Assembly (NCBI GenBank): GCA_965219385.1
Contig: CBDCNM010000002.1
Location: forward strand, 1,088,639 to 1,152,638
DNA: 64,000 bases
Source of the DNA: Candidatus Latescibacterota bacterium
Lineage (GTDB): Bacteria; Latescibacterota; UBA2968; UBA8231
Reading direction: 5' to 3'
In this document: in pieces, positions 1 through 64,000 of the stretch
How the letters are laid out: each line of letters begins with the position of its first letter
Position numbering within the stretch: the first letter of the stretch is position 1
Made by a program: the position numbers and the translations under genes
The notes under the pieces: model-generated
What the model was told of the DNA's origin: nothing
Database searches by the model: none
Seen by the model: the letters and a program-made list of their open reading frames with translations, nothing else

Positions 1-1
1 C

Positions 2-781
2 GGCCTGGAACGCCGCAAACTCCTGGATCTGGACCAGGTCGTCAGCGCGGCCAGAGAGGCCAGGGAGGCCGGCAGCACCCGCTTCTGCATGGGTGCCGCC
101 TGGAGGCAGGTGCGGGACGATGCCGAGTTTGATCGGGTTGTGGAAATGGTAGAACAGGTCTCCTCCATGGGACTGGAGGTCTGCTGCACCCTCGGCATGC
201 TCACCCAGGAGCAGGCCATCAGGCTCAAAGAGGCCGGCCTCCACGCCTACAACCACAACCTGGATACCGGGGAAAACTACTATCCCAACGTGGTCACGAC
301 CCGCACCTACGCAGACCGGCTCCAGACCCTTGAAAACGTCGCCCGGGCCGGGATTTCCCTTTGTTGCGGCGGCATCCTGGGCATGGGCGAGAGCCACGAC
401 GACCGCATCGATCTCCTGCACACCCTGGCCACCCTGCAACCCCCACCCGAATCCGTCCCGATCAACGCCCTGGTGCCGATTCCCGGCACCCCGCTGGAGG
501 ATCGCTCCCCCACCCCGGTGTGGGATATGGTGCGCATGATCGCCACGGCCCGCATCCTCATACCCACGGCCATGGTGCGGCTCTCCGCCGGCAGGGACCG
601 ACTCTCCCCCGAAGATCAGGCCCTGTGTTTCCTGGCCGGGGCCAACTCCATCTTCTCGGGCGACAAGCTCCTGACCACGCCCCATCCGGGCGCGGCAAAG
701 GACGCTCTTCTGCTCGAAATGCTGGGTCTCAAACCCCGCGCGCCCTACAAGGAAGCCACCACTTCCCGAATGCTGTCGTAG
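2..781 (+). CDS. bioB: biotin synthase (5'-partial, begins before the window)
   Basis: Frame open from base 2 (..[16 protein letters not shown]); BioB motifs [47 protein letters not shown]. Confidence 0.96.
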
Positions 782-2046
782 ACCGCATCAAGCTGGTCGC
801 GCTCCATACAATAAGGGGGCAGGATATAGATCACATTCCCCAGGGGTCGCAGCAAAAAACCTCTTTCCAGAAACCGTTCCCTGAGCAACGCCCCCACCTG
901 GTTCAAATACCCTTCCTCGTCTTCGACCACCACATCCATTGCCGCGATGCTGCCGCAGACCCGCAAACGGTGCAGGCGAGGATTTTCCGCCAGTTTTGCC
1001 AGGCCCTGGCCGTGCCAGTCTTCCATGCGGTAAAACCGCTCTTCTGTCTTTTCCAGCAAGTCCATGGACGCCAGGGCCGCGGCGCAGCCCAGGGGATTGG
1101 CGGTGTAGGAGTGTCCGTGGTACAGAGTCTTGCGCGGATCCTCGCTGTAAAAGGCGTCGTATATCCGCTCCGTGCACACCGTCGCAGCCAGGGGCGTGAA
1201 CCCTCCGGTGAGGCCCTTGGCCAGGCAGATCAGGTCGGGCCTCGTCCCTGCCTTGCCGCAGGCGAACCAAGCCCCGGTGCGGCCGAAACCCACCATCACC
1301 TCGTCGTAGATCACCAGAATGCCGTAGCGGCGCAGCACGTCTTCGAGTCGGCGCAAAAACCCGGCGCGGCACATGCGCATCCCGGCGGCGCCCTGGACCA
1401 GCGGTTCCAGGATCATGGCCGCGTAGCCCTGAGGGTTTTGCTCCAGCAGGTCTTCCAACCGCTGCAGGGCCAGGGCCTCCTGTTTCTCTATCCTTGCGTC
1501 TCCCGCATACGTCGCCGGGAAGGGGACGGAATCTACCTCGAAAAGCATTTCCCGGAACGCCTCCGCAAACATCGACCGCGCGCCAACCGACATGGCGCCC
1601 AGGGTGTCCCCGTGGTAGGCCCCGGCGAAACAAAGGAAGCGGGTGCGCTCCTGAACTCCCTGGTTTTTCCAGTACTGGAACGCCATTTTCAGGGCCACCT
1701 CCACGGCGGTGGAGCCATTGTCCGAATAGAAAACCCGGCTCAAAGGTTGCGGCAGTTTCTCCACCAGGCGCCGGGCCAGCTCCTCGGCGGGCCGGTGGGT
1801 AAAACCGGCGGCGATGACCTGTTCCAGCTCCTGGGCCTGCTCGTAGATGGCCCGGGCTATCTCCGGCTGCGCATGGCCGTGCAGGGTCACCCACCAGCTT
1901 GAGATACAATCCACCACCCGGCGGCCGTCCTCCAGTTCCAGCACGGCGCCTTTGCCGGTGCGCACCAACAGGGGTTCGGGAGCGGTCTTCATCTGGGTGT
2001 AGGGCATCCACACGCGGGAATGCCGGTGAAGCTCGTTGACGCTCAC
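745..2046 (-). CDS. bioA: adenosylmethionine-8-amino-7-oxononanoate aminotransferase
   Basis: Motifs [63 protein letters not shown]. Start placed at GTG 2046, just after the bioD stop. Confidence 0.96.
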
Positions 2047-2047
2047 G

Positions 2048-2677
2048 CTAACCTTCCCCAAAAAAGCGGGCGCAAACCCCGGACAAACACTGTTTTTCCA
2101 GATCCTGCAAAGGCTCGATCTCGGCCACGACCGGCACCTTCCCGTAGTGCTCAATGGCCTCCCGGTTGCCGATGTTTTTAGGTCCGTTCATCACCACCCC
2201 CAGTATCTCGACCCCGTGCCGGCGCAGCTGCTCCACGGAAAGCAGGGTGTGATTGATGGTCCCCAGAATGCTGCGCGCCACCAGCAGGACGGGCAGCCCC
2301 AGGCGCACCATCAGATCCAGCATGGTGTGCTCCTGGTTGAGCGGGACCATGATCCCCCCTGCCCCCTCGACGATCAAGTGCATGGACGGATCGGTAGCGG
2401 GCATGTGGAAGCCTTCCAGATTGATCCACACCCCTTCCAGGGCGGCGGCGGCATGAGGCGACAGGGGGGCTTTCAGGCGATAGGTCTCCGGAACAAAACG
2501 ATCCTCCGCAAGACCCGTTGTCCGGCGCACCCACTCGGTGTCGGTGCCTTGCTCCAGGCCGCTTTGCACCGGCTTCCAGTACACCGCGGGCAAGCCGGCC
2601 ATCAGGATCGCACAGACGATGGTCTTGCCTACGTCGGTATCGGTGCCGGTGACAAAGAAACGGGGGGGGAACTCCAT
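2048..2677 (-). CDS. bioD: dethiobiotin synthetase
   Basis: FVTGTDTDVGKT P-loop, WKPVQSG, VEGAGG, LGTINHT. Start placed at ATG 2677. Confidence 0.96.
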   Translation of the reverse strand: MEFPPRFFVTGTDTDVGKTIVCAILMAGLPAVYWKPVQSGLEQGTDTEWVRRTTGLAEDRFVPETYRLKAPLSPHAAAALEGVWINLEGFHMPATDPSMHLIVEGAGGIMVPLNQEHTMLDLMVRLGLPVLLVARSILGTINHTLLSVEQLRRHGVEILGVVMNGPKNIGNREAIEHYGKVPVVAEIEPLQDLEKQCLSGVCARFFGEG

Positions 2678-2681
2678 GGAT

Positions 2682-3848
2682 TCATCCCCTGCGCTCGCGC
2701 CACTGTCCAAACAGGGCCGCCAGGGTTTCGACATGCTCCCAGGTGTGCAGGGCGGAAAGCCCCAGGCGGATCCGCGCCTGACCCGCGGCCACGGTCGGCG
2801 GCCGGATGGCCGCGGCCAGCACGCCCCGCTCCTCCAGCCACCCGGACAATTTCAGGGTTTCCTCCTCGCCGCCGATTAGCACCGGAACGATCTGGGTGCT
2901 GGAGCCTCCCGTGCTCCAGCCCTGCCCCTGCAGGGAGCGCCGCAGCCAAGCCGCCCTGGCATGTAGCTGCGCCCGGGCTTCATCCATCTGTGGAATCAAC
3001 TCCAGGGCCGCGTCCACCGCGCCGATTACCGCCGGCGGCAGGGCCGTGGAATAGATGAACCCTGGACAGCAATTGAGAATATATTCCCCCACACTTTCCG
3101 AGCAAGCGATGTAGGCGCCGAACGAACCGCCGGCCTTGCCGAAGGTACCCATGACCAGGTCCACGCCCATGCCGCACGTCAGCCCCATCCCCCGCGGCCC
3201 CAGCACCCCCGTGGCGTGCGCTTCGTCCACCATCAGAAAGGCCTGGAATTCCTCTGCCAGCCCGACCAGGGCATCCACATCGCTCCGGTCCCCGTCCATG
3301 CTGAATACCGATTCGGTGACGATGAGGGTCCGGGCGCTGGTCCCGGCCTGGTTTTTTTCCAGCAGGTGCCGCAGGTGTTGCAGATCGCCGTGCCGGTAGC
3401 GCTGCACCTTGCAGCGGCTCAGCAGGGCCCCCTGGACCAGGCTGTTGTGGTTCAGTCGATCCGCCAGCAGCAGGGTATGCCGATCCGCCAGCACCGGCAG
3501 CAGGGACACATTGGCCTGGAACCCGGAGTTGAGCACCAGCGCCTTTTCCGTGCCTTTCAGAGCGGCCAGCTTCTCTTCCACCCGGGCAAAACCCGGGTGG
3601 GAGCCGCAGATCGAGCGCGATGCCGTGGCCCCGGCCCCCCACTCCTGCAAAAACTCCCCGGCGCGCTGTTGCACCAGGGGGTGAAAGGCCAGTCCCAGGT
3701 AGTCGTTGGAACTGAAATTGACGGCGGGACGACCGTCCACGGAGACCTCCATCCCCGACTGGGGGACCACCGTGCGCAGAGGGCGCAATTGATGCGTTGC
3801 TCCGCGGCGTTCCAGTTCCGCCTCGATGAAGCCGTATTTGCCGGCCAT
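2682..3848 (-). CDS. bioF: 8-amino-7-oxononanoate synthase
   Basis: FSSNDYLGL, SGFQAN, TESVFSMDGD, VDEAHATG, GTFGKA, AIRPPTV; first gene of the bioF-D-A run. Confidence 0.95.
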   Translation of the reverse strand: MAGKYGFIEAELERRGATHQLRPLRTVVPQSGMEVSVDGRPAVNFSSNDYLGLAFHPLVQQRAGEFLQEWGAGATASRSICGSHPGFARVEEKLAALKGTEKALVLNSGFQANVSLLPVLADRHTLLLADRLNHNSLVQGALLSRCKVQRYRHGDLQHLRHLLEKNQAGTSARTLIVTESVFSMDGDRSDVDALVGLAEEFQAFLMVDEAHATGVLGPRGMGLTCGMGVDLVMGTFGKAGGSFGAYIACSESVGEYILNCCPGFIYSTALPPAVIGAVDAALELIPQMDEARAQLHARAAWLRRSLQGQGWSTGGSSTQIVPVLIGGEEETLKLSGWLEERGVLAAAIRPPTVAAGQARIRLGLSALHTWEHVETLAALFGQWRERRG

Positions 3849-3912
3849 TGAAGCACCCTTTCCCTTCAGAGTAAGATATTGTTTTTATATTATTTAAAAA
3901 AATTAGAATCTC

Positions 3913-3953
3913 TTGACAACACCCCTGCAACAGTCCATATTGGCTTTGTTGCA
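3913..3953 (+). promoter_or_regulatory. putative sigma70 promoter for panB, overlapped by a TGCAAC-N16-GTTGCA palindrome
   Basis: TTGACA at 3913-3918, 17-bp spacer, CATATT at 3936-3941; inverted repeat at 3926-3953 in the divergent bioF/panB intergenic region. Confidence 0.4.
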
Positions 3954-4020
3954 AAAGAATGTTTATTGTTACGGACACGCAAAAAACCTCCGCGCTTCTG
4001 GTTTTTTTAAAACAATATCC

Positions 4021-4923
4021 ATGAACCCAGAACCCGCCCCTGTCAAAATCACCATTCCCCTGCTCCACGCCAAGAAAAAAGAGGGCCGCAAGATCAGCAT
4101 GCTCACGGCATATGACTACCCCACGGCCGTATTGCAGGACCAAGCCGGGATCGACATCGTCTTTGTGGGGGATTCCGTGGGCACCAATGTCCTGGGCTAC
4201 CGCAGCCAGCAAGAGGTGACCATGGCCGATATGCTGCACCACGCCCGGGCCGTGCGCCGGGGCGTCGAACGCGCCTTCCTGCTGGTGGATATGCCCTTCA
4301 TGTCCTACCAGGCCTCAGTCAAAACCGCCATGACCAATGCCGGGCGCTTGGTCCAGGAAGCCGGCGCCGAAGGGATCAAACTGGAAGGGGGAACGCGCAT
4401 CCTGCCCCAGATGGAGGCCGTCGCCCAGGCCGGCATCCCGGTGATGGGACACCTGGGTTTTACCCCGCAGTCTCACTTCCACGAACTCTACCTTTTCAAC
4501 GATCGACGCGGCGCCGTGGCCAAGGTCCAGGGCAAGGGGCCACGCGGGGCCATCGCTCTGCTCGAAGAAGCCCTCCGACTGGAGGATGCCGGGGTTTTTG
4601 GCCTGGTTCTGGAAGAGGTCGCCGAAGAAGCCGCCCAGGCCGTGACCCAGCGCCTCTCCATACCGGTGATCGGCATCGGCGCCGGCCGCTACTGCGACGG
4701 CCAGGTCCTGATTGTCAACGATTTGATTGGACTGAACGAACGGTCTATGCGCCTGGCCAAGTCCTACGCCGACTGGGGGGAGGCCCTTGCGGAGATCTTC
4801 CGCACCTATCGCCGGGAAGTGGAACAGGGCCTTTTTCCCACTGCGGACAACGCCGTGCCCATGGAAGAGAACAAGCTGCGGAAACTGAAAGAATTACTGC
4901 AGGAAAAGGACGCCAAACCTTAG
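4021..4923 (+). CDS. panB: 3-methyl-2-oxobutanoate hydroxymethyltransferase
   Basis: MLTAYD, VGDSVG, DMPFMSY, KLEGG, MGHLGFTPQ, IGIGAG..CDGQVL. Confidence 0.96.
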   Translation: MNPEPAPVKITIPLLHAKKKEGRKISMLTAYDYPTAVLQDQAGIDIVFVGDSVGTNVLGYRSQQEVTMADMLHHARAVRRGVERAFLLVDMPFMSYQASVKTAMTNAGRLVQEAGAEGIKLEGGTRILPQMEAVAQAGIPVMGHLGFTPQSHFHELYLFNDRRGAVAKVQGKGPRGAIALLEEALRLEDAGVFGLVLEEVAEEAAQAVTQRLSIPVIGIGAGRYCDGQVLIVNDLIGLNERSMRLAKSYADWGEALAEIFRTYRREVEQGLFPTADNAVPMEENKLRKLKELLQEKDAKP

Positions 4924-4961
4924 AAGCCGCCTCTTAGATTGCCAAAAGGAGGGAAGACCCC

Positions 4962-6500
4962 ATGCCGCGCCTCTCGCCGATCGTCCTGTCAATCGCCCTA
5001 GTAGGGCTGATCTTTGTCTCCCCTGGCCTTGCGCAGGAAACCGAGATCGACAACTCCTGGATCCAGGAGCAGTTCGCCGAACTGGATACCCAGTTCGGCA
5101 ATGTCGTCCAGCTACTCGCCTTCTTTCTCTTTGCCGATTTTGGCACCGGTATTCCCCTGATCGTGGTGCTGCTGCTCTTCGGAGGCATCTTCTACAGCTT
5201 CTTCTTTGGCTGGATCTCCCTGCGCGGCCTCAAGCATTCCATCGACGTCATCCGGGGCCGCTACGACAACCCGGACGATCCTGGCGAAATCTCCCATTTC
5301 CAGGCCCTCACCAGCGCTCTCTCGGCCACCATCGGGCTGGGCAACATCGCCGGAGTGGCCATCGCCGTAAGCCTGGGCGGCCCCGGCGCCATCTTCTGGA
5401 TGGTGCTCACGGCCTTGTTCGGCATGTCTTCCAAACTGGCCTCCTGCACCCTGGCCGTGATGTACCGCAAGGTCCACCCCGACGGACACATATCCGGCGG
5501 CCCCATGTACTACCTGGAAAACGGCCTCGAAGCCAGAGGATTGAAAGAATTCGGCCGCACCCTGGCGGTGATGTTCGCCTTCCTCACCATCGGCGGCTCC
5601 CTCGGCGGCGGCAACATGTTCCAGGCCAACCAGACCCTGGAAATCCTCGGCACCGTGTCGCCGTGGTTCAAGAGCTACAACTGGGCCGTGGGCCTGGTCA
5701 TGGCCGGCCTCGTGGCCCTGGTCATCATCGGCGGCATCCGCCGCATCGGCCGGGTTACCTCCCGGGTCGTACCGGTTATGTGCCTGCTCTACCTCATCAC
5801 CTCGATCTTCATCATCCTGTGGAACATCCAGGCCGTGCCGGCCACCATCGCCCGCATCGTCTCCGACGCCTTCACCGGGCCGGCCATGTACGGCGGCTTC
5901 CTCGGCGTCCTCGTCATGGGCGTCCGGCGCGCCGCCTTCTCCAACGAGGCCGGACTCGGCTCGGCCGCCTTCGCCCACGCCGCGGCCAAGACCGACGAGC
6001 CCGCGCGCGAGGGCATGGTAGCCATGATCGGCCCCTTCATCGACACCATCATCATCTGCCTGATGACGGCGCTGGTGTGCACGATCACCGGAGTCTACGC
6101 CGATCCCCAATTCCAGGCCCAGCAAGGCTTTGCGGTCGGCGTCAGCATGACCGCCGCCGCCTTTGACTCCTTCATCCCCGGAGCCCGCTACGCCCTGGCC
6201 CTAGCGGTTTTGCTGTTTGCCTACTCCACCATGATCTCCTGGTCCTACTACGGAGAGCGCGCCTGGGAGTACCTCTTCGGAGCCCGTTCCACCCTGATTT
6301 ACCGGATCGTCTTCGTTGGCTTCGTCTTTCTGGGCTCGGTCACCGCCCTGGGCAATGTCCTGGACTTTTCGGACATGATGATCCTGGGAATGGCCTTCCC
6401 GAACATCATCGGCGGCATCATCCTGAGCCCGCGGATCAAGGCCTGCCTGCAAGACTACTGGGCGCGTTTACAGCGCGGCGAGATGCAGCGCTATAAATAA
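4962..6500 (+). CDS. alanine/glycine:cation symporter (AGCS family)
   Basis: ALSATIGLGNIAGVA, GGPGAIFWM, GGPMYY, FSNEAGLGS, GPFIDT, WSYYGE; many TM segments. Confidence 0.93.
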   Translation: MPRLSPIVLSIALVGLIFVSPGLAQETEIDNSWIQEQFAELDTQFGNVVQLLAFFLFADFGTGIPLIVVLLLFGGIFYSFFFGWISLRGLKHSIDVIRGRYDNPDDPGEISHFQALTSALSATIGLGNIAGVAIAVSLGGPGAIFWMVLTALFGMSSKLASCTLAVMYRKVHPDGHISGGPMYYLENGLEARGLKEFGRTLAVMFAFLTIGGSLGGGNMFQANQTLEILGTVSPWFKSYNWAVGLVMAGLVALVIIGGIRRIGRVTSRVVPVMCLLYLITSIFIILWNIQAVPATIARIVSDAFTGPAMYGGFLGVLVMGVRRAAFSNEAGLGSAAFAHAAAKTDEPAREGMVAMIGPFIDTIIICLMTALVCTITGVYADPQFQAQQGFAVGVSMTAAAFDSFIPGARYALALAVLLFAYSTMISWSYYGERAWEYLFGARSTLIYRIVFVGFVFLGSVTALGNVLDFSDMMILGMAFPNIIGGIILSPRIKACLQDYWARLQRGEMQRYK

Positions 6501-6534
6501 TTTACCCAACGAAACCGAGCAACCATACCCGGCC

Positions 6535-6562
6535 CAAGGCCGGAAGGGGATGTTACCGGCAG
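6535..6562 (+). repeat. partial copy D of the MITE-like repeat family
   Basis: CAAGGCCGGAAGGGGATGTTACCGGCAG resembles 16282-16309 and 10471-10498. Confidence 0.6.
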
Positions 6563-6590
6563 GGCGGCAGTGGGGGCGGCGAGCGGGCGC

Positions 6591-6644
6591 GGCAGTGGGG
6601 AAGGGGTAGGCAGTGGGGAAGGGGTAGGCAGTGGGGAAGGGGTA
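6591..6644 (+). repeat. 18-bp G-rich tandem repeat x3 (GGCAGTGGGGAAGGGGTA)
   Basis: Three exact units at 6591, 6609 and 6627, between convergent genes. Confidence 0.95.
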
Positions 6645-6645
6645 G

Positions 6646-8223
<1,578 letters not shown>

Positions 8224-8338
8224 TGGGCTTTTCCAGGCTCAGAAGTATCGGAGTTTCAATATTTTAGCAAAAAGCTACAGCCGGGAAAAAAATAGCGCCT
8301 GACGGCAAAAAAGCAAATTCACCATCCTGCTGATTCCA

Positions 8339-10144
8339 TCAAAATTTACCCCCTGAATCCAGCACCCCACGCTCTTCATCGAGGTAAATTTCTTCAATCT
8401 GCAGATCCGTGAAGCGCTCTCGCCACTTCTCCACCCCCACCAGATCTTCCATTTGATTCAGGTGCAATTGAGAGAAAAAAGCCAGGCGGTTCAGGGTAAA
8501 GGTCAGGGTCAGCACTTCGCCGCCCCGCAGGTCTACCTCCAGTTGTTTGCTCTTGCCCCCATAGGAAAGCTCGACCCAGTGTTTCCCGGCCGGCAGATTG
8601 TGCAACAAAAGGCCGTGCAGACCGCGCTTAAACAAACTCAAGGAATAACGTCCGTCCAGGCGCAGATCCAGACCTCCCTTGCCGATTTTGCTGCCCAGGG
8701 GAGATTGCACCAGGGCAATATAGGCATCCAGGTCGGCAAAAAGGTCCGGGTCGACCAGATCCGCCTCCATCTGTCTCTGCGGCCCGGCCCGCGGATCCAG
8801 TCCCGGTCTTTTTAGCACCCAGCTCGGTAGCTCTCGTTTGACCGTCATACCATTCGGACGGGTCAGGGCATAGATCGCGATATTGGTTGCCGGCATCAGG
8901 ACCGGCAAGGCGCCCACCGGGTCGTCTTCCTCATCGTCGAAGATTCCCGCCCATCTGCTCGACAGCTGGAGATCGCTGATCACGCCCACCAGATCCCCGT
9001 TGAGTTCCACCCCGTACAGGCCCAGATAGTCCGGTGCGCCGACCTGTTGTTCGCTCTGGGCCGGGTTGATAGAGGCCAAGGCCTCCTGCTGCCGTTCGAA
9101 AACCTCCCGGGGATTGTAATTCGGATAGTACCAGGACCGTTGCTCCAACTCTGTCACCCTTTCCTTGTTCTCGCCGGGGAAGCCGCTTTCGAAGCTGTAG
9201 TAAGACTGGTAAATCGGATGCGTGAGGGGAAGCTCGGATACGCCCCCTTCGCTACCTATAACGACCTTCAAATGGTCGATCATTTCTCGCAGGAACCGGT
9301 TGTTCCCCTCGATGAACAGGAACCCTCCCTCCCGCAGATAACGCTTCAGAAGCGCGTATTCCTTCTCGCTGAAACGAGTAAGTTGATGATCGCCGTGGAT
9401 CGGGAGACCACCTCCCTGGATAAAAAAATGAATGGGATCTTTGAGGAGCTGTTCAGAAAGAAAATACTGGTAGGTTTTATCCTGCACCTGGGCCAAAATC
9501 CCGGTGTGATCGCGTATAAAACGCGCCAGGGCATCCAGGGAACCGGCCGTGTCCGAGCCGGCCCCGTGCAGCCGCAGACGGGTAAAATTGATGTAGCCGG
9601 TGATATCCCGACGACTGTCCGGATCGGGCATCACCATGGCGTGCTCCCTGTTGGCCCAGGCCAGATCCTCCCAATCCACCAGGTCCATCTCTACGTAGCC
9701 CACGCTGTCGGCCAGCCCCATTTGCGTCGGAGGCACCATCTCCACCCGGGCCAGCGCAGGGGTATCGGACTTGGTCCCCACAATGAATTCCTCAAGTCCG
9801 GTCGAAATTTCGGGCTCCTCGATGCCGGGAAGACGGGGCTCAACCAGCTCCACGCCGCTCTCCTCGACCTTTGGAGGAACCCTTTCGGAGTCCAGGTACT
9901 CCATCTTTGAGGTTACCTGGGGCAAATCCCGGGCGCTTATAGCCGTGGGCAGACGTTTGGGCTTGAACTGGGTGCGGTAGTAGGCCAGACGCGCCCGGAA
10001 GGCCTCCTCCTCGGCTTCCTCCCTCCACAGCTCACCCAGCCAGAATCCTATCCCCAGGTGCAGCAGTATAGAAAGCAAAAACCCGAGCCACAACGGCTTG
10101 CGGCTTATGGGCTTGCGCGCAATGGGGGTATTTTCTTGTCTCAT
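8339..10144 (-). CDS. membrane-anchored DUF4159-like protein
   Basis: N-terminal TM (LLSILLHLGIG); central LKRYLREGGFLFIEG..LPLTHPIYQSYY..GLYGVELNGDL. Confidence 0.65.
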   Translation of the reverse strand: MRQENTPIARKPISRKPLWLGFLLSILLHLGIGFWLGELWREEAEEEAFRARLAYYRTQFKPKRLPTAISARDLPQVTSKMEYLDSERVPPKVEESGVELVEPRLPGIEEPEISTGLEEFIVGTKSDTPALARVEMVPPTQMGLADSVGYVEMDLVDWEDLAWANREHAMVMPDPDSRRDITGYINFTRLRLHGAGSDTAGSLDALARFIRDHTGILAQVQDKTYQYFLSEQLLKDPIHFFIQGGGLPIHGDHQLTRFSEKEYALLKRYLREGGFLFIEGNNRFLREMIDHLKVVIGSEGGVSELPLTHPIYQSYYSFESGFPGENKERVTELEQRSWYYPNYNPREVFERQQEALASINPAQSEQQVGAPDYLGLYGVELNGDLVGVISDLQLSSRWAGIFDDEEDDPVGALPVLMPATNIAIYALTRPNGMTVKRELPSWVLKRPGLDPRAGPQRQMEADLVDPDLFADLDAYIALVQSPLGSKIGKGGLDLRLDGRYSLSLFKRGLHGLLLHNLPAGKHWVELSYGGKSKQLEVDLRGGEVLTLTFTLNRLAFFSQLHLNQMEDLVGVEKWRERFTDLQIEEIYLDEERGVLDSGGKF

Positions 10145-10153
10145 AACCCTTTT

Positions 10154-10409
10154 GGAATCGGCGGGCGGGGCTTGTGCCTCTGGCGTTTTATGAGGCCCAG
10201 GGCGCTCTTGCCCCGCTCCCCCTTCCTGCTGCTACGCCGGCTTGCAGCCCCCAGGCAGGCCTGAGTCCCAGAGCCCCCTTTTCCCCGCTCCACCCCCTCC
10301 CTGCTGCTGCGTCCACTCGCAGCCCCCACCAACCTCCATAAAACGCTGCCGGCGCAATCCTCTTCCGGCCTTGAGCTCCCAATAGCTACGGGTATTTCGT
10401 GAAGTACTG
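10154..10409 (-). mobile_element. MITE-like element, copy A (right TIR incomplete)
   Basis: Reverse complement aligns end to end with 16246-16438 and carries two extra internal modules; left TIR CAGTACTTCACGAAAT at 10409-10394. Confidence 0.75.
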
Positions 10410-10428
10410 ATTATAACTTATTTAGTTT

Positions 10429-10500
10429 CGGTACTGGGCGAAATACCGCAACCATTAAATATGCGAACCTCAAGGCCGGAAGAGGATTGCGCCGGCAGCG
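10429..10500 (+). repeat. partial copy C of the MITE-like family, head-to-head with copy A
   Basis: Degenerate left end CGGTACTGGGCGAAATACC; 10469-10500 is a perfect 32-bp inverted repeat of 10344-10375. Confidence 0.75.
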
Positions 10501-10640
10501 GGAGGATCCTGCCATTTTGCTCTAAATCCCGTCTTTGTTATATTTACTTTTTTCCTAGGTCAAAATCCAGGACGGCCCCAAACCCGTCTGCTACCCAGCG
10601 CCTGGAAAGTCTGGAAAGTCTGGAAAAACCCGGTGAAAAA

Positions 10641-13316
10641 ATGAGTACTGCAGTAGAATCGTCGACAACTGAATTGGAAATCGAACTCAGCGAGTGGCTC
10701 GAATCCCTGGACTACGTCCTGGAAAACCGCTCGCCCGAGCAGGTACAGGAACTCCTGCGCCACCTCCAGCTCCACGTGGAGCTGGCCGGGGTCCACCTGC
10801 CCTTTACTGCCAACACCCCTTATGTCAACACCATCCTGCGCGCCAAGCAGCCTGCCTACCCCGGCAACCGCGAGGTCGAACGCCGCATCAAGAGCCTGGT
10901 GCGCTGGAACGCCATGGCCATGGTGGTCCGGGCCAACCGCGACAAAGAGGCACCGGGAGGGCACATCTCGACCTATGCTTCGGCGGCCACCCTCTACGAA
11001 GTCGGCTTGAACCACTTCTTCAGGGGCAAAAACGGCCACCACAGCGGCGACCAGATTTATTTCCAGGGCCATGCGGCCCCCGGCGTCTACGCCCGGGCCT
11101 TCCTCGAGGGCCGGCTCAGCAAACGACAGCTGGAGAATTTTCGCCGCGAATTGCGGGAGGGCGGAGGGCTCTCCTCCTATCCCCACCCCTGGCTGATGCC
11201 CGACTTCTGGCAGTTCCCCACCGTCTCCATGGGCCTGGGTCCCATCCTCTCCATTTACCAGGCGCGCTTCAACCGCTACCTGGTAGACCGCGGTCTGAAG
11301 GAAACCAACGGCTGCAAGGTATGGGCCTTCCTCGGCGACGGCGAGACCGACGAACCCGAGGCCCTGGGGGCCATCACCCTGGCGGCGCGCGAAAAACTGG
11401 ACAACCTGATCTTTGTCATCAATTGCAATCTGCAGCGCCTGGACGGCCCGGTGCGCGGCAACGGCAAGATCATCCAGGAACTCGAAGCCGCCTTCCGCGG
11501 CGCCGGCTGGAATGTCATCAAAGTGATCTGGGGCGACGACTGGGATCCCCTCCTGGAAAAGGACCAGGACGGTTTCCTGGTCAGGCGCATGGGTGAGGTG
11601 GTGGACGGGGAGTACCAGAAGTACACGGTTTCGGACGGTGGCTACATCCGCCAGCACTTCTTCGGCGCCAACCCCCAGCTGCTGAAAATGGCCGAGCACC
11701 TCTCCGACGAACAGCTCCAGAAGCTGAGGCGCGGCGGTCACGACCCCGAAAAGGTCTACGCGGCCTACAAGGCTGCTCTGGAGCACACCGGATCCCCTAC
11801 CGTGATCCTGGCCAAGACCGTCAAGGGCTACGGCCTGGGCGAAGCCGGAGAAGGCAAAAACATCACCCACCAGCAGAAGAAGCTGAACGAGGACGAACTG
11901 AGCGCCTTTCGCACCCGCTTCGGCATCCCCATATCCGACGAAAAGGTCGCCGAGGCCCCCTTCTACAGGCCCCCGGACGACAGTCCGGAGATTCAATATC
12001 TGCATGCGCGCCGCCAGGCCCTCGGCGGCTACGTGCCCGCGCGCGTGGTAGACGTTGCCCCGCTCAAGCGGCCTCCCGACCAGTTCTTCGAAGAATTCTA
12101 CCAGGGCTCCGAGGAACGCGAAATAGCCACCACCATGGCATTCGGCAGAGTCCTGACTAAACTTCTGCGCGACCGTGAACTCGGCAAACTCATCGTCCCC
12201 ATCATCCCGGACGAGGGCCGCACCTTTGGCCTGGATACCCTCTTCCGTCCCTTCGGCATTTATTCGCATCCAGGTCAGCTCTACGAGCCGGTCGACAAAG
12301 ACACCCTTACCTATTACAAAGAAGCCAGAGACGGCCAGGTCCTCGAAGAAGGCATCACCGAAGCGGGCTCCATGGCCTCGTTCATCGCCGCGGGCACCGC
12401 CTATGCCACCCACGGCGTCAATACCATTCCCTTCTATATTTATTATTCCATGTTCGGTCTGCAGCGCATCGGCGACCTGATCTGGTTGGCCGGCGATATC
12501 CGCTGCCGGGGATTTCTGGTCGGAGGCACGGCGGGCCGCACCACCTTGAGCGGCGAAGGTCTGCAGCACAGCGACGGCAACAGCCACTTGCTCGCCTATC
12601 CCGTCCCCAACCTGATGGCCTACGACCCGGCCTTTGCCTATGAAATAGCCGTCATCATCCGCGACGGCATCCGGCGGATGTACGAGGAACAGGAGGATAT
12701 TTTCTACTACCTGACCGTGGAAAACGAAACCTATCCTATGCCGCCCATGCCCGCAGGGGTGGAAGAAGGCATCCTCAAAGGCATGTACCGCTTCAAACCC
12801 TCCGCCAGGAAAAGAGCCAAACTGAAAGCACACCTCTTTGGCAGCGGCGCCATCCTCAACAAGGCCCTCGAAGCCCAGGAAATCCTCGAGCAAAGCTACA
12901 ATGTGGCAGCGGATGTATGGAGCATAACCAGCTTCAAGGAACTGCATCGCAACGGCCTCGAAACCGAGCGCTGGAATCGCATGCATCCCGGCGAAGCGCC
13001 CAGAACCTCCTTTATCGGCGAATGCCTCAACGACCAGCGCGGGGTTTTTATCATCGCCTCCGACTATGTCAAGGCCCTGCCCGAATCCATTGCCCGCTGG
13101 TTTCCCCGGCCCCCCATTTCCCTGGGGACGGATGGTTTTGGCCGCAGCGAGGGCAGAGAGGCCCTGCGGGATTTCTTCGAAGTCGATGCTCGATTTATCG
13201 TTCTGGGAGCCCTGAACGCCCTGGCTCAAGAAGGTCAACTGGACTGCGGCGTGGTCAAAAAAGCGATGAAGGATCTGGACATTGATCCCGAAAAGGCCGA
13301 CCCCACGCTCATTTGA
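10641..13316 (+). CDS. aceE: pyruvate dehydrogenase E1, homodimeric AceE type
   Basis: EWLESL, RWNAMAMV, GGHISTYAS, FQGHAAPG, SSYPHP, GDGETDEPE, NLQRLDGPV, GTDGFGRS. Start placed at ATG 10641. Confidence 0.97.
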   Translation: MSTAVESSTTELEIELSEWLESLDYVLENRSPEQVQELLRHLQLHVELAGVHLPFTANTPYVNTILRAKQPAYPGNREVERRIKSLVRWNAMAMVVRANRDKEAPGGHISTYASAATLYEVGLNHFFRGKNGHHSGDQIYFQGHAAPGVYARAFLEGRLSKRQLENFRRELREGGGLSSYPHPWLMPDFWQFPTVSMGLGPILSIYQARFNRYLVDRGLKETNGCKVWAFLGDGETDEPEALGAITLAAREKLDNLIFVINCNLQRLDGPVRGNGKIIQELEAAFRGAGWNVIKVIWGDDWDPLLEKDQDGFLVRRMGEVVDGEYQKYTVSDGGYIRQHFFGANPQLLKMAEHLSDEQLQKLRRGGHDPEKVYAAYKAALEHTGSPTVILAKTVKGYGLGEAGEGKNITHQQKKLNEDELSAFRTRFGIPISDEKVAEAPFYRPPDDSPEIQYLHARRQALGGYVPARVVDVAPLKRPPDQFFEEFYQGSEEREIATTMAFGRVLTKLLRDRELGKLIVPIIPDEGRTFGLDTLFRPFGIYSHPGQLYEPVDKDTLTYYKEARDGQVLEEGITEAGSMASFIAAGTAYATHGVNTIPFYIYYSMFGLQRIGDLIWLAGDIRCRGFLVGGTAGRTTLSGEGLQHSDGNSHLLAYPVPNLMAYDPAFAYEIAVIIRDGIRRMYEEQEDIFYYLTVENETYPMPPMPAGVEEGILKGMYRFKPSARKRAKLKAHLFGSGAILNKALEAQEILEQSYNVAADVWSITSFKELHRNGLETERWNRMHPGEAPRTSFIGECLNDQRGVFIIASDYVKALPESIARWFPRPPISLGTDGFGRSEGREALRDFFEVDARFIVLGALNALAQEGQLDCGVVKKAMKDLDIDPEKADPTLI

Positions 13317-13377
13317 GTACCCTGGAACAATACCTTGCACCTGAAAGCGCGCTTTTTAAATTGGCAAAGGACCCCTA

Positions 13378-14619
13378 ATGGCGGTCGAATTTAAACTCCC
13401 GGATCTAGGCGAAAACATCGAGAGCGGCGAGGTGGTCAGCATTCGCGTCGCCGTGGGCGAATCCCTCAAAGAAGACCAGCCCATTATCGAGCTCGAAACC
13501 GACAAGGCCGTCATTGAAGTGCCCTCGTCCATCAGCGGCACCATCGCCCGGATACACATCGAAGAAGGCGAACAGGTCCGCGTTGGCCAAACCATACTCA
13601 CCGTCGACGCGGCGGAGACCGCCCCGGCGGACCCGACGCCGGAGCCTGAGCCAGAGTCTCCTCCTTTGAGCGGGGAAAAGATCCCGGCCCGGCCGCGGCC
13701 AGCAGCTGATTCCTCCCCCGAACCGGTACCCGCGGCGCCGTCCGTCCGCCGCCTGGCACGCGAAATCGGCATCGACATCACCCAGGTCACAGGTTCCGGT
13801 CCCGGGGGCCGCATCTCCGAAAAAGACGTAAAGGCCCACACCCGCCAGCTCAACACGGCCGGCCCGGCCGCGGCCACCCCTACACCCGGCCCGCCCCTGC
13901 CCGATTTCAGCCAGTGGGGCGAGATCCGGCGCGACCCCATGAGCAATGTGCGCCGCGTCACCGCCGAGCGCCTGGACCAGGCCTGGTCGACGATTCCACA
14001 CGTCACCCAGTTCGACAAAGCCGATATCACCGACCTGGAAGGCTGGCGCAAGAAGTTCGGCAAGAAGGCCGAAGCGGCCGGCGGCAAACTGACCCCCACT
14101 GCCATCATCCTCAAGGTCGCCGCCGCGGCCCTGAAGGCTTTTCCGCGGTTCAATGCCAGCATCGATATGGCCGGCCGCGAAATCGTCTACAAGCAGTACT
14201 GCCACATCGGCGTGGCCGTGGACACCGACCGCGGACTCCTGGTTCCGGTGGTGCGCGACGTGGACCAGAAGAACATCATTGAACTGGCCGTCGAACTGGG
14301 CCAGATCGCGGTGAAAGCGCGCGAGCGCAAGCTGGAGCCCGCGGATATGCAGGGAGGCTGCTTCACCATCAGCAACCTGGGCGGCATCGGCGGCACCGGC
14401 TTTACCCCCATCGTCAATGCGCCCGAGGTTGCCATTCTGGGCGTGGCTCGGGGAAGCCACGAACCCGTGTTCACCGATGGGAGCTTCGCGCCCCGGCTGA
14501 TGATGCCGCTGGCGCTCTCGTACGACCACCGTCTGATCGACGGCGCCGATGGGGCCCGCTTCCTGCGCTGGATAGCCGAGGCCCTGGAGAATCCCTTTCT
14601 GCTGGTCCTGGAAGGCTGA
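13378..14619 (+). CDS. aceF: dihydrolipoamide acetyltransferase E2 (single lipoyl domain)
   Basis: LETDKA lipoyl motif, PSVRRLARE..GSGPGGRI E3-binding domain, YDHRLIDGADGARF. Confidence 0.95.
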   Translation: MAVEFKLPDLGENIESGEVVSIRVAVGESLKEDQPIIELETDKAVIEVPSSISGTIARIHIEEGEQVRVGQTILTVDAAETAPADPTPEPEPESPPLSGEKIPARPRPAADSSPEPVPAAPSVRRLAREIGIDITQVTGSGPGGRISEKDVKAHTRQLNTAGPAAATPTPGPPLPDFSQWGEIRRDPMSNVRRVTAERLDQAWSTIPHVTQFDKADITDLEGWRKKFGKKAEAAGGKLTPTAIILKVAAAALKAFPRFNASIDMAGREIVYKQYCHIGVAVDTDRGLLVPVVRDVDQKNIIELAVELGQIAVKARERKLEPADMQGGCFTISNLGGIGGTGFTPIVNAPEVAILGVARGSHEPVFTDGSFAPRLMMPLALSYDHRLIDGADGARFLRWIAEALENPFLLVLEG

Positions 14620-14637
14620 AATCAAACCGAAAAGACC

Positions 14638-16053
14638 ATGAAAAAAACCCAGTTAGCAGTCATCGGCGCCGGTCCAGGCGGATACGTCGCCGCCTTTAAA
14701 GCCGCCGATCTGGACCTGGAGGTAGTCCTGATTGACCTGGAAAGCGATCCGGGCGGGGTCTGCCTCTATCGCGGCTGTATCCCATCTAAGGCCCTCCTGC
14801 ACGTGGCCGGGCTTCTCAGCGAAACCCGGGAAGCCGAAAACCGGGGCATCGACTTCGACCCGCCCCGGATCGACCTGGCGCGGTTGAACACCTGGAAGGA
14901 AAGCGTCATCGCCAAGATGACCGGAGGTCTTGGAACCCTGGCCAGGCGTCGCAAGGTCCATCTCATCCAGGGCCGCGCCCGCTTCCTCGACGCCGGGACC
15001 CTGCGCATTCACGATACTCAGGGCGGCGAAGAGGACCTGGGTTTCGAACACGCGATCCTGGCCACCGGCTCGCGCCCGGCCACCATCCCCAGCCTCGCCG
15101 CGGACAGCCCCCGGGTCCTGGACTCGACCAGCGGCCTGGAATTGCCGGATATCCCCGAGACCTTGCTGGTGATCGGCGGCGGCTACATTGGTCTCGAGTT
15201 GGGCACGGTCTACGCGGCCCTGGGGACCCGGGTCTCGCTGGTAGAAATGACCGCGGGCCTGATCCCCCCGGCCGACCGCGATCTGATCAAACCCCTGGAG
15301 ACGCGCCTGAGGCAGCGCTTCGAGCAGATCCTGCTCAACACCAAAGTGTTAAACATGAAGGAAACTAAAGATGGCATCGGAGTCCGCCTTGAGGAAGCGG
15401 ACGGCAAACAGACGCACAACACCTTTGCAAAGGTCCTGGTGGCGGTGGGGCGGCAGCCCAACACCGAGGATCTGGGCCTGGAGAACACCCGGGTGCGGCT
15501 GGACGCCAAAGGCTTCGTCCAGGTGGATGTCCGGCGCCGCACGGACGAGCCGAGCATTTACGCCATCGGCGACATCGCCGGCGAACCCATGCTGGCCCAC
15601 AAGGCCTCCCACGAAGGGGCCGTGGCCGCCGAAGCCATCGCCGGGCACAAGGTGGCCTTTGAACCCAACGCCATTCCGGCCGTGGTCTTCACCGACCCGG
15701 AGATCGCCTGGTGCGGCCTTACCGAATCCCAGGCCCAACAAGAAAACCGCCCCGTCGAAGTCGCCCGCTTTCCCTGGACGGCATCGGGCCGCGCCACTAC
15801 CCTGGACCGCAACGACGGCCTCACCAAGCTGATCATCAACCCCCAGACCAGGCGCATCCTCGGGGTCGGCATAGTCGGCGCCGGCGCCGGCGAACTGATC
15901 GCCGAAGGCGTGTTGGCCGTGGAAATGGCCGCCCTGGCCGAGGACCTGAAGTTGAGCATCCACCCCCATCCCACCCTCTCGGAAACCCTGGTGGAAGCCG
16001 CCGAAATGTTCTTTGGCACCAGCGCCCACCTCTACGCACCCAGAAAGGACTGA
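14638..16053 (+). CDS. lpdA: dihydrolipoyl dehydrogenase E3
   Basis: GAGPGG, GGVCLYRGCIPSK, GGGYIGLE, HPHPTLSE. Confidence 0.97.
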   Translation: MKKTQLAVIGAGPGGYVAAFKAADLDLEVVLIDLESDPGGVCLYRGCIPSKALLHVAGLLSETREAENRGIDFDPPRIDLARLNTWKESVIAKMTGGLGTLARRRKVHLIQGRARFLDAGTLRIHDTQGGEEDLGFEHAILATGSRPATIPSLAADSPRVLDSTSGLELPDIPETLLVIGGGYIGLELGTVYAALGTRVSLVEMTAGLIPPADRDLIKPLETRLRQRFEQILLNTKVLNMKETKDGIGVRLEEADGKQTHNTFAKVLVAVGRQPNTEDLGLENTRVRLDAKGFVQVDVRRRTDEPSIYAIGDIAGEPMLAHKASHEGAVAAEAIAGHKVAFEPNAIPAVVFTDPEIAWCGLTESQAQQENRPVEVARFPWTASGRATTLDRNDGLTKLIINPQTRRILGVGIVGAGAGELIAEGVLAVEMAALAEDLKLSIHPHPTLSETLVEAAEMFFGTSAHLYAPRKD

Positions 16054-16245
16054 AGGGCTTTCAGCAAAGAACAGTTCCGGCAAGCCGTCTTAGCCACCAA
16101 CCCGAGCGCCGGACGGCACTTCCCGCCCAACCCTTTCTAGACGCAACCCTGGCGGCAAGAGCTTTAGCCGCAGTGTAACTTCTGGATGACTCGCCCTTGT
16201 TTGACAGCCAACATGCTTTTGTTTAATTTAGCCATTTTTAATAGC

Positions 16246-16449
16246 CAGTACTTCACGAAATACCCGTACCTATTTGGACCTCAAGGCCGGGAGGGGATGT
16301 TGCCGGCGGCGTTTTATGGGGGAGTGGAGCGGAGAAAAAGGGGCTCTGAGACTCAGGCCTGCCTGGGGAGGTGACGAGGGGCAAGAGCGCCCTGGGCATC
16401 ATAAAACGCCAGAGGCACAAGCCCCGCCCGCCGATTCCGTGAAGTACTG
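16246..16449 (+). mobile_element. 204-bp MITE-like element, copy B (complete)
   Basis: TIRs CAGTACTTCACGAAAT / ATTCCGTGAAGTACTG (15/16); internal inverted repeat GGCGTTTTATG / CATAAAACGCC; flanks ATAGC / ATAGT may be an imperfect TSD; no transposase. Confidence 0.8.
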
Positions 16450-16501
16450 ATAGTTGGAAAACTTTCGCCACAAACCGACCTCTTCGTTCGCGTTGCGCTT
16501 C

Positions 16502-17470
16502 ATGGATCAATTTCTAGGCCTCATCCAGCAGGAGATGGAAATCTTTGAGCAACGCCTGGACAAGGCCCTGCAATCCGACGTGGAACTGGTGCACGAGGTA
16601 GCCCGGTACATGTCCACGGTCAAAGGCAAACGCCTCCGACCGGCCCTGGCCCTCATGTGCGCCAAGGCGGCGGGCTCCTGGGACGAGCGCATCATCGATG
16701 GGGCCGTGGTCGTCGAGATGATTCACGCGGCGACCATGATTCACGACGATGTGGTCGACTCGGCTGCCACCCGGCGCGGCAAGGCCTCGGTGAACTCCGT
16801 ATGGAGCAATCAGATAGCCGTGCTCATGGGAGATTTTCTTCTGTCTCGCGCGCTGTGTATTCTGGTCGATCTAGGCGACCTCATGGCCTTGCAGACGTTA
16901 TCTCGCGCTACTGAACGCCTGAGCCAGGGCGAGATCTTCGAGATTCAGATCGGCCGGCAAACCGATACCCGCGAGGATTCTTATTTCGGCATGGTCGGCG
17001 ACAAAACCGCCTCGCTGGTCGCCGCCTCCTGTAAGATAGGCCCCATACTGGTCGGAGCGTCCGGGGAGGTCGTAGAGGCCATGGGACAGTACGGGGAATC
17101 CCTGGGCAAGGCCTTTCAGATTGCCGACGATATCCTCGACCTCACCGGCGACGCCCATACCATGGGCAAACCCGTGGGCCACGACCTGCGCGAAGACAAG
17201 ATAACCTTGCCCCTGATCCACGCCCTGGCCGCCGCTCCGGAAGCGGAGTGCCAGGCCATGGAATCCCTGCTCCGACAAGAGAACAAGAACGAAGCCGATT
17301 GTCGGCGGATCGTTCGCTTTGTCGAACAATACAAGGGGGTGAGCGCTGCCAGTGAGATTGCCCGGAAATACGGAACCCGTGCCTATCAATGCCTGGAGGT
17401 ACTGGAGCCCTCACCGGCCCGCACCGCACTGGAACTGGCGGTGCGACTGGTCGTGGAGCGCAACAACTAG
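16502..17470 (+). CDS. polyprenyl diphosphate synthase (IspB/HepT-like)
   Basis: GKRLRP, HDDVVD..RRGK, GDFL, KTASL, FQIADDILD. Confidence 0.93.
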   Translation: MDQFLGLIQQEMEIFEQRLDKALQSDVELVHEVARYMSTVKGKRLRPALALMCAKAAGSWDERIIDGAVVVEMIHAATMIHDDVVDSAATRRGKASVNSVWSNQIAVLMGDFLLSRALCILVDLGDLMALQTLSRATERLSQGEIFEIQIGRQTDTREDSYFGMVGDKTASLVAASCKIGPILVGASGEVVEAMGQYGESLGKAFQIADDILDLTGDAHTMGKPVGHDLREDKITLPLIHALAAAPEAECQAMESLLRQENKNEADCRRIVRFVEQYKGVSAASEIARKYGTRAYQCLEVLEPSPARTALELAVRLVVERNN

Positions 17471-17523
17471 AGTGGTGCGAGAAGGCTGCTTAGGGGTAGC
17501 AATTTGGTAGAGCTTCCTGGTGT

Positions 17524-18552
17524 ATGAAGGCCCGCATTCTCCTGGCCATAATCGGCCTGGGATGGATCCTGTTTTTTCTCCCGCGGGCGGATGTTGCCGT
17601 GCCTGTTGTCGAAGCGCATCTGGCCATGGGCACCTTGGTCACCCTCAAGCTCTACATGGCCGAAGAAGAAGCCCGGCCCCTGGCGCGCCTAGCTTTTGCG
17701 GAAATCGACCGCATAGACTCTCTGATGAGCCACTATTCCCCGATCAGCGAGTTGAGCCGAATCAACCAATGGGCCGCTGCGGACAGGGTGTTGTGCTCGG
17801 CGGAATTGTGCCGTGTCCTGGAACGCTCGCTATACTTTGCCCGGCGTTCTGGCGGCGCTTTTGACATCACCATAGGGGCCCTGACGCACTTGTGGAATTT
17901 TCCGGAGGCCCTGTCGCCGCCGGCGGCGACAGCGCTCGACTCGGCCCTGGCCCTGGTCGGCCACCATTACCTGGAGTTGCAGGATTGCCAGGTGCGCTTG
18001 TCGCGCCCTGGAATCCAGATGGACCTGGGGGGTGTGGCCAAGGGATTTGCCGTAGATCGGGCGGTAGCCGCCCTGCGAGAGGCCGGGGTTTCCCGTGGTC
18101 TGATCAACGCCGGCGGCGATGTCCGTTTCTGGGGCGAAAAACCGGATGGTCGCCCCTGGTGCCTTGGCGTGCAGCACCCGCGTGATCCCGACCAGTTGAT
18201 CCGGGTCGAAGACCTGCGGCTGGCGGCCCTGGCCACCTCCGGAGATTACGAACAGTCTTTCGAGTATGAAGGCGAAAGTTTTCACCATCTTCTCGATCCA
18301 GAAACGGGGTATCCGGCCCGCAGGTCCGTCAGTGCTACGGCGTGGGCCCAAAGCGCCATGGATGCGGATATCCTTTCCACCGCGGTCTTTGTCCTGGGTC
18401 CGGAACAGGGCATCGATTGGGTCGAGTCCATGTCCGAGACCGAGGCTCTGGTCTTTTTCGAAAAGGATGGACAACTGGAATATCGGGCCTCCAGCAAGGT
18501 GGCTAAAAGCCTCCGCTTCACCCACAAGGGCGCTGTGGATTGTTCTTTCTGA
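17524..18552 (+). CDS. apbE: FAD:protein FMN transferase
   Basis: AMGT, FDITIG, DLGGVAKGFAVD, INAGGD, ATSGDYE, HHLLDP, ADILST. Confidence 0.93.
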   Translation: MKARILLAIIGLGWILFFLPRADVAVPVVEAHLAMGTLVTLKLYMAEEEARPLARLAFAEIDRIDSLMSHYSPISELSRINQWAAADRVLCSAELCRVLERSLYFARRSGGAFDITIGALTHLWNFPEALSPPAATALDSALALVGHHYLELQDCQVRLSRPGIQMDLGGVAKGFAVDRAVAALREAGVSRGLINAGGDVRFWGEKPDGRPWCLGVQHPRDPDQLIRVEDLRLAALATSGDYEQSFEYEGESFHHLLDPETGYPARRSVSATAWAQSAMDADILSTAVFVLGPEQGIDWVESMSETEALVFFEKDGQLEYRASSKVAKSLRFTHKGAVDCSF

Positions 18553-18591
18553 ACATCATACCCGACTTTCATCTACAAAGGTGTGTAGAAC

Positions 18592-21168
18592 ATGACGCGA
18601 AACTGGAAACCTTTGCTGATCGTGGCGCTGATTCTCATCGCCGCATACTACCTGTATCCCAGTATCCAGTTTTATGGCATGCCCGAGGCAGAAAAGACCG
18701 CCATGGAACAAAACTCGCCGGCTGCCCTGGACGATCTCCACAAACGCTCCCTCAATCTGGGCCTGGATCTCCAGGGTGGTATCCACCTGGTGATGGAGGT
18801 CGACCTGAGCAAACTGCCCGAAGAAGAAGCCGTGGACGCAGTGGCCCGGACCCGCGAGGTCATCCGCAACCGCATCGACCAGTTCGGCGTGGCCGAGCCG
18901 ACCATCCAGCAACAGGGCGCGAATCGCATCATCGTGGAATTGCCCGGCGTCCAGGATGTGGAACGCGCCAAAGGCCTGATCGGCAAGACCGCTCGTCTCG
19001 AATTCAAGCTCCTGCCGCCCAGCGACGAGCGCCAGCGTCTCCTTTCCCGCATCAATGCGGCTTTGAGCAAGGGTGAGGCGGCGGACAGCACTGCAAAAGA
19101 CCCAACAAAGATCGAAGAGGAAGAAGGAAGCCTCTTCGAAGAAGCCGAAGAAGGAAGCCTCTTCGAAGAGACCGAAGAAATAGAAGAAGTCGCCCCGTTC
19201 GCATCCATGCTCATCCCCGTCAGAGGCGGAGCAGACATCGGCATCCCGATCCGGGACCTTCCCCGGGTGAAGCACCTGCTGCGGGATCCCCGCGCCCAGG
19301 CTCTGATCAACGAGGAGGTGGAATTCCTCTTTTCCAGCAAAGCCGAGGGCCCCGTGGGCAATAAATACTACATCCTCTACCTGGTCTACAAAGAGTGGCA
19401 GATGACCGGCGATATGCTCCAGGACGCCCGGGTCTCCATGGGCCAGGACATCCAGTCCATGGGACAGCCCATCGTCAATTTCGAAACCACGGACGAAGGG
19501 GTCGAACTCTTCCGTCGCATAACCGGCCGCCACGTCGGCGAACGCCTGGCCATCATCCTGGACGGCGCGGTGTACTCGGCGCCGACCATCCAGAACCGCA
19601 TCCCCAACGGCAGCGGCATCATCACGGGCAGTGGCACCCAGGAAGAGGCCCAGGATCTGGCCATCGTCCTGCGCGCCGGTGCCCTGCCGACCAATGTAGA
19701 GATCATCGAAGACCGCACGGTGGGCCCCTCGCTGGGACGCGATTCCATCGAGCAGGGCAAAACCGCGGCGCTCATCAGCATGGTGCTGGTGGCCCTTTTC
19801 ATGATCCTCTACTACCGCCTCGCCGGGGTCCTTGCCGATGTGGCCCTGGGACTCAACATCCTCTTTGTCATGGCCGTCCTGTCGGGCTTCCACGCCACCC
19901 TGACCCTGCCCGGCATAGCGGGTATTATCCTGACCATCGGCATGGCCGTGGACGCCAACGTACTCATTTTCGAGCGCATCCGCGAAGAGTTGCGCAAAGG
20001 CAAAACCGTGCGAGCGGCCATCGACAGCGGCTACAGCAACGCCCTTTCCGCCATCGTCGACGCCAATGTCACCACCTTCCTGGTGGGCGTAGTGCTCTAC
20101 GAGTTCGGCACGGGCCCGATCCGCGGTTTTGCGCTCACCCTCTGCATCGGCATCCTCTCCAGCCTGTTTACCGCCTTCTTCGTCACCCGCACCATATTCG
20201 ATCTGATCGCCCGTCAGACTCGAGCCCAGACCCTGAGCATCGGTCCGGTGGGCCTGCTTGCCAATATGAAAATTGCCTTCCTGTCCATGCGCAAGCTGGG
20301 CTTTGGGGTATCGACCGGCGTCGTGTTGCTGGGCCTGGTCTCCATTGTCGCCATCAACGGTCTGAGCCCGGGTATCGACTTTGCCGGCGGTACGCTCCTG
20401 GAACTACATTTTGATCCGCCGGTGAAAATCGAGGATCTGCGCAAGGAAATGGATCAGCTGGATCTTGGTTCCGCCGAAATCAAAGAATTCGGCACTCCCA
20501 ACGATATCCTGATCCGCGTGACCCAGACCCAGACCGGAACTGATTTGGCCGATGGCATCAAAAAGGTCATCAGGGCCGGATTCGGCAGCCATATCCAGGA
20601 CGAGCTGGAATGGATGCGACGCGAGGAAAAGGTAGGGCCCAATATCGGCGAAGAGCTGAGCGAAGCTGCGGTGCGCGCCGTGCTGGTCTCCCTGCTCCTG
20701 ATCCTGATCTACATGGCCTGGCGCTTTCACCGCTTTCTCTACGGCATTGCTGCGGTCGCGGCCCTCTTTCACGACGTCTTGATCACCCTGGGACTGCTCT
20801 CTTTGCTGGACGTAGAGATCACCCTGGCGGTGGTGGCGGGTCTGCTGGCCATTGTGGGGTACTCCCTGAACGACACCATCGTCGTCTTCGACCGCATCCG
20901 CGAAAACCTGAACATGCGCCGCCAGGACAGCTTTGCCGGCCTCCTGAACCTGAGCATCAACGACTGCTTGAGCCGTACCATGATCACCTCGCTGACCACC
21001 CTGATGGCCGTCCTGGTGTTGATGATCTGGGGTGGTGAAGTCATCAGGGACTTTACCATCACCTTGATGATCGGCATCCTGGTGGGTACCTACTCCTCGA
21101 TATTCATCGCCAGTCCCGTGCTCTTCTACGGCCAGGAGCGCGCCGCCAAGAAGGAGCGGATCAAGTAA
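18592..21168 (+). CDS. secDF: fused protein translocase subunit SecDF
   Basis: LGLDLQGG, RNRIDQFGVAEP, LRAGALP, VGPSLG, GMAVDANVLIFERIREE, GIDFAGG, GYSLNDTIVVFDRIRE. Confidence 0.97.
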   Translation: MTRNWKPLLIVALILIAAYYLYPSIQFYGMPEAEKTAMEQNSPAALDDLHKRSLNLGLDLQGGIHLVMEVDLSKLPEEEAVDAVARTREVIRNRIDQFGVAEPTIQQQGANRIIVELPGVQDVERAKGLIGKTARLEFKLLPPSDERQRLLSRINAALSKGEAADSTAKDPTKIEEEEGSLFEEAEEGSLFEETEEIEEVAPFASMLIPVRGGADIGIPIRDLPRVKHLLRDPRAQALINEEVEFLFSSKAEGPVGNKYYILYLVYKEWQMTGDMLQDARVSMGQDIQSMGQPIVNFETTDEGVELFRRITGRHVGERLAIILDGAVYSAPTIQNRIPNGSGIITGSGTQEEAQDLAIVLRAGALPTNVEIIEDRTVGPSLGRDSIEQGKTAALISMVLVALFMILYYRLAGVLADVALGLNILFVMAVLSGFHATLTLPGIAGIILTIGMAVDANVLIFERIREELRKGKTVRAAIDSGYSNALSAIVDANVTTFLVGVVLYEFGTGPIRGFALTLCIGILSSLFTAFFVTRTIFDLIARQTRAQTLSIGPVGLLANMKIAFLSMRKLGFGVSTGVVLLGLVSIVAINGLSPGIDFAGGTLLELHFDPPVKIEDLRKEMDQLDLGSAEIKEFGTPNDILIRVTQTQTGTDLADGIKKVIRAGFGSHIQDELEWMRREEKVGPNIGEELSEAAVRAVLVSLLLILIYMAWRFHRFLYGIAAVAALFHDVLITLGLLSLLDVEITLAVVAGLLAIVGYSLNDTIVVFDRIRENLNMRRQDSFAGLLNLSINDCLSRTMITSLTTLMAVLVLMIWGGEVIRDFTITLMIGILVGTYSSIFIASPVLFYGQERAAKKERIK

Positions 21169-21178
21169 GAGAGAGACC

Positions 21179-22459
21179 GTGAAGAACTTCGTGGTCTGCA
21201 TTATCATCCTGGTGCTGGGCGTGCTGGGCCCGCAGCAGGACCCGAAGTTTGAACCGGTATGGGCCCTGGGGCTGCTCATGCTGCTGGCCTTTTTGTGTCA
21301 GCAACTCGCTCTCCATCTGCGCCTCCCCGCCTTGGTCGGCTGGATCGGAGCCGGCCTAATCCTCGGCCCGAGCTGCTTGCAGACATTACAACCTGCTCAA
21401 TTTGCCTCCCTGCGCTTGGCGCACACCCTCGCCGCCGTGTGGGTCGGCTTTTTCGTAGGCACGGAATTTTTCTGGCCGCGCGCACAAAAGGCATGGCGGG
21501 TACCCGGAGCCATCGCTCTAACCACGCTGGCCATTTTCCTGTTCATCGCCGTCGCCACCGGCTCCATAGCCCACTTGCCGGGTTGGCTGGCGGTCCTGAT
21601 TGCCGCACTCGCCACGCTGTGGGGTCCTTTCGCAGTCTGGTCCCTGCAACGCGCCAGGGGCCATGTCCTCAGCGTGGGCATCGTGGGCAATGGCTTCAGC
21701 CTGATCATCTTGAGCGCGGTCCTGGTCTTCCTGTACCTGCAGAGGTTTTTGCCGCCTCAGGCCCTGCACCTGACAGGCCGGCTCTGGCTCTCTTTGCTGA
21801 CAGGGGGACTTGGCGCCGAAATCCTGTGGCGCCTCAAGGTGTTTACCACTCCGGTCCACACCCTCCTGCCCGTGCTCTTTTCCAGCTTTGCCATAGCCGC
21901 TTTGCTGTTGACTCAGCTGCAACTCTATGCCTTGCCCTGCGGACTTGCCGCCGGCCTCGTCCTAGTCTGGCGCAAGGGACGGACCCTAGAGACACAGCGG
22001 GTCCTGCAATTCATGCGCCCCATGGCATTCGCCATCTTTTTCGCCCTGGTGGGAGCCACCATCGATTTGCGGATTCTATGGCCGGTTCTGGACGGCTTCT
22101 ACCAGATCCTGGTAATCCAGCTTCTCGTCCTCCTCTTCCTGCGCGGTCTGGTCCCGACTTTCTGGCCCCAATTTCCCACCATCCAACCAGCCCCCCCCAA
22201 ACACATCGGCTGGCTCCTCCTGCCCAAGGGCGCCCTGCTCTTCGAACTGGTTTATCACCCCCGGAATGGCCTGGTGGAACTGCTGAGTGGTAGACCTGCC
22301 CGTCTGCTGCACCAGGTGCTCCTGGCCGATATTCTGGTGCACCTCCTGGTCTTTGCGATTCTGGCGGCCATTGCCTGGCACCTGTCCCAGTCGTCCTCCC
22401 CACCAGATACCGGGGAACAGGAGGAGCCGGCAACAAGGCCGGCCCTGACCACCACCTGA
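21179..22459 (+). CDS. polytopic membrane protein, possibly cation:proton antiporter-like
   Basis: Very hydrophobic; LRLPALVGWIGAGLILGP and FFALVGATIDL resemble CPA-family segments. Confidence 0.55.
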   Translation: MKNFVVCIIILVLGVLGPQQDPKFEPVWALGLLMLLAFLCQQLALHLRLPALVGWIGAGLILGPSCLQTLQPAQFASLRLAHTLAAVWVGFFVGTEFFWPRAQKAWRVPGAIALTTLAIFLFIAVATGSIAHLPGWLAVLIAALATLWGPFAVWSLQRARGHVLSVGIVGNGFSLIILSAVLVFLYLQRFLPPQALHLTGRLWLSLLTGGLGAEILWRLKVFTTPVHTLLPVLFSSFAIAALLLTQLQLYALPCGLAAGLVLVWRKGRTLETQRVLQFMRPMAFAIFFALVGATIDLRILWPVLDGFYQILVIQLLVLLFLRGLVPTFWPQFPTIQPAPPKHIGWLLLPKGALLFELVYHPRNGLVELLSGRPARLLHQVLLADILVHLLVFAILAAIAWHLSQSSSPPDTGEQEEPATRPALTTT

Positions 22460-22515
22460 TTGTGCAGAATCTCTGTGCTGTGTATATTTAAAATTTCTGG
22501 AAGTTTTGAAATTTT

Positions 22516-23211
22516 ATGGAGACAATCCAAAAAAACTGGGAAACCCTCCAGGAACGCCTGGCGCGGGCCGTGGAACGGGTGGGGCGCAATCCCCGGGAAA
22601 TCACGGTAGTGGCCGTCACCAAGACCCGCACGCCAGCGGAGATCGAGGCCGTTTTCCGCAGTGGTATCCACATCGTGGGCGAGAACCGAATCCAGGAGGC
22701 CGAGGCCAAAAAAGACCAGGTAGCCGTTGCGGCACAATGGCACCTTGTGGGCCATCTACAGACCAACAAGGCCCCCAAAGCCGTGGCCCTCTTCGATATG
22801 GTACAATCCGTGGACAGCCTCCGGATAGCCGAAGCCCTGAATGTCCGGGCGGCTCGGGCCGGACGCGTCCTGGACATCCTGGTGCAGGTCAATACCTCGG
22901 GCGCAGCCCACCAGGCGGGTGCATCACCGCACGAGTTACAGGACCTGGTAGCGCAACTCGCCGCCCTGTATCCTCACCTGCGGATTCAGGGCCTGATGAC
23001 CATCGGCGCCCTGAGCGAGGACGAATCCGCGGTGCGCTCTTGCTTTGCCCGGTTGCGCGGTTTGCGGGATCAACTTGTGTCGGCATCCATCGACGAGGTG
23101 GAGATGAAATATCTGTCCATGGGCATGAGCGGAGATTTCGAGTTGGCCATTGCCGAAGGCGCCAATATGCTGCGCCTGGGCACTTCGCTTTTTGGCCCGC
23201 GTCCGACCTGA
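22516..23211 (+). CDS. yggS: PLP homeostasis protein
   Basis: VAVTKT, GENRIQE, WHLVGHLQTNK, GLMTI, LSMGMSGD..AIAEGANMLRLGT. Confidence 0.95.
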   Translation: METIQKNWETLQERLARAVERVGRNPREITVVAVTKTRTPAEIEAVFRSGIHIVGENRIQEAEAKKDQVAVAAQWHLVGHLQTNKAPKAVALFDMVQSVDSLRIAEALNVRAARAGRVLDILVQVNTSGAAHQAGASPHELQDLVAQLAALYPHLRIQGLMTIGALSEDESAVRSCFARLRGLRDQLVSASIDEVEMKYLSMGMSGDFELAIAEGANMLRLGTSLFGPRPT

Positions 23212-23238
23212 ACTCAAACCAAGGAGGATAGACCCCCA

Positions 23239-23523
23239 GTGTTTGACAGCAGCAATTTCATGGACGGGGTAATCGGGATAATCGTCCACCTGCTGGACAT
23301 CTACAAGTGGATCGTCATCATCCGGGTGTTGCTTTCCTGGATAAACCTGGATCCCTACAATCCGATCGTCCAGTTTCTGCGCAGCATCACCGATCCGGCC
23401 ATCGAAGGACTGCGGCGCTTTATGCCAAACCTCCTGTGGTCTACCGGCGTTGATTTTACCCCGCTGGTATTGATAGTTTTGCTCCAGGTCGCCATTATGT
23501 TTTTTGAAAGCATTCACTTCTGA
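23239..23523 (+). CDS. yggT: YggT family membrane protein
   Basis: RVLLSWINLDPYNPIVQFLRSITDP..DFTPLV; follows yggS. Confidence 0.92.
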   Translation: MFDSSNFMDGVIGIIVHLLDIYKWIVIIRVLLSWINLDPYNPIVQFLRSITDPAIEGLRRFMPNLLWSTGVDFTPLVLIVLLQVAIMFFESIHF

Positions 23524-23533
23524 AGATGCACCC

Positions 23534-26500
23534 ATGGATACAACCAGCAGATCCGACCGGCCGCGTTTTGCCGAGGTTTCCGCTCAGACCGACTTTCCCC
23601 GTCGAGAGGAAGAGATCCTGCGCTTCTGGAAAGAGGGCGGTCTGTTCGAAAAGTCGGTGGAAAATCGGCCCGCGTCCAGGTCCTTCATCTTCTACGACGG
23701 TCCGCCCTTCGCCAGCGGCCTGCCGCACTACGGCCACCTCCTGGCGTCCATCATCAAGGATGTGGTGCCGCGCTACTGGACCATGCGCGGCTATCGGGTC
23801 GAGCGCCGTTTCGGCTGGGACTGCCATGGTCTGCCGGTCGAAAACGAGGCCGAGCAACAACTGGGCCTGGGCTCCCGGCGCGACATCCTGGCCCATGGCA
23901 TCGATCGCTTCAACGAGTCGTGCCGCGACCTGGTACTGCGGTTTACCGCCGAGTGGCAGCAGTTCATTCAACGCGTCGGTCGCTGGGTCGACTGGTCCAA
24001 CCAGTACCGCACCATGGACCCCGAGTTCATGGAGTCGGTGTGGTGGGTGTTCAAGTCGCTGTGGGACAAAGGCCTGATCTACGAAGGCTACAAATCCCTG
24101 GCCTACTGCCCCCGCTGCGCCACCCCGCTGTCGAACTTCGAGGTGAATCAGGGGTATCAGGAGGTTCAGGACCCCTCCATCACGGTGCGCTTCAAGGTGC
24201 GCGATACCGAGAACACCTCCATCCTGGCGTGGACCACCACCCCGTGGACCCTGCCCTCGAACATGGCCCTGGCCGTGGGCCGCGATATTCCCTATGTGCG
24301 GGTAGCGCTACGCGACGGCGAGCAGCTCATCGTGGCCAAATCCCTCTTCGAACAGATCTTCCAAAAACACAAAGACGGTATCGCCCAGGTCCAGGACCTG
24401 TCCGTCGAAGGGTTGTTGGCAATGCACTACGAGCCGCTCTTCGACTACTTTGCCGACAGGCGGGACCAGGGCGCCTTCCGCGTGGTTGCCGCCGATTTCG
24501 TCTCCACCGAAGAAGGCACCGGCATCGTCCACATCGCCCCCGGGTTTGGCGAGGACGACCACTTGCTGGGCCGGCGGGAAGGCATTCCAGTGGTGTGCCC
24601 GCTCGATGAGGACTGCTGTTTCACCCACGAGGTCGGCGACTACCAGGGACAGTTCGTCAAGGAAGCGGACAGCCCCATCATCCGCCAGCTGCGGCAGAGC
24701 GGCCAGCTCTTTGCCGAGGGCTCCCTGGTACACAGCTATCCGTTCTGCTGGCGCTGTGAATCACCGCTCATCTACCGGGCCATCTCGACCTGGTTCGTGG
24801 ATATCCAAAAGATCAAGGACCGCATGGTAGCCGCCAACCAGCAGATCTGGTGGGTTCCCGAGCACATCAAGGACGGCCGCTTCGGCAAAGGGCTCGAAGG
24901 GGCGCCCGACTGGTCCATCAGCCGCAACCGCTACTGGGGCACCCCGCTGCCGGTCTGGCGCAACCAGGAAACCGGTGAGACCGTATGCCTCGGCAGCCGT
25001 GCCGAGCTGGAACAGCACTGCAACCATCCGGTCGAGGATCTGCACAAGCACGTAATCGATCCGATCGAAATCCCCAGTGCCGACGGCAACACCACCCTCA
25101 GACGCATCCCCGAGGTCCTGGACTGCTGGTTCGAATCGGGTTCCATGCCCTATGCTCAGAGCCACTATCCCTTCGAGAACAAAGACTTCTTCGAGGACAA
25201 CTTCCCGGCGGATTTCATCTCCGAAGGCCTCGACCAGACGCGGGGCTGGTTCTACACCCTCACGGTACTGGGCGCCGCGCTTTTTGACAAGCCGTCCTTC
25301 AAAAACTGCATCGTCTCGGGTATGCTGCTGGCCGCAGACGGTCGCAAGATGAGCAAGCGGCTCAAGAACTACCCCGAGCCGACCGAGATGCTCGACCACT
25401 ACGGAGCCGATGCCCTGCGGCTCTACCTGCTCAATTCGGCGGCTCTCAAGGCCGAGGAGATGCGGATGACCGAGAGCGGCATCAAAGAGAGCCTGCGTTC
25501 GGTCATCATCCCGCTGTGGAATGCTTACAGCTTCTTTGTCACCTATGCCAATATCGACGACTGGTCCCCGGACCAAGCCCGCAACCTCGAGACCAACCAC
25601 CGCCTGGACCGCTGGATCCTCTCGGAACTCCAGACCCTGACCCACAACATCAACCTCGAGATGGAGGCCTACCGACTCTACCAGACCGTGCCGGCCATGG
25701 TCGAATTTGTTGAGAAGTTGACCAATTGGTACATCCGCCGCAGCCGGCGGCGTTTCTGGAAATCCGAAGACGACGCCGACAAGGCCTCGGCCTATGCTAC
25801 CCTTTACCAGGTCCTGGTGCAATTCGTCAAAACCCTGGCTCCGGTCCTGCCCTTTATCACCGAAACCATCTACCAGAACCTGGTGCGCACCTTCGATCCC
25901 CAGGCCCCCGAAAGCGTGCACCTGTGCGCTATGCCCCAGGCCGACGAAGCCAAGCGCGACCTCGAACTCGAAGAACAGATGGACCTGGCCACCCGCGCGG
26001 TGGTGCTGGGGCGCTCCCTGCGCAGCAAGCACCACCTGAAAATCCGCCAGCCGCTCAAGCGCCTCTTGCTCCTGCCGCCCGACGAACGCAGCCGCGTGGA
26101 ACTGGAGGACATGACCGACCTGATCGGCGATGAGTTGAACATCAAGGATGTGGTTCTGGTCGAGGATGAAAACTCTATAAGCCAGATTTCCTACAAGGCC
26201 AATTTTCGCGTCCTGGGTCCCCGCTTCGGCAAGCGCATGAAAGAGGTGGCCGCCCGCATCCAGCGGCTGACGCCCGAAGATTTAAAGCTCCTGAACGCCG
26301 GTGAAAAAATCGCGGTTGCCGACGGCGAAATCGGCCTGGAGGACATAGAAATCCAGCGCCGGGAAAAAGAGGACGTGGTCGTGGCGGTGGACAACAATCT
26401 GTGCGTCGGCCTGGACACGCACCTGAACCCTGTCCTGATCATGGAGGGCCGGGCGCGCGAATTCGTCAACCGGGTACAGAACATGCGCAAGGAGGCCGGT

Positions 26501-26701
26501 CTGGACGTGGCGGATCGCATCCACCTCTGGACCCGGAGCAGTCCGGCCCTGGAACAGGCCATCGAGGCACACAAGGACTACATTGCCGCCGAGACCCTGG
26601 CTCTGGACCTGCAGGTGGGCGCCTTGGCCGACGATCTTCTCTTGCGCCGGGAATGGCAGGTGGATGGCGAGCCCTGCATCATCGGCCTAAAGAAAGCCTA
26701 G
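23534..26701 (+). CDS. ileS: isoleucyl-tRNA synthetase, type 2
   Basis: DGPPFASGLPHYGH, GWDCHGLP, WTTTPWT, SRNRYWGTP, DQTRGWFY, KMSKRLKN; long C-terminus without the type-1 zinc finger. Confidence 0.97.
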   Translation: MDTTSRSDRPRFAEVSAQTDFPRREEEILRFWKEGGLFEKSVENRPASRSFIFYDGPPFASGLPHYGHLLASIIKDVVPRYWTMRGYRVERRFGWDCHGLPVENEAEQQLGLGSRRDILAHGIDRFNESCRDLVLRFTAEWQQFIQRVGRWVDWSNQYRTMDPEFMESVWWVFKSLWDKGLIYEGYKSLAYCPRCATPLSNFEVNQGYQEVQDPSITVRFKVRDTENTSILAWTTTPWTLPSNMALAVGRDIPYVRVALRDGEQLIVAKSLFEQIFQKHKDGIAQVQDLSVEGLLAMHYEPLFDYFADRRDQGAFRVVAADFVSTEEGTGIVHIAPGFGEDDHLLGRREGIPVVCPLDEDCCFTHEVGDYQGQFVKEADSPIIRQLRQSGQLFAEGSLVHSYPFCWRCESPLIYRAISTWFVDIQKIKDRMVAANQQIWWVPEHIKDGRFGKGLEGAPDWSISRNRYWGTPLPVWRNQETGETVCLGSRAELEQHCNHPVEDLHKHVIDPIEIPSADGNTTLRRIPEVLDCWFESGSMPYAQSHYPFENKDFFEDNFPADFISEGLDQTRGWFYTLTVLGAALFDKPSFKNCIVSGMLLAADGRKMSKRLKNYPEPTEMLDHYGADALRLYLLNSAALKAEEMRMTESGIKESLRSVIIPLWNAYSFFVTYANIDDWSPDQARNLETNHRLDRWILSELQTLTHNINLEMEAYRLYQTVPAMVEFVEKLTNWYIRRSRRRFWKSEDDADKASAYATLYQVLVQFVKTLAPVLPFITETIYQNLVRTFDPQAPESVHLCAMPQADEAKRDLELEEQMDLATRAVVLGRSLRSKHHLKIRQPLKRLLLLPPDERSRVELEDMTDLIGDELNIKDVVLVEDENSISQISYKANFRVLGPRFGKRMKEVAARIQRLTPEDLKLLNAGEKIAVADGEIGLEDIEIQRREKEDVVVAVDNNLCVGLDTHLNPVLIMEGRAREFVNRVQNMRKEAGLDVADRIHLWTRSSPALEQAIEAHKDYIAAETLALDLQVGALADDLLLRREWQVDGEPCIIGLKKA

Positions 26702-26705
26702 TAAG

Positions 26706-26734
26706 ACGCGATGTGTGACTTTTAAAATTCGACC
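26706..26734 (+). repeat. 29-bp direct repeat, left copy
   Basis: ACGCGATGTGTGACTTTTAAAATTCGACC, identical at 28202-28230. Confidence 0.95.
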
Positions 26735-26878
26735 CGCCCGTCAAGGTCCAGCGGTTTTCGTTTCAGGCGTATATTGAGCCATACGCAGATCGAATGGGTC
26801 CGTATTTTTGTCGTCCATAGGCTCTGTAAACGCCAGGCATCGCGCATCTAGGGAAATTCAGCATAAAGGAGGACCAGA

Positions 26879-27841
26879 ATGAACCTGGTAAAACGTTTCC
26901 TACCCATTATCGGCCTGGTGGTGGGGTTGCTCTGTGGCGCCGAGGCACAGGAAAGCGAAAGGATCTATCCCTTCTTCGAGTTGACCGACGCGGACCTGGC
27001 CCAGATTGACGTGACCGATGGCTCGATCAACGAGTGGGTCGACCTGCTGGGCGAACCCACTCTGACCCCCCTGGACTTTCAGACCCGTCCCGAGCCGGGC
27101 CTGTATGATCCGGCGGATATGGATTACCGCGTCTGGCTGGCCTGGCACGGGGCTACCCATCGTATTTATGTGGCGGTCGAGCGCGCTGATGATATATATA
27201 TCAATAAGTATGAATATGATGGAAGGATCTCCTCATGTATTTGGATGACGAACCATGATTCTTCGGTAGGATTCAGAGTGGACGGCGACGGCAGCGGCGG
27301 GCCATACGCCTTCTTGGGCTTGGGCGATGGGGCCTATGACAGCGCAGAAGGCCGGCGGCAGCTGTTTCAACAGGCTCAAGCGTACAGGATCCTGGGTGAA
27401 ATCTTCGGCGGCGGCTCCCATGTATGCATGTGGGCTCAGGTTATAGGCGACGAAGAAGATTGGTTTCAGCAGCCGCCGTATGCGGAGGGGGGTGGGGCTT
27501 CTTTCGGGGCCAATCCCACGCTATCGGTGACTGAATTTTATGTGACACCCTTCGATCGGTTGATTTGGGACCGTCCGGCGGAGAGTGTGGTGTCGGCGTT
27601 GTCGCGTGGCTATCTGATCGGGTTTACCCTGTCAATTCTAGATTATGACACTAGAGTTGGTGAGCGGGAAAGCGGGCATGTCCTTGTGGGCCAGGACTAC
27701 TTTCAGGACCGCTCGTCGTCCGATGCATTGACCTCCGACCACTTCGCCCGGGGGTTGCTGGTGGGCCCTGGGGGTGAGCTCCCCGACTCAGCGGTGGAGA
27801 GTCTCACCTGGGGCCGCATCAAGGCGACCTTTGTCCGGTGA
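26879..27841 (+). CDS. secreted hypothetical protein with C-terminal TWGxIK tail
   Basis: RBS AAGGAGG; signal peptide (..LLCGAEA-QE); ends SAVESLTWGRIKATFVR. Confidence 0.85.
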   Translation: MNLVKRFLPIIGLVVGLLCGAEAQESERIYPFFELTDADLAQIDVTDGSINEWVDLLGEPTLTPLDFQTRPEPGLYDPADMDYRVWLAWHGATHRIYVAVERADDIYINKYEYDGRISSCIWMTNHDSSVGFRVDGDGSGGPYAFLGLGDGAYDSAEGRRQLFQQAQAYRILGEIFGGGSHVCMWAQVIGDEEDWFQQPPYAEGGGASFGANPTLSVTEFYVTPFDRLIWDRPAESVVSALSRGYLIGFTLSILDYDTRVGERESGHVLVGQDYFQDRSSSDALTSDHFARGLLVGPGGELPDSAVESLTWGRIKATFVR

Positions 27842-27882
27842 GGTGCAAGATCGAGGGCCATGCAACCTAAGAGAAGACCCCG

Positions 27883-28221
27883 ATGAGAACAGGAAAGCTT
27901 TCCCTACCCATTATCGGCCTGGTTATGGGGCTGCTGCGTGGCGCCGAGGCGCAGGAAAGCGAAAGGGTCTATCCCTTCATCGAGTTGACCGACGCGGACC
28001 TGGCCCAGATTGACGTGACCGATGGCTCGATCAACGAGTGGATCGGCCTGCTGGGCGAACCCACCCTGACCCTCCTGGACTTTCAGGCCGGTCCCGCGGG
28101 GTATGATCCGGCGGATATGGATTACCGCGTCTGGCTGGCCTGGCACGGAGCCACCCAGCGCCTCTATGTGGCCGTCGAGCGCTCGGATGATATATACAAT
28201 AACGCGATGTGTGACTTTTAA
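27883..28221 (+). pseudogene. 3'-truncated paralog of 26879-27841
   Basis: Near-identical first ~105 aa; homology stops where the right 29-bp repeat begins (28202). Confidence 0.88.
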
Positions 28222-28230
28222 AATTCGACC
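28202..28230 (+). repeat. 29-bp direct repeat, right copy
   Basis: Identical to 26706-26734. Confidence 0.95.
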
Positions 28231-28249
28231 AGTCTAATCTAGTAAATTA

Positions 28250-29051
28250 GTCGGGTAGCCGGGAGATGTCACCACCTCCCGGCCCCCTAAGAACCGTGCG
28301 TGCGACTTTCACCGCACACGGCTCAAGCAGACGGCTTCTCTTCACCGTAGTGAAGTCCTATGTTGGTCCACCTCAGATCATTGACCTTACGGTCTCCAGG
28401 GTCTGCTTACCGACGTGTTCCTCGGTATCTGAGCATCCCCCTGGATTGGTGATCTTTGCGGTCCTTCATGGTCCGTCCACCGGTTGCGCGTCAGCACCCT
28501 TTCGGGTTGGGTATTGCCCTATCTGGCGGGTTATGATTTCCCCTTGCCTTTCAGCAGCCAGCTTTCGCTTCTTGCAACATCCTGTTCCCACTGAGGATTT
28601 AGCCCTTCCTTACGATCGGGTTACTGGTGTAGCCAGACCTCATTGGGGTTTCGCTTTTCCGCATGAGTGAGATACGACCGGGTTAGGAGCCTACTCCTAC
28701 TATACGCCGGAGTCTGTGGTGTGCGCTCAGGGGCTAAGATACTCCCCTTGTCACTTCCGTGACCAAGACTCTTTGAACAGTCTTTTTCACATTTGACCCA
28801 ATACTACCGCATCAGCCACATTTCGGCAGCTAACTTTTACGATGCTTACGTAGATTCACTTCCGTTCTCCATACTGGTCTTTGCCTTGCCCTGTATTGAT
28901 TTGTGGCTATCTTTATATTAGGCTTTTCGCCTCTTGTTTCAGACCCCCCCGTTACCAGGGACGCAAGAGAGACTGGCAATTAACCTGCACACTGGTTAAA
29001 GAATCATTAACTGCTTTATTTTACTCAAGTTATGCGACTTTAAGCTCACAC
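28250..29051 (-). ncRNA. ORF-less group II intron (IIB-type), 802 nt
   Basis: Minus strand: 5' GTGTG at 29051; domain V GAGCCGTGTGCGGTGAAAGTCGCACGCACGGTTC (28324-28291); domain VI hairpin with bulged A at -7, ending CCCGAC at 28250; EBS1/EBS2 match the 5' exon; no RT ORF. Confidence 0.92.
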
Positions 29052-29092
29052 TCAAAGTAAAGTTGTACCGAAAAGCCGGAGACCGTTTATTT

Positions 29093-29470
29093 ATGAACAA
29101 GCAAGATCTGGAATACTTCAAAACCCTGTTGCTGGAAAAACGGGCCGAGGCCACCAGCACCCTGGCGGAATTCGAGCGCATGGCGCGCACCGAAGCTGCC
29201 CAGGAAGCCTCTGAAGACCGCTCTGCCTACTCCCTGCACATGGCCGATCGGGGCACTGATGCCATGGAGCGCGAGAAATCCCAGCTCTTCGCCCAGCGCA
29301 GCGGCGATTACATGGAATACCTCGAAGAAGCCCTGGATCGCATCGCGGACGGCACCTTTGGCTCCTGCCGGGTCTGCGGCCGGGAGATCAGCCGGGCGCG
29401 TCTGGAGGCCGTGCCCACGGCCACCCGGTGCATTACCTGCAAAGAAAAGGGAGAGACCGGATCCTCTTGA
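29093..29470 (+). CDS. dksA: DksA/TraR C4-type zinc finger protein
   Basis: HMADRGTDAMERE, ALDRIADGTFGSCRVCG..RLEAVP..CITCK. Confidence 0.9.
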   Translation: MNKQDLEYFKTLLLEKRAEATSTLAEFERMARTEAAQEASEDRSAYSLHMADRGTDAMEREKSQLFAQRSGDYMEYLEEALDRIADGTFGSCRVCGREISRARLEAVPTATRCITCKEKGETGSS

Positions 29471-29967
29471 AGGTGCTCTGGCTGATTCCCCTCGCTCTGA
29501 TTATCGATCAGACTTCCAAGTACGTGGTCGAAAACACCATGACCATGCACGAATCCAAAGAGGTCCTCGGCGACTTTTTCAGACTCACTTATATCCACAA
29601 CCCGGGCGCCGCCTTTGGCCTGAACATCGGCAGCCCCCTGATCCATACCGTCGTCTCCATTGTCGCGCTCTCGATCCTGGTCTATCTGTTCTGGACCATG
29701 CCCAGGCAAAACCGGCTCTTGCGCTTTGCCCTGACCCTGGTTCTGGGCGGCGCCGTAGGCAATATCATCGACCGCTTTCGCCTGGAGGCGGTCATCGATT
29801 TTTTCGACTTTGGCATTGGCGCCCTACGCTGGCCGATTTTCAACTTTGCCGACAGCTTTGTCACGGTGGGGATTTTCCTCCTGGCTCTGGGCTACGCCCG
29901 CCGCAAGGCGCCTAAGCCGGCCGACCAGGATGCCGGCCCGCGGAACGACCAGCCCCTGGAAAGCTAA
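29467..29967 (+). CDS. lspA: lipoprotein signal peptidase II
   Basis: DQTSK, NPGAAFG, GGAVGNIIDR, VIDF, FNFADS; TTG start overlaps the dksA stop. Confidence 0.95.
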   Translation: MKVLWLIPLALIIDQTSKYVVENTMTMHESKEVLGDFFRLTYIHNPGAAFGLNIGSPLIHTVVSIVALSILVYLFWTMPRQNRLLRFALTLVLGGAVGNIIDRFRLEAVIDFFDFGIGALRWPIFNFADSFVTVGIFLLALGYARRKAPKPADQDAGPRNDQPLES

Positions 29968-29981
29968 CAAACTCTGCCGCC

Positions 29982-30929
29982 ATGCAGATCCAGGTCCAGC
30001 AGGACACCCCCCAACGCCTAGACCTTTTCCTGAGCCAGCGCCATCCCGAACTGTCGCGCACCCGCGTCCAGAGTCTCATCAAAGAAGGCGCGGTGCGGAT
30101 AAACGGCCATAACACCCGGGCCAACTACGTGGTTCGTCCCGGGGATCGGATCAGCGTGGAGTTGCCCGAATCCGAGCCGGTGGAAATCGCGCCCGAAAAC
30201 ATCCCCCTCGACATCCTCTTCGAAGACGGGGATCTGCTGGTGCTCGATAAACCGGCCGGCATGACGGTGCACCCGGCTCCGGGTTCGTGGCAGGGCACCC
30301 TGGTGAACGCCCTGTTGTTTCACTGCCGCGATCTTTCCGGCATAAACGGAGAGTTGCGGCCGGGCATTGTGCACCGCCTGGACAAGGACACCACCGGCTT
30401 GCTGGTGGTGGCGAAAAACGACGCGGCTCACCGCCACCTGGCCGCCCAGCTCGAAGCCCGCCGCCTCGAACGGCGCTACATTGCCCTGGTGTGGGGCCAA
30501 GTGCAGGCAGAAGAGGAGCGCATCGATGCCCCCATCGGCCGCCACCCGCGCGATCGCAAGATCATGGCCGTGGTCGAAAACGGCCGCCGGGCCGCCACCC
30601 GTTTTGCGGTGGAGAAACGCTTTGCATTCCTGAGTTTGCTGGACCTGAAGCTGGAGACCGGCCGCACCCACCAGATCCGGGTGCACCTGCAGCACATCAA
30701 TCATCCTGTCTTCGGTGACCCAGACTACGGCGGGCGCAACCGCCTTCACGGCATCCGGCCCGAGTACCGCCGCCGGGCCGAGCACCTGCTCGGGCTGATC
30801 CAGCGCCAGGCTCTCCACGCTTGCCGCCTGTGCTTCACCCATCCCAAAACCGACCAGGCCATGAAGTTCGAGTCCGCCCCGCCGGCCGACCTGGCCCGTC
30901 TCATCGAAGCAGCCCGTCGCTTGCCATGA
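29982..30929 (+). CDS. rluD: RluA-family 23S rRNA pseudouridine synthase with S4 domain
   Basis: RLDLFL, KPAGMTVHP, GIVHRLDKDTTG, ETGRTHQIRVH, RQALHA. Confidence 0.9.
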   Translation: MQIQVQQDTPQRLDLFLSQRHPELSRTRVQSLIKEGAVRINGHNTRANYVVRPGDRISVELPESEPVEIAPENIPLDILFEDGDLLVLDKPAGMTVHPAPGSWQGTLVNALLFHCRDLSGINGELRPGIVHRLDKDTTGLLVVAKNDAAHRHLAAQLEARRLERRYIALVWGQVQAEEERIDAPIGRHPRDRKIMAVVENGRRAATRFAVEKRFAFLSLLDLKLETGRTHQIRVHLQHINHPVFGDPDYGGRNRLHGIRPEYRRRAEHLLGLIQRQALHACRLCFTHPKTDQAMKFESAPPADLARLIEAARRLP

Positions 30930-30967
30930 CCAGAGGAAAAGCCAGGAAGGGGCCGGTTTAAAAATCC

Positions 30968-32440
30968 CTAGGTAAACCGCACCGCGTGCAAACGCGCTCG
31001 TCGCATCTGGAACCGCAGGCGGATCAGCTTGCCGGCCCAGGCGGAAAGATCCGACTCGCCATTCCACGTCACAGTGTGGTGCAAAACATCCCCCGAAATG
31101 GGGTCGCTGTCCGCGAAGGTGCGACCGGGAACGCTTGGCGACCCCGACCACTTGGTCTGCGCGGAAGCATCGGCCACCTCGCAGCGAATCCCGCCGCCGA
31201 ACTGCGTCCAGGCATTCACCTGCAGACGCCCCCCTTCAAAGGTGAATGGCACGGTGGAACACGCCCCCTCGGTCTCGGCTTCCAGGGAGGTGAAGCCGTC
31301 CTGCCGCCAGCTGGCCAGACATACATAACCCCGATGGGGCAGGCTCTCATACTGCCCTGGAAACTCGTACTGATTGTGGGTGCAGGGGCGCGGCGCAAGC
31401 GGCAGTGAACACTCGCCCGGGCGCAGGGAAATCAAATCGGAACCGGCGTAAATACTGCTTGCAAACCCCCTGCCCGGGTCTCCAAAAGGAATGATCGGTT
31501 CGCGGATCGGCCGCTCCCAGTGCCGGCCATCGCGGCTGGTCATCATGTGGATCTCGGTGTCGTCCAGACGGCGCTGATAGAAAGCAGGAAACATCAGATG
31601 CGCGTCAGCGTTCGGCCAGGCCACGTAGGAGTTGGCGTAGATATCGGTGTCCGGAGCGTCGTTCACATCCGGGGTGACGATCACCTCCGGCAGGGACCAG
31701 CTAGCGAAGTCATCCGTCTCGGCATAGGCAATGGTGCGCAGGGAGCGATGGCCGTGCGTTTTGCCCCTGAAGTAGCCGATGTAGCGCCCCTTCTCAGGGT
31801 CGAAACGCACCACGGTATGGGTATCGCTGCCGTAGCCGGAGATCAGGGGTTTCTCCAGGGTTGTGAAGTGCAGTCCGTCGGCGGAGACAGCGCCGTACAT
31901 GGAGCCCCTTTTGTGCTCGTCGATCCCCAGGGTCAGGAGCTTGTAGCGCTCGTGCGGCGGCGCGCCGGGGTCCTTGAACACCGGAGAGGCATGCCCGGCG
32001 TAGACCAGATTGTTGGCGGTCGAGCCGTTGCAGCAAATCGTGCCGATATTCGGTTTCTTCCAGTGGACCCCATCCGTCGACTCGGCGTAGACGAGAAAGT
32101 ATTCCTTTAAGATATCGTGGGAACCGTCCCCCTCCAGATCCAGACCCTCGCCAAAGTTCATGCTGTACATGCGGTAGAGCCCGTCGTCCTCGAAGATGGT
32201 CGCATAGCAGATGAAAAGCCCCTCGCTGGGGGTATCCGGCTCCACCAGCCGCTGGCGGTCGAGGCGTGGGTAGTGGGTGGAAATCCGCACTCCATAGGGC
32301 ATTTCCAGGGCCGGGTACATCCGCGGCTCCGCGGATTTTTCCTGGTCTTCGGCAGGGTTATAGCGCGCCAGGCCATTGCCCGGCTCGATCAGATCCCAGT
32401 CGCTGAAGACGTGATTCTTGTCGCTAAAGTGATACGGCAT
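30968..32440 (-). CDS. hypothetical beta-propeller glycoside-hydrolase-like protein
   Basis: Asp-box-like AESTDGVHW, SADGLHF, TSRDGRHW; C-terminal RQDGFTS..RLRFQMRRARL. Confidence 0.6.
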   Translation of the reverse strand: MPYHFSDKNHVFSDWDLIEPGNGLARYNPAEDQEKSAEPRMYPALEMPYGVRISTHYPRLDRQRLVEPDTPSEGLFICYATIFEDDGLYRMYSMNFGEGLDLEGDGSHDILKEYFLVYAESTDGVHWKKPNIGTICCNGSTANNLVYAGHASPVFKDPGAPPHERYKLLTLGIDEHKRGSMYGAVSADGLHFTTLEKPLISGYGSDTHTVVRFDPEKGRYIGYFRGKTHGHRSLRTIAYAETDDFASWSLPEVIVTPDVNDAPDTDIYANSYVAWPNADAHLMFPAFYQRRLDDTEIHMMTSRDGRHWERPIREPIIPFGDPGRGFASSIYAGSDLISLRPGECSLPLAPRPCTHNQYEFPGQYESLPHRGYVCLASWRQDGFTSLEAETEGACSTVPFTFEGGRLQVNAWTQFGGGIRCEVADASAQTKWSGSPSVPGRTFADSDPISGDVLHHTVTWNGESDLSAWAGKLIRLRFQMRRARLHAVRFT

Positions 32441-32457
32441 CCAGTACCTGCCTCCCT

Positions 32458-33507
32458 TTATTCGTTCCCCCAGGGAAACGATTCCACGTACAAAGACCGC
32501 TCTTGCGCGGGCAGGGCGACTCTGGCCCCGTCGCGCCTGGACGAGAGGTGAACGGCAAAGCCGATCTCGGTGGCCCGGCGGACCTGTTCCACATCGCAGG
32601 CCGTGCGCCCCCCCGTCCGCACGGCCCGAACCAGGTCCCGCACCATGGCCGCGCCGGCCGGCCAGGGGCCGGTCTCCGCGGGTAGCTCCAGTTTTTCCAG
32701 GCCTCCCTCTCCATCCCGCCAGATATAATTCTTCCGGGCATCGTCAAAAAGCAACAAACGCCCGCTTTCCCCTATGACCTCAAAACTCATGCGCGAATTT
32801 TCATGTTTCCCATCGGGGGTAAAGTACAGCACAAGCCCATTGGCCAGCCCGATCTGGCCCCGTCCAGGCGGGTCCAGGCGCCGGCGCGAATCCGCGCTCT
32901 CACCCGCGACATTGTCCACCAGTCCCCCGACCCACACCGGCTCCAGATCCCCTGCCAGCGCCAGCATGGCATCGTACCAGTGACAGCCGTGATTGATCAG
33001 GTTGGGTAGCCCGTAGGCGATCAGGCAGGTGACTTTGCCGATTGGGCCCGCGGCGATCAGGCGGCGCGCCTCCCGATAGCTCTCCACCCAGCGCCGATCC
33101 AGAGCCAGAAGCAACGGCACATCCCGACACGCAGCCACGATCCGGTCCGCTTCGGCCAGGCTCGTGGCCAGGGGCTTGTCGCACAGTACGCCTCGCACGC
33201 CGGCCCGGACCGCCTGCTCGATCTGCCCGGCGTGCTGGGTCTGGCGCGTGGCAATACACACCAGATCGGGCACTACCTGCTCGATCATCCGCTGGTAATC
33301 GTCGTAGGCCGGAACGCGACCCCAGACTCCTTCCCAACAATCCACGAACTGCGTCCGGGTATCTGCTCCGCGGTCGAAGACCGCCGCCACCTGGACCTGC
33401 GGCACGGCAGCAAACGCCGCGGCAAAATTGTGACTCCCGGGCGCCGGCTGCACCATGCGATGACAGCCGGCAATGGCCACCCGTAGCTTTTCCGTAGCCC
33501 GCTCCAC
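32458..33507 (-). CDS. Gfo/Idh/MocA family oxidoreductase
   Basis: LRVAIAGC, PDLVCIAT, LCDKPLA, NHGCHWYD. Start placed at GTG 33507 behind GAGG. Confidence 0.88.
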   Translation of the reverse strand: MERATEKLRVAIAGCHRMVQPAPGSHNFAAAFAAVPQVQVAAVFDRGADTRTQFVDCWEGVWGRVPAYDDYQRMIEQVVPDLVCIATRQTQHAGQIEQAVRAGVRGVLCDKPLATSLAEADRIVAACRDVPLLLALDRRWVESYREARRLIAAGPIGKVTCLIAYGLPNLINHGCHWYDAMLALAGDLEPVWVGGLVDNVAGESADSRRRLDPPGRGQIGLANGLVLYFTPDGKHENSRMSFEVIGESGRLLLFDDARKNYIWRDGEGGLEKLELPAETGPWPAGAAMVRDLVRAVRTGGRTACDVEQVRRATEIGFAVHLSSRRDGARVALPAQERSLYVESFPWGNE

Positions 33508-33518
33508 CTTTGTTTTCC

Positions 33519-34250
33519 TCACTGGTAAATCTGCGTCGTCGGCTTGATGACCAGTTCCGGCACGCAGGCCCGGGGCGGCAGAGCGGCAACGAATAAAGCC
33601 GCCGCGGCCAGATCCTCCGGCTGCAGGATCCGCGCCCGGTGCTCGGGGCCGACCGGCTCGGGGCGCAACTCCAAAATCGGGGTCTCGACCTCGCCCGGGC
33701 AGATGGCACAGGCCCGAATCCCGTAGTCCATCTCTTCTTCGTTGAGGACGTGGTTCAAAGCCACCATGCCATGCTTGGAAGCCGAGTAGGCGGCGCCTCC
33801 CAGCTTGCCGGCGCGCAGCCCGGCGGTCGAGGAGACATTGATGATCAGGCCGTCTTTTTGGTCCCGCATCCCGGGCAGGACCGCGCGGACAAAGTTGAAG
33901 GCGCCGGTCAGGTTGACGGCTATGGTGCGATCCCATTCCGCCGGATCCACCTCGGCTATGGTGCGGGGGTTGCTGTTGGTCCCCGCATTGTTGACCAGGA
34001 TATCGACCGGGCCGAAGACCTCCTCCACCTGCTCGACCACCGTGTGGGCGGCTTCTCGGTCGGCAACATCGCATGGACAGCACAGCACTCGCTCCGCGGC
34101 CAGGCCGGCCGCAGCCTCCTCCAGCTTCTCCGGGCGCCGGCCCACCATGGCCACGCGCCCTCCACCCTCGACAAAACCGGTGGCGATGGCGCGGCCGATC
34201 CCGGTACCCGCTCCGGTCACTATGACGACCTTGTTCCTGAATTGTCCCAT
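33519..34250 (-). CDS. SDR family oxidoreductase
   Basis: TGAGTGIG, NNAG, YSASK, PGEVET. Confidence 0.93.
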   Translation of the reverse strand: MGQFRNKVVIVTGAGTGIGRAIATGFVEGGGRVAMVGRRPEKLEEAAAGLAAERVLCCPCDVADREAAHTVVEQVEEVFGPVDILVNNAGTNSNPRTIAEVDPAEWDRTIAVNLTGAFNFVRAVLPGMRDQKDGLIINVSSTAGLRAGKLGGAAYSASKHGMVALNHVLNEEEMDYGIRACAICPGEVETPILELRPEPVGPEHRARILQPEDLAAAALFVAALPPRACVPELVIKPTTQIYQ

Positions 34251-34324
34251 TGATCTCCTTTCTTATTGAATAAGATCCTGTCATTCAATATTACCACACC
34301 ATGGCGGTGCCATCAAGTTTGTAA

Positions 34325-35254
34325 GAAGCCGTCTGAAAACCCTCTGATGTAGTCGCATTTGAACGGGCGTACTCATCGAGCCATATTCAGGTTTCACCAC
34401 AAACTCTGAACAGAAAGGCTTGTATGATGAGTACACCGCGTATGCAATATGCCACCGATCTAACCGATGCACAATGGCAGCGGATCGAACCGTTGCTGCC
34501 CGCGCCGCGCTGGCGGCTTCACGGTCCGGGTCGGCCGCCGCGGGATCGACGCCAGCTTGTCAACGGCCTTTTGTATTTGAACAAGACGGGGTGTCCTTGG
34601 GCGTTGTTGCCTGCTTGTTTTGGGCCGTGGAAAACGGTGTATGATTACTTTCGTCGCTGGAGCCTGCAAGGGGTCTGGCCGCTGGTGTTGGATCGGCTGA
34701 CTAAGAGGGAGCGCCGCCAGAGCGGCCGGGCTGCGATGCCGTCGGCTGGCGTAGTCGATAGTCAGACGATTAAGACCGCAACGCATGGTAAAACAACCGG
34801 TTATGACACCGGCAAAAAGATCAAAGGCCGCAAACGGCATCTGTTGGTGGACCCGTCGGGTTTGCTTCGACAGGTGGTGGTCACCGCCGCCGATGTCGAG
34901 GATCGAGAGGGTTTGAAGCAGGTGTTGACCCGCTTGAAGGCCGCCGGCGTGGCTCGGTTACGCAAGCTGTGGGTTGATGGCGGCTACCAAGGCGAGGCCA
35001 TCCGAACGTGGGTGGCCAACCAAAAAAAGACGCACAAAATAGACTTGGAAGTCGTCGCCAAACAAGGCTCCGGATTTACCGTAGTTAAACGCCGGTGGGT
35101 CGTCGAGCGCACGTTTGCGTGGTTGATGAATTTTCGCCGACATGCCCGAGATTATGAGGTCTTGACCCGCCATAGTGAAGCCTTGATCCAGATTGCCATG
35201 ATCCACTTGCTACTTAAACGAATCAAATGAAAATTAGAGTTTTCAGACGGCTTC
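34325..35254 (+). mobile_element. IS5-family insertion sequence (IS1031-like), 930 bp
   Basis: TIRs GAAGCCGTCTGAAAAC / GTTTTCAGACGGCTTC; TAA duplicated at 34322-34324 and 35255-35257. Confidence 0.93.
34424..35230 (+). CDS. IS5-family transposase
   Basis: YATDLTDAQW, TGCPWALLP, DSQTIK, KGRKRHLLVD, DGGY, RWVVERTFAW. Confidence 0.95.
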   Translation: MMSTPRMQYATDLTDAQWQRIEPLLPAPRWRLHGPGRPPRDRRQLVNGLLYLNKTGCPWALLPACFGPWKTVYDYFRRWSLQGVWPLVLDRLTKRERRQSGRAAMPSAGVVDSQTIKTATHGKTTGYDTGKKIKGRKRHLLVDPSGLLRQVVVTAADVEDREGLKQVLTRLKAAGVARLRKLWVDGGYQGEAIRTWVANQKKTHKIDLEVVAKQGSGFTVVKRRWVVERTFAWLMNFRRHARDYEVLTRHSEALIQIAMIHLLLKRIK

Positions 35255-35258
35255 TAAG

Positions 35259-36705
35259 CTCGATTTTATCCAAACGCGCATGGCAGGAGGCCGGTATCCT
35301 CCGTACTGTTGATGGTATCCAAGCATCGACAGCCCAGGAGAAACCGATGAGCCCCCTGCCGAAAGATATAATAACGATTTTGTCGCCCTTTGCCCCCCTT
35401 TTTTCGAGCCGCGTTTGGCCGCAGGCTCAGACGCTGTTGGTCGGGGCGCTGTTAGCCCTGGGTAAACGCACGGTCAGCGCCGTGTTGGAGGTGTTGGGCT
35501 TGAGCCAACAGCCTACCTTTCAAACCTACCACCGGATCCTCAACCGCTGTGTGTGGTCGCCCCTGGCCGGCAGTAAGCTACTCCTCCAGGCGTTGGTGGC
35601 CGCCTTTGCCCCCCACGGGCCCCTGGTCCTGGGCCTGGATGAGACCATCGAGCGGCGCCGGGGCGCCCAGATTGGGGCCCGAGGCATCTACCGGGATCCC
35701 GTCCGCTCGAGTGGGCCCCACCTGGTCAAGGCTAGCGGCTTGCGCTGGCTGTCGTTGATGCTGGTAGCGCCTATCCCTTGGGCGGATCGAAGTTGGGCCT
35801 TACCCTTTATGAGTGTGCTGTGTCCGTCGGCCCGCTACTATACTCAGCGCCAGCGCACCCCCCTCACCCTGTTGCAACGGGGGCAGACTATGCTCAAGCT
35901 GGTAGCGCGCTGGCTGCCCACCCGCCGGCTGGTCGTGGTCGCCGATAGCACCTTCTCCGCCTTGGCCTTTCTCGACGCGGTTCGGCCCCACGTGGGGCTG
36001 ATTACCCGCTTGCGGTTGGATGCGGCCCTGTATGACCCACCACCAACCCGCACGCCGCACACGCGGGGACGCCCCCGCGGCAAAGGCGCCCGGCAGCCCA
36101 CCCTCCAGCAGCACCTGGACGATCCGACTACCCCTTGGCACCCCCTCACCCTGGACCGGTGGTATGCCGCCGGCCCCTATACAGTGGAAACCTACAGCCA
36201 AACGGCGCTGTGGTATCACACTGGCTTGCCCGCCGTGCCCCTCCGCTGGCTGCTGATCCGAGACCCGGCCGGCCGCTTCGCGCCCCAAGCCTTGCTCTCG
36301 ACCGATGTGCGTCTGTCCCCTCGGCAAATGCTGACCTATTTTCTCCAACGCTGGTCGGTAGAAACTACCTTTGAGGAAGCCCGCGCCCATCTGGGCATGG
36401 AAACCCAACGCCAATGGAATGAGCGGGCCATTGCCCGGACCACGCCGGTCATCTTGGCCTTGTTTAGTCTGGTCGCCCTCATCGCCAATCGGCTGGCCCC
36501 CAAAAGCGCCTCCCCCTGCCATGCCACGGCCTGGTATGGCAAACGAAAACCCACCTTTTCCGATGCCGTGGCCTGGGTCCGACAACGGCTCTGGCAGGCT
36601 TTTTCCAACCTGCCCAACCAACACGACCTGATAAAAATCCCTCGAAGCCTACTCAACCGCTTGATACACACCGTCTCGTACGCTACATAAATGGATAAAG
36701 TCGAG
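35259..36705 (+). mobile_element. IS701-family insertion sequence, copy 1 (1447 bp)
   Basis: TIRs CTCGATTTTATCCA / TGGATAAAGTCGAG; CTAAG duplicated at 35254-35258 and 36706-36710. Confidence 0.92.
35347..36690 (+). CDS. IS701-family DDE transposase
   Basis: LDETIERRRG..YRDPVRSS, VVADSTF, RWSVETTFEEARAHLG; RBS AGGAG before ATG 35347. Confidence 0.9.
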   Translation: MSPLPKDIITILSPFAPLFSSRVWPQAQTLLVGALLALGKRTVSAVLEVLGLSQQPTFQTYHRILNRCVWSPLAGSKLLLQALVAAFAPHGPLVLGLDETIERRRGAQIGARGIYRDPVRSSGPHLVKASGLRWLSLMLVAPIPWADRSWALPFMSVLCPSARYYTQRQRTPLTLLQRGQTMLKLVARWLPTRRLVVVADSTFSALAFLDAVRPHVGLITRLRLDAALYDPPPTRTPHTRGRPRGKGARQPTLQQHLDDPTTPWHPLTLDRWYAAGPYTVETYSQTALWYHTGLPAVPLRWLLIRDPAGRFAPQALLSTDVRLSPRQMLTYFLQRWSVETTFEEARAHLGMETQRQWNERAIARTTPVILALFSLVALIANRLAPKSASPCHATAWYGKRKPTFSDAVAWVRQRLWQAFSNLPNQHDLIKIPRSLLNRLIHTVSYAT

Positions 36706-36998
36706 CTAAGAGGCTAAAAGACCCTTTCCTACTTGCGACCCTGCACCACAGATCTTAGGTTACTTGAAAGCGACAGGTGCGGAGCTATCTTTTAGGCGGC
36801 CTTTTTCAGGTTTAGGTGTAGGGTATGTTCGAGCTGCTGGTGGGCGATCTGCCACGCGAACTGGCGCTTCAAGGTAAAGGCACTCCACGGACCGTGCGCC
36901 GGAATATCGCGATAGCGCAATCGGATCAGCCGCTCGATGTTGGCCTTTAATCCCGGTAGGGGCAGGACCCTGCCAAGGAAAAGAATGTCTCGCCCGCC

Positions 36999-38064
36999 AT
37001 GACTCACACACCGAATCTTTATTCTTTTGCGACCAAGGAACTCGCTCAGGACGCGACCATCGCCTACATCCTCGCGTGGGCCCATCCTGCATATCGCGAA
37101 TCGCCTCCTCGTCTCCACCGACTTGGCACAGCCCTGCTGCGCGCTCTTCTCGCTCGGCCGAACGGGGAGACCGACATCCCGGCGATTACCTCGATTCACG
37201 TCGAAACCCAAGTTGACCACATTGACGTGCTGGCGCGGATCAATGACGAAGAAAGCGATGGCATCGTTCTTGTCATCGAGGACAAGGTGGGAACTGATGA
37301 GCGCTCGCACCACGCACCAGATCGAGGGGTACATTAAAACTACCAAGGCACATTATCCAGACCGGAAGATCGTTCCGGTGTACATGAAGACCATGAACGC
37401 CTCGTAGCGGAACCTGCCGCCCGAGGAGAAATGCCGTCACTTCCTGCGAGGCGATCTGCTCGAAGTGCTAACGAAATTTCGCGACATCGGCGACACCATT
37501 GTCGACAACTTCCGTGTGCATCTCGAGAGGTGGGAAGAAAGGACAAATAGTTACCTTCATGTAAAGCCATGCGAGTGGGAGTGGTGGCGTCGACAAGGCT
37601 TCTATACCGAGCTGGAGAAACGGATGCCGAAGGAGCCTCGGTGGAACTGGCCGGGTGGGGGATACGCAGCCAATCCGGCGGGAGGCATTCTCTATTTTGC
37701 CTTCGCCGGAAACTCTGTGGCGCGGAACTCGCATGGAATCACTGTGTATCTCCAGATCGAGAACGCGACCCGATTGACCGTGCGCCTCGGCAGCTGGACG
37801 GAGGGGGGGCCGAGGATTCGGGCGCCGCTCATGTACGAGGTGTTGGGGTTATTGGAGGAGAGCGCCCGGCAGGCTGGCGACTTCGAGATCAAAAAGGCTG
37901 GCCGATTTCGCGGTGGCGGAAGTGCGGCGGTCGCGGAGGTAACTTTCGCAGACGGGAAGAACTATCTCGCCCTTGACGGCCAGGGTATCCTGGACATGGA
38001 CCGGACAGTGCGGCGCCTCGACCGAATGCGGGAGATTGTAGCCGAGGTCGCGAGCCGACTGTGA
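36999..38064 (+). pseudogene. PD-(D/E)XK nuclease-family pseudogene
   Basis: ATKELAQDA..IDVL..VIEDK; frameshift from a 7-bp duplication (CGCACCA x2, 37306-37319) and an in-frame TAG at 37405. Confidence 0.7.
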
Positions 38065-38091
38065 CAGTGGTCGGCGGGGAGGAAGCTAGAC

Positions 38092-38331
38092 GTGGTAACA
38101 GAGATGCTCTGGAAGGACGCCATCCGCGAGGTTCTGAAGGGAGCAGGCCAACCGCTCCACATCAACGACATCATTGCAGCGGTCAAGGCCCAGGGTCTGC
38201 GCCAGAATTTGCCCAAGAATGCCTACGTCGTGGTCTCCACAATTCTCGGCAATCTGGCGAAGGAAGAAAACGTTCTTCAACTCGGTGTCGGCGTGGTATC
38301 CCCGTCCGGAACGATCCGCCACGATGAGTGA
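38092..38331 (+). CDS. small winged-HTH protein (HARE-HTH-like), possibly truncated
   Basis: WKDAIREVLKGAGQPLHINDII pattern; runs into the next start codon. Confidence 0.55.
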   Translation: MVTEMLWKDAIREVLKGAGQPLHINDIIAAVKAQGLRQNLPKNAYVVVSTILGNLAKEENVLQLGVGVVSPSGTIRHDE

Positions 38332-39826
38332 TCGAACGTTCAGAATCGGCGTCGGCGGGCTGATCCAGGAGTCGCACTCCTTCTCGCCGGCGAGCTCGTC
38401 CCTGGAACGGTTTCATTCCGGGCTCTACCTGCGGGGGCGCGAAGTGTTCGAGACGCTCGGAAGCTGCAGGCACGAGGTGGCAGGGGCGCTGAGCGAGCTG
38501 CACGAGGCGGCCGAGCCGCTATTCTTCGCCTTCGCGGCGGCGTCGGGCCGGCCGCTGGACGATGCGACGTACGGTCATCTGCAGGAGCAGTTGGTGAGCG
38601 CCATCCGCGACGCCTGCGCGCTCGACGGTTTGCTGTTGGTCACGCACGGGGCGATGGCCACCGAGGCGGACGATGACGGTACCGGGCGCCTGTATGCGGC
38701 CATCCGCGCGCTGGTCGGCCCGGATCTGCCGATCGTGGCCACCATCGACTGTCACGCCAACGTGACCCAACGCATGGTCGATCTCACCGACGCGATGGTC
38801 TTCTATCACACGCAGCCGCATGTCGATCATGTCGAGACCGGCGCACGCGGCGCGCAGATACTGATGGGGCTCCTGAATGGCAGGCCCCGGCCCGCGAAGG
38901 CGTATCGATCCCTGCCGATGGTGCTGCCGGGCGAGAACGGCAACACGACAGGAGGAGCGTTCGAGCCGGTGATGCGAGAGGTGGTCAGCACCGAGGAGCA
39001 GCCCGGAATCCTTTCGGCTGGTGCGTGCGCGGTGCAGCCCTGGATGGATCTGGCAGAGTACGGTTGCTCGGTGATCGTCTACGCCGACCAGCAACCGCTC
39101 GCAGATCGCGAGGCGGATCGGTTGGCCGGGATCTTCTGGGACGCTCGGCATGAGTTCGTACCGAACCTGACGAGCGTGGACGATGCGATCGCCCAGGCGG
39201 TCGCTCCTGGCTACGGGACGTTCGTCTTCGGGGACAGCGCCGACGCACCGGGATCGGGCGCCACCGGCGACAGCACGGCCCTGCTGCAGGCGTTGCTCGA
39301 CGCCGATTTCCAGCGCACGGCGCTTCTCAATATCGTCGACGCGGCGGCAGTCGATGCGGCCGAAGCTGCTGGGATCGGGGCGGAGGTCCGGCTCTCGATC
39401 GGCGCCTCGCTCGACCAGCGTTTCTACCGCCCGGTGCCGATCGTCGCCCGTGTCGCGGCGCTGTGCGCCGGTCGCTTCCGGCACGAGACCGCGGCCAACA
39501 CCGGATTCCCGTTCGACATGGGCGGCGTCGCAGTGCTGGAGGTCGGGTCGATTGCCGTCATGGCGCTGCGGCGCGCCGTGGTGCAGTGGGACCCGGAGAT
39601 GTACCGGTGCGCCGGGCTGGAGCCGACGCGGTTTCGGGTGGTACAGGTGAAATCACCCGGCGGCTTCCGGAATGCCTACGGGCCTCTGGCCGAAAGGATC
39701 TTCATCGTGGATCTGCCCGGCCTGTGCAGCCCGAACTTCGCGCTGTTCCCGTGGAAGCGGGTGCGCCGTCCGATCTTCCCGCTCGACGACATCCGCGAGC
39801 CAACCCCCTGGCGCGCGGCGAGCTGA
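38324..39826 (+). CDS. M81 family metallopeptidase (MlrC-like)
   Basis: QESHSFSP, HGAM, DCHAN, PHVD, DSADAPGSG, VKSPGGFR. Confidence 0.9.
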   Translation: MSDRTFRIGVGGLIQESHSFSPASSSLERFHSGLYLRGREVFETLGSCRHEVAGALSELHEAAEPLFFAFAAASGRPLDDATYGHLQEQLVSAIRDACALDGLLLVTHGAMATEADDDGTGRLYAAIRALVGPDLPIVATIDCHANVTQRMVDLTDAMVFYHTQPHVDHVETGARGAQILMGLLNGRPRPAKAYRSLPMVLPGENGNTTGGAFEPVMREVVSTEEQPGILSAGACAVQPWMDLAEYGCSVIVYADQQPLADREADRLAGIFWDARHEFVPNLTSVDDAIAQAVAPGYGTFVFGDSADAPGSGATGDSTALLQALLDADFQRTALLNIVDAAAVDAAEAAGIGAEVRLSIGASLDQRFYRPVPIVARVAALCAGRFRHETAANTGFPFDMGGVAVLEVGSIAVMALRRAVVQWDPEMYRCAGLEPTRFRVVQVKSPGGFRNAYGPLAERIFIVDLPGLCSPNFALFPWKRVRRPIFPLDDIREPTPWRAAS

Positions 39827-39841
39827 ACGGCGTAGCGCCTC

Positions 39842-40746
39842 ATGTACCTCTCCTACTCCCGGGAACACGCGTTCAAGGAAATCGGTGAGACCCAGGCAGC
39901 TCTTCATCGACGACGACGTCATAGCGAGCGTCCAGAACATCACACGGCGACATCACTCGCCCCGCAAGCACCCCGACAACCCCCTGATCAGCCGTGATCG
40001 GCCGTGGCTGGTCGGATCCCATCATGGCGTTCGAGGCGGGCCCCGACGACAACCTCGACGACGGGCTCTACGGATTCGTCCCCTGGCGTGTTGATGAGAT
40101 GCACCTGGGTCTGCTGAACGTCTTCCACCAGGTAGACAACGTGATGGAGGTCTACCTGCACTACGGCCGTGACGGACGCCGGTGGAAACGCCTGCACGAG
40201 CATCGACCGCTCATCCCCCGCGGTCCCGAACCGTACGACCAGCTCGGTGCCGAAACGCCTTCCACGCCGATCGAGGTCGGCGACGAGATCTGGATCTACT
40301 ACGGAGGCATGAACGTCCATCACGACTGGTGGATCTCAGGCAAGGCCGCCGGCCTGGACCTTCCCGAGGTCAACGACCGCGAGCTGTCGCGCGATGGCCA
40401 TCATCTCTGTCTGGCGACGTTGCGGCTGGACGGCTGGGTCTCACTGACCGCCGGCGTCTACACGGGGATAGTGGAGACGAAGCCGGTCTTCTCGATGGCA
40501 CCCTGTCTCGCGATCAACGCGTGCTGCCGGCCGGGCGGGTTCGTCGAGGTCGAGGTCACCGACACCTCCGGACAGCCGTTGGACGGGTACGGGCGCGAGG
40601 AGTGTGTGCGGTTCACCGCAGATGCGGTGCGTCACCGGGTCCGGTGGTCCGGGCGGGACGCGGTGAACGCCGAGCCGCGCGGAATCAAGCTGCGGTTCCA
40701 CCTGCGCGACGCCGATCTGTACGGGTTCCGCTTCGAACCGGAGTAG
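39842..40746 (+). pseudogene. frameshifted, internally deleted hydrolase-like gene (same type as 30968-32440)
   Basis: RQLFIDDD..PRKHPDNPLI..PW jumps to a C-terminal half (RDGRRW, IYYGG, LRLDGWVS, KLRFHLRDADLY) in another frame. Confidence 0.7.
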
Positions 40747-40824
40747 GGTCTGTCGGGCGCGGCACTTCCCCCTTCGCCCCGGATTGGTAATGATCAGCGC
40801 ACAGGCCGACGCTATCCGAAGCCG

Positions 40825-40990
40825 ATCACCGCGTTCGCAGCGCACGCGAAAGAGGCGAAGTGGGCCAAAGACGGATTGAGGCCCTACTTCGCGTATCGCG
40901 ATCTGGGCATCAAGGACGCCACGCACGGCAGGGTGTTGGCGCAGGTCATCAGGGCAGACGAGCCGAGCAAGGGCCCGATAGGCTATGGGG
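40825..40990 (+). pseudogene. fragment of a cupin-like gene
   Basis: Reads KDGLRPYFAYRDLGIKDATHGRVLAQVIRA, with no intact start or C-terminus. Confidence 0.45.
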
Positions 40991-41268
40991 TGGGAGGAGG
41001 CGGAGCCTCGACGGCAACCGTGGTGGATTGACGGGGATCCACTCAATAACGGCTTCTAAAAGATCGGAGTTTGAGGGCCTAACAGCCGAAAATAAAATTA
41101 AGTAGAGGAGGGGAGTAACTTACTGTTTTTTAACAACTTTAGCGCGAAGATTAGCGGCTCAAGGCACGATCCCGTCCGCAGAGACGGTAATATGAGCCAC
41201 CCCCTCCACTTTAAGCCGGGTCAGCCGCATTATCGAATCCGCGTAAGGAGAGGAGAACGGGGGAGGCC

Positions 41269-41568
41269 ATGCACGAATTCGACATCGCGTCGGGCGCTCT
41301 GCCCAACGCGGTCGACGGCGAGTACTGGTTTGAGGAGGTCCGTGACATCAGCGGGGTGGTGGTGCGCTTCTGCGGCGATGTGCCCAGGCGCATCCGGCTC
41401 GACTGCTGGAGGAAGCGGTGGCCGCAGGTGCGCGTCGAGGAACACAGCGACCTGGAAGACCCGGCGGAGTTCGGCTGGACGGCAACCGACGACTGGTTCA
41501 ACGGGGCCTGGCAGTCGAGCCGGACCGTGCGCTCGGACACGAAGCGTGCCCAGCTGGGCGGCCGCTGA
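41269..41568 (+). CDS. hypothetical protein, 99 aa
   Basis: GGAGG RBS and protein-like composition; no family recognised. Confidence 0.5.
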   Translation: MHEFDIASGALPNAVDGEYWFEEVRDISGVVVRFCGDVPRRIRLDCWRKRWPQVRVEEHSDLEDPAEFGWTATDDWFNGAWQSSRTVRSDTKRAQLGGR

Positions 41569-42029
41569 GCTCAGAGCACCTGGAAGGATGCCCCGGACGG
41601 GTACAGCGTCGACTTCAGACGCACCATGGGCCTGCTGACCGTGCCGGACTGGGGGACGGTGCGCGGCGTCGAGGGCACCCCCCAGCCGGAGTTCGAGTTC
41701 GCTGCCTGACGTCCTTCTCGACTGCCTCCTGCGCCGGCGCACGGCTTGGTGCGCCCTCAAGTACCCGGTTGACCCCCGATACGTGCCGAAAGGCAGCAGA
41801 CCGGTGCTCCGAGCACTCCCGAAGGACCCGGCGAGACCGCAAACGATCATCAGAGACCTTACATGACCCTTGCGTGCGCTCTCAGCGCCTTGACAGGGTA
41901 TCGATAACGGTGCCTTATTATGCCTGTACGCCTCTTTCAGTGAGAAGGCGCTGAAGCAGAGATTTTCACAACCGCGAATAATCCAGCATCAAAGTCAAAT
42001 CATTCTCGACCATATATATAGAGGTACCA

Positions 42030-43031
42030 ATGGAACTATTTCACAAAACGGATTGGGGGAAAATATACTTGGGCGATGCTCTCGACCTCATGGCGACCTT
42101 TGAGGACAAAAGCGTCAATCTGATAATGACTTCGCCTCCCTTTGGATTAGTCCGAAAAAAAGACTACGGCAATGTCGATGCCGATCAATATCTCGACTGG
42201 TTCCGACCATTTGCCGAGAAATTCAGACGCATTCTCAAAGATAATGGTTCTCTGGTGATCGATATTGGCGGGTCTTGGATTGCTGGACGCCCCACTCGTT
42301 CTCTTTATCACTACGAACTTTTGATCATGCTTTGCAAAGAGTTTGACTTTCATCTCTCCCAAGAATTCTTCTGGTGGAATCCCTCCAAGCTGCCCACTCC
42401 TGCCGAGTGGGTAAATATACGTCGAATTCGAGTTAAAGATGCGATTAATTGCGTCTGGTGGCTTTCGCCAACGCCTTGGCCTAAAGCTAGCAATCGCAGG
42501 GTCCTGACTCCCTATAGTAACTCGATGAAAGGATTGCTTAAAAATGGCTATAGGGCTCAGCTAAGGCCAAGCGGCCACGATATTAGCGAGAAGTTTAATA
42601 CCGATAATGGGGCTTCTATTCCGCCCAATCTCATCGCAATTCCCAATACGGAAAGCAATTCTAGCTACTTGAGACTGTGCAAAGAGAACAATGTAAAACC
42701 CCATCCTGCTCGCTATCCCGCGGAGTTGCCCGAGTATTTTATTAGAATGCTTACTGATAAAGGAGATTTGATATTCGATCCTTTGGCCGGGTCTTGCGTA
42801 ACAGGAGAAGTTGCCGAGCGACTAAGGCGTAAATGGATATGCTGCGATCTCGTGAAAGAATACCTTAGAGGTAGCCTTTTTAGATTTAAGTCCAAGTCTC
42901 GCGGTGAAAAAAAGAAAGTGCCTTCTTATGGCCTTTCTCATCCCGCCGCCTTGTGGGATGGAACGGACGATGAAGAAATGTTGTCAGATGACGGCGGCAA
43001 GAAAAGACCCAAAAAAGAAACAATGCGCTAG
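42030..43031 (+). CDS. beta-class amino-DNA methyltransferase, M.PvuII-like (probably m4C)
   Basis: MTSPPF catalytic motif precedes FDPLAGS SAM motif; NPSKLP..EWVN..IRVKDA, RPSGHDI, DNGASIPPNL, HPARYP recall M.PvuII. Confidence 0.92.
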   Translation: MELFHKTDWGKIYLGDALDLMATFEDKSVNLIMTSPPFGLVRKKDYGNVDADQYLDWFRPFAEKFRRILKDNGSLVIDIGGSWIAGRPTRSLYHYELLIMLCKEFDFHLSQEFFWWNPSKLPTPAEWVNIRRIRVKDAINCVWWLSPTPWPKASNRRVLTPYSNSMKGLLKNGYRAQLRPSGHDISEKFNTDNGASIPPNLIAIPNTESNSSYLRLCKENNVKPHPARYPAELPEYFIRMLTDKGDLIFDPLAGSCVTGEVAERLRRKWICCDLVKEYLRGSLFRFKSKSRGEKKKVPSYGLSHPAALWDGTDDEEMLSDDGGKKRPKKETMR

Positions 43032-43037
43032 GGGATT

Positions 43038-44045
43038 ATGCCTGCTGTTTCCCCTTCGGTACTCGTCGATTCTATTCTCTCTGCCGTACAGCAATCAGGT
43101 GGTACAGGCTTCTATGTGTCTGAACGTCTGAGAACTCACCCCAGAAAATACGTAGTTCAATATCTCGAGGATACCTTTTCACTTTGGGTTTATATATGGA
43201 CGCTCACACACGGAGGTAGGCAGTCGTTACCCGAAGAGTATCGAATCCAAATGACCACGGTATCTTCCCCCTTGGCTCTAAATCCAAGTGACTATACCAT
43301 TTTGCTGGGATATTATTCTGATCTTGATATATTTACAGGCTTTGACCTACATAAACACAGAACGTTTACAGCGGGTTCTCCTTCTGTTCAAGTCGATGTA
43401 GGAACTCTTTATACAGCCGCTCAAGATGGCCTCGCTTTTTCCCTGAAAGAGAATCGAGAAATCGCTGTTGCAATCCGTCCAGATCAATTTTTGAACTACG
43501 TTTTTAACGCGGCCTCTCTACACCAGTACGGAGGCGATATTGCGACATATAGCCTTTTGCTGAAGGCTTCTCAGTCTGAAGAAATACCGGCACGAGAGAC
43601 AGAGAATCTTACGAAAGAAAGACAAAAAATAGTCGAATTGGTACGTCGTTATGCACGAGAGTCGGATTTTCGCAAGCAAGTTATGGAGGCGTATGGGAAC
43701 CGTTGTGCAGTGACCAGAGCCCGGCTCAATCTCGTTGATGCCGCCTACATTATACCGGTAAAAGCACCAGGAAGCAGCGATGATATTTCCAATGGGATAG
43801 CTCTATCTCCGACTATCCATCGGGCTTATGATAGCTGCCTGATTTACCTCGATGAAGACTATTACGTGCGGCTCAATGAGAAGAAGGCTAGTGATCTGAG
43901 ACACCAATGTCTCCACGACGGTCTTGCGCAGATGCGCTCTTTTTTGGATTCTCGGATACATCTACCAACCGATAAAGATCAATGGCCCAACCCCAAATTC
44001 ATCAGGGAGGCCAATCGGTTGCGGCGCATACCTACCTACTGCTGA
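43038..44045 (+). CDS. HNH endonuclease-domain protein (first His appears replaced by Tyr)
   Basis: FRKQVMEAYGNRCAVT..DAAYII..NGIALSPTIHRAYD; separate N-terminal domain (WTLTHGG..EYRIQ..SPSVQ). Confidence 0.85.
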   Translation: MPAVSPSVLVDSILSAVQQSGGTGFYVSERLRTHPRKYVVQYLEDTFSLWVYIWTLTHGGRQSLPEEYRIQMTTVSSPLALNPSDYTILLGYYSDLDIFTGFDLHKHRTFTAGSPSVQVDVGTLYTAAQDGLAFSLKENREIAVAIRPDQFLNYVFNAASLHQYGGDIATYSLLLKASQSEEIPARETENLTKERQKIVELVRRYARESDFRKQVMEAYGNRCAVTRARLNLVDAAYIIPVKAPGSSDDISNGIALSPTIHRAYDSCLIYLDEDYYVRLNEKKASDLRHQCLHDGLAQMRSFLDSRIHLPTDKDQWPNPKFIREANRLRRIPTYC

Positions 44046-44307
44046 ACTTCTGTATTACTTGAAAACGACAGGTTTGCTCCAAATCAGAGGATTCTATGCT
44101 TGATTTCCATAGGGAAACTGTGTAAATTGGCGGTGAAATAGGAGCGGCCTCTATTTGTCGAGATCCATCTCTGTAATAGGCTGTCGGACAATAAGTTACA
44201 AGGATATCATGTTTGAACCTGTCGATTCCAAATAAGCTAGGTACCATCATACCCGACCTCCATCCTGTACCCCTCTCCTCGAATATTCCTCGATCCGGCC
44301 CTTTTCA

Positions 44308-44829
44308 ATGTCCGCTCTGTCCGGAATCCTTCTCTGCCTGCTGCTGTTGAACGCCTGCGGCTCCGTTGCGCCGATCCCGCGCTATACCAATTCCACGCCG
44401 CGGAGCGGCTCTGTCACTGTGGCCGAGGAGCTGGAAAGCCGGCGGCGCGGCGGCAAGAGCCGCCTGCTGCGCGTGGTAGACAATTATTTGGGGATCCCCT
44501 ACAAATGGGGCGGCACCACCCGCCAGGGCATGGACTGCTCGGCCTTTGCGCGGGCCATCTACCGCGAGACCTACGGCATTGAATTGCCCCGAACCTCCAA
44601 ACAAATGTACCAACTCGGACAAAACATCGCCGGACAGCGCAACCTGAAACCGGGCGACCTGGTCTTCTTCAGGGACACCTACTCGGGTCCCGGGATATCC
44701 CACGTAGGGGTGTACATCGGCAACGGCCGCTTTGCCCATGCCAGTTCCAGCAAAGGCGGAGTCATCACTGGACTCGATGCTACCTACTTTAAGAAGCGCT
44801 ATGCAGGGGCGCGGAGAATCCGTCGCTGA
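44308..44829 (+). CDS. NlpC/P60 family lipoprotein
   Basis: Lipobox LNAC; GIPYKWGG, DCSAF, LPRTS, PGDLVFF, HVGVY, FAHAS. Confidence 0.93.
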   Translation: MSALSGILLCLLLLNACGSVAPIPRYTNSTPRSGSVTVAEELESRRRGGKSRLLRVVDNYLGIPYKWGGTTRQGMDCSAFARAIYRETYGIELPRTSKQMYQLGQNIAGQRNLKPGDLVFFRDTYSGPGISHVGVYIGNGRFAHASSSKGGVITGLDATYFKKRYAGARRIRR

Positions 44830-46162
44830 GTGGGGGCGCCGCAACGCCTGGCTCCTGCTGGCCGGCCTCTCCATTCAGGCGGCTCTGTTCTACCTAATTT
44901 ACCTGGGCGACCTGCGCACCCAGGTGCCGTTTTTGTGGATCGGCGTGGGTGCCGCCTTCCCATTCTACCTGCTCGCCGCCCTCTTGGTGCACCGAAGACC
45001 CGGCGGCTCCCTGGGTTTGATCCTGCTGCTTGCCCTGACCTTGCGCCTGACCCTGTGGTGGAGCCCCCCCACCCTCTCGGAAGATGTCTATCGCTACGTC
45101 TGGGACGGCCGCGTCCAGCGGGCCGGCATCAATCCCTACCTCTACGCCCCCCAGGCCCCGGAGTTGGAAGCTTTGCGGGATCACCTCTACAGCGGCATCA
45201 ACCACAAAGAAATCCCGACCGTCTACCCGCCCCTGACGCAGTTGTTTTTTCTCCTGGTCTGCACCATCCAGCCCAGCCTGGGGATGATGAAATTCAGTCT
45301 GATGATGGTGGAGTTCGGCATCGTCCTCCTGCTCGTAAAGATCCTCTACCAGCGCCGCCAGGATCCCCGTCTGGTGGTGCTCTACGCCTGGAACCCGCTG
45401 CCCCCGATCGAGATCGCCGGCAGCGGTCACAGCGATGCCCTCGGTGTTTTCTTTTTGCTCCTGGCGCTCTACGGGCTGGCCGCCGCGCGCAAGACCATGG
45501 CCGTCTGGGCCCTGAGCGGCGCCTTTCTTTGCAAACTCCTGCCCGTCCTGGCCCTGCCCGTATTCTGGCGCCGCATGGCCGCGCACCCGTTCCATCCGCG
45601 GGGACGCTGGGCCCTGCTGTGGTTCCCCTTTCTGAGCGCCCTGGGCTTCCTGGTCTTTTCCGGTGCCGGCACCCAGTTGTTCGCCGGCTTGCAGACTTAC
45701 CTCCTGAAGTGGCGCTTCAACGATGCCCTGTTCTCCCTGCTCTACGAAACCCTCAAAAACCCCGACCTCGAATGGGACGATACAGCCTTGTCGCACGCCA
45801 AACGGATATGCAGCGGCGTCCTGTCGTGCACCGCGCTCTGGGCGGCCTTCAGGTATGCCGATCCCTACCGGGCGATTTTTGTCGTCATGGGCACCTATCT
45901 CGTGCTCTCGCCTACCCTGCACCCCTGGTATTTGCTGTGGGTCCTTCCCTTTTTGCCCCTTTTTCCGCAGCCGGCCTGGGTGCTCTTCAGCGCCCTGGTC
46001 TTTCTTGCTTACGAGGTGCTGATTGGCTATAGTAAGAATGGTACCTGGATCGAACAGGACTGGGTGAAATGGACTCAGTACGGCCCGTTTTACGCCCTGC
46101 TGATCCTGACCCCTTTGTACCGGCGCTGGCGCCAAAACCACACCCCCGAGCTGAAGACATGA
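44801..46162 (+). CDS. GT-C membrane glycosyltransferase (GT87/DUF2029-like)
   Basis: LSEDVYRYVWDGRVQ..NPY, TVYPP, YAWNP..GHSD, PTLHPWY. Start uncertain. Confidence 0.78.
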   Translation: MQGRGESVAEWGRRNAWLLLAGLSIQAALFYLIYLGDLRTQVPFLWIGVGAAFPFYLLAALLVHRRPGGSLGLILLLALTLRLTLWWSPPTLSEDVYRYVWDGRVQRAGINPYLYAPQAPELEALRDHLYSGINHKEIPTVYPPLTQLFFLLVCTIQPSLGMMKFSLMMVEFGIVLLLVKILYQRRQDPRLVVLYAWNPLPPIEIAGSGHSDALGVFFLLLALYGLAAARKTMAVWALSGAFLCKLLPVLALPVFWRRMAAHPFHPRGRWALLWFPFLSALGFLVFSGAGTQLFAGLQTYLLKWRFNDALFSLLYETLKNPDLEWDDTALSHAKRICSGVLSCTALWAAFRYADPYRAIFVVMGTYLVLSPTLHPWYLLWVLPFLPLFPQPAWVLFSALVFLAYEVLIGYSKNGTWIEQDWVKWTQYGPFYALLILTPLYRRWRQNHTPELKT

Positions 46163-46473
46163 GATATATCTGGATCATACTGGGTGCTATCCTGCTCGTG
46201 GTCGAAACCGCTTCCCTGGAAGCCCCCACCGGAAAAAACCTGGCGCACCGATATGACATACAGGTCTTCCCTGCGTATATTTTTGCGGCGGGGTTGGCCC
46301 GCAGTCCCCGCTTTGAGCGGATGCGGGACCTGGCCGCCGCGGTCCAGACCCTGGCCGATTCGCTGCAACTGGCTCCGGGGACTATATCCGCCCTCATCGG
46401 GAACCAAGTCCTGATACGCCATGCCCAGCCCGGAGAAATCTTCCGACTGTGGCGGGAAGGAAACCAGCTGTGA
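46159..46473 (+). CDS. small exported hypothetical protein
   Basis: ATGA and GTGA coupling to both neighbours; hydrophobic N-terminus. Confidence 0.6.
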   Translation: MRYIWIILGAILLVVETASLEAPTGKNLAHRYDIQVFPAYIFAAGLARSPRFERMRDLAAAVQTLADSLQLAPGTISALIGNQVLIRHAQPGEIFRLWREGNQL

Positions 46474-47141
46474 AGCATCCGTGGAATAGTCTTTTCATCC
46501 TCTTGAGCTGTCTATGCCTGGGTGGCTGTCTAGGATTGATACGCCGCCCGCCCGCCCCGGATACGGCTGGAACGGGGAAGGCCGGGAACCAGCCCGCAAC
46601 GACGGAGGTCCAAGAGGAAGAGCCACCCTCGTCCTCTCCCCAGGCCGCAGAGAAGCTACCGGACCCAGAAGAGACTCTGCCTGCCACGGAGAATATGGGA
46701 CAAAAGACAGTGGAACAACCCGTCCAAAATAAGATCGTCCAGGTTCACCGCCCCAAACGCAACCGCCGGCAGCAAGAGGCCATCAAACAAATAAACGAGT
46801 ACGCCTTCTGGTGCATTGAAAACAACATGTGGACCGAGGCCAGGCTGCACCTGGAACAGGGATTGCAGCAGGACAGCCTCTCCGCCAGCATCCACAACAA
46901 CCTCGGCATTGTGTACGAGCGTCTGGGTCTCCAGGAAAAAGCCGCGGCAGCCTACGTCAAAGCCCGGTCCCTGAACCAGAAAAAGCAGGCCTATCAGATC
47001 AATCTTCAGCTCTTCGATAGACGTCAGCAAGCCGGCCGGATCGACTCGGTAGAGGCCCAAACAAAAGCGGTCGAAGATTTGTCGGATCCATTTGCCAGCG
47101 ACGGCAACAGGACCCATCCACCAGAACGCACAGGGGAGTAG
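46470..47141 (+). CDS. TPR-repeat lipoprotein
   Basis: Lipobox-like LGGC; ASIHNNLGIVYERLG..AAAAYVKA TPR. Confidence 0.75.
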   Translation: MKHPWNSLFILLSCLCLGGCLGLIRRPPAPDTAGTGKAGNQPATTEVQEEEPPSSSPQAAEKLPDPEETLPATENMGQKTVEQPVQNKIVQVHRPKRNRRQQEAIKQINEYAFWCIENNMWTEARLHLEQGLQQDSLSASIHNNLGIVYERLGLQEKAAAAYVKARSLNQKKQAYQINLQLFDRRQQAGRIDSVEAQTKAVEDLSDPFASDGNRTHPPERTGE

Positions 47142-47146
47142 TTATT

Positions 47147-50100
47147 TTGCAGGTGACAGCTAAAAAATCGCGGCCTCTAAAAGGAGTCAGCAATCTGTGG
47201 CTGGCGCTGATTGTAATCTTGCTCGGCGTCTGGATATTCCCCCTCGAAGCCCAGGACATCATCTCCTCGCAGCTGCGCCAGGGCTTTGGCAAAAACAAGG
47301 TCCGCTACAAAGATTTCGACTGGTGGATCCTGGAGAGCGAACACCTGGAACTTCACTACGAGCCCGAGTTCCACGACCTGGCACAGAAGGCCATTCAGTA
47401 CCTGGAGGAGGGGTATGTCCAGGTGAGCGAAATCATGCGCCACGAACTCTCCACCAAGCCCCCCATCGTGATCTACCAGTCCCATTACGAATTCCAGCAG
47501 ACCAATATCATCCACGACTTTCTCCCCCCGGGCGTGGCCGGCTTTGCCGAACCGCTGCGCTACCGCATGGTCATTCCCTTCAACGGCGATCTGGATGAAT
47601 TTCGCAACGTCCTGATCCACGAACTATGTCATATTTTCCAGTACGATATCCTCTACAAAGGACCGGTCAAACGCCTGTCGAACCCACTCAGCTCTCCGCC
47701 TACCTGGATCATGGAGGGACAGGCCGAGTACGTTACCCAGGAAAGGAATACCACCGACGAGATGGTGCTGCGGGATGCCGTCCTCACCGACCAGCTGATT
47801 CCCCTCGAAGTCATGAACGCCGCCTGGGGCGTGGGCAATGTCTTCCTGGCCTACAAACAAAGCCACAGCATAATGGAGTACATCGCCGCGCATTACGGCC
47901 CTGAAAAAATCAGTCGTTTCCTGCGGGTCTGGGACAGCCAGAAAGACACCGACAAACTGCTCGAACGCTTGGTGGACATGGACATGAACACCCTGCACGA
48001 ACGCTGGTCCGCCCACATGCGCAAACAATACTGGCCTTTATTGCAATCCCGCGACTACCTCTCCGAAATCGGCCGAAAAATCATCGAGCAAGAGAATTTC
48101 TACGGCGTCCACACCAGTCCCAGGTGGTCGCTGAGCGGCGATATGCTGGCCGTGCTATCCACGGATGGGGTGGAGCAGCACGTCGACATCATCCGCCTGC
48201 ACGACGGCAGCCTGGTGGAGCGCATTACCCGCCATATGCGCATAGCCGATTACGACCATCTGACCTTTGGACCGGGCACCGTTGCCTGGGCCCCGGACGG
48301 CCGCACCATTGCCTTTGTCGCCAAGAAAGGCCCCAAAGACATCCTCCTCCTGTGGGACCTCTATCAGAAGGAACTGGTCCAGACCCTGGCCTTCGACCAC
48401 CTGGAGATCATCGAAGCCCTGGCCTGGGACCCGGATAGTCGCCGCCTGGCCTTCACCGGCACGGGTTACGGTCAGGGCGACATCTATATGGTAGATGTAT
48501 CCAGCGGCGAACTGACCCAGATCACCGGCACGCCGCAACGCGACGACTATCCGGCCTGGTCGCCGGACGGCGGGCGGATCGCCTTCAGCGCCAAGTACAA
48601 CCACCAGTTCGACATCAAGATCTACGATGTGGAGACCGGGCAGTCGAAAGTGGTGGTGCAGAGCCCCACGGACGATGTGTGGCCCAACTGGCTTCCCGAA
48701 GGCAACAAGATCCTCTTTGTCTCCACCCGGGATCGCATCAATGATCTTTTTGTCTACCACCTCGAAGAAGAACGGGAATACCGTCTAACCCGGACCCTCA
48801 GCGGCATCATGGATCTGGCTCTGTCCCCGGACGGCAGGCAGATCGTTTTGAGCACCTATTACCAGGGAAGCCGCCACCTCTACCTCATGGACATGCCCGA
48901 GTGGCCCGAACTCAAAAAGCAAAGCGTCAAACTGCTTGCCAGAGGGCAGAAGCAACCCGATGCCGTTCCCTCTGCCCGCCCTGTGGCCCCCGAGCCCGAA
49001 CCCTTGACAGGAGAGCCGCCCGCTCCCGTCGCCCTGGCGCAGCAGAACATGGAAGCAGGTGAACCCGTCGCCCTGGCAGACCAGAAGGCCGGCGCCGACA
49101 AGAAAGAGCCGCAGCTGCTCTACCAGGCCTCTGATATCCTCGATCAACCCAGCGGATCCAAACTAAAAACCGGACTGGCCAAGCCGGATACAGCCGTGCA
49201 ACTGGATACCAGTCGGACGGCCATAGCTACGGGTGAGTTGCGCCGGCGGCGCTACACCCCCAAACTGGAATTCGATGGCCTCTCCCTGCAGATGGGCTAC
49301 TTCGATGGCTTCTTCTCTTCGATCGGTCTGCTGAGTATGAGCGATCTGCTGGGCAACCACTCGCTGTCCCTGGCCACCAATGCCGTGGCTTCCCAGGAAA
49401 TCGAAAGCGACCTCAATTTTGCCATCACCTACAACTACTACGGCCGGCGGCCTACCTTCAATGTCGCCATCTTCAACTGGAACCAGTTTTTCAACGACGA
49501 CCGCACTTACCTGATCGGCGGCCTTCGCCCTGTCCGCGGCATTATCCGCAGCCAGCAGAGCGGCATGCTGGTGGATGTCAGTTATCCGCGCGACATCTAC
49601 CGCCGCATTGACCTGAGCTATACCTATGTGAGCGAAAACGAGCAGCGCATTTGGCCGGAAAAAGAAGCCCTGGGGGTCGTCAGCACCCATCTTTTCAAAA
49701 CCGCCTATGTGCACGACTCGATCAACTACGGCCTTTTGGGCCCGACCGCGGGCAAGCGCTATTTCGTATCGGTGGGCCGCACCCTGGACCTCTCCAAAGA
49801 CAACCGCTCGTTCTCGCACCTGGAGCTGGACTACCGCCACTACCTGCGCCTGGGACGCTGGTCGGTCCTGGGGCTGCGAGCCGCCGGCGTCGGTTCCCTG
49901 GGCGAAGACGGACTGGAGTACAATCTGGGGGGACCCACCTGGTTTCTGCCCTTTTACACCGGCTTTAACCTGAATACCGGCCCCCTGCGCGGTTACAGTT
50001 TTTCCGAGTTTTCGGGCAGCCGGGTCGCGCTGGTGAATACCGAACTGAGGGTGCCCTTCATTCGCCAGATCACCTTTGGCTGGCCGGCCATCTTCACCAT

Positions 50101-50386
50101 CCCCGCGGTGGACGGCAGCCTTTTCCTGGATGTGGGCGGGGCCTGGAACAAGGGCGACGAACTGGATATGTGGCCTTTGTACGATCCGGATCTGCCCCCG
50201 GATGAGGACTTGCCCCCCAACCTCCGGCAAGAGCCCGAGGGCACAAGGCGCCTGCGCGCCGGCATCGGTTTTGGCCTGCTGGTCTACTTTCTCCTGCCGA
50301 TGAATTTTGAATTCGCCAAGCAGACGGACCTGCAAGGGCACTATTCGGACTACCAGATGCACTTTAGCTTTGGAAAGAGTTTTTGA
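47147..50386 (+). CDS. outer-membrane protein: HExxH peptidase-like domain + TolB-like PD40 propeller + BamA/TamA-like barrel
   Basis: HELCH..WIMEGQAEY; repeated WAPDG/WSPDG/LSPDG; LRGY..NTELRVP..FLDVGGAW; C-terminal Phe. Confidence 0.8.
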   Translation: MQVTAKKSRPLKGVSNLWLALIVILLGVWIFPLEAQDIISSQLRQGFGKNKVRYKDFDWWILESEHLELHYEPEFHDLAQKAIQYLEEGYVQVSEIMRHELSTKPPIVIYQSHYEFQQTNIIHDFLPPGVAGFAEPLRYRMVIPFNGDLDEFRNVLIHELCHIFQYDILYKGPVKRLSNPLSSPPTWIMEGQAEYVTQERNTTDEMVLRDAVLTDQLIPLEVMNAAWGVGNVFLAYKQSHSIMEYIAAHYGPEKISRFLRVWDSQKDTDKLLERLVDMDMNTLHERWSAHMRKQYWPLLQSRDYLSEIGRKIIEQENFYGVHTSPRWSLSGDMLAVLSTDGVEQHVDIIRLHDGSLVERITRHMRIADYDHLTFGPGTVAWAPDGRTIAFVAKKGPKDILLLWDLYQKELVQTLAFDHLEIIEALAWDPDSRRLAFTGTGYGQGDIYMVDVSSGELTQITGTPQRDDYPAWSPDGGRIAFSAKYNHQFDIKIYDVETGQSKVVVQSPTDDVWPNWLPEGNKILFVSTRDRINDLFVYHLEEEREYRLTRTLSGIMDLALSPDGRQIVLSTYYQGSRHLYLMDMPEWPELKKQSVKLLARGQKQPDAVPSARPVAPEPEPLTGEPPAPVALAQQNMEAGEPVALADQKAGADKKEPQLLYQASDILDQPSGSKLKTGLAKPDTAVQLDTSRTAIATGELRRRRYTPKLEFDGLSLQMGYFDGFFSSIGLLSMSDLLGNHSLSLATNAVASQEIESDLNFAITYNYYGRRPTFNVAIFNWNQFFNDDRTYLIGGLRPVRGIIRSQQSGMLVDVSYPRDIYRRIDLSYTYVSENEQRIWPEKEALGVVSTHLFKTAYVHDSINYGLLGPTAGKRYFVSVGRTLDLSKDNRSFSHLELDYRHYLRLGRWSVLGLRAAGVGSLGEDGLEYNLGGPTWFLPFYTGFNLNTGPLRGYSFSEFSGSRVALVNTELRVPFIRQITFGWPAIFTIPAVDGSLFLDVGGAWNKGDELDMWPLYDPDLPPDEDLPPNLRQEPEGTRRLRAGIGFGLLVYFLLPMNFEFAKQTDLQGHYSDYQMHFSFGKSF

Positions 50387-51084
50387 GACTCCTGCTGCCT
50401 ATCATCGCCCTGATCCTGACCTTGCTGCCGGGTTGCGCCGGCCGCACCTCCTCTAAGCGGGTGGAATTCCAGGCGCCTTCCCCACCCGATCCGGCAATTT
50501 TGCCCATCCTGAAGGATGCCAAACGCATCGGCGTGCTTTCCATTACCAATATTGAGCCGGTGAAAAAGCTGGATATCGAGAAGGTGGTGGGCCGGCTGGC
50601 CGACGGCATGGCCCGCGGTCTGGGCAATATTCCCGAGGTAACCGTGGTCTCCCAGGACGAGATCCGCTGGCATTTCAATTACACCGCCTTTGACTCGGTC
50701 AGTGTCTTATCCCCGCAAATCCGCACGACCTTGCGAGAGGAGCTGGAACTGGACGCCATGGTCTACGTGGAACTGAACGATCTCCAGGCCCAGCTGACAC
50801 CCGTATCTCCAACCCCTTATGGAGGCCTTGCGCCGGCTCCCGGCCTGGATCTGTCGGTCGGCCTGCAGGTGACCTTGATGAACCTGCACACCGATGCGGT
50901 CTGGCGCCATGATCAGGGCCAGCACCGCAACTGGCAGCCCATCCAGCTCCAACTCTTCGGGGGCGGGGACCAGCCCGAGCGCCAGCTCTTGATGGCCCTC
51001 CGCCGTCCTCTGAGCCAGATCCTGGCCCGGGTTGCCCCCCCTCCCAGAAAACAGGTGCGGCACTTCGAAATCAGCGGGGACTGA
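50383..51084 (+). CDS. hypothetical lipoprotein
   Basis: Signal peptide with LPGC lipobox; TTG start overlaps the previous stop. Confidence 0.8.
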   Translation: MRLLLPIIALILTLLPGCAGRTSSKRVEFQAPSPPDPAILPILKDAKRIGVLSITNIEPVKKLDIEKVVGRLADGMARGLGNIPEVTVVSQDEIRWHFNYTAFDSVSVLSPQIRTTLREELELDAMVYVELNDLQAQLTPVSPTPYGGLAPAPGLDLSVGLQVTLMNLHTDAVWRHDQGQHRNWQPIQLQLFGGGDQPERQLLMALRRPLSQILARVAPPPRKQVRHFEISGD

Positions 51085-51102
51085 TTCTCCAGCTCCATAA
51101 AA

Positions 51103-51136
51103 GAAGGGCGGATGCCTCGATTGGCATCCGCCCTTC
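51103..51136. terminator. intrinsic terminator hairpin (14-bp stem)
   Basis: GAAGGGCGGATGCC-TCGATT-GGCATCCGCCCTTC; T-tract on the minus strand. Confidence 0.85.
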
Positions 51137-51160
51137 AGGGATTTTCGTATGGACTCTTAG

Positions 51161-52607
51161 CTCGACTTTATCCATTTATGTAGCGTACGAGACGGTGTGT
51201 ATCAAGCGGTTGAGTAGGCTTCGAGGGATTTTTATCAGGTCGTGTTGGTTGGGCAGGTTGGAAAAAGCCTGCCAGAGCCGTTGTCGGACCCAGGCCACGG
51301 CATCGGAAAAGGTGGGTTTTCGTTTGCCATACCAGGCCGTGGCATGGCAGGGGGAGGCGCTTTTGGGGGCCAGCCGATTGGCGATGAGGGCGACCAGACT
51401 AAACAAGGCCAAGATGACCGGCGTGGTCCGGGCAATGGCCCGCTCATTCCATTGGCGTTGGGTTTCCATGCCCAGATGGGCGCGGGCTTCCTCAAAGGTA
51501 GTTTCTACCGACCAGCGTTGGAGAAAATAGGTCAGCATTTGCCGAGGGGACAGACGCACATCGGTCGAGAGCAAGGCTTGGGGCGCGAAGCGGCCGGCCG
51601 GGTCTCGGATCAGCAGCCAGCGGAGGGGCACGGCGGGCAAGCCAGTGTGATACCACAGCGCCGTTTGGCTGTAGGTTTCCACTGTATAGGGGCCGGCGGC
51701 ATACCACCGGTCCAGGGTGAGGGGGTGCCAAGGGGTAGTCGGATCGTCCAGGTGCTGCTGGAGGGTGGGCTGCCGGGCGCCTTTGCCGCGGGGGCGTCCC
51801 CGCGTGTGCGGCGTGCGGGTTGGTGGTGGGTCATACAGGGCCGCATCCAACCGCAAGCGGGTAATCAGCCCCACGTGGGGCCGAACCGCGTCGAGAAAGG
51901 CCAAGGCGGAGAAGGTGCTATCGGCGACCACGACCAGCCGGCGGGTGGGCAGCCAGCGCGCTACCAGCTTGAGCATAGTCTGCCCCCGTTGCAACAGGGT
52001 GAGGGGGGTGCGCTGGCGCTGAGTATAGTAGCGGGCCGACGGACACAGCACACTCATAAAGGGTAAGGCCCAACTTCGATCCGCCCAAGGGATAGGCGCT
52101 ACCAGCATCAACGACAGCCAGCGCAAGCCGCTAGCCTTGACCAGGTGGGGCCCACTCGAGCGGACGGGATCCCGGTAGATGCCTCGGGCCCCAATCTGGG
52201 CGCCCCGGCGCCGCTCGATGGTCTCATCCAGGCCCAGGACCAGGGGCCCGTGGGGGGCAAAGGCGGCCACCAACGCCTGGAGGAGTAGCTTACTGCCGGC
52301 CAGGGGCGACCACACACAGCGGTTGAGGATCCGGTGGTAGGTTTGAAAGGTAGGCTGTTGGCTCAAGCCCAACACCTCCAACACGGCGCTGACCGTGCGT
52401 TTACCCAGGGCTAACAGCGCCCCGACCAACAGCGTCTGAGCCTGCGGCCAAACGCGGCTCGAAAAAAGGGGGGCAAAGGGCGACAAAATCGTTATTATAT
52501 CTTTCGGCAGGGGGCTCATCGGTTTCTCCTGGGCTGTCGATGCTTGGATACCATCAACAGTACGGAGGATACCGGCCTCCTGCCATGCGCGTTTGGATAA
52601 AATCGAG
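51161..52607 (-). mobile_element. IS701-family insertion sequence, copy 2 (1447 bp)
   Basis: Reverse complement of 35259-36705; CTTAG duplicated at 51156-51160 and 52608-52612. Confidence 0.92.
51176..52519 (-). CDS. IS701-family DDE transposase
   Basis: Translation identical to 35347-36690. Confidence 0.9.
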   Translation of the reverse strand: MSPLPKDIITILSPFAPLFSSRVWPQAQTLLVGALLALGKRTVSAVLEVLGLSQQPTFQTYHRILNRCVWSPLAGSKLLLQALVAAFAPHGPLVLGLDETIERRRGAQIGARGIYRDPVRSSGPHLVKASGLRWLSLMLVAPIPWADRSWALPFMSVLCPSARYYTQRQRTPLTLLQRGQTMLKLVARWLPTRRLVVVADSTFSALAFLDAVRPHVGLITRLRLDAALYDPPPTRTPHTRGRPRGKGARQPTLQQHLDDPTTPWHPLTLDRWYAAGPYTVETYSQTALWYHTGLPAVPLRWLLIRDPAGRFAPQALLSTDVRLSPRQMLTYFLQRWSVETTFEEARAHLGMETQRQWNERAIARTTPVILALFSLVALIANRLAPKSASPCHATAWYGKRKPTFSDAVAWVRQRLWQAFSNLPNQHDLIKIPRSLLNRLIHTVSYAT

Positions 52608-52612
52608 CTTAG

Positions 52613-53045
52613 CTCGACTTTATCCAAAATAAAAAATGGCAGTGGTCTGGCATCCTTCCTTATATTCAGAGATAATCCCCATCATCTCATACCAAAGAGG
52701 GAGCTATGTGACCACTGCCAACGCCTAATATACATATTCTGTCCCATTTTTCGCCACTGCTTTCTAACCCTGTCTGGGCGCATGCCCAAGTGTTATTAGT
52801 CGGTGCGATTCTGTGCCCTGAGAAACGTACCGATAGTGCCGCCTTACGGGTGATGGGCTTGGATCATCACCCTCATTTTCAAACCTACCATAGGGTCTTG
52901 AACCGTTGTGTCTGGTCGCCTTTGAAAGGCAGTTATATCTTGTTGAAGTGGCTAATTGACGCCTTTGCTCCTCGGGGTCCGCTCGTATTCGGTCTGGATG
53001 ACTCCATCGAGCGCCGGCGGGGGCGCGGATTGCGGCCCAAGGCCT
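52613..53045 (+). mobile_element. relic left end of a related IS701-family element
   Basis: TIR CTCGACTTTATCCA directly after CTTAG; degenerate transposase N-terminus (FQTYHRVLNRCVWSP..GLDDSIERRRG). Confidence 0.85.
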
Positions 53046-53375
53046 CTGTTATAGCGGAAGGTATAGCGATCCATGGGCTCCCATTCCAAGGTGGCGAAGA
53101 AGCGTTCGCATAGGGCATTATCATAGCAATTGCCCGACGGGTTGTAGTGGCTTTGGGACGACGACTCCCCCTTGCAAGCGCGTGGCGCAACAGACGCGCC
53201 ACGCGCTTGCGGCCCACGTGCACGCCTTCCTCACGCAGTTGCTCCTAGATGCGCGGCGTGCCCTAGGGGCCATCCGACCAGGTATGGATCGCCTCAATGT
53301 GGGCTTGCAGTGGGTCCTCCGCCTGGCTACGAGCCGAAGGCGGCCGTTTCCGCCACGCATAGAAGCCGCTGGGAG
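53046..53375 (-). mobile_element. IS3-family orfB relic, internally deleted
   Basis: SPSGFYAWRKRPPSAR..VGRKRVARL joined to GNCYDNALCERFFATL. Confidence 0.8.
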
Positions 53376-53385
53376 AGCTAAATGG

Positions 53386-55435
53386 ATGAAAGAGCTCAAC
53401 TTCAAGCAGGAGTTGACTGCTACTTTCGGGCAGCCGATCGCCGAAAGCCCAACGCAGGTGATGATTGAAGCCGCCTTCCGGCATCATGGTCTTGATTGGC
53501 GCTACCTGACCATCGAAGTGGCCGAGGCTGATCTGTTGGTAGCCGTGAACGGTGTCAGAGCCATGGGGTTGGGATTCAACTGCACCATTCCGCACAAGGT
53601 GGCCGTGATCGAGCACCTTGACGGCCTGGGGGAATCGGCCGCGCTGATGGGAGCCGTCAACTGTGTCGCGTGTGTCGCGCGGCGCGACGGCAAACTGATC
53701 GGCAAACACACGGATGGCAAGGGATTGGTCAGATCGTTGCGCGAGAAGACCGATCCGGCCGGCGTGTCGTCATTTTTGGTGCTGGCGGGGCTGCTCGCGC
53801 GATAAGTGTCGAAGTTGCCCTGGCCGGTGCGGCCAACATCACGATCGTCAATCGCAGTGAGGCGCGGGGTCGCGAATTGTGCGACTTGCCGAGTGGAAAA
53901 GTCAGGCAAGAAACCGGCAGCCAGCTGGGAGTCGACTTTGTCCCCTGGCAAAGCGACTATGAAGTGCCGCCCGACACCGATGTCGTCATCAACGCCACAT
54001 CGATCGGGCTATACCCTGATGTCGACGCGCGGCTGGCTCTGAATATCGCCACGCTGCAGCCCGGCATGGTGGTGGCGGACGTGATTCCCAATCCGTCCAG
54101 GAGGCTTTGTTGCATGAAAAGAGGGTGGTTGTGTTGGTCCCTTCCGTCTTTGGTTTATGCTTTTTTGGTTAGCGGATAGGACTCGGGTTTTGCCAGATAC
54201 AGTAGCCGGTTGAGCAACGCACAGCCCAACCGAGCTTCGGTCTGTTGGTTGGTTAGGGTTCGCGCGTGCAAGGTGCCGCCCAGCATTCGCTTATAGCGAA
54301 ACATCTGCGTTTCGGCTACCGAGCGGCGATGATAGCCGCGGGTTTTTTTCCACGCTCGACGGCCCTGTTTGCGAAGGGCTCGGATCGTCTCATCGCGGGG
54401 CAACGGTTCGGCCTTGGTGTTACCATGTTGCTCGATCTTGGCGTTGCGGCGGGGTGGAATGATCGGTCGAATAGGCGGTCCCTGCTCGGGCGCGGCCAAG
54501 GCGTCGAAGACCTTGCGCGTATCATAGGCTCCATCGCCCCCCAACGCCTCCACGGGGGCCTCCGACCTGAGCGAGCAACGGCTCGACCTGCGAGGCATCA
54601 TCTGGGCTATTCGTCAAGGTCGGCGCGACGATCTCGCCGGTGGCTTCATCGACGCCCAAGTGCACTGTGCGCCACGTGCGTCGCTTGCTCCAGCCGTGCT
54701 GACGCACCTTCCATTCGCCTTCGCCATACACTTTCAGCCCGGTCGAGTCCACTACTAAGTGGATCGGTGCGCGTCCCCGTGGTTGCGGTAGATCCACGGC
54801 CAAGCCGGCTTGTCGCCGCGATAACGTCGTGTGATCGGGCACCCGCAGATCCAGTCCCATCAGGGCCAACACGGAGGCGACAAACCCCTCGGTTTGGCGC
54901 AGGGGCAAGGGATACAAAAGGCGCAGGGGCAACGCCGTTTGGAGGGCCCCTTCCGAAAAGGTATATTGCGCCCCCCGCTGGGGCGGCCCTTGATAATACC
55001 AGGCTTGGACGGCTTGGGGTGTAAACCACACCGTTAGACTACCGCGCTGTTGCAGCCCCGCCTCATAGGCGGGCCCATTACGCACCCGGTACACGACCTT
55101 GGAGCGACGGGGCTTGACGGAAGGCGAGGAGGACGATACTTTAGGCATGACAGGTTCCTTGGACGAGAAGGCATGGATTCTTTCGCAAGAGGGTCATGTC
55201 CAATCTACTAAGGAACCTATCTTTATTCAACCGATGCACACAAAAAACGCCGATTCATGCACCAAAGCCGTCCAGGACGAATCTCGTGAAGGATGCCACG
55301 GTAGCGGGATGTCAGGTCATTGATGGCCTGGGCATGTTGGTAAATCAGGGCATCATCGGCATCCAGTACTGGTCCGGCGTCGATCCTGATCCGAGGGTGA
55401 TGCGTCAGGCGCTCGAGGAGATTTTCGAAGCCTAG
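53386..55435 (+). pseudogene. aroE: shikimate dehydrogenase pseudogene split by an IS
   Basis: NCTIPHK, GAVNC, TDGKG; frameshift ~53765; GAGGAAR, INATSIG; interrupted at PNPSR and resumes TNLVKDA..DGLGMLVNQG. Confidence 0.88.
54103..55269 (-). mobile_element. IS5-family (IS903-like) insertion sequence, 1167 bp, transposase frameshifted
   Basis: TIRs GGCTTTGTTGCATGAA / TTCATGCACCAAAGCC; TSD GTCCAGGA at 54095-54102 and 55270-55277; RGSLTVW, DSTGLKVYGEGEW, DGAYD, GYHRRS in two frames (55148-54155). Confidence 0.92.
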
Positions 55436-55538
55436 CCGCCGTGCGAGGGAAGAGGCTTCACCTTGCTGATGTCGTCGATCGTCGACCGGAATGTGCCTCT
55501 GGTAGACATCGTTGGTGGGCGGTTGCGGTTGGCCATGA

Positions 55539-56385
55539 TCAGAAACGGCTCGGTTCCTTCATCTTCTGCCGCGCCTCGGCCACCAGGCCCGGCAGGTGGT
55601 CGGCATGGGCCAGCCGCTGTTCCAGATGGCGCATGGCGGTCTGGATCGGCGGTCTCCACCATGAGGGGTGAATACACCCGCTCGTACCAAAAGCCGGCCA
55701 GGTTGCCGATGCACTCTCGCAGCAGGTGTTCGTCTTCATCGCGGAAGCGCTGCTGCAGGTTGACCGTGAACATGCGCCGGCGGGTACCACCGCCGAACGA
55801 GGCGTGCTTGATGCGGTGGTTGAAGACGACTAGGTCGCCCGGTTGCACCTCCAAGTTCACCGATGGAACATCCGTGCCGGGAATGCCCCACTTCTCCTGA
55901 GTATTGTTTGAACCAGAGGTAGGTATCGTTTCATGCACGCTTTCGGCGTAGGCCTCACCGATTCTGTGACTACCTGGCACGACCCTGAGACAGCCACTGT
56001 GTCGCCCCACCGCATCGAGATAAAATGCCAGTTTGATCGAGCGGTAACCGGGAGCGCGGTTGTAACCATCCGAATGCCACGCGGTGTCACCGACGAAGTA
56101 GTTGCCGTCACTGGACATGTAGTTGAAGTCGTCGCCCAGCAGTCCGGCACCGATGCCCTCGACGCGCTCGTCGTCGAGCAGGGCGCACAGGTACGGGTGC
56201 TGATCAATGAAGGGCAGCAGCGCCGAATTCTGCTCTTCGTCGTGTGGCCGCTGGTTGTGGCCTCCGCCGTGTTCTGCCCACACCGCCTCGGAGGCCTGGG
56301 TGATGGCTTCGGCTTCGGCGGCAAATAGGCCGGGAAAGCTCAGAAACCCGAACACATCGAAGAAACGTGCTTGCTGTTCCGTCAT
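55539..56385 (-). pseudogene. phytanoyl-CoA dioxygenase (PhyH) family gene, frameshifted near the 3' end
   Basis: FFDVFGFL, WHSD, GCLRVVPGSH, PGDLVVF..HAS; the C-terminus (MRHLEQRLA) is in another frame from ~55640. Confidence 0.75.
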
Positions 56386-56563
56386 CACGGACACGGGACT
56401 CCTCCAATTCGGCAATCAATAGCAATTTCTTGTATGATCAAAGGCTACTATTCATACACAATCCGATCACGCCCTGCAAGGTCGTCGAAACGCAGACGAA
56501 CCGCAAGCCCGGCCGTGAGCGAACGATATCAACCTCAGAGCCGCATGACAATTTTGGAGGATA

Positions 56564-57779
56564 TTGATGACATCATATGAGGAGTGGATCAGGTCAAGTG
56601 TCGTCGGAAAAGAGGCCCTCGATGCGTTTCTGTCGCCAGATGAACCGAGCTGGGCTCAATACGACGCCGAACTCGGGTACACCCTTGGAAACTACATGCC
56701 GCGGGATGGCGTCGACGGATCACTGACGATCTCCACCTCGACCGTGGACGGCGCCCGCCGCGCTGCCATCTACCAGGACCGGGCCTGCCGCCTCAATACC
56801 TACGGCAACAGTTTTACCGAGTGTCATCAGGTGAGCGATCACGAGACCTGGCAGGAATACCTGGCTGCCCACCTGGGCGAGCCGGTCCGCAATTTCGGCA
56901 TGGGTGGCTATGGCGCCTATCAGTCCTATCGACGGATGATTCGGACAGAGGCCAGCGACCTGGGCACCGAATATGTCCTCCTCTACATCTTGGGGGGATG
57001 ACCACTATCGCAGCACCATGCGTTGTCGCCACGTCATTACCCTGAGTTGGTATCGCGCTCGTCTGCTGCAGGGGGCTCGAATGTTCCACGGGAATTTCTG
57101 GGCCAACATCGAGATGGATCTGGAAAGCGGCGAGCTTGTGGAGCGTGAAAGTCTGACGCCGACACCCGAGTCTCTCTACGGCATGGCCGACGAAGAGTTC
57201 ATGATCGACGCGCTACGGGATGACCTCATGCTGCAGATGACCCTGTTCGACCGAGGAGATACGGACGAGGTCGACGTCGATCGACTGAACCGGCTCGCCG
57301 AGTGGCTGAGCTGCGCGAAGGTCGTCGAGGGCTCGTCAGAATGGAAGCATCAGGTCAGCACTCTGCGCACGGCCTATGCCTTTGCGGCCACGAGGCAAAT
57401 CATCGACAAGGCCGCGGCTTTCGCGGGCCAGAGCGGCAAGAAGCTGATGTTCGTCCTGTTCTGTCCGCGGGCCATGCGACAGCTCATCTCGGGAGAGGTC
57501 CGCTATGAAGAGGAGATCGCCGTCTACCTGCAGCAACAGGGACACACCACCTTCGACATGAACCCCGTTCACGAAGAAGACTTCAAGCAATTCAATCTGT
57601 CAGTCGACCGCTATGCCCAACGCTACTTCATCGGCCACTACTCCCCCGTCGGCAACCATTTTTTCGCCCATTCAATCAAGAGTGCCATCGCCGAATGGCT
57701 CGACCCGAAGCCGATCACGTATAGGCGAGACGCGCAGGCCCGGATCGATTTTCGCGACGGCTACCTACCGGAGAGCTGA
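56564..57779 (+). pseudogene. hypothetical (SGNH-like) gene with +1 frameshift at ~56990
   Basis: YGNSFT..NFGMGGYG in the first ORF; removing one T joins YI to WGDDHYRS of the second ORF. Confidence 0.7.
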
Positions 57780-57881
57780 GTTGACGGCAATTGGCTTTGC
57801 GGACTGGAATTGCGTAACTTCATCTGTTCGGTCTGTGTCGGCCGCAGTTCAAATGAGTAATGAGATTTGGAGAACGACCCC

Positions 57882-59492
57882 ATGACATCGAACGAAAACC
57901 GCAAGACGAACGCAGACGAGGACTATGGATTCGACGTGGCGGGCTTCATTCACGTGCCGCAGGTGCTTTCGCCCGCAGAAGTCGCGGCCTGCAACCAGGC
58001 CGTCGACGCCGTCGGTCGCGATGAGGGCAGGCTCGAATTGCCGGCGCTGCAGGATCACCCGGTACTCGCCAACTACGTGGAGACACTCTGTGGTTCGGGC
58101 TACGTAATCGACAAACCCCCGACGCTGGTCGCCGACAACCCGAGCTCTGCGGTTGCCCTGTCGACCGGCGCACCTGAAGACCGTAGACGGTTGCGTTACG
58201 CCAATTACCATGAGACCCGGGAATGCAAGGGACTGCGGGTGTTTCTGGCCCTGGTGCCCACGGGCAAGGATGGTGGAATCGTGTTGGTCCCGGCCAGCCA
58301 CAACCGATCGACGGAACCCCCGGCCGGCTTCCTGGCTGGCACCGACGACCTTGGAATGACCGAAGAGCCCGTGTTCAAGGCCGGCGATCTGCTCATCTGC
58401 GCCGCCACCACACTCTATGGCGTCCGCGGCCGGCCTGGGCGGGTGATCGAGATTGAGTTCATCACCTCACGCGCGAGGCCAACCGCCGGTTATCCCGAAA
58501 TCGAAGCCCCGGAATGGGCGACGGAGCTGACACCCGAGCAGCAGGCCGTTGTCGGGACCAGGACGACCGGACGCGGCGGTACCGTGATTTCCGATGGTGA
58601 GCGGACCTGGGTGGAGGAGGCCGAAGAGCTGCCGGCTAAGGTGATACTCAACCTGGACGAAAACAGCCAGCCGGATCCCGACGAATTGTGGTTCTGGGAC
58701 GTGCGCGGTTACCTGGTCCTGCGAGGAGTCATGGACGAGGAGTGGCTCGCGGCGGCCAACCGCGCCATCGACTTTGCCCTCGAAATGCAGGACGAGCTGC
58801 CGGAGGGACATCCGACCCGCATCGAGGAAGTACCCGAGCAGGCTTTGCGTGAGAACGATTGGACATGGCCCGAAGACACTTCTCCGAGGTTGGCCGGGGA
58901 AATCAACCGGCCGCGCATCGGCGGGCTTTACCAGCTGCCCAAGCCGCACTGCGACCCATTCCGCCGGATGATCGCTCATCCCGCCATCGTCAAGCGGTTG
59001 AACTGGATGCTCGGCTACGGCTTCAGAGAGTCGACGGAACCAATGTGCTGCGTCTACCCCAAAGGGACTACCGGAGGCTCGCTGCATGGGCAAAACCCGG
59101 ATGGTTATACCGTCTACAACGGCCGACAGCTGGTCGAGCAAACCAATGTAGCGTGGGCCTTGCATGATGAGTCCCCCGGCTTCGGCGAGGACAGTGGAGG
59201 GTTCCTCTGCGTCCCGGGCAGTCACAAAGCCAAATACCCGATCCCCCGGCATTTGACCACCAGTATCGATCTGCCTCAGGTCTACAAACCGGCTATGAAG
59301 GCAGGCGACGTGCTCTTTTTCGGCGGCGTCGCTCACGGGACGACCGCCTGGCGTAGCGAATGGCAGCGGCGCACGACCATCCAGTTCATGGGTTCGAGCA
59401 ACATCGCCCTGCCCCCCGGCAAGAAGGAAGTGGGCTGGCGATGGAGTACCGACCTGGGCAACCCGGCCAACGCCGTGGCAGCCAAGGCCTGA
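57882..59492 (+). CDS. tandem two-domain PhyH-family dioxygenase-like protein
   Basis: FDVAGFI..VPASH..KAGD and WDVRGYLV..LHG..VPGSHK..KAGDVLFF..HG. Confidence 0.75.
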   Translation: MTSNENRKTNADEDYGFDVAGFIHVPQVLSPAEVAACNQAVDAVGRDEGRLELPALQDHPVLANYVETLCGSGYVIDKPPTLVADNPSSAVALSTGAPEDRRRLRYANYHETRECKGLRVFLALVPTGKDGGIVLVPASHNRSTEPPAGFLAGTDDLGMTEEPVFKAGDLLICAATTLYGVRGRPGRVIEIEFITSRARPTAGYPEIEAPEWATELTPEQQAVVGTRTTGRGGTVISDGERTWVEEAEELPAKVILNLDENSQPDPDELWFWDVRGYLVLRGVMDEEWLAAANRAIDFALEMQDELPEGHPTRIEEVPEQALRENDWTWPEDTSPRLAGEINRPRIGGLYQLPKPHCDPFRRMIAHPAIVKRLNWMLGYGFRESTEPMCCVYPKGTTGGSLHGQNPDGYTVYNGRQLVEQTNVAWALHDESPGFGEDSGGFLCVPGSHKAKYPIPRHLTTSIDLPQVYKPAMKAGDVLFFGGVAHGTTAWRSEWQRRTTIQFMGSSNIALPPGKKEVGWRWSTDLGNPANAVAAKA

Positions 59493-59495
59493 GCG

Positions 59496-60519
59496 ATGCC
59501 TGAAGCCGAGATTTTTTCCAAGCAGATCATCTGCAAGGAGCCGGGCCGCTATATCGGCTGGCCGACCATCATCCGCACTCGCGCCGGCGAGTTGATCATC
59601 GTCTTTTCGGGCGATCGCGACAGCCACATTTGCCCGTATGGCAAAACCGAACTGGTGCGCAGCTCCGACGAAGGCAAGACCTGGAGCGATGCCGTCGTCG
59701 TCCGCAACACGCCCCTCGATGATCGCGATGCCGGCCTCGTCGAGACCACCGACGGCACCCTGATCACGACCTGGTTCACCTCGGTGGAGTTCGGCGACAA
59801 CCCGGATTACAAGGCCCACGCCGAGACCATTAGCCAGGAGGATCGGGATTGCTGGATGGGGCACTGGACGCAGCGCTCTACTGACTCGGGCATCACCTGG
59901 GAGGAGCCGGTCAGGAGTGTGGGCTCTACGCCCCATGGACCGATCGTCAATGACGAGGGCAACCTGCTCTACCTCGGCAGCGGCACCTTCGACGGCACCC
60001 ATGGCCTGACGGTTGAGGAGTCGACGGATCAGGGTCGCTCCTGGCAGATCATTGGAACGGTCCCACAGCCTGAAGGCATCGGTTTGGGCGAACCCTACAT
60101 GGTGGAGACGAAGAGCGGTAAGCTCGTCGGGTTATTCCGTTACGGAACCTCCAACCTGCAAGAAAAGTTCATGTACCAGGCCGAGAGTCACGACGGCGGC
60201 CGCACCTGGACCATGCCGGTCAGGACCGATATTCTCGGTTACCCCGCTCACATGATCCGCCTACCGGACGATCGCATCCTGCTCGTGTACGGCGTGCGGG
60301 TGCCACCCTTTGGAGAGCGCGCCCGGGTCAGTGTCGACGAGGGCGAAGACCTGGAGTGATGAGATCGTCCTGTGCACGGATACCAGCCCCGATCTGGGCT
60401 ACCCTGCCTCAGCCCAACTCGGTGACGGCTCCATTCTGACTATCTATTACCAGATCGACAATCCGGGAGAGCCGACGTGCCTGATGGGCACCCACTGGCG
60501 CCTGGGGGACGGCGGCTGA
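59496..60519 (+). pseudogene. sialidase/BNR-repeat gene with +1 frameshift at ~60344
   Basis: Asp boxes SSDEGKTW, STDSGITW, STDQGRSW, SHDGGRTW; the last box SVDEG/KTW is split by an extra G; ends DLGYPAS..IYY. Confidence 0.8.
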
Positions 60520-60528
60520 TCACGGCGC

Positions 60529-61131
60529 ATGATCAAAACCGTCATCTGTGATCTGGGCGGGGTGTACTTCACGGATGGCTCGGCGAGGGCGATCGAACGA
60601 ATCAGTGCGGCGTACGACATCGAGGTGGATCGGGTCAGCGATGTCCTGATGGGTGAACTCGGCAGCCGCTATCGCTTCGGCGAGGTAACGGTTGCCGAAT
60701 TCTGGGCCGGCGCAATACAGAGCTGGGGGTTGAAGATTTCGACAGCTGAAATCGCGCCGATCTGGCTGCAGGCCTACGAGCCCATCGAAGGAACTGTGGC
60801 ACTCATCGATCGTCTGCGCGCGGCCGGGTATGAAATGCTCTTTCTGTCTGATAACGTTCAGGACAGAGTCGCCTACCTTGAAAGCACGTATGAGTTTCTG
60901 CACCGATTCGAGGATGGTGTGTTCTCTCATCAGGTCGGATTGAGGAAACCGGATCCCAGGATTTACGAGCTGGTCTTGCAGAAAGCCTCTAACCTGCCCG
61001 GGCAGTGTGTCCTCATTGATGACAAACCGCAGATGCTTGCACCCGCGACCAAGCTCGGCATGAGTGTTATCGCGTTCGAAACTCCCAGCCAACTGGAGCG
61101 GGACCTGCAAGGTCTCGGTCTAACATTCTGA
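60529..61131 (+). CDS. HAD family phosphatase
   Basis: DLGGV, LSD, KPDPRIY, IDD. Confidence 0.9.
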   Translation: MIKTVICDLGGVYFTDGSARAIERISAAYDIEVDRVSDVLMGELGSRYRFGEVTVAEFWAGAIQSWGLKISTAEIAPIWLQAYEPIEGTVALIDRLRAAGYEMLFLSDNVQDRVAYLESTYEFLHRFEDGVFSHQVGLRKPDPRIYELVLQKASNLPGQCVLIDDKPQMLAPATKLGMSVIAFETPSQLERDLQGLGLTF

Positions 61132-61249
61132 GGGATAGGGTACCATGGGTGTTTACTTCGATCTGGGTCGTCCCGTAGTCGGCGGTTGGGTCTCGCACGA
61201 CCCCGTCCGCGACATCGACCTGCTCTGGGGCTCCGAACTAAACAAGAGG

Positions 61250-61837
61250 TACCGGTGTTCGTGCCGCCGCCACGCATGAACCTGGTGCGCTGTCACGGGG
61301 TGTTGGCGCCGGCGAGTCGGGACCGGTCGCAGATCGTGCCCGGGCCAAGCTCGCTGACGGCGTCCTCGCAGGATTGTGCCCACCCGGCGGAAGAGGAGGG
61401 AGAGGGTCCCGGGCGTCGCCATCGGGTGGCGTGGGCACAGCTTCTAGCGCGGGTGTTCCGGATTGACGCGAGCGTGTGCCCCGCCTGCGGCGGCGCTATG
61501 AAGATCGTGGCGGCGCTGACCGACCCGTTCTCGGTGCGTTGGTATCTGGAGGGCACCGGTCTGCCTTCGCGGGCTCCACCGGTAGCACCGGCACCGCCCC
61601 GACCCCCAGCTCGAATTCGCCGCCGCGTAGGTCCCCGGCTTTGATGCCACAGGGCAGGGGACCGGGGTGCGTCTGGATCGTGTGCGAGACAGCGTTGACG
61701 CTGCCTTCGAGTCCGATGGGGCACCGACAGCCGCCCTCGGAGTCGCCTCACGGGTGTATCCTGCCCTTGGTCCGGGGGCAAGAAGGCCGTCCGTCGGGGT
61801 TGACCAAGGTTCAAATGCCTGCTTATACTTCCTATCC
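61250..61837 (+). mobile_element. IS91/ISCR-like 3' relic (transposase C-terminus plus oriIS-like end)
   Basis: VPPPRMNLVRCHGVLAP, WAQLLARVF..CPACGGAMKIVA, RAPP; ends GCTTATACTTCCTATCC. Confidence 0.78.
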
Positions 61838-61839
61838 AT

Positions 61840-62081
61840 TTACCTGCCCGGCATCGCCGCGGTGCTGAAGCCAACATGGCGAAGCTCCTGGCCTCCGAGG
61901 CGTCCTGGGAGGCGGCCAACGTGTGCATGAACCCCCACGGCGGCTACGCCTTCGCCGCTGAGTACGACTATCGAGCGCAAGTTCCGGGAGACGCGCCTGC
62001 TGATGTCCGCGCCTGTCACCAACAACCTGGTGCTCGCGTTTCTGGGCCCAGAACGTCTTGGGTATGCCGCGGTCGTACTGA
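61840..62081 (+). pseudogene. acyl-CoA dehydrogenase C-terminal fragment
   Basis: ANMAKLLASEASWEAA..HGGYAFAAEYD, then ERKFRETRL..LGMPRSY across frameshifts. Confidence 0.8.
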
Positions 62082-62180
62082 TCTGAGCCATCCGAGCCCT
62101 CTCCCGCGACGGAGTAATGCTCGCATGACATGACTCGAATAGCATGAGTAGAGCTGACTCACGGGGTATCCTTACCTGCG

Positions 62181-62596
62181 ATGCGGGCCGCTACCGACCA
62201 GACTCCCCAGCCACTCTGGCACAGCGTGCCACCTGAGGCGGTTCTCGAACACCTCTCCTCATAGACCACTGGCCTGCCGTCCGCTGAAGCGGCGACCCGC
62301 CTCGTCACGTTCGGGCCGAACCAGCTGACCGGCAACTCCGTCCGTCTCAGCGCTCAAGCTGTTTGTGGACGAGTTCCGCAGCCCGCTCGTCGTGGTGCTG
62401 CTCGCCGCTGCTCTGGTGCTGGTGGCTGCGGACGAGTCCGAGCAGCTGATAGACGCCGGTCTCATCGGGCTCATCGTCCTGCTGAACGCAGGTTTGGGGT
62501 TCACCCAGAACTTACCGGGCAAGCCGCGGAATCGAGTCGCTGAGCCGGCTGTCCGCCTCCTCCGCGATGGCGCTTCGGGACGGACTTTGCCATTCT
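62181..62596 (+). pseudogene. cation-transporting P-type ATPase N-terminal fragment
   Basis: WHSVPPEAVL, GLPSAEAATRL..GPNQL, FRSPLVVVLLAA, IVLLNAGLGFTQ, with stops and frameshifts. Confidence 0.75.
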
Positions 62597-62599
62597 AAT

Positions 62600-62761
62600 T
62601 TAGTGCCGCCTACAAACAACAGATCCTCCAGGAGGCCGATCGCTGTCGTCCGTCGGGTCAATTGGGCGCCCTGTTGCGGCGCGAAGGTCTCTACTCGTCC
62701 CATCTAACCACCTGGCGCCGCCCGCGGGAACGAGGCGCGTATGATCAACCAGGTCCAACAC
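62600..62761 (+). mobile_element. IS3-family orfA fragment
   Basis: FSAAYKQQILQEADRC..GALLRREGLYSSHLTTWRR. Confidence 0.75.
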
Positions 62762-62857
62762 CTTTCTCCTGCCGATGAATTTTGAATTCGCCAAGCAGAC
62801 GGACCTGCAAGGGCACTATTCGGACTACCAGATGCACTTTAGCTTTGGAAAGAGTTT

Positions 62858-63561
62858 TTGAGACTCCTGCTGCCTATCATCGCCCTGATCCTGACCTTGC
62901 TGCCGGGTTGCGCCGGCCGCACCTCCTCTAAGCGGGTGGAATTCCAGGCGCCTTCCCCACCCGATCCGGCAATTTTGCCCATCCTGAAGGATGCCAAACG
63001 CATCGGCGTGCTTTCCATTACCAATATTGAGCCGGTGAAAAAGCTGGATATCGAGAAGGTGGTGGGCCGGCTGGCCGACGGCATGGCCCGCGGTCTGGGC
63101 AATATTCCCGAGGTAACCGTGGTCTCCCAGGACGAGATCCGCTGGCATTTCAATTACACCGCCTTTGACTCGGTCAGTGTCTTATCCCCGCAAATCTGCA
63201 CGACCTTGCGAGAGGAGCTGGAACTGGACGCGCCATGGTCTACGTGGAACTGAACGATCTCCAGGCCCAGCTGACACCCGTATCTCCAACCCCTTATGGA
63301 GGCCTTGCGCCGGCTCCCGGCCTGGATCTGTCGGTCGGCCTGCAGGTGACCTTGATGAACCTGCACACCGATGCGGTCTGGCGCCATGATCAGGGCCAGC
63401 ACCGCAACTGGCAGCCCATCCAGCTCCAACTCTTCGGGGGCGGGGACCAGCCCGAGCGCCAGCTCTTGATGGCCCTCCGCCGTCCTCTGAGCCAGATCCT
63501 GGCCCGGGTTGCCCCCCCTCCCAGAAAACAGGTGCGGCACTTCGAAATCAGCGGGGACTGA
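62858..63561 (+). pseudogene. frameshifted duplicate of lipoprotein 50383-51084
   Basis: GACGCGCCATG versus GACGCCATG (2-bp insertion at ~63231), plus R>C. Confidence 0.88.
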
Positions 63562-63579
63562 TTCTCCAGCTCCATAAAA

Positions 63580-63613
63580 GAAGGGCGGATGCCTCGATTG
63601 GCATCCGCCCTTC
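63580..63613. terminator. duplicate terminator hairpin between convergent genes
   Basis: Same hairpin as 51103-51136; lies just past the stop of the minus-strand gene at 63634. Confidence 0.85.
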
Positions 63614-63633
63614 AGGGATTTTCGTATGGACTC

Positions 63634-63999
63634 TTAGCGGCCCCGTTTTTTAGATGCTTTCTTTTTTACGCTTTGAGCTTGCTGCGCAGCCGACTCTGAG
63701 CTGGGGGCTGGCTTTGAGCTGCTCGAAGTGCTGGTGACCTTGCTCGGCACCTGTGGGTGCTCGAAATCGCGTATGCGGGTTGGACTTGTGCGGCTCTCCC
63801 AGACCTCCCTCTGATCCTGCTCGTAGGGGTTGAGCATGAGATCGTTCGAAAAATCCTCCCTGGGCTGGGACTCCTCCTGTTGGGCTGAAAGCGTGCGGAT
63901 GGTATCGTGCATACCCTCCAGCTCGCGGGTGCTCACCAGTTCGTAGCCGGGCGGGATATAAAGGCCGTCGTCCTGGTAATAGGGATCGTAGCCATAGCC
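63634..63999 (-). CDS. hypothetical protein, C-terminal part (begins beyond the window)
   Basis: Frame open to the window edge (GYGYDPYYQDDGLYIPPGYELVSTRELE..KKKASKKRGR). Confidence 0.65.
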   Translation of the reverse strand, partial: GYGYDPYYQDDGLYIPPGYELVSTRELEGMHDTIRTLSAQQEESQPREDFSNDLMLNPYEQDQREVWESRTSPTRIRDFEHPQVPSKVTSTSSSSKPAPSSESAAQQAQSVKKKASKKRGR

Positions 64000-64000
64000 G

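Follow-up and report, generated by a model that had tools for sequence, protein, structure and literature searches.

Paired EBS1-type hairpins in an ORF-less group IIB1 intron, probably stranded after retrohoming, from the ileS-dksA spacer of a Latescibacterota bacterium

The ileS-dksA locus and its intron

The window considered here, that is, the whole 64,000-nt stretch of DNA analysed from a Candidatus Latescibacterota bacterium (genome G000), carries on its plus strand ileS (23504-26701) and a gene for a DksA/TraR-family C4 zinc-finger protein (29093-29470) that scores below the DksA equivalog cut-offs. The two genes are neighbours in relatives: ileS lies 8–110 nt before the dksA-like gene in all 19 of the kin loci fetched (from 39 matching genomes). 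In G000 the spacer between them is enlarged by a 1.5-kb block and by an intron on the minus strand (29051-28250; 802 nt), whose 5' end lies 41 nt from the start of the oppositely oriented dksA-like gene. This intron, hereafter copy A, is one of seven intron copies or fragments (A–G) recovered when the genome was searched for siblings, as the first-pass annotation of this DNA had proposed. Its orientation supports the earlier view that, being antisense to both ileS and the dksA-like gene, it cannot be spliced from their mRNA. A search upstream of copy A on its own (minus) strand found no sigma-70-like -35/-10 promoter, and the nearest terminator-like site there ends about 90 nt before the intron; no same-strand gene follows copies A, B or E. 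The 1.5-kb block is bounded by a 29-nt exact direct repeat (window 26706-26734 and 28202-28230) and holds a 320-aa ORF without an NCBIfam match along with a truncated paralog, for which tblastn returned 33 matches in the genome. Three RNA runs contain small shares of the window and provide no evidence of expression or habitat.

By its structure, as judged from a motif check, Rfam, the predicted fold and a helix model, copy A is an ORF-less group IIB1 intron with putative splicing activity. The group II hallmarks (5' GUGYG, AY end) are present: the 5' end reads GUGUG at 29051, and domain VI (28287-28250) has a bulged branch A at -7 (28256) and a GAC end. Domain V (28324-28291) is 34 nt long, with the AGC triad and every stem pair intact, while domain IV (28480-28327) is without an RT ORF and measures 154 nt, where some 155 nt had been estimated. 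In all these respects the first-pass annotation agrees with the present coordinates. Its suggestion of a covariance-model search met with a divided outcome: RF00029 matched over domains V–VI at 69.1 bits (E 1.6e-11), whereas the Rfam D1-D4-7 model gave 17.8 bits, below its cut-off of 34, which is passed by 6 of 16 related loci. The proposed folding of the RNA gave z = -5.85, with none of 20 shuffles equally stable.

The remaining architecture can be followed on the minus strand from the 5' side. The Ib hairpin (28999-28980) displays in its loop GUGUGC (28992-28987), which we take from general group II architecture to act as alpha, and it is complementary at 6/6 positions to alpha' GCACAC (28724-28719). 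Epsilon' (AC, 28937-28936) covaries between copies, being AC with G3-U4 in copies A and E and GC with G3-C4 in copies C and D. Beta (AGCCACA, 28908-28902) pairs at 7/7 with beta' (28820-28814), and delta' (A, 28846) lies on the 5' strand of the coordination loop. The basal helix and distal stems of domain II (28647-28587) come from the fold and the helix model; J2/3 with domain III follows (28582-28482), the limits of the latter in copy A resting on covariation among relatives, and the gamma G at 28582 pairs with the terminal C. In the helix model, built by hand, the helices hold across 13 aligned rows, and epsilon and delta covary; copy A has a helix mismatch count of 7 of 148, not above its siblings' in a model that was itself drawn from copy A. 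On the 5' side, helix I(i) is separated from helix I(ii) by only 4 nt, and this marks copy A as IIB1 rather than IIB2 under the criterion in the available sections of PMC8643678.

Recognition of the insertion site

At its 5' junction copy A is flanked by an IBS1 (exon -6..-1; 29057-29052, minus strand) that pairs 6/6 by Watson–Crick with the EBS1 of a hairpin at 28784-28765 (H1), and by an IBS2 (-13..-9; 29064-29060) that pairs 5/5 with EBS2 (AAGUU, 28836-28832). Both pairings had been recognized earlier, UCAAAG as the complement of the last six exon nucleotides and AAAGUU (28837-28832) as that of -13..-8; both are confirmed, with EBS2 proper confined to five pairs to which -8 (29059) can add one. 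Two further contacts fail in copy A. EBS2a (A, 28838), placed after the portion of PMC8643678 consulted and confirmed by covariation among relatives, faces a C at -14 (29065), and EBS3 (U, 28702) is mismatched to IBS3 (T at 28249). Among relatives, EBS3 and IBS3 are paired in 18 of 24 parsed introns by Watson–Crick and in one more by wobble, and EBS2a pairs with IBS2a at -14 in 11 of the 13 parsed rows with EBS2 at 4/5 or better, the two misses being a parsing error and copy A. Covariation among these relatives assigns EBS3 to the 3' side of the coordination loop; it did not bear out a position for EBS3 and delta' 5' within Id(iv), which was rejected.

Thus, the site of copy A is near-cognate, with EBS1 and EBS2 paired and EBS3 and EBS2a mismatched, and the earlier description of it as a cognate homing site stands for the former two contacts and falls for the latter two. 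The 29-nt repeat and synteny show that the two flanks are parts of one ileS-dksA spacer, which rules out recombination between intron copies as the source of the EBS3 mismatch. Counting both strands, the exact IBS2-NN-IBS1 word is found only six times in the 5.8-Mb genome, the site of copy A included. In its general scheme the intron is like EcI5-type IIB1 introns, which, in the sections of PMC8643678 available, have a 5-bp EBS2 at -13..-9, EBS3 in the coordination loop and EBS2a two bases upstream of EBS2 in pairing with -14, rules that hold across the relatives here; copy A departs from them in breaking EBS2a and EBS3, and its lineage in having tandem EBS1-type hairpins. Unlike IIC introns, copy A has an EBS2 and is not inserted after a terminator hairpin.

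Directly after EBS3 begins a tandem duplication of six nucleotides, AGUAGG x2 (28701-28690, minus strand), in the 3' strand of the coordination loop and helix Id(ii), which had been noted earlier on the plus strand as CCTACT x2 and taken as possible early decay. It is unique to copy A; none of the 12 other aligned rows has it. It is also real: contigs from three runs of one study (X1, X2 and X3) cover 28635-28905 without any difference, those of X1 and X2 spanning the 5' junction of the intron as well, and the identity of the three rules out an assembly artefact. The duplication either bulges helix Id(ii) or widens the coordination loop that it adjoins. With the wider loop, a G in the EBS3 slot could wobble with the exon U, so that an adaptive reading is possible, if unsupported; decay of copy A would be a plausible account of the repeat.

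Tandem EBS1 loops

The first-pass inventory overlooked two features, namely a second EBS1-type hairpin and a -10-like target context. In the interval from helix Id(v) to alpha', copies A, C, D and E are 37 nt longer than copy B and single-loop relatives, and this interval forms three hairpins, H1, the small H2 and H3 (all on the minus strand). H1 and H3 are built alike, each with a stem of 5 bp and a loop of 10 nt whose third base is delta, with a 6-mer after it: in H1, the loop that matches the site, delta U (28777) precedes EBS1 (28776-28771), and in H3 (28748-28729) delta U (28741) precedes AUCUUA (28740-28735). The two are set apart by H2 (28763-28750), a small stem closed by a GGAA loop. 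H3 adjoins alpha' and is idle at the site of copy A, and placing it in the canonical helix register of copy A costs about 14 kcal/mol locally. The same three hairpins are carried by L194 in another genome. A duplication confined to G000 was dropped as the origin of the second loop, with L169–L172, L194 and L198, kin from the same family, being two-looped.

Both loop positions are used for matching the exon. Among 35 distinct two-loop introns with known flank, chosen by eye and scored with G-U pairs allowed (left out were near-duplicates such as L041, L056 and L080, introns with a single loop, and four rows in which the first stem was a small tetraloop or unclear), the flank is matched at 6/6 by the first loop only in 9, by the second only in 12, by both in 2 and by neither in 12, against exon-shuffled means of 2.6 for the first loop (maximum 8) and 1.5 for the second (maximum 6). 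Two of those counted as matching neither (L065 and L107) were mis-windowed and match with the first loop when re-read, and the first-loop match of L228 is a wobble-rich coincidence. At least four clades contain sister introns that do not use the same loop: L029/L030, L040/L047, L026 and L065 versus L055, L077 and L080, and L170 versus L171 and L172. Within the clade of copy A, the first loop serves A, D and E (6/6) and L170, L194 and L198 (5/6, with L198 read manually in the register set by delta), and the counterpart of H3 is the matching EBS1 in L171 and L172 (6/6). The loops of L055 and L077 are near-identical. In L075 the same flank-matching 6-mer is present in both loops, and L089 and L096 are of this type too.

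In 9 of the 10 two-loop introns of the copy A clade delta complements delta' in both loops (U/U with A in five introns, C/C with G in four), the register in idle loops being set by loop geometry; this suggests that the idle loop is kept dockable. The 6-mers themselves diverge: pairwise comparison of copies A, C, D and E finds differences at 22 of 36 positions in H3 and at 24 of 36 in H1, where the overall divergence is 15–24%; the variability of the idle loop could be plain lack of constraint.

An alternative account would have the second hairpin as a structural extra stem 5' of alpha', with the switching of loops reduced to one-off takeovers following duplication. The covariation of delta with delta' in idle loops speaks against it, as do the use of both positions within several well-supported clades and the doubled 6-mer of L075. 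Its strength lies in the dispensable extra stem 5' of alpha' known from class B beta (PMC4024640, as far as its available text goes), in single-loop members of the lineage (copy B, L062, the L032 group and L233), which mean that two loops are not needed, and in that no intron using different loops at two sites was found among the copies examined. We regard this account as possible if doubtful. In genome G464, one of two identical intron copies matches with loop 1 at 5/6 and the other with neither cleanly, and in G000 the sole site that would suit H3 of copy A perfectly is unoccupied.

The class B intron C.te.I1 of Clostridium tetani invites comparison, since it too is ORF-less, resides in a genome without an intron RT and has an extra stem 5' of alpha'. 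In contrast to copy A, it is a class B intron with a CGC triad, lies within a gene and splices in vivo, and its extra stem showed no function when mutated, whereas here either loop matches the exon in different relatives; class B beta requires the CGC triad and lacks beta-beta', as opposed to the AGC triad and 7-bp beta-beta' of copy A (PMC4024640, sections available). Alternative EBS-IBS pairing schemes are known from RmInt1, which, unlike the two-loop introns, combines a single EBS1 with an exon that offers an alternative IBS (PMC4238363, in the part seen). The examined text on TeI3 (PMC2882425) mentions no second EBS1 loop, and the literature searched (main texts, short of Michel 2007, Simon 2008 and the Zimmerly consensus structures) holds no description of one. 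Within that literature, the tandem EBS1 arrangement is a novel variation on known group II introns.

Target context

Upstream of copy A, overlapping IBS2 and IBS2a, is a hexamer, TACAAC (-16..-11; 29067-29062, minus strand), that resembles a -10 box at four of the six positions of TATAAT. Among relatives such words recur: a match to TATAAT at 5/6 or better starts at -19..-15 on the intron strand at 14 of 47 distinct sites, where 2.9 are expected from shuffles that keep -16/-15 and upstream windows give 0–2, the related introns in these counts not being independent. The reverse strand has TATAAT-like words at 6 of 47 sites, the signal being partly palindromic. A held-out set yielded 4 of 14 sites against 1.3 expected (p = 0.024), and a TAnnnT test on that set was not significant (p = 0.22). 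The hexamer sits at -18..-13 in the wider two-loop set and at -16..-11 in the copy A clade. With sigma-70 spacing, a transcript from such a hexamer would start within IBS1; 15–146 nt beyond five introns (L170, L176, L036, L171 and L172) lies a gene on the intron strand that has a Shine-Dalgarno-like motif. Copy A, with a hexamer of only 4/6 and no same-strand gene after it, probably landed at a look-alike word within an AT-rich spacer.

The bias is partial, with some members at tRNA ends or inside RT ORFs. A sub-branch of L059, L231 and L235 inserts at tRNA-like 3' ends with a T-loop motif just upstream, and L226 and L227 are inserted directly after a YADD-like coding stretch. A preference for Y-16/A-15 is already known for related proteins (PMC2882425, in the portion available). 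A parallel might also be struck with IIC introns, which favour terminators and attC, and with the Avi.groEL clade of IIB1 introns, which favours start and stop codons, in that all are biased towards a functional signal; here, unlike in those, the signal is a -10-box-like hexamer 11–13 nt before the insertion point, without a terminator hairpin (PMC4424553 and PMC12584367, both in part). Copy A also differs from the Avi.groEL clade, as the available text of PMC12584367 describes it, in having no 5'-subterminal insertion of 300–700 nt and in not lying at a start or stop codon. Promoter-box targeting by group II introns has no description in the literature searched, short of Michel 2007 and Simon 2008.

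Sibling copies, lineage and reverse transcriptases

Of the seven copies or fragments in G000, A and C are full length and the other five are broken. Decay within the family takes several forms, copy B lacking its 5' end, D having three IS insertions and E a large internal deletion, and F and G being fragments. The copies are 74–85% identical to each other, without a near-identical pair. EBS1 fits the copy's own flank at 6/6 in A, D and E, which indicates independent EBS-guided insertions; the expectation that EBS loops would follow each copy's flank is thereby borne out for these three and not for copy C, which matches its flank with neither loop (best 4/6), while B, F and G have no 5' end. 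The three IS elements in copy D (G000:C2:682779-686936) are each multi-copy in the genome (18–39 terminal motifs), and one of their transposases is nearly the same as that at window 34424-35230.

Beyond G000, the domain III motif retrieved 83 loci, 50 of them with an RT, 15 ORF-less and 18 assigned to neither class. The motif found no match in viral contigs, a G000-specific motif none in metagenome contigs, and a DNA search of 60 related genomes only a domain V–VI match and a 28-nt match. The RTs of the relatives have RVT_N, RVT_1, GIIM and HNH domains, and the solved structure nearest to the RT of L032 is 6ME0 (E 1e-111), which, as follows from the consulted sections of PMC8643678, is the T. 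elongatus maturase. RT+HNH kin with 54–81% identity to the L032 RT occur in 5 genomes of the same family, and a match of any kind to it in 8 of 168 genomes of the phylum. In the RNA tree the G000 copies join L062, L169, L170 and L172 at 100/99. The lineage probably belongs to the RT+HNH, chloroplast-like class, in which CL1 would be a candidate subclass.

Copy A had been described as a non-autonomous intron that needs an RT in trans, and its ORF-less structure supports this. The search for an RT-encoding partner, which that description entailed, came up empty: the G000 assembly, taken as 94% complete, has no match to the GIIM domain, its best score against TIGR04416 is 130 bits where the cut-off is 300, tblastn with the RTs of two relatives found no remnant of a group II RT, and no cognate RT intron, the criterion in TeI3-type systems, was found in it. 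The profile search returned three RVT_1 matches, each rejected as a partner: L006, the best of them, is the RT of a diversity-generating (DGR) system with a TR/VR pair, and L007 and L008 resemble defence-type RTs and lie under all NCBIfam cut-offs. The DGR (G000:C1:868224-870538) comprises the RT, a template repeat and a target with an FGE-sulfatase domain; its variable repeat is 77% identical over 117 nt, and there is a second possible target at C2:3702529. L007 (G000:C2:3320645-3322742), which is split into two frames, and L008 (3657550-3659331) stand beside restriction-modification-like genes. Since the first-pass annotation would itself have treated an intron without a partner RT or splicing as a relic, the missing RT makes copy A lean towards a stranded relic by its own reckoning.

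Evolutionary interpretation

The closest functional parallel is TeI3 of Thermosynechococcus elongatus (PMC2882425, available portion), likewise a set of ORF-less IIB1 introns, mostly intergenic, that spread within a genome by EBS divergence and depend on an RT in trans. Unlike G000, in which no RT was found and the copies share 74–85% identity, T. elongatus has retained its driver RT introns, and its copies are closely related. Copy A works like the ORF-less TeI3 introns, minus their defining resident driver RT. We therefore favour, with a fair measure of confidence, the reading that copy A, an ORF-less IIB1 intron with two EBS1-type hairpins, retrohomed through an RT supplied in trans that is now probably lost, and that it has been left stranded. 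The G000 family would have spread by means of an RT+HNH kin enzyme, since lost or unassembled, and copy A would have entered the ileS-dksA spacer with its help, landing on an imperfect -10-like word on the non-coding strand. There it is probably little transcribed and may have begun to accumulate lesions. On the sequence, it is most likely a stranded, near-intact relic; the intact domains V and VI are a point against decay and stranding, and in a 94% assembly the RT may simply be missing.

That last point bears on the view that copy A belongs to a non-autonomous family that is still mobile, as in Thermosynechococcus, its driver RT being unassembled, on a plasmid or present in part of the population. 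The incomplete assembly (93.96%, 2 contigs) leaves room for such an RT, the intron retains domains V and VI together with alpha, beta, epsilon and gamma, RT-bearing kin are present in the same family, and 4 of 5 genomes with ORF-less relatives hold a GIIM-domain RT of some sort, cognate or otherwise. We nevertheless consider continued mobility unlikely, with copies only 74–85% identical, five of the seven broken, no group II RT or remnant found in the assembly, and no joint skipping the intron in the contigs of four runs of one study, contigs being a form of data that drops rare variants. Highly improbable is a domesticated or protein-independent ribozyme, self-splicing in antisense from a captured -10-like box or tuning dksA and kept by the host like C.te.I1: the catalytic core is intact and unchanged in three runs, and all five near-full copies (A–E) have their 5' end facing the start of an opposite-strand gene at about 25–640 nt (about 1 in 32 by chance), but a DNA search of the 60 related genomes found nothing of the intron beyond domain V–VI-sized matches, ileS and dksA stand close together in every kin locus fetched, EBS3 is mismatched and no exon gene lies on the same strand.

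The second hairpin may have a role in how the lineage finds new sites. The lineage would carry a spare EBS1 loop, either loop being able to dock through delta-delta' and to act as EBS1; since either would be dockable, one could change its sequence with splicing maintained through the other, and over time lineages would switch loops. EBS2a and EBS2, along with the protein, would favour insertion at AT-rich intergenic words that resemble a -10 box. The full combination, a widespread lineage with two interchangeable EBS1 guide loops, reading of the promoter -10 box by EBS2a/EBS2, either loop serving for the variable bases around the transcription start, landing at about +4 to +6 of host transcripts, the idle loop as a reservoir and copy A as an orphaned miniature, is a bolder proposal that we offer tentatively, with more doubt than conviction. 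An EBS1 mutation normally costs an intron its splicing from the present site (PMC2882425, in the part available). A spare dockable loop, if real, would remove this cost and would explain how introns retarget: one RNP would recognise two target sequences, and specificity would change without a non-splicing intermediate. The two-loop design would also offer a natural two-guide layout for targetron-type tools. The 2015 review PMC4424553, in its available text, names C.te.I1 as the sole exception of an ORF-less intron in a genome without an RT; the seven ORF-less copies of G000, with no RT found, fall outside that pattern, though most are broken.

Genome G930 has seven copies of an L032-like RT (L241–L247), each with several in-frame stops. 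On the reverse strand of L035 (1299-2820) lies a twintron of two ORF-less members of the lineage, the inner intron sitting in domain II of the outer with EBS1, EBS2, EBS2a and EBS3 all matched.
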